DNA of 63,814 bases, the filler included, from Octopus bimaculoides (taxonomy: Eukaryota): assembly GCF_001194135.2 (NCBI RefSeq). It is 5 parts of 4 records of this genome, joined end to end, with 100 filler letters (N's around TTAATTAATTAA, not from the genome) between each part and the next. Parts side by side here need not be neighbours in the genome. Positions count along the whole stretch, not along the records: positions 24,964 to 54,860 come from NC_068985.1; 4 more parts are not named here. One strand, given 5' to 3'. A program made the position numbers and the translations under genes. The notes beneath the pieces were generated by a model. The model made no database searches and had not been told where the DNA came from. It saw only the letters and a program-made list of their open reading frames with translations. Below, one piece after another: positions 1 to 63,814 of this stretch (its first letter is position 1; the number at the start of each line of letters is the position of its first letter).

Positions 1-25013: not shown

Positions 25014-27017
25014 TTCTCTCAAGAAAGAAAACGGCTGTCATCTAAAAGACAGTTCCCTTAGTGAATTTTTGACAATTAAGCGAGATGAGAACTTAATAAA
25101 ACGCCCAGTGTATTTCACTATCCTGTTTTATAGATTAACTTACTGCCTAGACATTTAAGCAGAATAAACTACCGTCCTTATATGATTACTATAGATACGA
25201 CTCAGAACCTATAATTTCAAATGTATCTGTTTTGAAATAACTGTTTTAATACGTTATAAATTTCCTACGAATAGCATTAAACATTGTTTTACTACAGATT
25301 ATTGAGTATTCTTCTTACTTTGATATTTTGCGACAACTGTTGATTGCCGATTATATTACACCTTCTGCAGTATCACAGAAATAACAACCAAATCAAGTCA
25401 AACCACATACAGTGGTTTAGAACTAGGACTATTAGACATTCTAGTCCTAAGGATGGTCAAGACTGGAATGTCTTCGATTATAAGTCAGCTTAATTGGAGT
25501 TGACCAGGACTGGATAAACAACAACAATAGAGAATTATAAATTCACGTTCAGTGTGGGCGTCGGATTTAATATACATTCAGAGAAGGCATCGTTAGATCA
25601 TTTGACAAAATTGCCTGCGCGATTGGTTCCAGCTCTAACGCTTTCTCTTCTAATCCAGGTTGACGTAGTGCGGGTCATTTTATGGCCTTGAGTTTATGCT
25701 AGAAACAATTATCGGCATATAGACATTACAACATGTCTTTAAACTTTTTAAACAGCTTTCTGCTCAATCTATATTACGAAGAATCGCTTGTAAAATGTGA
25801 CGCGATTTGACAGTCTAATCACAGCTTTCCAATTTGATTTTTAGAAACTATTGATATACAAATTCTTCCTGCAAGTCTCATCAAGACTTGCTTTCTAACA
25901 ATTTTCAGACCGCATGCTCTCAGTTTTTCTTACAGGTCTCGTTTTTCTAACAGATCTTGTTTCTTACAGATTTTGCTTCCAAATAATAAAAATGTATGTT
26001 TCATCCGTTAACATTTTCGCTGGCTGGTCTTACTATAAAGCAAGATACAACAACAGTAAAATATTTTATAATGCAATTAATGCACGGAGTAACGCAAGAG
26101 ACTGACACATTAAGGAAACGTTTCCCATCCACTAGAGATTCCATGAGAGGTCACTAAGGTTCCGCGGGAAACAGAGATACATATGCTAATTATATGTAAA
26201 TACATATTTGAGTCTTTTTTTTTTTTTTTTTTGTAATTTTATTACATACATACGGCATATTCGAAATTACTGGCATCTGTAGGTTATAAGGAAAAAGACC
26301 CCTTGACAAGGGATCATAGGCAAATTTGGTCCAAAAAGTCTTGGTTAAGACGAAATTTCTTAAACTTTTTTTGTAGTGTCTGATGAATTTTCATTGCTAA
26401 TCTTTTCAAAGACAGTTTTATGTCTTGTTTAATCTTACGAAATTTAACTTCATGAAAGTAAAAGGAAGGTATTAATAAAAATATATGNNNNNNNNNNNNN
26501 NNNNNNNNNNNNNNNNNNNNNNNNNNNNNNNNNNNNNNNNNNNNNNNNNNNNNNNNNNNNNNNNNNNNNNNNNNNNNNNNNNNNNNNNNNNNNNNNNNNN
26601 NNNNNNNNNNNNNNNNNNNNNNNNNNNNNNNNNNNNNNNNNNNNNNNNNNNNNNNNNNNNNNNNNNNNNNNNNNNNNNNNNNNNNNNNNNNNNNNNNNNN
26701 NNNNNNNNNNNNNNNNNNNNNNNNNNNNNNNNNNNNNNNNNNNNNNNNNNNNNNNNNNNNNNNNNNNNNNNNNNNNNNNNNNNNNNNNNNNNNNNNNNNN
26801 NNNNNNNNNNNNNNNNNNNNNNNNNNNNNNNNNNNNNNNNNNNNNNNNNNNNNNNNNNNNNNNNNNNNNNNNNNNNNNNNNNNNNNNNNNNNNNNNNNNN
26901 NNNNNNNNNNNNNNNNNNNNNNNNNNNNNNNNNNNNNNNNNNNNNNNNNNNNNNNNNNNNNNNNNNNNNNNNNNNNNNNNNNNNNNNNNNNNNNNNNNNN
27001 NNNNNNNNNNNNNNNNN

Positions 27018-28054
27018 AATTTTATGGTGACGATACACCATCATACGACATAGTCAAGCACTGACATCACCAGTTCAAATGTGGTCGGGCATCGGTGGAA
27101 ACTGCTCCTATTCCTGGACGATCACATTCCGCCTTTGATGACGACACTCGCCATAAAGTGGAAGCCGCCATTTTGGAGGATCGCCGCATAACTATTTGGC
27201 AACTAGCCCAAGAAGTGAAGATAAGTGTAGGGTCCGTGGAAAAAAATCATTCATGACCATTTTCATATGCGGAAATTGTCTGCACTATGGATTCCCTGGA
27301 TGCTCACACCTTTTCAGAAGTAGGAACGAGTCAATTGCTCCCAGGCTCTTTTGGTAATGTGCCAAGAAAATGAGGAGGACGTTTTCGGCTGACTTATCAC
27401 AGATTGAAACATGGGCCCATCATTATGATCCTCAGACTGAAATCCACTCGAAGCAATGGAAGTTTGATAACTCACCACCTCCAAAGATGGCTCGTGTCCA
27501 ACCCTCAGCATGCAAGATGATGCTCAGTCTTTTGAGACCAGCGCAGAGTAGTAATGATGGATTTTCTGGCAAAGGGCATCACAATTAATAGGGCATATTA
27601 TGCTTCTTTGCTACAGAAATTACGGGACACCGTCAAAGCAGAGAGGTGTGGCATGCTGACCAAAGGAGCCCGCTTCCTCCAAGACAACGCCCCACTTCAC
27701 ATTGTGCATGTTGCCCAGATGAAAGCACACTCCTGTGACTATGAAATCCTTCCTCACCCCACTTACTCTTCCGACCTCGCACCATCTGACTTCCACCCCT
27801 TTCCAACCATGAAGTCTTTTTTGAAGAGGAAGCACTTTTCGGATGACGATGAACTTATTTCCGAACTAAAATCTTGGGTCCAGACGCAACCTCCGACTTC
27901 TACAGACGAGGTCTTCACAGCTGCATAAAGCGATGGGAGAAGTGTGTCACCATTAGTGGTAGCTATATAGAGAAGGACTAATAATTATGCCAAGTTTCGT
28001 TTATCCCAGTCCTTGGGAAGTGGGTCAGGGGAAACCTTTAATGAGCACTCCTCG
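27018..28054 (+). mobile_element. mariner transposon (DD34D), degenerate; 5' end lies in the gap
   Basis: ETWAHHYDP, QDNAPLH and HPTYSSDLAPSDFHPF, with 34 residues between the last two D. Right end ...ATGAGCACTCCTCG followed by TA (28055-28056). Confidence 0.93.
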
Positions 28055-29789
28055 TATACTACAATATTCCTCTAATAGCTTTCTTTTGTTTGGTTTGGTT
28101 TTTAAATTCTTTTAATTTGTAATATTTTTGGCATTAATATAATTCAAAGAATACTACAATATTTTGTATATTTTGTTAAATGTGATACTTGACGGATGGA
28201 GCAAATAGAATTAATGTCAAATCAGCTTCTTTAAATATATAACAATAGACCTAACTACTTAGAAAGTAATTAGACAGAACAGTACATAGCAGAAGGCTGT
28301 AATAATTAGCACACTAAATTGAATGTGTTGTCTAGATCGCCTTTAAACTGTTATTAACGTCCAGAGATACTTTACCATATTGACGAAACGTGTTGGTTAA
28401 GCACTGACGGCTGACGAAATGATCGCCTGCATCAGTGAATGGCACTACTGCATCCGTGATTTCATCGTTCTATGCGTCATCAGCGGCAGCCAAGACTCAC
28501 ATCGAATGCCAGAGCAAAAATCAGTCAAACGATATGTATTATAATGGCCAAATAGCTAGTGATGCCTGGCCGTAGATAGACAGAATATTTTTGAAAGGCA
28601 TATGGAAACGTTACTGCCAATAAAAGTGAACGATCAAAAACAAGGGACCAAAAAAGAAATACAAGTTATATCAGTCATAAAACTTGACTAAAACCGAACG
28701 ATGAATAACTTTTAAAATCAGAAAAATATATTCTGAGAAATTGCAAGATGTTGTTATTTAACCCCAGGTTAGCTCTGATCCAGCAGACGTTCAAGTCACA
28801 ACCATTAAGTCTTTTGAGAAATACATTATCCAGCGTGTTCTTTTTTTAAGACAGTCAGCTATAATTCTAAGCAAATTTGCTATTTCTAGCAGAACGAGCA
28901 ATTACGATAAGAAATGTTGATTGACATGGTTGAATGTTAAATGATGTAGTGTGAGATGATGTTATTTTGTGTAGCCAGTGAGTAAAGTGATGGTAGTGGA
29001 TTTGCTTCTATGGAAAGGCGCTATGGGAATATGTTATTGTGACGTTGTACGTTTAAGATATTAAATGTACATCTAAATTGTCTGTACGCTGTAGTTTAAT
29101 ATATGTACATATCAGGAATTTTTTTCTGTTTAGAAAAATGAAGGGCAAAGAAATTATCAGGTTTTCAGGGATGCAGCTGACAACTATACCGCGTTCCCCG
29201 AGAAGTTCAACAAGGAATCAATGGTCTCCAGTGGATATCTCTTGTAGTCTGTATTTTCTAGGGAAGGAAAGCAGTCACGAACTGGTGATTATGATGCAAA
29301 AAGAGATAGAGCGAACAACCGAAGCATTACTCTTGCGTTAGAAGTCCCAGAATTATCTGGCGGAGAAATTCTGCGGGAAAATCTTTTTTCACTAATACTT
29401 GCAAACAATTACTGCAGCTGCGTCCCATGGTGTATACAAGAATCAGGTCATGTTATTATCAAACCATGTGCCTTTTATGAGAGCTCACAGCAGTGGATCC
29501 TTTCAAAAATATGTAAAAACAAGATGGTACTTGACAGATCATCGAGTTAATTTCTTCCAAAAGCCAGATTAAGAAAAATCTTCAGGAAATCATGAATATT
29601 AAATTATATATTGTTTATTATTGACTAAATATAGGTTTGGCCTTCCGAGATGTTGTTAGCTGAGTTAGTTGACTGTCGATAATTTGATGTTATCCGAGGA
29701 TGAGTTTGTTCAAGTGCTAGTAATAATGTGCAAGTGACGTGACAGCTTTCTTTTCAAACTTTATTCACTTGTTTATCTTTCAGCCTAAC

Positions 29790-30445
29790 GCAATTCACCT
29801 ACTTTGCGGGTTCTCTCGCAGCATCGATCCTTTCCAGCCGGGATATATCTGTAGGAACCCTACCTGCCGAACCTCTGACCAGAACACAGCGGCAAATTCT
29901 CTCAACTCACGAGATCACACACGTTTGACAGCCTCATGACGAAAGAGAACCCACACTGTGTTGCTTTCACTCACGTGACTTCCCTCGCTCCTAAGCCGTT
30001 CGCGTTACGTCACTGACCCTATACTTTCGATTCATCTCGTCCCCCCCCCCCCNNNNNNNNNNNNNNNNNNNNNNNNNNNNNNNNNNNNNNNNNNNNNNNN
30101 NNNNNNNNNNNNNNNNNNNNNNNNNNNNNNNNNNNNNNNNNNNNNNNNNNNNNNNNNNNNNNNNNNNNNNNNNNNNNNNNNNNNNNNNNNNNNNNNNNNN
30201 NNNNNNNNNNNNNNNNNNNNNNNNNNNNNNNNNNNNNNNNNNNNNNNNNNNNNNNNNNNNNNNNNNNNNNNNNNNNNNNNNNNNNNNNNNNNNNNNNNNN
30301 NNNNNNNNNNNNNNNNNNNNNNNNNNNNNNNNNNNNNNNNNNNNNNNNNNNNNNNNNNNNNNNNNNNNNNNNNNNNNNNNNNNNNNNNNNNNNNNNNNNN
30401 NNNNNNNNNNNNNNNNNNNNNNNNNNNNNNNNNNNNNNNNNNNNN

Positions 30446-30476
<31 letters not shown>

Positions 30477-32476
30477 CTCTCTTCCACAAGTCGCTGTGAT
30501 ACCGTACATGGCTGTCGCTTTTCATATCTGAGTATCGCTCTTTCTAGCACCGATTCTTCAGCCTTACCTGACGCGGCGACATATACCAAAATACTGCCTC
30601 AATTGGTGAGATATGTCTCTTCTCCACCATGGCCTTGATGATGCGATGGTGTCTCTTCGCGATTCCATTTCCACTCGGGCTATACACCGTTCTGAAGAAG
30701 CGGTTCACGTTCCACTTAGCAAGCATTTCCTTCAGAGTCTCCGAACGAAATGCAGTGTCGTTGCTCATCAGCAATTCATCTACAGGGCCCCGCTCCAGCA
30801 ATATCTCGTTCAGGATTCGGGCAGCTTCGTCTGGAGTCCCCATCTTAATTTCCCTCCATATCGTTATCCTCCCCGGTCTGCAGTCGACCATCGAGAGATA
30901 TGTCCCCTGCCGGTAGTGCGTCACATCCGCTGCCAATCGCTTCCAGTTGTGTTCCCCTGAGATGTTTCTCGCCTTGTACACACCCAGAGTGGGGTCAGTG
31001 GATTGACACCTGTCACAAAGCCCGACCAATTTCTGAACGCTCGTCAAGTAACGTTGGAGTCAACTTTCCTGGTTAGATACAGGGTCCTATCCACTCCCAT
31101 ATGATGCATGGTATGCAATCTTCTGAGCTCCGAGTTACTTAGCCGACACACGGCACTTATCCGCCGCCCCGAATCCTCTGGCACCGCTAACCAGGCTTTC
31201 TTCATCCTGGTTAGGATGTCTGTCTATTCCTTTCCGAGGGCACAATGATCGCGCTCAATTTCAAGCAGAATTCAGCAGCTAGCTCTCCCAGAATCCCTAA
31301 AAGGCGCTTTATTAATGTCTCTGCCGCCTCTTTCGTTCGTACTCTCCTCTCATCGGCGATCACTGATCCCACCCATCCAACTACGCAGTCCCCATCTCAG
31401 GATCAGATTCACTCCCTTCAGCATTGCATCCAATTCAGCGACGTTGATTGATGGTAGTCATCCGTTTTTCTGAGCCAGGCTGTATCCTCCGCTTCGACAC
31501 CCACTATTTCCAGAATGATCCCTATCTCTATACTACTAGCATCGTACTATATGGTCCCGTTCTACAATTTGGGCACATACAAGCTTCCTATTTCTGGGTC
31601 TTCTGCTCTTACCCTCTCTAGGACCTCTCACATCATAGCCATTGTCTTCTCTCCCACTGTGTCCACCCAGTTTGCTCCGTCCGCTCGTCTTTTGTCGTAG
31701 CTACATGCTGTTCGGAGTCACCCCGCGATTAGATACTGACCCACCAGTCTCCCACACATCGAGAACGGTCCTCGTTTGTTCACGCTGGTGCCCAGTACCG
31801 GAATCTCGTTTCCTCTCCGAAATACCAACACACCCACCTTGTCTCCCTGCAGCTTGAGCCCCAATGAAAGCTCCTCCTACTATCGCCTCCCGATGTTTCA
31901 CATTAAGTCCTAACTTACTTATCTTAGTTTGGCAAACGCAGATTATGGACCTCTTATAAACGCTTTCTTTAAGCGTCGTTCGACCTTCTCAGCATCCAGT
32001 TCGCTTCGTCCATTTGGAGGTACAGAGCCAACGCGTTTCCCTTCAAATACAGTGCTATGAGACCTGTCACATTCTCAATGTCTTGCAGTCTGACCACCAC
32101 CCTGATCTTCCGAATCCAAGCAAAAACATCTTTCTCGCCACAGAAGGGTCAGATGGCATTGCTACTGGACCTTATTTTCTGACATATCGTAGAAAAAGTG
32201 CACGCCAGCCGAAGAAGCTTATGGTATAGAGGGAGAAAAGCACAGTTTACCTACCACGCGAGTTCTCACGCAGCGTCGATCCTTTCCAACTGGGATATAG
32301 CCGTAGGAACCCTGCCTGCCTAACCTCTGCCTAGAACCTAACTTCAAATTCCCTCAACTCACGCGGCGAAGCACATCCGTCCGAACAGCCCCAAGGCGAG
32401 AGAGAGCCATCATAGTCCTGCCTCTGCTCACGTGACCTCCCTCGCTCCTCTGCTTCCAGTTCACCTCATCTCCGCA
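29790..32476 (-). mobile_element. Gypsy element with two diverged LTRs (~29790-30041 and ~32240-32476) and an internally deleted gag-RNase H-integrase
   Basis: The LTRs share ACCTAC..GCG.GTTCTC.CGCAGC.TCGATCCTTTCCA.C.GGGATATA..GTAGGAACCCT. A poly-G tract at 30042-30052 is in the PPT position and the 5' LTR starts TG at 32476. Integrase ORF 30544-31047 (ADVTHY...MVDC, SNDTAF, SPSGNGIA); RNase H DASS...WLRK; RT appears deleted. Confidence 0.88.
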
Positions 32477-32692
32477 ATTATCAAACAATGTGCCTTTTAT
32501 GAGTAGTGGACCGTGACAAAAATACGTATAAGTAAGATAGTACTTGAAGGGTCATCGAGTCAAGCCTATCACAAGCGTGGTTGCGAAAGATCTTCAGGAA
32601 ACCATGAATATTAAATAATATATTGTTTATTATTTACTTAAATATAGATTTGGCTTTCCGAGAGATTAATTGAGTTAGTTGACAGTCAATAA

Positions 32693-33128
32693 CACTGTAT
32701 GACATTTTTTTGTCTCTGGTCGGTAAGTGTTAATTGCTTCTATTTAGAAATCAAAGGAAATGACCAAAATTCCCTTCAAACTTTGCTGTTGTGATTTGGA
32801 TATCAATGTTTTTGAACTGACCTATTTTCCACTACATTTCAGACAGATTCAGCGCTGAGTTGCTGAAGCAAAAATATCGTTATAGCAAATATTCTGCTCA
32901 GTACCACAGATTTGCTTTAACCACTTGAGCATTCCACAATATGTGCATCTCTGATCATGATCAGGAGTAGTGGGGAAGCATCATATATTGAGAGGGATTC
33001 TTTGGGGCTGAATGAATGTAACAAAAACAAACTTTGAAGGAAATATTAGCCATTTTTCATACATTGTAGGGGCAAGCAAATACAGAATAAGAGTTGCTAC
33101 CCAAGGACAAAAATCGTGTTACACAGTG
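32693..33128. mobile_element. 436-bp MITE with CACTG termini and 3-bp TAA TSD (CMC superfamily, Chapaev3-like)
   Basis: Left end CACTGTATGACATTTTTTTGTC; the right end reverse-complements to CACTGTGTAACACGATTTTTGTC. TAA at 32690-32692 and 33129-33131. The paralogous empty site near 29675-29690 has one TAA. Confidence 0.85.
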
Positions 33129-33437
33129 TAATTTGATGTTATCAGAGGATGTGTTCGTTCAGGTGCTAATGATAACATGCAAGCGATAGCTTTCTTCTAA
33201 ATCTTTATTCACTTGTTTATCTTTCAGCCTCTGGCCAACTGAATGATAAAATACAGATAACAAAGGAAATTGATGTTTGGTTTTTTTTTCATAAACCGAA
33301 CAGGAAGTGCATAGTTTTCTTAACATTTAAATTTCAACTTCAGCGTAAGAGCTGTGAAACATTCAATCACTGTCTGTATCTACATTTGTGACTCTGTTTA
33401 TCTCTTTATGCATTTCTATAACTTCTATCTCCCTTCT

Positions 33438-33497
<60 letters not shown>

Positions 33498-33550
33498 AAT
33501 GGAACAAAAACGCAATAAAGGGCATTAAAACGTTCGGACAAACAGACGAC

Positions 33551-34612
33551 ACAAAGGCGGACAAAAGAAACAACAATTAGAAGGACAGGTAAAAAAAGAC
33601 AGGTCATTTTTGGCTTTTTTTTCATTAGTCAAGTACCAGAAGTCACGACCATTTCGGACAATTACACTTGAGATGGTTCGATCTGGTTGTCCCCCAAAAA
33701 GTCTAAGCTAAGTGCTTTAGACCTTTTTGTAAGAAAGCTAGCGAATGTGTACGGCAACAAAGACGAAAAAAAAAAACAGAGAACACGGAACACAATTATG
33801 AATAAAACAACAAGAAATAACAACATGCGTCTTTCGACTGAGAACCATTCAAATTGAGCTGGTGTGTATGAAGTATAGTAGGTATGGATCCATACCTACT
33901 ATAAGGTGAGCACAAGAATGTACGTACGCCGCTATATCTATCTATCTNNNNNNNNNNNNNNNNNNNNNNNNNNNNNNNNNNNNNNNNNNNNNNNNNNNNN
34001 NNNNNNNNNNNNNNNNNNNNNNNNNNNNNNNNNNNNNNNNNNNNNNNNNNNNNNNNNNNNNNNNNNNNNNNNNNNNNNNNNNNNNNNNNNNNNNNNNNNN
34101 NNNNNNNNNNNNNNNNNNNNNNNNNNNNNNNNNNNNNNNNNNNNNNNNNNNNNNNNNNNNNNNNNNNNNNNNNNNNNNNNNNNNNNNNNNNNNNNNNNNN
34201 NNNNNNNNNNNNNNNNNNNNNNNNNNNNNNNNNNNNNNNNNNNNNNNNNNNNNNNNNNNNNNNNNNNNNNNNNNNNNNNNNNNNNNNNNNNNNNNNNNNN
34301 NNNNNNNNNNNNNNNNNNNNNNNNNNNNNNNNNNNNNNNNNNNNNNNNNNNNNNNNNNNNNNNNNNNNNNNNNNNNNNNNNNNNNNNNNNNNNNNNNNNN
34401 NNNNNNNNNNNNNNNNNNNNNNNNNNNNNNNNNNNNNNNNNNNNNNNACAAAGGCAGACAAGAGAAACAACAATTAGAAGGACAGGCAAAAAACGACGGG
34501 TCATTCTTGGCTTTTTTTTTCATCAGTCAAGTACCAGAAGTCACGACCATTTCGAACAGTTACACTTGAGAAGGTTCGATTTAGTTGTTCTAAAAAAAAG
34601 TCTGAACTAAGA
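33551..34612. repeat. Direct repeat of ~160 bp (33551-33712 and 34448-34612) flanking a gap
   Basis: The copies share AGTCAAGTACCAGAAGTCACGACCATTTCG and differ at about one position in ten by eye. Confidence 0.85.
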
Positions 34613-34624
34613 GTAAGACTACAA

Positions 34625-34800
34625 CCGAAGAATAAGAACGACCTCTCCGACGGGGTTCCACACAGTTTCCGTCTACCAACTATCACTCACAAAGCTTTGG
34701 TCGATTCGATGCTATGTTAGAAGATACATCCCCTCGCAGAAGGATCGAACCCAAAACCACGTAATTGCGAAACAGACTTCTGAGTCACACAACCAGGTAT
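34625..34800 (-). mobile_element. tRNA-derived SINE family C, degenerate
   Basis: TTTCCGTCTACCAA..CACTCACAAAGCTTTGGTCG is the reverse complement of the 50230-50275 core. Confidence 0.75.
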
Positions 34801-35298
34801 TCCCCCTATTTAAGATCAGCCAGTCAACATTTACGACAACTGTATGGATAAGACATTGCTATAATATAAACAGTTTAACGTTAATGTTGATATAAAGGGA
34901 ATGGATTTTTTTTTTATTGGTTGCTTGTTCTATTTTTTTTTAGTTTTTTTTTTAGTTTTCCAGGATCCAATGCTTAGAGTAAGTAAAATCCTAAACGAGA
35001 AAGAAAACACTCGAGAAGTGGAATGCTGAGCATGAAGTGGATAAGAGTATAGATTTTCAACTGATTATAATGAAGATCGTTGATTAAAGAAAGGGGAGAA
35101 TGATTGAGAGAGATAGTAACACCCTAAGGGACATTCTAAGTTGATCGCTCTACAGAGATTAGGTAGGGGCGAGATATTCTGGTAAATAAAAATCTAAATT
35201 CCATAAAATGTAGGTTTAACAATTATATTATCATTGCATACGTTTAGCTGAATTATTTTTATTGGCACTACTCGTACACGAGCGCACAAACACAAACC

Positions 35299-35329
<31 letters not shown>

Positions 35330-35779
35330 GCATTTATGTATGAGTGTGTGCGTCTGTATATATATGTGTGTGTGTACACACACACACACATATCGTTGCT
35401 ATTATGCAAAAGTGTCGTAAGTCCAAGACGTTGCTTTTTTTTCCATAAAAAATAGTTTCACCATTTCATAGCAAAACTGCTATTCTACATTTTGGCAATT
35501 TTTGATATCTTGGCATCTGAAGCAGCTGGAGATACGATAGTTTGCCCAAAAGGACCGGTTATTGCAAGCAAAAATAAATATTGCAAAAAAATCCCAATTT
35601 GGCCAAATTTGGACACACGACAGTTTAACATAATAGCAACGATATCCACACATACGTACGTGTGTGTATGTATATGTGTGTGTGTATGTAGTCTCTTCTA
35701 TTTTTTTAATTAGAATAAATCTTCCACTGAGGAGGGAGCCGGTTTCCAACAAAGATACAAGGCTCTATCTTTGGGATGT

Positions 35780-37500
35780 AGTTAACACAAATTCACATTT
35801 GAAACTTAAGGGAAATCTTGCATGCTTTTACTGTTCCTCTCACAGATTGCACTTGTAATGTACGAATTAGCCGGTTGATTTCTTTCTGAAAATCCCAGTT
35901 TATCCAGATTCTCCTTTAAGCATTTACTAACAAAACCTAGTGCTCCAATTATTATTAGTATGAATATGAATTCATAGTCTGGATATAGAAGCTGAAGGTT
36001 TCGAAGTAGTTGTCCATAGATATCCTCTTTTTCTTTGATTTTCAAAGAGATATTTATATATGCAAGGCAGCTAACCTCTATGATGGTACATACCTTTGCC
36101 CTTCTGTCCCAAACAACAATATCTGGCCTGTTATGCTTACATTTGACAGAAGTCTTGATGGGAATATTCCACCAGCATTCCTTGAGTTGGTGTTTATGAA
36201 TGTATTCCATAACAGAGGAATTTTCTAAGTTTATTTCAGGACAGTCTTTTTTGCAAGTGGCATTGTAAATTGTTTTAACAACAGCATCGTGCCGGATAGA
36301 GAGGTAGTACCGTGATGACATTTTAGAACAACTGCTAATCACATGCGTAATGTCTTCCACAGAAACATGACATAGCCTACACATGCGGTTGCACCTTGGG
36401 ACTGCAAGAGCGTCACTGTCTCTCTTGTTCACCAGATACCTTATTGCAATCTCCTGCTCCTGGATTGCAAACGCATAGCCTTCAAAGTGTGATGTGATGT
36501 AGTGGTCTTGTGTCCAAGAGAGGCTGCGCTTCGTGTCAATTCTACTGTCTTCTTCAAGCTTCCGGACAACATACCCATGCATGTTCTTTTTATTGTATGC
36601 TGAGTGCTTTCCATCCAGGTCTTCTCTGAAGTAAGAGAGCCCGGCTGTTTTGGGGCTGTATAGGAGATCATCAGGAAGGGAGTGTTTCTTGAGGAGTTCA
36701 CTACCTACTCGTACAATGTTGCTCACTTCACTTTTCAGCATTGCATTAATATATTTATTTTTGCTGCTGTTGTTTAGCAGGTGCTGCCTGATGATACCAT
36801 ACAGTATTCGAAGGTCGTTTGCACTGATCTCAAGCCTCTACCACCTTCATTTCTTTTTAGGTAGAACCTATCAACATCACTGTTTCTGTGGAAGTTCCCA
36901 GTTGTTGTCAGGATTTTGTGGGTTTTGATATCTATGGAATGGATTTCCTCTACAGACCAATCAAGTATCCCAAATGTTGGGATCAGCACTGGTACTACAA
37001 TGTATTGTGGGATATTGTTTTGTTATAAGAAGAGAGTTCCGACTGCCACATTTTTCTAAGTCTGGTGTAATATTCTCGGGTCACCCTATCTTTATTTACA
37101 GTGCCTTCATATGATACATTTTCATCTATGCCTAGTTACTTGTAACATTCTTTGTGTGGAATGGGGGAGATAGAGACCGTTGATGCACAGGCTTTGGGTT
37201 TGGGGGACTGACTTTCCTCGTTCTATAACCAAATATGAACATTTCTTTTGGCCAAATTCCATGCCTGTATCAGCTGAAAATGTTTTTTGGCATTGTTAAT
37301 ACTTTTAGCATAAATCTTGAGGTCGTCTACAAAGAAATTATGAATTACATTGATATTTCTAGCAGTTGAAGATCCTAGCATATAACTATTTGTTTTCTGC
37401 AATAAGAATGATAATGGATTCAGTGCCAAAATGAAAAGAAATACAGAAAGACTATCTCCCTGGTTTATTCCTTTTGTAATGCCTATACAATTATTCTATT
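35780..37500 (-). mobile_element. R4/Dong-type non-LTR retrotransposon, 5'-truncated (RT end, CCHC knuckle, RLE endonuclease)
   Basis: RT QGDSLSVFLFILALNPLS and FFVDDLK; LKRNEGGRGL. ORF 35806-36741 carries CRLC..EDITHVISSC, RHD and NRPDIVV..EV...KEK, the RLE-type architecture. Confidence 0.9.
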
Positions 37501-38779
37501 CTCAGTTGTAAGGTGCCGCATAGTTGGACTGAACTTGGAACCATGTAGTTGGGAACACACACCATAAATTCTTAGACTTAAAAATCGTTAGGTTTTTCTA
37601 GTTGTTTAATGGCTACAGCAGAGTAAAATGGTTTATTTAGAGAGTAAAAATCACGTTAACTTTTTATCAAACTATACTCGATTTGATTCGTAAATGTATG
37701 TGGTCAATTTGACTAAGAATTAATTTCACTCTACATATACCTCCTAACACAGTAGAGGGAGTGTGGTGGGGACTGCGTAACTCTGTATTCCACAGCTACC
37801 ATTTAAAACTGTATTTGTTTGCTTATTTGATTATAGTTTTCACTCAACCTGAACAAGAAAAATTTGAATCGGATTGCTGAATCAGATGAAACTATAGTAA
37901 TAAATGATGTCGTCTGTTTTCTCTCTATCGCATTTGTAATTCTATCTTCCGACGTTAACCTTTGCTTCATGTTCTCCTCTGGTTTAACAGCCGGCACAAC
38001 TAACTATCCGGCGTGAATATATGTTTACAAAATCTCCACATTCTATTTACAAGACAGATGTCAACAAACAGACGTCTTATATTTTATCTTCCTTATCTGT
38101 GCCAGTAGAAAATTTGTCATTTACTGACAGGAGGCTGTCGTTTGTTAAGCTGTCGGAATTGCCAAGGAATACATTAAAACTTCTTCCAAAAAGATTGTTA
38201 CTTAGATTTCAAAAGCTTATTTCTTCCGAACGCCTCATTCCTTGCCTCTAAATGCCTATTTATCAACGTCAGTTTATTTTCAAATCTCTACATAGCATAT
38301 ATTTAATACAAAGAAGTCATTATTTGGCTGTATTTCAAAGAATATCAAATCATTTCGCACCTCTTAAGAATTTCCTAACCGCAGCCAATTGGTTTTGATT
38401 TCATTTTGTTGATATAGCATTGAGAGTCGCACCTGGTCACTCAGATAGAGGTTTCGGACAAAAGGTCGATGGTTCGCACCCCGCTTCCGGTCAATGATTT
38501 TCATTTATTTCTCAAATACTCTTAGCCACCACTTTACAAATGATGCTGTTATTGTTGTTTATCCTATCCTATCTTTCTTGTTTTTTGTTGGTTTGTTTTG
38601 TTTTTTGTTGGTGTTTTTTGTCATATCAAGGACTACATTGTCCATCGAATGTATCCTTCTTTATTCAAGGTGGTGGGTAAGATTTGTGGAAAATTGGCTA
38701 CTGTTTCTAGCAGACCGTGTGATCGCATAGAGTCACTCTTCTTCCCATCGTATCTCTTGTATTGGAATAATAGTCAACA

Positions 38780-39065
38780 ATCATTCGATGTCACGATTCT
38801 CTGAAATTGCGAATCAGCGTGATCAGCGAACCGAACCAATCACAAGTTCGCCTGGAAAGAATATTACCCACGTGATCATCAAAGTCTAGCTACGTCTATC
38901 ACGCCGAGGTCACCAGATATAGTTAGATTTTGATGATAACATAGGTAGTATTCATTCCAAGCGAAGTCGTGATTGATCCAATTTGCTGATCACGTGGTCA
39001 ACATTCCAGCGAATTACGACATTGGGTGATTGCTTGATATTCCGCTACATTCTATATAAATACCA
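38780..39065 (+). promoter_or_regulatory. Promoter-like motif cluster (2 CCAAT, 2 CACGTG E-boxes, TATATAAA)
   Basis: CCAAT at 38836 and 38978, CACGTG at 38869 and 38991, TATATAAA at 39053-39060. Locally CpG-rich, and no downstream gene was identified. Confidence 0.3.
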
Positions 39066-39125
39066 TAGAGTAGCGGTTCTTAACTCTTTTGTTTTTGTAG
39101 CGTCTCCTCCCACCTCTTTAAGTAG

Positions 39126-39430
39126 TTGTTCTCTCGGTTGTAAAGGTCGTGAGTTCGATTCCTGGTGGCGCGTTGTATCTTTGAGCAAAGCAAATTTATT
39201 TCACGTTGTTCCAGTCCACGCCGCTGGCAAAAATAAGTAGTGCCTGTATTTCAAAGAGCCAACCTTGTCACATCTTGTGTCACGTTGAATCTCCCTGAGA
39301 ACTACGTTATGGTTACGCGTCTGTGGAATGCTCATCCACTTGCACGTCAACTTCACGATCAAACTGTTCCGTTGATCGGATCTATGGGAACCCTCGTTGC
39401 CATAACCGACGGAGTGCCAGACAAACACCT
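39126..39430 (+). mobile_element. tRNA-derived SINE sharing its 3' module with family B
   Basis: B box GAGTTCGATTCC; 3' part GTCAC..GAGAACTACGTTA..GTTCCGTTGATCGGATC..GACGGAGTGCC matches 3472-3650 in reverse. Confidence 0.85.
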
Positions 39431-39964
39431 AAGTAGCGAGTGAGATATCACGACTAAACTAACTTAACATTGATAATTTCTAAATTTTACTTTTAAAATG
39501 GATTGTTAAAGCTTTTAACAGTGAAATGATTAAAAAACTTAATAAAGACAAAAGTTGTAAATTTACTTTAAGAATTGCAAGTTAATGACTTCCATGTGCT
39601 TGATGTGATCTCATTGTTTTAATAACCATTACCAGTTTTATCATGTATAATACAATTACTACTATAAGTAAAATTTAGTATGTTAATTATGTTACCTCAC
39701 CGACAAGTTCAGTGCCCCCTTGGAGGTAGTACCGCCCACGCTGAGAACTTTCGCTACAGAGCAAAAAACAGCATAAATGACGGGTATTCTGAGAGTTGAT
39801 AGAATTATTCCTATGGAAATAGATTTCTCTCTCTCTCTCTCTCTCTCTCGCCACACTCACACTCATACACGATACACAGACGTAGTCTACAGTTGGTGTT
39901 TCAACGAGACGATGAGTAATGAGTAACACTTCTACTGAAGAACTGCGGATGCTATAGAATAAAG

Positions 39965-40110
39965 TGGTTAAGGAGAGGGATTTCACCCCGGGCGGTGCTT
40001 TCAAGGGGACGGCACCTTTGGGTCTGCAGTATAAGCCTGTATACGGAGCGGGATGGGGGCAGAAAACTCAAGTACTTCCCAGAGCGGTACACTCTAGCTA
40101 CGCCACTGAA
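39965..40110 (-). mobile_element. hAT-type MITE fragment
   Basis: Ends TAGCTACGCCACTG (terminus CAGTGGCGTAGCTAG). Homologous to 46742-46870. Confidence 0.7.
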
Positions 40111-40254
40111 TGCAATATAGTTTTAATGTTCGTTTGTAGTAACTTCTAACATTCTTAATAAAATCATGAACGTTACAATATGTTATTATTCTCTCCTATA
40201 AATGTCTTGAGTCTTAATTAGAAAAAACTTTGAATGAAATCATGTTTCTTTCTT

Positions 40255-40445
40255 GAAATATTGGTTTCAAATTTTGGCATAAGGCCAGCAGTTTCGAGAA
40301 TAAATCGATTACAACGACCCCAGTGTAATCCAGAGAGGATGAAAAACAAAGTCGGCCCCATTTGAACCCAAAGCATAACGACAGACGAAGTGTCGCTAAA
40401 CATTTTGCCTGGCACGCTAACGTTTCTGCCAGTCCGCCGCCTTCC
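40255..40445 (-). mobile_element. SINE family A copy
   Basis: TTTCAAATTTTGGCATAAGGCC tail and GCACGCTAACGTTTCTGCCAG head in reverse. Confidence 0.8.
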
Positions 40446-40654
40446 TTTCTTGAATATTGGTCATAAATAGATATTAGTGAATAATGAAACAATAATACTG
40501 ATGAAAGAGAAAATGAAATTTACCGAGTATTTCATCTTTAATAAGACTAACTGTGAACTTTGGTGTCGTGGTAAAACAGAATATGAACGTTTGATGAAAC
40601 AGGAAAGAAGAAACCAATACTCGAGAGTTACCACAAACCACTACGAGTATGACG

Positions 40655-40868
40655 ATCTTTACGAGCCAACGAGAGATCTAAGACATGGTCATTCATTTTG
40701 CTAGAAAAGACAGTTAAATCCCTATAGACCAAATTCTATCATTTTAAGTCAGGAAAGGCCACATCAGATAACGTAATCCTACACACCTCTAATAAAAAAG
40801 GATGACTAGAATATTTTTGATCAGGAGTCTGCTCGATCAAAGTTGACTTGTCACTAAACAGCAACAAT
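40655..40868 (+). mobile_element. Copy of a recurrent (AAC)-tailed retroposon 3' module (other pieces near 25450, 28750, 38620, 42020, 43610, 47850, 48175, 49150)
   Basis: Recurrent motifs TGCTAGAAA, CACATT(A/G)GATAA and GATCA..GTCTGCTCGATCA..GTTGAC, ending in AAACA(A/G)CAACAA. Confidence 0.65.
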
Positions 40869-41344
40869 GTTGCTTTCTCTAAGCTCAGTCGTAAATCATT
40901 TGTCTTAGATGGACCCTTCGAAATTCTGCGAACCATGTTGAGAGGCATCTCTTTTCCACCCGATGCTCTCTGACAGCCAATGGCATAGCCAGGAGAAGAA
41001 GTAACGCGTCTAAAAAAAACGAACTCCAAAAACATCCAAGATTAGATAGGCTTTAAACCGGGGAAGCATGGTAATCCNNNNNNNNNNNNNNNNNNNNNNN
41101 NNNNNNNNNNNNNNNNNNNNNNNNNNNNNNNNNNNNNNNNNNNNNNNNNNNNNNNNNNNNNNNNNNNNNNNNNNNNNNNNNNNNNNNNNNNNNNNNNNNN
41201 AAATATCAACAGCAATAATTTCAAAAGTATGGAGCGATCTTCAAAAAGTTTCTCTATTCCATTAACTAAATAAAAATTAAAATGGGAGTGTCGAATCTTA
41301 TTTACTTTTATATCAATATTACAGTGTACTTATTATTCTTTCGC

Positions 41345-41550
41345 ATATATTAAGACGGCGAACTGGCAGAATCGTTAGCACGCCAAATAGAAATACTTAG
41401 CAGCATTTTGCTCTGCTTTACGTTCTGAGTTCAAATTCCATTGACTTTGCCTTTCATCTCATTCGTAGTCGATAAAATAAGCACCAGCGTCGGTGTAATC
41501 TACTAGGCCCCTTCCCCGACTTTCAAGCCCTGTACCTATAGCAGAAAGTT
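41345..41550 (+). mobile_element. SINE family A copy
   Basis: GGCGAACTGGCAGAATCGTTAGCACGCC...GTTCTGAGTTCAAATTCC...CTTTGCCTTTCATC. Confidence 0.85.
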
Positions 41551-41839
41551 TTTTTTTTTTTCGTACATATTTAAATTTGCATGCATTAACGGTTGTTTGA
41601 CGCTGACCTAAGCATATTTTTTCTTTGTTAGGGCGGAGTTGAGTAGATTGAATGAATTCTCATTAAGATCTACCCCCAACGGAATTTAAATTTAGAATCA
41701 AGAGAAATGGAACTAAATATTTAGTCCAGCAGTCTACTACTTGTTATTCAATCGCATAAAAGTTTGTAAATTTTGTTTTTAAAACTCATCAAAACAATTT
41801 GAAAAATTATTTCTCACATTAGTAAAAAGCTACAAAATT

Positions 41840-43580
41840 GGTAGTGTGAAGTCGATTGATTGGACAAGTCTCAGTAGATGACTGGTACTTATTTTATTGA
41901 TCTCGGAGAGATGTAAATCAAGGTCAAACCCAGCAGAGTTTGTAGTCAGAGAGTAAAGTCAAAGTTAAATTTTGTTGCTAAGCATTTAATCCGATTCTCA
42001 ACTGCTTTTGTCCACCTCTTCAGCCACGAGCCCAAGAAGGAACCTCTATAAGGTCCCTCGACATGTTGGTAATTCTTCAAATCATGGTTATCCGTCTTAA
42101 AGGGACATGCTGGTTACTATAATCGTTGGTTCCCTGCATACAGTTGAAATGTTTTTATTTATATGTCTGCTCGATCAACTATAGTTCATCTACACATCTT
42201 CAACAATTCTACGGGCTTTCTGCAAGTAATAAGGATTTCTTACATTGGCACAAAACCACAATTTTTCAGGTGAATGCTGCAGTCGATAGAATTGATCGCA
42301 TCAGAGCCCTTGGCACCTTATTGCGTCGTAAGGCTACTGTCGTGACACACGCATAACTTGAGCATTTAAATCTAGCAAAGCTCGTCTCTTTTTCTAGGTT
42401 TGATAAAGCTTATTTCTTCTAGAAAGAAAAAGAAGGACGAAAAGAAGATAATAATGATGAAGAAGAAGAAGAATCTCCCCAGTGCTGAAATGATATCTTA
42501 TCGACCCCCAAATGAAAAAAATACAAACTTGGCTATGGCGGGATTTGAACTCGGATCATCAGAATAAACAATGCAAGGCAATCTATTCAAAACGCCAAGA
42601 ACTCTTTCAGTTCGCCGCTTATTCTATTCATTATAGATTTGTGAAAGACGAAGTTGACATACCAGAATTTGAGATTGGAATGCAGACGGACAAAACTAAA
42701 TAGTGCAACATTAAGAGGCGAAGCTAATATTGGTTTCAAATTTTGGCACAAGGCCAGTAAGTTCGGGGGAGGACGGAAGTAGATTACATCGACACCACCA
42801 CCATCCCCTACCATCCAGTGTTCAAGTGGTTCAATGTTTAGCAACATTTCGTCCGTCTTAACGTTCTAAGTTCAAATTCCGTCGAGGTCGACATTATCTT
42901 TCATCCTTTCGGGGTCGATAAAGTACCGGTTGAGCACTGGGGTCGCTGTAATCGACTTAACCCCACCGAACTTGCTGATCTTGTGCCAAAATTTAAAACC
43001 AATATTAGAATAAAATTCCTAATGGTATTTTGTTATTGCCCTTTACGTTCTGAGTTCAAATCTCGACTGAATCAACCTCGACTCTCACCCTTCAACAAAA
43101 TAAAGAACCAGTTAAGCATTCTGTTGATTTAATCGACAATACTATCTTCCAAATGTATAACTTTGTAACAGTTTTGTCATTACTAATATCGTTTGTTTCT
43201 TCTGTTTGTCACAACACATTTCTTATTGGCTTCTTTATACTATCGTCATATAGATACAGTGTGACTACACGATTAAGAGGTCCGCTTCGCAAACGCGATT
43301 CACAGTTCGCCCCCACTGCATGACGTCTTGGATAAATATTTTCTGTTGCCTCCAGTTGACCTATACTTTCTGAGTGAAACTGGTTCGACGGAAAATGCAT
43401 AAAAGCTCGTCAAGAGGAATGTACATGTAATTCAAAAAATACAACCTTGTCACGCAATGTGCCATACTGATTCTACCAGAGAATTACATTAAGGATACTC
43501 AGTCACTAACACGTTAATTCATGAACAGATTATTCAGTTGATCGAGTAATTGAATCCTCATCGTCGAACGACAGGGATCC
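41840..43580. mobile_element. Dense cluster of SINE fragments of families A, B and C in both orientations
   Basis: Family motifs at ~41850-41990 (-), 42490-42620 (-), 42727-42820 (-), 42840-43006 (+), 43030-43140 (+), 43280-43410 (+) and 43420-43570 (-). Confidence 0.75.
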
Positions 43581-45396
43581 ACCACCACAGCCAACATTAA
43601 ATATGTTAACACTGATCTATTGTGCTCTCGTCGATAAGCACCAAATCTGCTCAAAACTTTCCAGCCGTAACTATTCCATCTTTATTTTCAGTATCTAGAA
43701 CTGTGTAAACGTTTGTAGTTGCAATTGTAAGTGATGACCCCATCAGCTAAATACCATCCTTGCCGTACTTGCTCTGTGGAAGTAAAATAAACCAAATCAG
43801 CTTCAGTATATATCTGGTTCTACAGTTATTGTCTTTGAGTCGGGGATGAAATACAAAGCCGACTCCGTTACGATTTGAAACCAAAGCATAAAATGACTTA
43901 TTTAAATACTACAAGACTTGCTATCAAGGAATCCAACGTTATTGCCCACCACACCACCATGAAGTAACATTCATAACCATCTTTCTGTTCTTTAGTTTTT
44001 AACGTTTCTGTTTCGGGCTTTTTGTTTTATTTTGTGTTGTTTTATTTTTTTATATATATTTTTCAAATTTCCACCTAAGAAATCTAAAGAGATAATTGTT
44101 TTCTGCATTAAACTTTTTTCTTTTTTTTTAATGCTTCTTTTTTTACATAACGAAATTTTAAAGCAGATGGTTTGTTAAGATATATGGAGATATAAATCAA
44201 ATCACAAACATTTCAAAAATTAAAATAAGAATTTGATGATTAAATAGTGATCTTGTTGTTCTTCTTCTTGTTATGCATTTANNNNNNNNNNNNNNNNNNN
44301 NNNNNNNNNNNNNNNNNNNNNNNNNNNNNNNNNNNNNNNNNNNNNNNNNNNNNNNNNNNNNNNNNNNNNNNNNNNNNNNNNNNNNNNNNNNNNNNNNNNN
44401 NNNNNNNNNNNNNNNNNNNNNNNNNNNNNNNNNNNNNNNNNNNNNNNNNNNNNNNNNNNNNNNNNNNNNNNNNNNNNNNNNNNNNNNNNNNNNNNNNNNN
44501 NNNNNNNNNNNNNNNNNNNNNNNNNNNNNNNNNNNNNNNNNNNNNNNNNNNNNNNNNNNNNNNNNNNNNNNNNNNNNNNNNNNNNNNNNNNNNNNNNNNN
44601 NNNNNNNNNNNNNNNNNNNNNNNNNNNNNNNNNNNNNNNNNNNNNNNNNNNNNNNNNNNNNNNNNNNNNNNNNNNNNNNNNNNNNNNNNNNNNNNNNNNN
44701 NNNNNNNNNNNNNNNNNNNNNNNNNNNNNNNNNNNNNNNNNNNNNNNNNNNNNNNNNNNNNNNNNNNNNNNNNNNNNNNNNNNNNNNNNNNNNNNNNNNN
44801 NNNNNNNNNNNNNNNNNNNNNNNNNNNNNNNNNNNNNNNNNNNNNNNNNNNNNNNNNNNNNNNNNNNNNNNNNNNNNNNNNNNNNNNNNNNNNNNNNNNN
44901 NNNNNNNNNNNNNNNNNNNNNNNNNNNNNNNNNNNNNNNNNNNNNNNNNNNNNNNNNNNNNNNNNNNNNNNNNNNNNNNNNNNNNNNNNNNNNNNNNNNN
45001 NNNNNNNNNNNNNNNNNNNNNNNNNNNNNNNNNNNNNNNNNNNNNNNNNNNNNNNNNNNNNNNNNNNNNNNNNNNNNNNNNNNNNNNNNNNNNNNNNNNN
45101 NNNNNNNNNNNNNNNNNNNNNNNNNNNNNNNNNNNNNNNNNNNNNNNNNNNNNNNNNNNNNNNNNNNNNNNNNNNNNNNNNNNNGAATTGTCAAAGACCT
45201 GCTTCAATTTTCCTAAAATTGAATATAAAATAAATAAAATAATGATGAATACACACGTACTTGTACATGAGGAACAAAATGAATAATAATAACAACAACA
45301 ACGTAATATAAATTTTAAGAAAGCCTTAAGGACTGAAACGTATAAAAGAATAAAAGAAAATGTCAAATGCTTTTGTGCGTGGCGTTTGGCCTACTC

Positions 45397-45447
<51 letters not shown>

Positions 45448-46594
45448 AGGCCATAAAGTTATGCTGTAACTGTCACTACTCTGATCATGATCTGATATTC
45501 GCTCTTTTTTATAGACAAATCGCATTCATTTAAGGCGCTCATATAATACCCTAACTTCAATAAAATATGAGGCGATATCTTACAGTTCTGTAAAATACTG
45601 CCAAACAAAAACATTATTTTCCAAGGAAAAACAGCTGTACGAAGTATGAACAGTTACAGCTCTATAAAAGACAAGAACAAAACATTAAACAAAATTTGTG
45701 ATTTTTTTTATATTTACTTCATATCTTGGCTTTCCATGGTCTAAATCCAAATCGACGAGTCGAAAGGAATAGGAAATTGTCAATCAAAAATAATAATGAC
45801 ATCGTAATTAAAGAAACAGATTATGGATGGTGAAAATGTAAGAATTGTAACCAAGAATCGAAACCTCGGTCTTTTCGTTCGTGTCCATTGTTCTTGGAAT
45901 TTGCACTTAGAATTTATAAGTTCAATCTGTCAAATTCGCCAACAACTTTGGTGAGACAAGAGTTGGATCCAGATAAACCCATTTATTTCCATTGTCAGTG
46001 ACCTGGTTCAACTTAAGCACAACTCTATTTTGAGATACTTACGGAAAACATTCTCTCTTTCTCCGCAACTTTCAGAGACGTAAAAGCTCTCTCTGCCTTT
46101 TTATTCTGCCACTTGCACATTACCTTTCAAATCATACCCTTATTGTTGAAGCACTCCCCAAAAATGAAAAGGGTACTTTGAATACACAAAATAAAAGTAA
46201 AAGACAACCAAAAACACCTTTAAAAATTCTTACCAGCACCTAATTACCCACCGAAAATTATATCAGTCAAAAAGTATGGTCGCCTTAACTGCAGAGCCTC
46301 CGGCAGCCTTAAATTTGAATCAAATCATACTGTAAAAATAAATTCACCTGTACATGAACAAATTTAATTATACTGTTAAATGTAAAAGGGGTAACAAAGA
46401 ATGCATTGAACAAACGAAAATTACCTTGAGAAACTGATTGACTATTTATTGTGAACAAATTCGAGATGGTATTATTAAACAGTTCCCACTAAATGAACAT
46501 TTAGACCTATGTACGCAAACAAATCCCCAAAATTCCAAGTCGACTCTACCTACTTTATATTTGTTCTGACAATACAGATCAAAAACAGACAAAT

Positions 46595-46658
46595 GAATAG
46601 ATATTTTAAAAATTCAAACAACGAATAGATATTTTAAAAATTCAAACAACGAATAGAT
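46595..46658. repeat. 28-bp tandem repeat, 2.3 copies (GAATAGATATTTTAAAAATTCAAACAAC)
   Basis: Units start at 46595, 46623 and 46651. Confidence 0.95.
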
Positions 46659-46741
46659 AAGCTATTACAACATATCGGAAAGATAATTCCCTAATAACTT
46701 AATTACCAAAATATTACTCTATTATTGTTTACACTCTCAAA

Positions 46742-46870
46742 CACTAGCGTAGTTAGAGTGTGTGCCGCCCGGGGCGGCCGTTCCGTTTGCCGCCCCCAGA
46801 CCCCCAAAAAACACATATTGCCTACAGCAGACCCAAAAGGGGTGTCCCTTTAAAAGTGCCGCCCGGAATT
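46742..46870 (+). mobile_element. hAT-type MITE fragment, same family as 39965-40110
   Basis: CACTAGCGTAGTTAGAGTGTG..GCCGCCCGGGG and CAGACCCAAAAGG..TCCCTTT..AAAG..CCGCCCGG. Confidence 0.7.
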
Positions 46871-48316
46871 TGAAATATACCGCCAGAAGTTGTTGTTGAC
46901 AAACAACAGCAGTAATTTTATTCAGCTGAATACACGTCATTGATTGGTTGAAATTACCGAAATACGACAACTTTAACACGAAATAACTTTGAAAATACAA
47001 ACATTTCTCAACAGCACTAAGAGTAAAAGATGTTTTATATGACACATTCTACCAGTGTCCGAAGTTTGAAAGAGTTTAGTTACAAAAAATTAATTTCTCG
47101 ATGTGCCGTTCAAAGGGTAAAGATCCGAAAAACGGTTACAATCAGCCAACTATGAGACGCAGCTTCCCTCGACTCTATAACTTTCACTAGCTCAATTTCT
47201 TTTCTCTTACAACATCTATGGTTTACTACTACGAGAACGTGTACACACATACAGGCCGAAATTAACCTTCGTAACCTCGCACGCTCTTTCAATTATATCA
47301 CACCTGCCCGTCGAGGCATGGCATTATATTAAGTAACAGTAAATAAATATTTCTTTACAACTTCGATCACTGTTCTTCGTTCATCTTGCACATCTGCAAC
47401 AGCAACACTCGTTACAATCGTTAACTGCCAACTCCAACATATATCACCACAAATACCGTTACACTGGTGACCACTGATTCCACCTTAACAATACCGTTAC
47501 AGATTTATAACAAAACCGCTAATTCGTGAAAAACAAATTGTAATAATCTTAGCTGTATATTGATTTCATTATTTATAAATTAACATTTAAACACACCTTG
47601 TAAATTAAAACTTTACATGACAAAGTATTTTAAAGATAAAAGCAATTGAGTGAGATGAAAATTTTTAAATATACTGTTTTATTTAAACCTCAAGATTCGG
47701 CTAGTAATTGTTTCTAATTTTGGCGATATTAAACTTCTGATGTTTTAGTGTTGGGAGATTTGACAAGTAGTCTTAGTGTAGAACTTTCTATAACTCTTTC
47801 GTAGTTAAATCTGAGTAGATTCTTTTAAATTTTGCTTTTATTGTGTTTTATTGTCTGATCCAGCTGAACAAAGGAAGGAGCCTCTGCGTGCTTACTCAAC
47901 ATGCTAGAAATAACGAACAAAACTCATTTGAATCACATCTATCTTGTGTTAGGATAGTACACATTAGATAATATTGAATTTAATTATTGGTAAACACTTG
48001 CTACATTCATACAGTGTAAGCACACACAATTTTAGTCTTCCAAAGTCAATGGACCATCTAGAAAAGTAGTCACATACTACGGACCAGTTGTTGTAGATTA
48101 ACAAAAGCAATCAGAACCTTTTCTCGTTTCCTTTCCTCCTCATTCTTCTTGACGTTCAATGAGTGGTATAGCTGGTTGCTATTATTTAGCTCCAGGTCAA
48201 TCCTGAATAAGTCGACCTCTGATCAAAATGTCATTCCACTCATGACCATCCGTATGTGTAAGTAGGATTACATTATCTAATGTGTACTATCCTTAAGCAA
48301 GATAGTAGGTGTGATC

Positions 48317-48964
48317 TGTAGGCAACGCTATTTGAAGCAGGTTCGCAAGCCTACAAAATATCCGTTGGAAATCAACGACAGTTATCTCTCCAGATGAATG
48401 TTCTAGAACAAACCAAGCGAACTTGGTTGGCTCCCCCTTTACTAGCTTACAAGGCGTAATTACTAAACGACACACCGGAGGGCGTTAGTAGCATGTCGCC
48501 TATTTAAGAGCGTATCCCGATTGAACTTTCTCTCTTTTTCTCTCGACACGACAAGGTCAACTTCGGAGAGAGAACTAGGCGCATGGATTTCGATGTTCAT
48601 TTCCTACCAGCAACTCGCTATGGTATTCTACGTCTAGTGCCCGTGGAAAGTAAATTTTGTAGCTTAAATTACTTCTATTTTCTCATTGTCATTGTGGAAC
48701 ATGGCAAGATGTTCAGAACCTTTCTTCCTCCCAGATGACTTTATTGAACATTGTATACTCACTGTATGAGTTCGTTTGTTACGCATCTGAATAAAAACCT
48801 TGGATACGAAATTGTTCCCGCACAGACATGAGTGTCGTTGTCACTTACAGCAGTCCAATTATTAAAGTGTTGACGTTTTCATTAGTGACATCCCTCGCTA
48901 AATTGGTGACCCCGACGTGATATTCTGCGGGTTTGCGAACCCGCTTCAAATAGCGTTGCCTACA
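48317..48964 (+). mobile_element. Solo Gypsy-type LTR, tRNA-Trp PBS and inverted copy of the LTR 5' end; 46-bp TIRs; 4-bp TSD
   Basis: TGTAGG...CCTACA termini; arms 48317-48362 and 48919-48964 are 41/46 identical. TATTTAAG at 48501, AATAAA at 48790, PBS TGGTGACCCCGACGTGAT at 48904-48921. TSD GATC/GATT; the empty paralog at 47931-47934 has a single GATT. A homologous LTR piece at 24270-24492 abuts Gypsy pol. Confidence 0.88.
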
Positions 48965-49384
48965 GATTCAAGTGCGTTTTGTTTGTAATTTCTAGTATGT
49001 CGAGTAAGCACGCAGAGGCTCCTTCCTTTGTTTGGCTGGATCAGACAATAAGCGACATCAGATATTCTTCAATTCGTTTTCATTGAGTCAATCCAATGAT
49101 GGAGCATTAGACAGACAATATAGTAAGGTTGATATGCAAAAAGAAGAGATAATCGCGGATGGGGCGCCTTTGGTCATAGCTCTCCTTAATCATCACTGAC
49201 CTGGGGCTAAACAGCATCAGTATCACGAAGAGTGACAGTTCACTGATGTAAACAATAAGAGCATTATCTAAGTGATGTGTTTTATTAACAATGATGAACT
49301 CAAATCATTCTAAGAACAAAAGCTGCAATAGAACAGTTTCTCGCTTCTGCGGAGAGATGTTTTTTAAACGCTAAGATAGACCAG

Positions 49385-49530
49385 TATATCTCGGCAAACA
49401 GAATGTTAGAGCGTCGAACAAAACTCCTGCGAGTTCTAAACACTGAGTTTAGATCCTGGTGAAATCAAATTTTCCTTTCATCCTTCCAGGGGTTCAGAAA
49501 ATAAAGTACCAGTGAAGTACTGGTCGTCAT
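49385..49530 (+). mobile_element. SINE family A, degenerate
   Basis: CAGAATGTTAGAGCGTCG...TTTCCTTTCATCCTTCCAGGGGTT...AAAGTACCAG. Confidence 0.65.
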
Positions 49531-50121
49531 TTTAATACTCCTGTAAAGCACTGAGTTTATAACAGAAGGGATTTTCTGGTGACGATGGAGGATTAAAAGA
49601 CAAAAATAAGAACGAAAGTAGATTTCTCCACCAGTAACCAATTTTTTCCGCAACTTTAAGCAATTTCTTCATTTCCTGTTGAACTATTCCCCTTCCCCAC
49701 CACACGCGCTGATATTTGCCGCTCGTTCTAGGCAAAATAAGATAGTTAAACTTATCTTTATTTTCACAAATGCTCAAAACCCCCCGCAACCACCTCTATC
49801 ACTGCTGTTAACATCAGCCTATCCTTCTTCTGTTCATGTTTGTATACATTTGTATGTGTGTGTGTCAATATTGTACAGTACGTATGTGTGTGTGTGTGTG
49901 CGTGCGTGCGTGCGTATACAATTAGATGCATGAATATGCTGAACTACGTGTACAGATATTAAATAGATATTATATGATTTATGTGTACAGACATTAAGAT
50001 ACATATTTGTACGAGACTCCAGTCTATGGCAGATAAAAGTTTCATGTGTTACACAGCTATTAGTTGAAGAAGCAGGATCGTAGAGTCACATAGTCGTAAT
50101 GATTAAACATAAAACTAAATA

Positions 50122-50284
50122 TGCGCAGGAGTGGCTGTGTGGTAAGTAGCTTGCTTACCAACCACATGGTTCCGGGTTCAGTCCCACTGCGTGGCACCTT
50201 GGGTGAGTGTCTTCTACTATAGCTTCGGGCCGACCAAAGCCTTGTGAGTGGATTTGGTAGACGGAAACTGAAAGAAGCCTGTCG

Positions 50285-50333
<49 letters not shown>
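50122..50333 (+). mobile_element. tRNA-derived SINE family C, well-preserved 5' part followed by (TA)n and a gap
   Basis: GCGCAGGAGTGGCTGTGTGGTAAGTAGC (A box), GGTTCAGTCCC (B box), CCTTGGGTGAGTGTCTTCTACTATAGC, and CTTGTGAGTGGATTTGGTAGACGGAAACTG. Confidence 0.9.
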
Positions 50334-62829: not shown

Positions 62830-63275
62830 TTTGTTTGAGCCATTGGACTGCGGCCATGCTGGAGTACAACCTTGAATGGGTTTAGTCGAACGAATCAATC
62901 CCCAATATTTCTTTTTCAACGCCTGATACTTGTTCTGTTGGCTCTTTTACCGAACCGCTAAGATATATGAAATGCAAACAAACAAGCATCGATTGTTAAG
63001 CAGCGCTAGGGAATAAACGCAAACACACACACACACACACGCACACACGCACACACAGAGATATGTATGTATGTTTGTGTGTGTATGTATGTATGTAAAT
63101 ATGTATATACACGACGGTTTTCTTCCGGTTTCCGTTAAGCAAATCCACTCACAAGGTTTTGGTCGGCTTAGCGCTATAGCAGAAGACCCTTGTCATAGAC
63201 GTCTCACAGTGGGACTGAACCCAAGACCACATGGTTAGAAAACAAGTTTCTTAACTAGACAACCACGCCTGCGCC
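62830..63275 (-). mobile_element. tRNA-derived SINE family C, near full length with an internal microsatellite; its 3' part is also at ~51870-52030
   Basis: AAATCCACTCACAAGGTTTTGGTCGGC, GGGACTGAACCC and CCACGCCTGCGC match 50122-50280 in reverse. Confidence 0.85.
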
Positions 63276-63290
63276 TAAAGTATACATGTG

Positions 63291-63345
63291 CATCTCTGGT
63301 CAGGATTGAACCACCGAACGTGCTAACCGATTGCACCACAGAGAC
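63291..63345 (-). pseudogene. tRNA-Asn-derived pseudogene lacking the anticodon arm and variable loop
   Basis: The minus strand reads GTCTCTGTGGTGCAATCGGTTAGCACGTTCGGTGGTTCAATCCTGACCAGAGATG. It matches the metazoan tRNA-Asn 5' part (GTCTCTGTGGCGCAATCGGTTAGCGCGTTCGG) joined directly to the T-arm. Confidence 0.75.
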
Positions 63346-63814
63346 TCTTCAAAATAATATCAGTCTAGTACATTAATTATTTCGCACCAAGTGGTTGATC
63401 TTGCAATATTAACTCCCCCACCCCATTCTTTATTAATTTGCTCGTAATATTCATTATGATCTAGATTAGAACATTTCGTCATTGACAGAGTACTTAATTT
63501 TGGCCATCGTTCAATGAAATTGGCTGAGTTCGACGCCTTAAGCAATTCTAATTTTACAAAACAATTCACCAGATAAAACGTGTTGAAACTTCTACTCTTT
63601 ATGTCAAACACAAAAATTTTTAATATTTACTTATTAAAGATACAGCTGAAGACACAATCGCTCTTGGAATTTATAATTACTAGACGTGACTTTCATAAAC
63701 TACAAAATATAAATATCCACAGTACCACACTTGAAACGTACTTGTTATAACTCTTTAGTTGAATGTACGTGAAGGTATTTAGAATGTCCAAACTTATTTC
63801 TGCAAATGTGCTAA

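What the first reader, a model, noticed from the sequence alone, without database searches (positions are those of the whole stretch)
48317..48964. LTR + PBS + fold-back element: a single Gypsy LTR converted into a TIR-bounded, Ginger-like unit
Seen: 648 bp with TGT...ACA ends, 46-bp inverted arms (41/46 identical, outer 22 nt perfect, all five mismatches transitions) and a 4-bp TSD (GATC/GATT). The element sits inside a repeat whose uninterrupted paralog at 47848-47972 has one GATT, which supports the TSD. The body is an LTR: it has a TATA-like motif and AATAAA, and a homolog at 24270-24492 abuts Gypsy pol. It is followed by exactly 18 nt of PBS, after which the inverted arm starts, overlapping the PBS by a 3-nt microhomology (GAT 48919-48921 vs ATC 48360-48362). 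Established: the 18-mer is complementary to the 3' end of tRNA-Trp; plus-strand strong-stop DNA is LTR plus 18 nt of PBS; Ginger DNA transposons use Gypsy-like integrases and have TGT-starting TIRs and 4-bp TSDs. Inference: strong-stop DNA skipped the second strand transfer, folded back on its own U3 and copied it, giving a short DNA with two U3 attachment ends that integrase accepted. That would be a one-step route from an LTR to a TIR mini-element that might be remobilised as DNA.
Basis: partly seen in the sequence, partly recalled or inferred. Interest (0 to 1): 0.8.

Follow-up and report, generated by a model that had tools for sequence, protein, structure and literature searches.

The report
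Fold-back LTR elements hinged at the primer site
A retrotransposon LTR, its tRNA primer site and an inverted copy of the LTR's own start were inserted as one 648-bp unit, and a second, unrelated element nearby has the same design, which suggests that an unfinished reverse-transcription product can become a small element with inverted ends.

Summary
Window 48317-48964 is a 648-bp insertion with TGT...ACA ends and 46-nt inverted arms (41/46 identical). It is flanked by GATC/GATT, a duplication of a site that is single in the uninterrupted paralogous arm.

The body reads as an LTR of the CsRn1 clade of Ty3/Gypsy elements. It has a TATA-like motif, AATAAA, a GT-rich tract and that clade's unusual TGT...AAA ends. 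One spacer base follows, then an exact 18-nt tRNA-Trp primer-binding site (PBS). The inverted arm begins in the last 3 nt of the PBS.

I found a second, older, unrelated element of the same design at 38758-39049 (minus strand): LTR (TGT...ATA), TC, Trp PBS, then the whole LTR inverted. None of about 110 other Trp 18-mer contexts scored in metagenome contigs shows such a fold-back.

The inversion starts exactly at the 3' end of the PBS, which is the 3' end of plus-strand strong-stop DNA. A template switch of that DNA onto a plus strand is therefore the best explanation. A 4-bp duplication at a site unlike the Ginger targets fits a CsRn1-type integrase.

No parent element or further copy could be searched for. 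Copy number, mobility as DNA and the route to a double-stranded product remain open.

The parts
48313..48316 (.). Left copy of the target-site duplication (GATC)
   Evidence: the paralogous empty site has a single GATT
48317..48903 (+). Element 1 LTR (U3-R-U5) plus a 1-nt spacer. Starts TGTAGGCAAC. TATTTAA at 48501-48507, AATAAA at 48790-48795, GT-rich tract near 48830-48842, 3' end CGCTAAA at 48896-48902, spacer T at 48903.
   Evidence: sequence; the 3' end fits the CsRn1 integrase-recognition motif MSYYAMA and the TGT...AAA ends of CsRn1-like LTRs
48317..48362 (+). Left inverted arm, which is the first 46 nt of the LTR. ATC at 48360-48362 is the microhomology with the PBS end.
48904..48921 (+). 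Primer-binding site, exact complement of the 3' 18 nt of tRNA-Trp including CCA
   Evidence: 0 mismatches; 0.00 matches expected by chance
48919..48964 (-). Right inverted arm, a reverse-complement copy of LTR positions 1-46, overlapping the PBS by GAT. Contains a perfect 7-bp hairpin.
48965..48968 (.). Right copy of the target-site duplication (GATT)
47931..47934 (.). Empty paralogous site (AATC, the reverse complement of GATT) in the uninterrupted arm of the host inverted repeat
   Evidence: alignment of the two arms with the insert removed
38758..39049 (-). Element 2, 292 bp, same design. LTR plus TC at 39049-38916 (TGTAGCG...ACTATA|TC), Trp PBS at 38915-38898 (2 transitions), whole LTR inverted at 38897-38758 (ends ...CCAATACA). 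Flanks are AGAA (39053-39050) and AGAG (38757-38754).
   Evidence: arms 103/131 identical, 23 of 28 mismatches are transitions, fold-back score 37.5

Best explanation
Both elements are insertions of aberrant reverse transcripts of CsRn1-clade Ty3/Gypsy retrotransposons.

Plus-strand strong-stop DNA runs from the first base of U3 through R and U5, then 18 nt into the tRNA-Trp primer. It normally transfers to the other end of the minus strand. Here its 3' end (...GTGAT) instead primed on a plus-sense LTR strand, either its own or a second nascent plus strand.

- In element 1 it paired through a 3-nt match, at ATC 44-46 nt from the U3 start.
- In element 2 it paired next to the PBS.
- It was then extended to the 5' end of that strand.

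The product carries the U3 attachment end (TGT.../...ACA) at both termini. The element's integrase inserted it with the 4-bp duplication typical of this clade.

**Shown:** the anatomy, the identity of the LTR and PBS, the position of the junction, the duplication, and the recurrence.

**Inferred:** the template switch, which strand was the acceptor, how the second strand was made, and that integrase did the joining. Mutual extension of two 3' ends paired by microhomology would give a blunt duplex in one step. A pure snap-back would not.
For: 1. The inversion starts at the last bases of an exact 18-nt Trp PBS in element 1. In the older element 2 it starts within about 4 nt of the PBS end. In standard reverse transcription the 3' end of the PBS is a free DNA end only on plus-strand strong-stop DNA.
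2. The inverted copy runs exactly to the outer TGT/ACA terminus in both elements, as expected for run-off at a 5' end.
3. The left parts are LTRs of the clade whose published hallmarks are a tRNA-Trp PBS, TGT...AAA or TGT...ATA ends and 4-bp duplications without target preference. Element 1's end CGCTAAA fits MSYYAMA (about 0.2% of 7-mers fit). Two metagenome retrotransposon contigs have CGCTAAATC or CGTTAAAT directly before the same PBS, in the order pol-PPT-LTR-PBS-gag.
4. The 3-nt overlap GAT/ATC at the junction has about a 1/64 chance if no pairing were needed.
5. Two unrelated LTR families lie in 26 kb of non-N sequence, with arm divergences of 0.12 and 0.27 (K2P), so these were separate events.
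6. Control: of the 120 Trp 18-mer contexts in metagenome contigs (104 not tRNA-like), about 110 had enough flank to score. The best fold-back score was 13.5, against 33.5 and 37.5 here and 12.5 for shuffles.
7. The duplication is verified against a paralogous empty site.
Against: - No parent element was found, so it is not shown that the LTR begins TGTAGGCAAC or that full-length copies lack the inverted arm.
- Only one copy of each element is visible.
- Element 1's 5' end, TGTAGGC, matches the CsRn1 5' consensus TGTGGYG at only 4 of 7 positions.
- The step from a switched single strand to a duplex with two free ends is not documented for any element in the papers I could search.
- The five arm mismatches all lie in the inner 24 nt (p about 0.03 under uniform decay). 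Four of them make a perfect hairpin in one arm only. This could mean the arms were not identical at birth.
- Element 2's duplication is only 3 of 4 bases and has no empty-site control. Its junction is blurred by age.
Confidence: 0.6

Rival explanations
1. This copy belongs to an amplified family of small inverted-repeat elements, MITE-like and moved as DNA by a Ginger-type or integrase-like transposase acting on the TGT...ACA ends. The fold-back happened once, in a founder, and the copy seen here arrived by later transposition.
For: - TIR length, TGTNR termini and a 4-bp duplication match the Ginger description.
- Two such elements in 26 kb hints at abundance.
- Mismatches confined to the inner part of the arms, with the outer 22 nt perfect, would fit selection on transposase-binding ends.
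Against: - The target sites GATT and AGAA do not fit Ginger1 (CCGG/CCGT) or Ginger2 (RTATAY).
- There is no second copy in the piece.
- There is no homology in 82 kb of Octopus sinensis and ENA loci, and no hit in viral or metagenome contigs.
- The only integrase ORF in the piece has RNase H-linked relatives, so it is a retroelement.
- Retroviral-type integrases are not known to excise integrated DNA (my own knowledge).
Confidence: 0.15
2. Element 1 began as a complete LTR-PBS-inverted-LTR palindrome like element 2. It later lost most of its right arm through a deletion between the GAT at the PBS end and a GAT inside the inverted LTR.
For: - Element 2 shows that the complete palindrome exists.
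- Long palindromes are unstable and prone to slippage deletions (general knowledge; reviews listed).
- A 3-nt microhomology sits at the junction.
Against: - The deletion would have to start exactly at the PBS end, about a 1 in 600 choice of position. A direct switch of a free 3' end explains that position without coincidence.
- Deletions in palindromes usually remove the centre symmetrically, and that would take the PBS.
Confidence: 0.1
3. Full-length parents naturally carry an inverted copy of the LTR start just after the PBS, for example as a leader structure. Elements 1 and 2 are left-end fragments that ended at this internal pseudo-attachment site.
For: Short stems around the PBS exist in some of the metagenome elements (scores up to 13.5, close to the PBS).
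Against: - None of the other Trp 18-mer contexts scored has an inverted repeat of this size.
- In element 2 the inverted part is the entire LTR, which leaves no room for a leader.
- Integrase acts at DNA ends, not at internal sites (background).
Confidence: 0.07
4. The structure is an assembly artefact or a chance arrangement.
For: The piece is a draft scaffold with many N runs.
Against: - The arms have diverged by 11% and 21%, whereas chimeric artefacts give perfect palindromes.
- The element lies in an N-free block of 5.1 kb.
- The duplication is checked against a paralog.
- Chance expectation for the 18-mer is 0.00.
Confidence: 0.02

Closest known systems
CsRn1-clade Ty3/Gypsy LTR retrotransposons (CsRn1, PwRn1, AgCR; PMC2582038)
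   Same: tRNA-Trp primer-binding site; LTR ends TGT...AAA (element 1) or TGT...ATA (element 2, left arm); 1-2 nt spacer; 4-bp target duplication with no preferred sequence; TATA, AATAAA and a GT-rich tract in the LTR.
   Different: There is no second direct LTR, no gag or pol, and no polypurine tract. After the PBS comes an inverted copy of the LTR start (element 1) or of the whole LTR (element 2). Both termini are therefore U3 ends.
Ginger1 and Ginger2/Tdd DNA transposons (PMC2836005)
   Same: Terminal inverted repeats of 40-270 bp that begin TGTNR, and a 4-bp duplication. Their transposase is related to Gypsy integrase.
   Different: Ginger1 targets CCGG/CCGT and Ginger2 targets RTATAY, whereas the sites here are GATT and AGAA. 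Ginger elements have no LTR signals and no tRNA primer site. No Ginger transposase is linked to these ends.
Self-primed (fold-back) strong-stop DNA in retroviral reverse transcription
   Same: The 3' end of a strong-stop DNA primes on a strand of the same polarity instead of making its proper transfer. From my own knowledge this is well described in vitro for minus-strand strong-stop DNA. The review PMC6088434 was listed but I did not read it.
   Different: The described cases concern the minus strand and are dead-end products. Here the plus strand is involved and the product was integrated into a genome with a target duplication.
Solo LTRs and miniature LTR elements (TRIM)
   Same: Small non-coding derivatives of LTR retrotransposons, flanked by a target duplication.
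   Different: A solo LTR has no PBS and no inverted arm. A TRIM has two direct LTRs, a PBS and a PPT.
Strong-stop-DNA origin proposed for tRNA-derived SINEs (Ohshima and Okada, 1993; cited from memory)
   Same: The idea that an unfinished reverse-transcription intermediate carrying primer-tRNA sequence can found a new genomic repeat.
   Different: That proposal concerns minus-strand strong-stop DNA with the whole tRNA. It involves no inverted ends.

Membership tests
CsRn1-clade Ty3/Gypsy element (LTR and PBS part) | Primer-binding site complementary to the 3' end of tRNA-Trp | tested here: met
   Element 1 matches 18/18 and element 2 matches 16/18 with two transitions. The feature is defined in PMC2582038.
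CsRn1-clade Ty3/Gypsy element (LTR and PBS part) | LTR ends modified to TGT...AAA or TGT...ATA; 3' integrase motif MSYYAMA | tested here: met
   Element 1 has TGTAGGC...CGCTAAA + T + PBS, which fits MSYYAMA. Element 2's left arm ends ...ACTATA + TC + PBS. Its two arms each miss MSYYAMA at one position, and at different positions. The 5' consensus TGTGGYG is matched at only 4 of 7 positions.
CsRn1-clade Ty3/Gypsy element (LTR and PBS part) | 4-bp target duplication without sequence preference | tested here: met
   Element 1 has GATC/GATT, checked against an empty paralogous site. Element 2 has AGAA/AGAG, 3 of 4 and without a control.
CsRn1-clade Ty3/Gypsy element (whole element) | Two direct LTRs enclosing gag (CHCC motif) and pol | tested here: not met
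   There is no ORF above 60 aa and no second direct LTR. These are derivatives, not full members.
Ginger1 / Ginger2 DNA transposons | TIRs of about 40-270 bp beginning TGTNR, with a 4-bp duplication | tested here: met
   Arms of 46 nt (element 1) and about 135 nt (element 2) begin TGTAG or TGTAT. Definition.
Ginger1 / Ginger2 DNA transposons | Target preference CCGG/CCGT (Ginger1) or RTATAY (Ginger2) | tested here: not met
   The targets are GTGATTCAA and TATAGAA/AGAGAT, compared. This rests on two sites only.
Ginger1 / Ginger2 DNA transposons | An autonomous partner with the same TIRs encoding an integrase-like transposase without RT or RNase H | not testable with these tools
   The host genome is not in any searchable DNA collection. 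The only rve ORF in the piece (30547-31223, minus strand) has relatives linked to RNase H and RT.
Solo LTR | One complete LTR alone between the duplicated target bases | tested here: not met
   A spacer base and 61 further bases (18-nt PBS plus 43 nt of inverted arm) follow the LTR before the duplication.
MITE (generic) | Short, non-coding, with TIRs and a target duplication, present in many near-identical copies | tested here: inconclusive
   The structural features are met. Copy number is unknown: one copy of each in the piece and none in 82 kb of related DNA.
DIRS-like elements (inverted terminal repeats) | Tyrosine recombinase, internal complementary region, no target duplication, no tRNA primer site | tested here: not met
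   A target duplication and a tRNA-Trp PBS are present, and there is no coding capacity.

The most novel reading that the evidence does not exclude
In this octopus lineage, CsRn1-type Gypsy elements repeatedly turn their plus-strand strong-stop DNA into small units with a U3 attachment site at each end. Such units are then substrates for integrase-family enzymes in trans. That would be a natural one-step route from an LTR to a terminal-inverted-repeat element, and a living model for how Ginger-type DNA transposons and LTR retrotransposons could interconvert. Some repeats now filed as non-autonomous Ginger or unclassified TIR elements may be of this origin.
Probability: 0.15. Interest if true: 0.85.

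Novelty: new variant of a known kind. Interest (0 to 1): 0.6.

Why it matters
LTR retrotransposons and the integrase-encoding Ginger DNA transposons share end sequences and enzymes. No intermediate form between them has been described in the papers I could search.

These two insertions show, at sequence level, that a by-product of reverse transcription can enter a genome as a unit bounded by two identical integrase-recognition ends. If such units are common or mobile, three things follow:
- They would be a new source of inverted-repeat elements and hairpin-forming DNA.
- They would be a trap for repeat annotation, because an LTR piece could be filed as a DNA transposon.
- They would be a natural record of how often the second strand transfer fails.

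If they are rare one-offs, they are still clean natural examples of a strand-transfer error that was integrated.

Tried and rejected
**Searches for further copies.**
- The perfect 22-nt end gave nothing in viral contigs or metagenome contigs.
- A protein search with the longest stop-free frame of the LTR, hoping for spurious gene calls on other copies, gave nothing.
- An exact-protein look-up of the intact 311-aa ORF at 35806-36741 was not on record.

**Sampling related genomes.**
- The integrase fragment at 30547-31223 has Octopus sinensis relatives.
- I fetched three O. sinensis loci and one ENA contig, 82 kb in all. They hold no Trp PBS with up to 3 mismatches and no homology to either element. 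That integrase family is therefore not the parent.

**Orthologous empty site.** I dropped this route. The only gene-like ORFs nearby (52.4-54.0 kb) look like a transposon ORF broken by low-complexity runs, not a host gene.

**BEL/Pao parent.** I considered this because of the '...DRLKP...' end of pol in L069 and L071. The TGT...AAA ends, the Trp PBS and a CHCC-like gag motif in L071 fit the CsRn1 clade instead. L041 was not informative.

**Missing CA before the PBS.** 87% of the control contexts have a CA 1-5 nt upstream of the PBS, so its absence here first looked like evidence against an LTR. The published CsRn1 end variants explain it.

**Literature.** Searches on strong-stop DNA, fold-back, inverted LTR and MITE found no description of this design.

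**Other.** Rfam and tRNA scans of the piece found nothing. The nine viral contigs that carry the 18-mer were read only 25 nt either side of it.

Full report
**1. The observation**

The sequence at 48317-48964 is as described. The repeat finder gives inverted arms 48314-48362 and 48919-48967, 49 nt, 90% complementary, 556 nt apart. Three of those bases on each side belong to the flanks, because GATC is its own reverse complement. Inside the element the arms are 46 nt and 41/46 identical. The outer 22 nt are perfect and all five mismatches are transitions.

The element interrupts the right arm of a larger inverted repeat: 47848-47972 against 48272-48316 plus 48965-49051. With the insert taken out, the two arms align over 128 columns with 112 matches. 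The uninterrupted arm reads GTGATTCAA where the filled site reads GTGATC[648 bp]GATTCAA. A 3-4 bp target duplication is therefore real and has an internal control.

The piece is a gap-rich draft scaffold, but the element lies in an N-free stretch, 45185-50333. The arm divergence rules out a chimeric-read artefact.

**2. The primer-binding site**

TGGTGACCCCGACGTGAT at 48904-48921 is the exact complement of the last 18 nt, CCA included, of human tRNA-Trp as printed in PMC6379413. The next base differs (A here, T in the tRNA complement). The same 18-mer is used as a primer for the PBS region of chicken endogenous proviruses. Allowing up to 3 mismatches, the window holds two matches where 0.00 are expected by chance.

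**3. The body is an LTR of the CsRn1 clade of Ty3/Gypsy**

Upstream of the PBS lie TATTTAA (48501-48507), AATAAA (48790-48795) and a GT-rich tract. These are the layout reported as conserved in animal Metaviridae LTRs.

At first the junction looked wrong. There is no CA near the PBS (...CGCTAAAT|TGG), whereas 90 of 104 other Trp-PBS contexts have a CA 1-5 nt upstream, as do the avian retroviral contigs. Two published facts resolve this:
- The 3' integrase-recognition motif of CsRn1 LTRs is MSYYAMA (PMC3601003). CGCTAAA fits it.
- CsRn1-like elements share a tRNA-Trp PBS, LTR ends modified to TGT...AAA or TGT...ATA, and 4-bp target duplications with no preferred sequence (PMC2582038).

Two metagenome contigs found through the PBS carry CGCTAAATC (L069) and CGTTAAAT (L071) directly before the same PBS, in the order pol end, polypurine tract, LTR, PBS, gag. 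L071's gag has a CHCC-like motif.

**4. A second element of the same design**

The only other Trp-PBS-like 18-mer in the piece is at 38898-38915 on the minus strand, with two transitions. It sits at the centre of a palindrome. Read on the minus strand, the element is 292 bp, from 39049 to 38758:

| Part | Coordinates | Sequence features |
|---|---|---|
| LTR plus spacer, 134 nt | 39049-38916 | TGTAGCGGAATA ... CTAACTATA, then TC |
| PBS | 38915-38898 | 16/18 match to Trp |
| Inverted copy of the whole left part, 140 nt | 38897-38758 | ends ...CCAATACA |

The arms are 103/131 identical, and 23 of the 28 mismatches are transitions. The flanks are AGAA and AGAG.

Its LTR is unrelated to that of element 1 apart from the TGTAG start, and its left arm ends in the clade's other variant, ATA. 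Arm divergence is 0.27 (K2P), against 0.12 for element 1 and 0.11 for the host repeat of element 1. These are two separate events of different age.

**5. Is such a fold-back usual around a Trp PBS?**

No. A scan of metagenome contigs for the exact 18-mer returned 120 loci. Of the contexts, 16 continue as tRNA and 104 do not. For the roughly 110 contexts with enough flank to score, I compared the 80 nt after the PBS with the reverse complement of the 1,500 nt before it. The best score was 13.5. The same scoring gives 33.5 for element 1 and 37.5 for element 2, and shuffled controls reach 12.5.

**6. What the junction means**

In both elements the inversion begins at the 3' end of the 18-nt PBS and the inverted copy runs exactly to the outer TGT/ACA terminus. 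In standard reverse transcription, the only DNA whose 3' end is the last base of the PBS is plus-strand strong-stop DNA. It stops after copying 18 nt of the primer tRNA, at the modified base 58 (established knowledge). In the minus strand that position is internal.

The simplest account is that this 3' end, instead of transferring to the minus strand, primed on a plus-sense LTR strand and ran off its 5' end.
- In element 1 the switch used a 3-nt match: GAT with ATC at LTR positions 44-46 (about a 1/64 chance). This lies just past a 7-bp GC-rich hairpin (-8.5 kcal/mol in the right-arm version), which is a plausible pause site.
- In element 2 the acceptor point lies next to the PBS. Depending on how a 4-nt indel is placed, it used ATC or no match plus one extra A.

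A strictly intramolecular snap-back gives a panhandle or hairpin with a single duplex end, which is not a normal two-ended substrate. Pairing of two 3' ends (strong-stop DNA with a shorter nascent plus strand) and mutual extension would give a blunt duplex with a U3 end at each terminus. I cannot tell these apart from sequence.

Insertion by a CsRn1-type integrase is inferred from the 4-bp duplication and from target sites unlike the Ginger preferences. That integrases accept identical ends at both termini is established from in-vitro work (my own knowledge; general background).

**7. Comparison with Ginger**

The resemblance is real: TIRs of 46 and about 135 nt, TGTNR starts and a 4-bp duplication. 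Membership fails on target preference (CCGG/CCGT or RTATAY). A partner transposase cannot be tested. The only integrase ORF in the piece (30547-31223, minus strand; weak rve hit) has Octopus sinensis relatives joined to RNase H and RT domains. Their loci carry no Trp PBS. There is no evidence that either element moved again as DNA.

**8. What could not be done**

The organism is an octopus, judged from protein hits. Its genome is not in any DNA collection I could search. The 22-nt end, a frame of the LTR and an exact-protein look-up all found nothing. The parent LTR, the copy number and the orthologous empty site remain untested, and these are the decisive checks. Literature searches found no description of an LTR-PBS-inverted-LTR element. 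The library lacks most subscription journals, so prior description cannot be excluded.

**9. Verdict**

- The LTR, PBS and fold-back reading is the best explanation. It is strengthened by the clade assignment, the second locus and the negative control.
- The details of the mechanism and any later mobility are inference.
- I rate it a new variant of a known kind (an integrated by-product of LTR-retrotransposon reverse transcription), of moderate to high interest to transposon biologists.

Noticed in passing
47844-49055: The host of element 1 is itself an inverted-repeat element of about 560 bp without the insert. Its arms are about 125 bp (K2P 0.11) around a 299-bp centre, its ends read TTATTGTCTGATCC.../...GGATCAGACAATAA, and it may be flanked by TA. 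No family was assigned.
   Followed up: partly
48317-48362 versus 48919-48964: Four of the five arm differences fall in one hairpin. The right arm has a perfect 7-bp stem, GCGGGTT/AACCCGC. The left arm instead carries GCCTACA, a perfect complement of its own terminus TGTAGGC. Three of the changes are CpG-type transitions, but both versions being structured is unexplained.
   Followed up: partly
about 38440-38500 and 39140-39215 (+ strand): tRNA-like stretches (T-arm-like GGTTCG.../GAGTTCGATTCC) lie on both sides of element 2, with short direct repeats between the flanks (38726-38743 and 39064-39081). ARAGORN calls no tRNA there. They may be SINE heads.
   Followed up: no
40249-43014: Several copies, in both orientations, of a short repeat with tRNA-like parts. 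It resembles abundant octopus SINEs as I remember them. One copy gave a 5-mismatch false hit to the Trp 18-mer at 42876-42893.
   Followed up: no
30547-32148 (- strand): A degenerate retroelement: an integrase fragment with a zinc-finger region and a gag-like stretch only about 1.6 kb apart. It is bordered by N gaps that could hide its LTRs. The best relatives are Octopus sinensis proteins at 56-74% identity.
   Followed up: partly
27554-27928 (+): Fragment of a mariner-type transposase (weak Transposase_1 / DDE_3 hits).
   Followed up: no
35806-36741 (-): Intact 311-aa ORF with no Pfam hit and no exact match on record. It looks like the C-terminal part of a non-LTR retrotransposon protein (from memory, untested).
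   Followed up: no
52394-54034 (+): A GC-rich stretch with a transposon-like reading frame (YIG...F..R...H, ...C.LC..E motifs, GIY-YIG-like from memory). It is broken by frame shifts and long low-complexity runs (N/S/T/A repeats).
   Followed up: no
L128 165-264; L106 3044-3141; L074 5079-5206; L065 3286-3330: Some metagenome contigs carry two to four Trp-PBS copies in tandem, 27-39 nt apart. L023, L083 and L075 have a partial second copy of the PBS end (TCGACGTGAT) right after the PBS. These may be other kinds of strand-transfer error.
   Followed up: no
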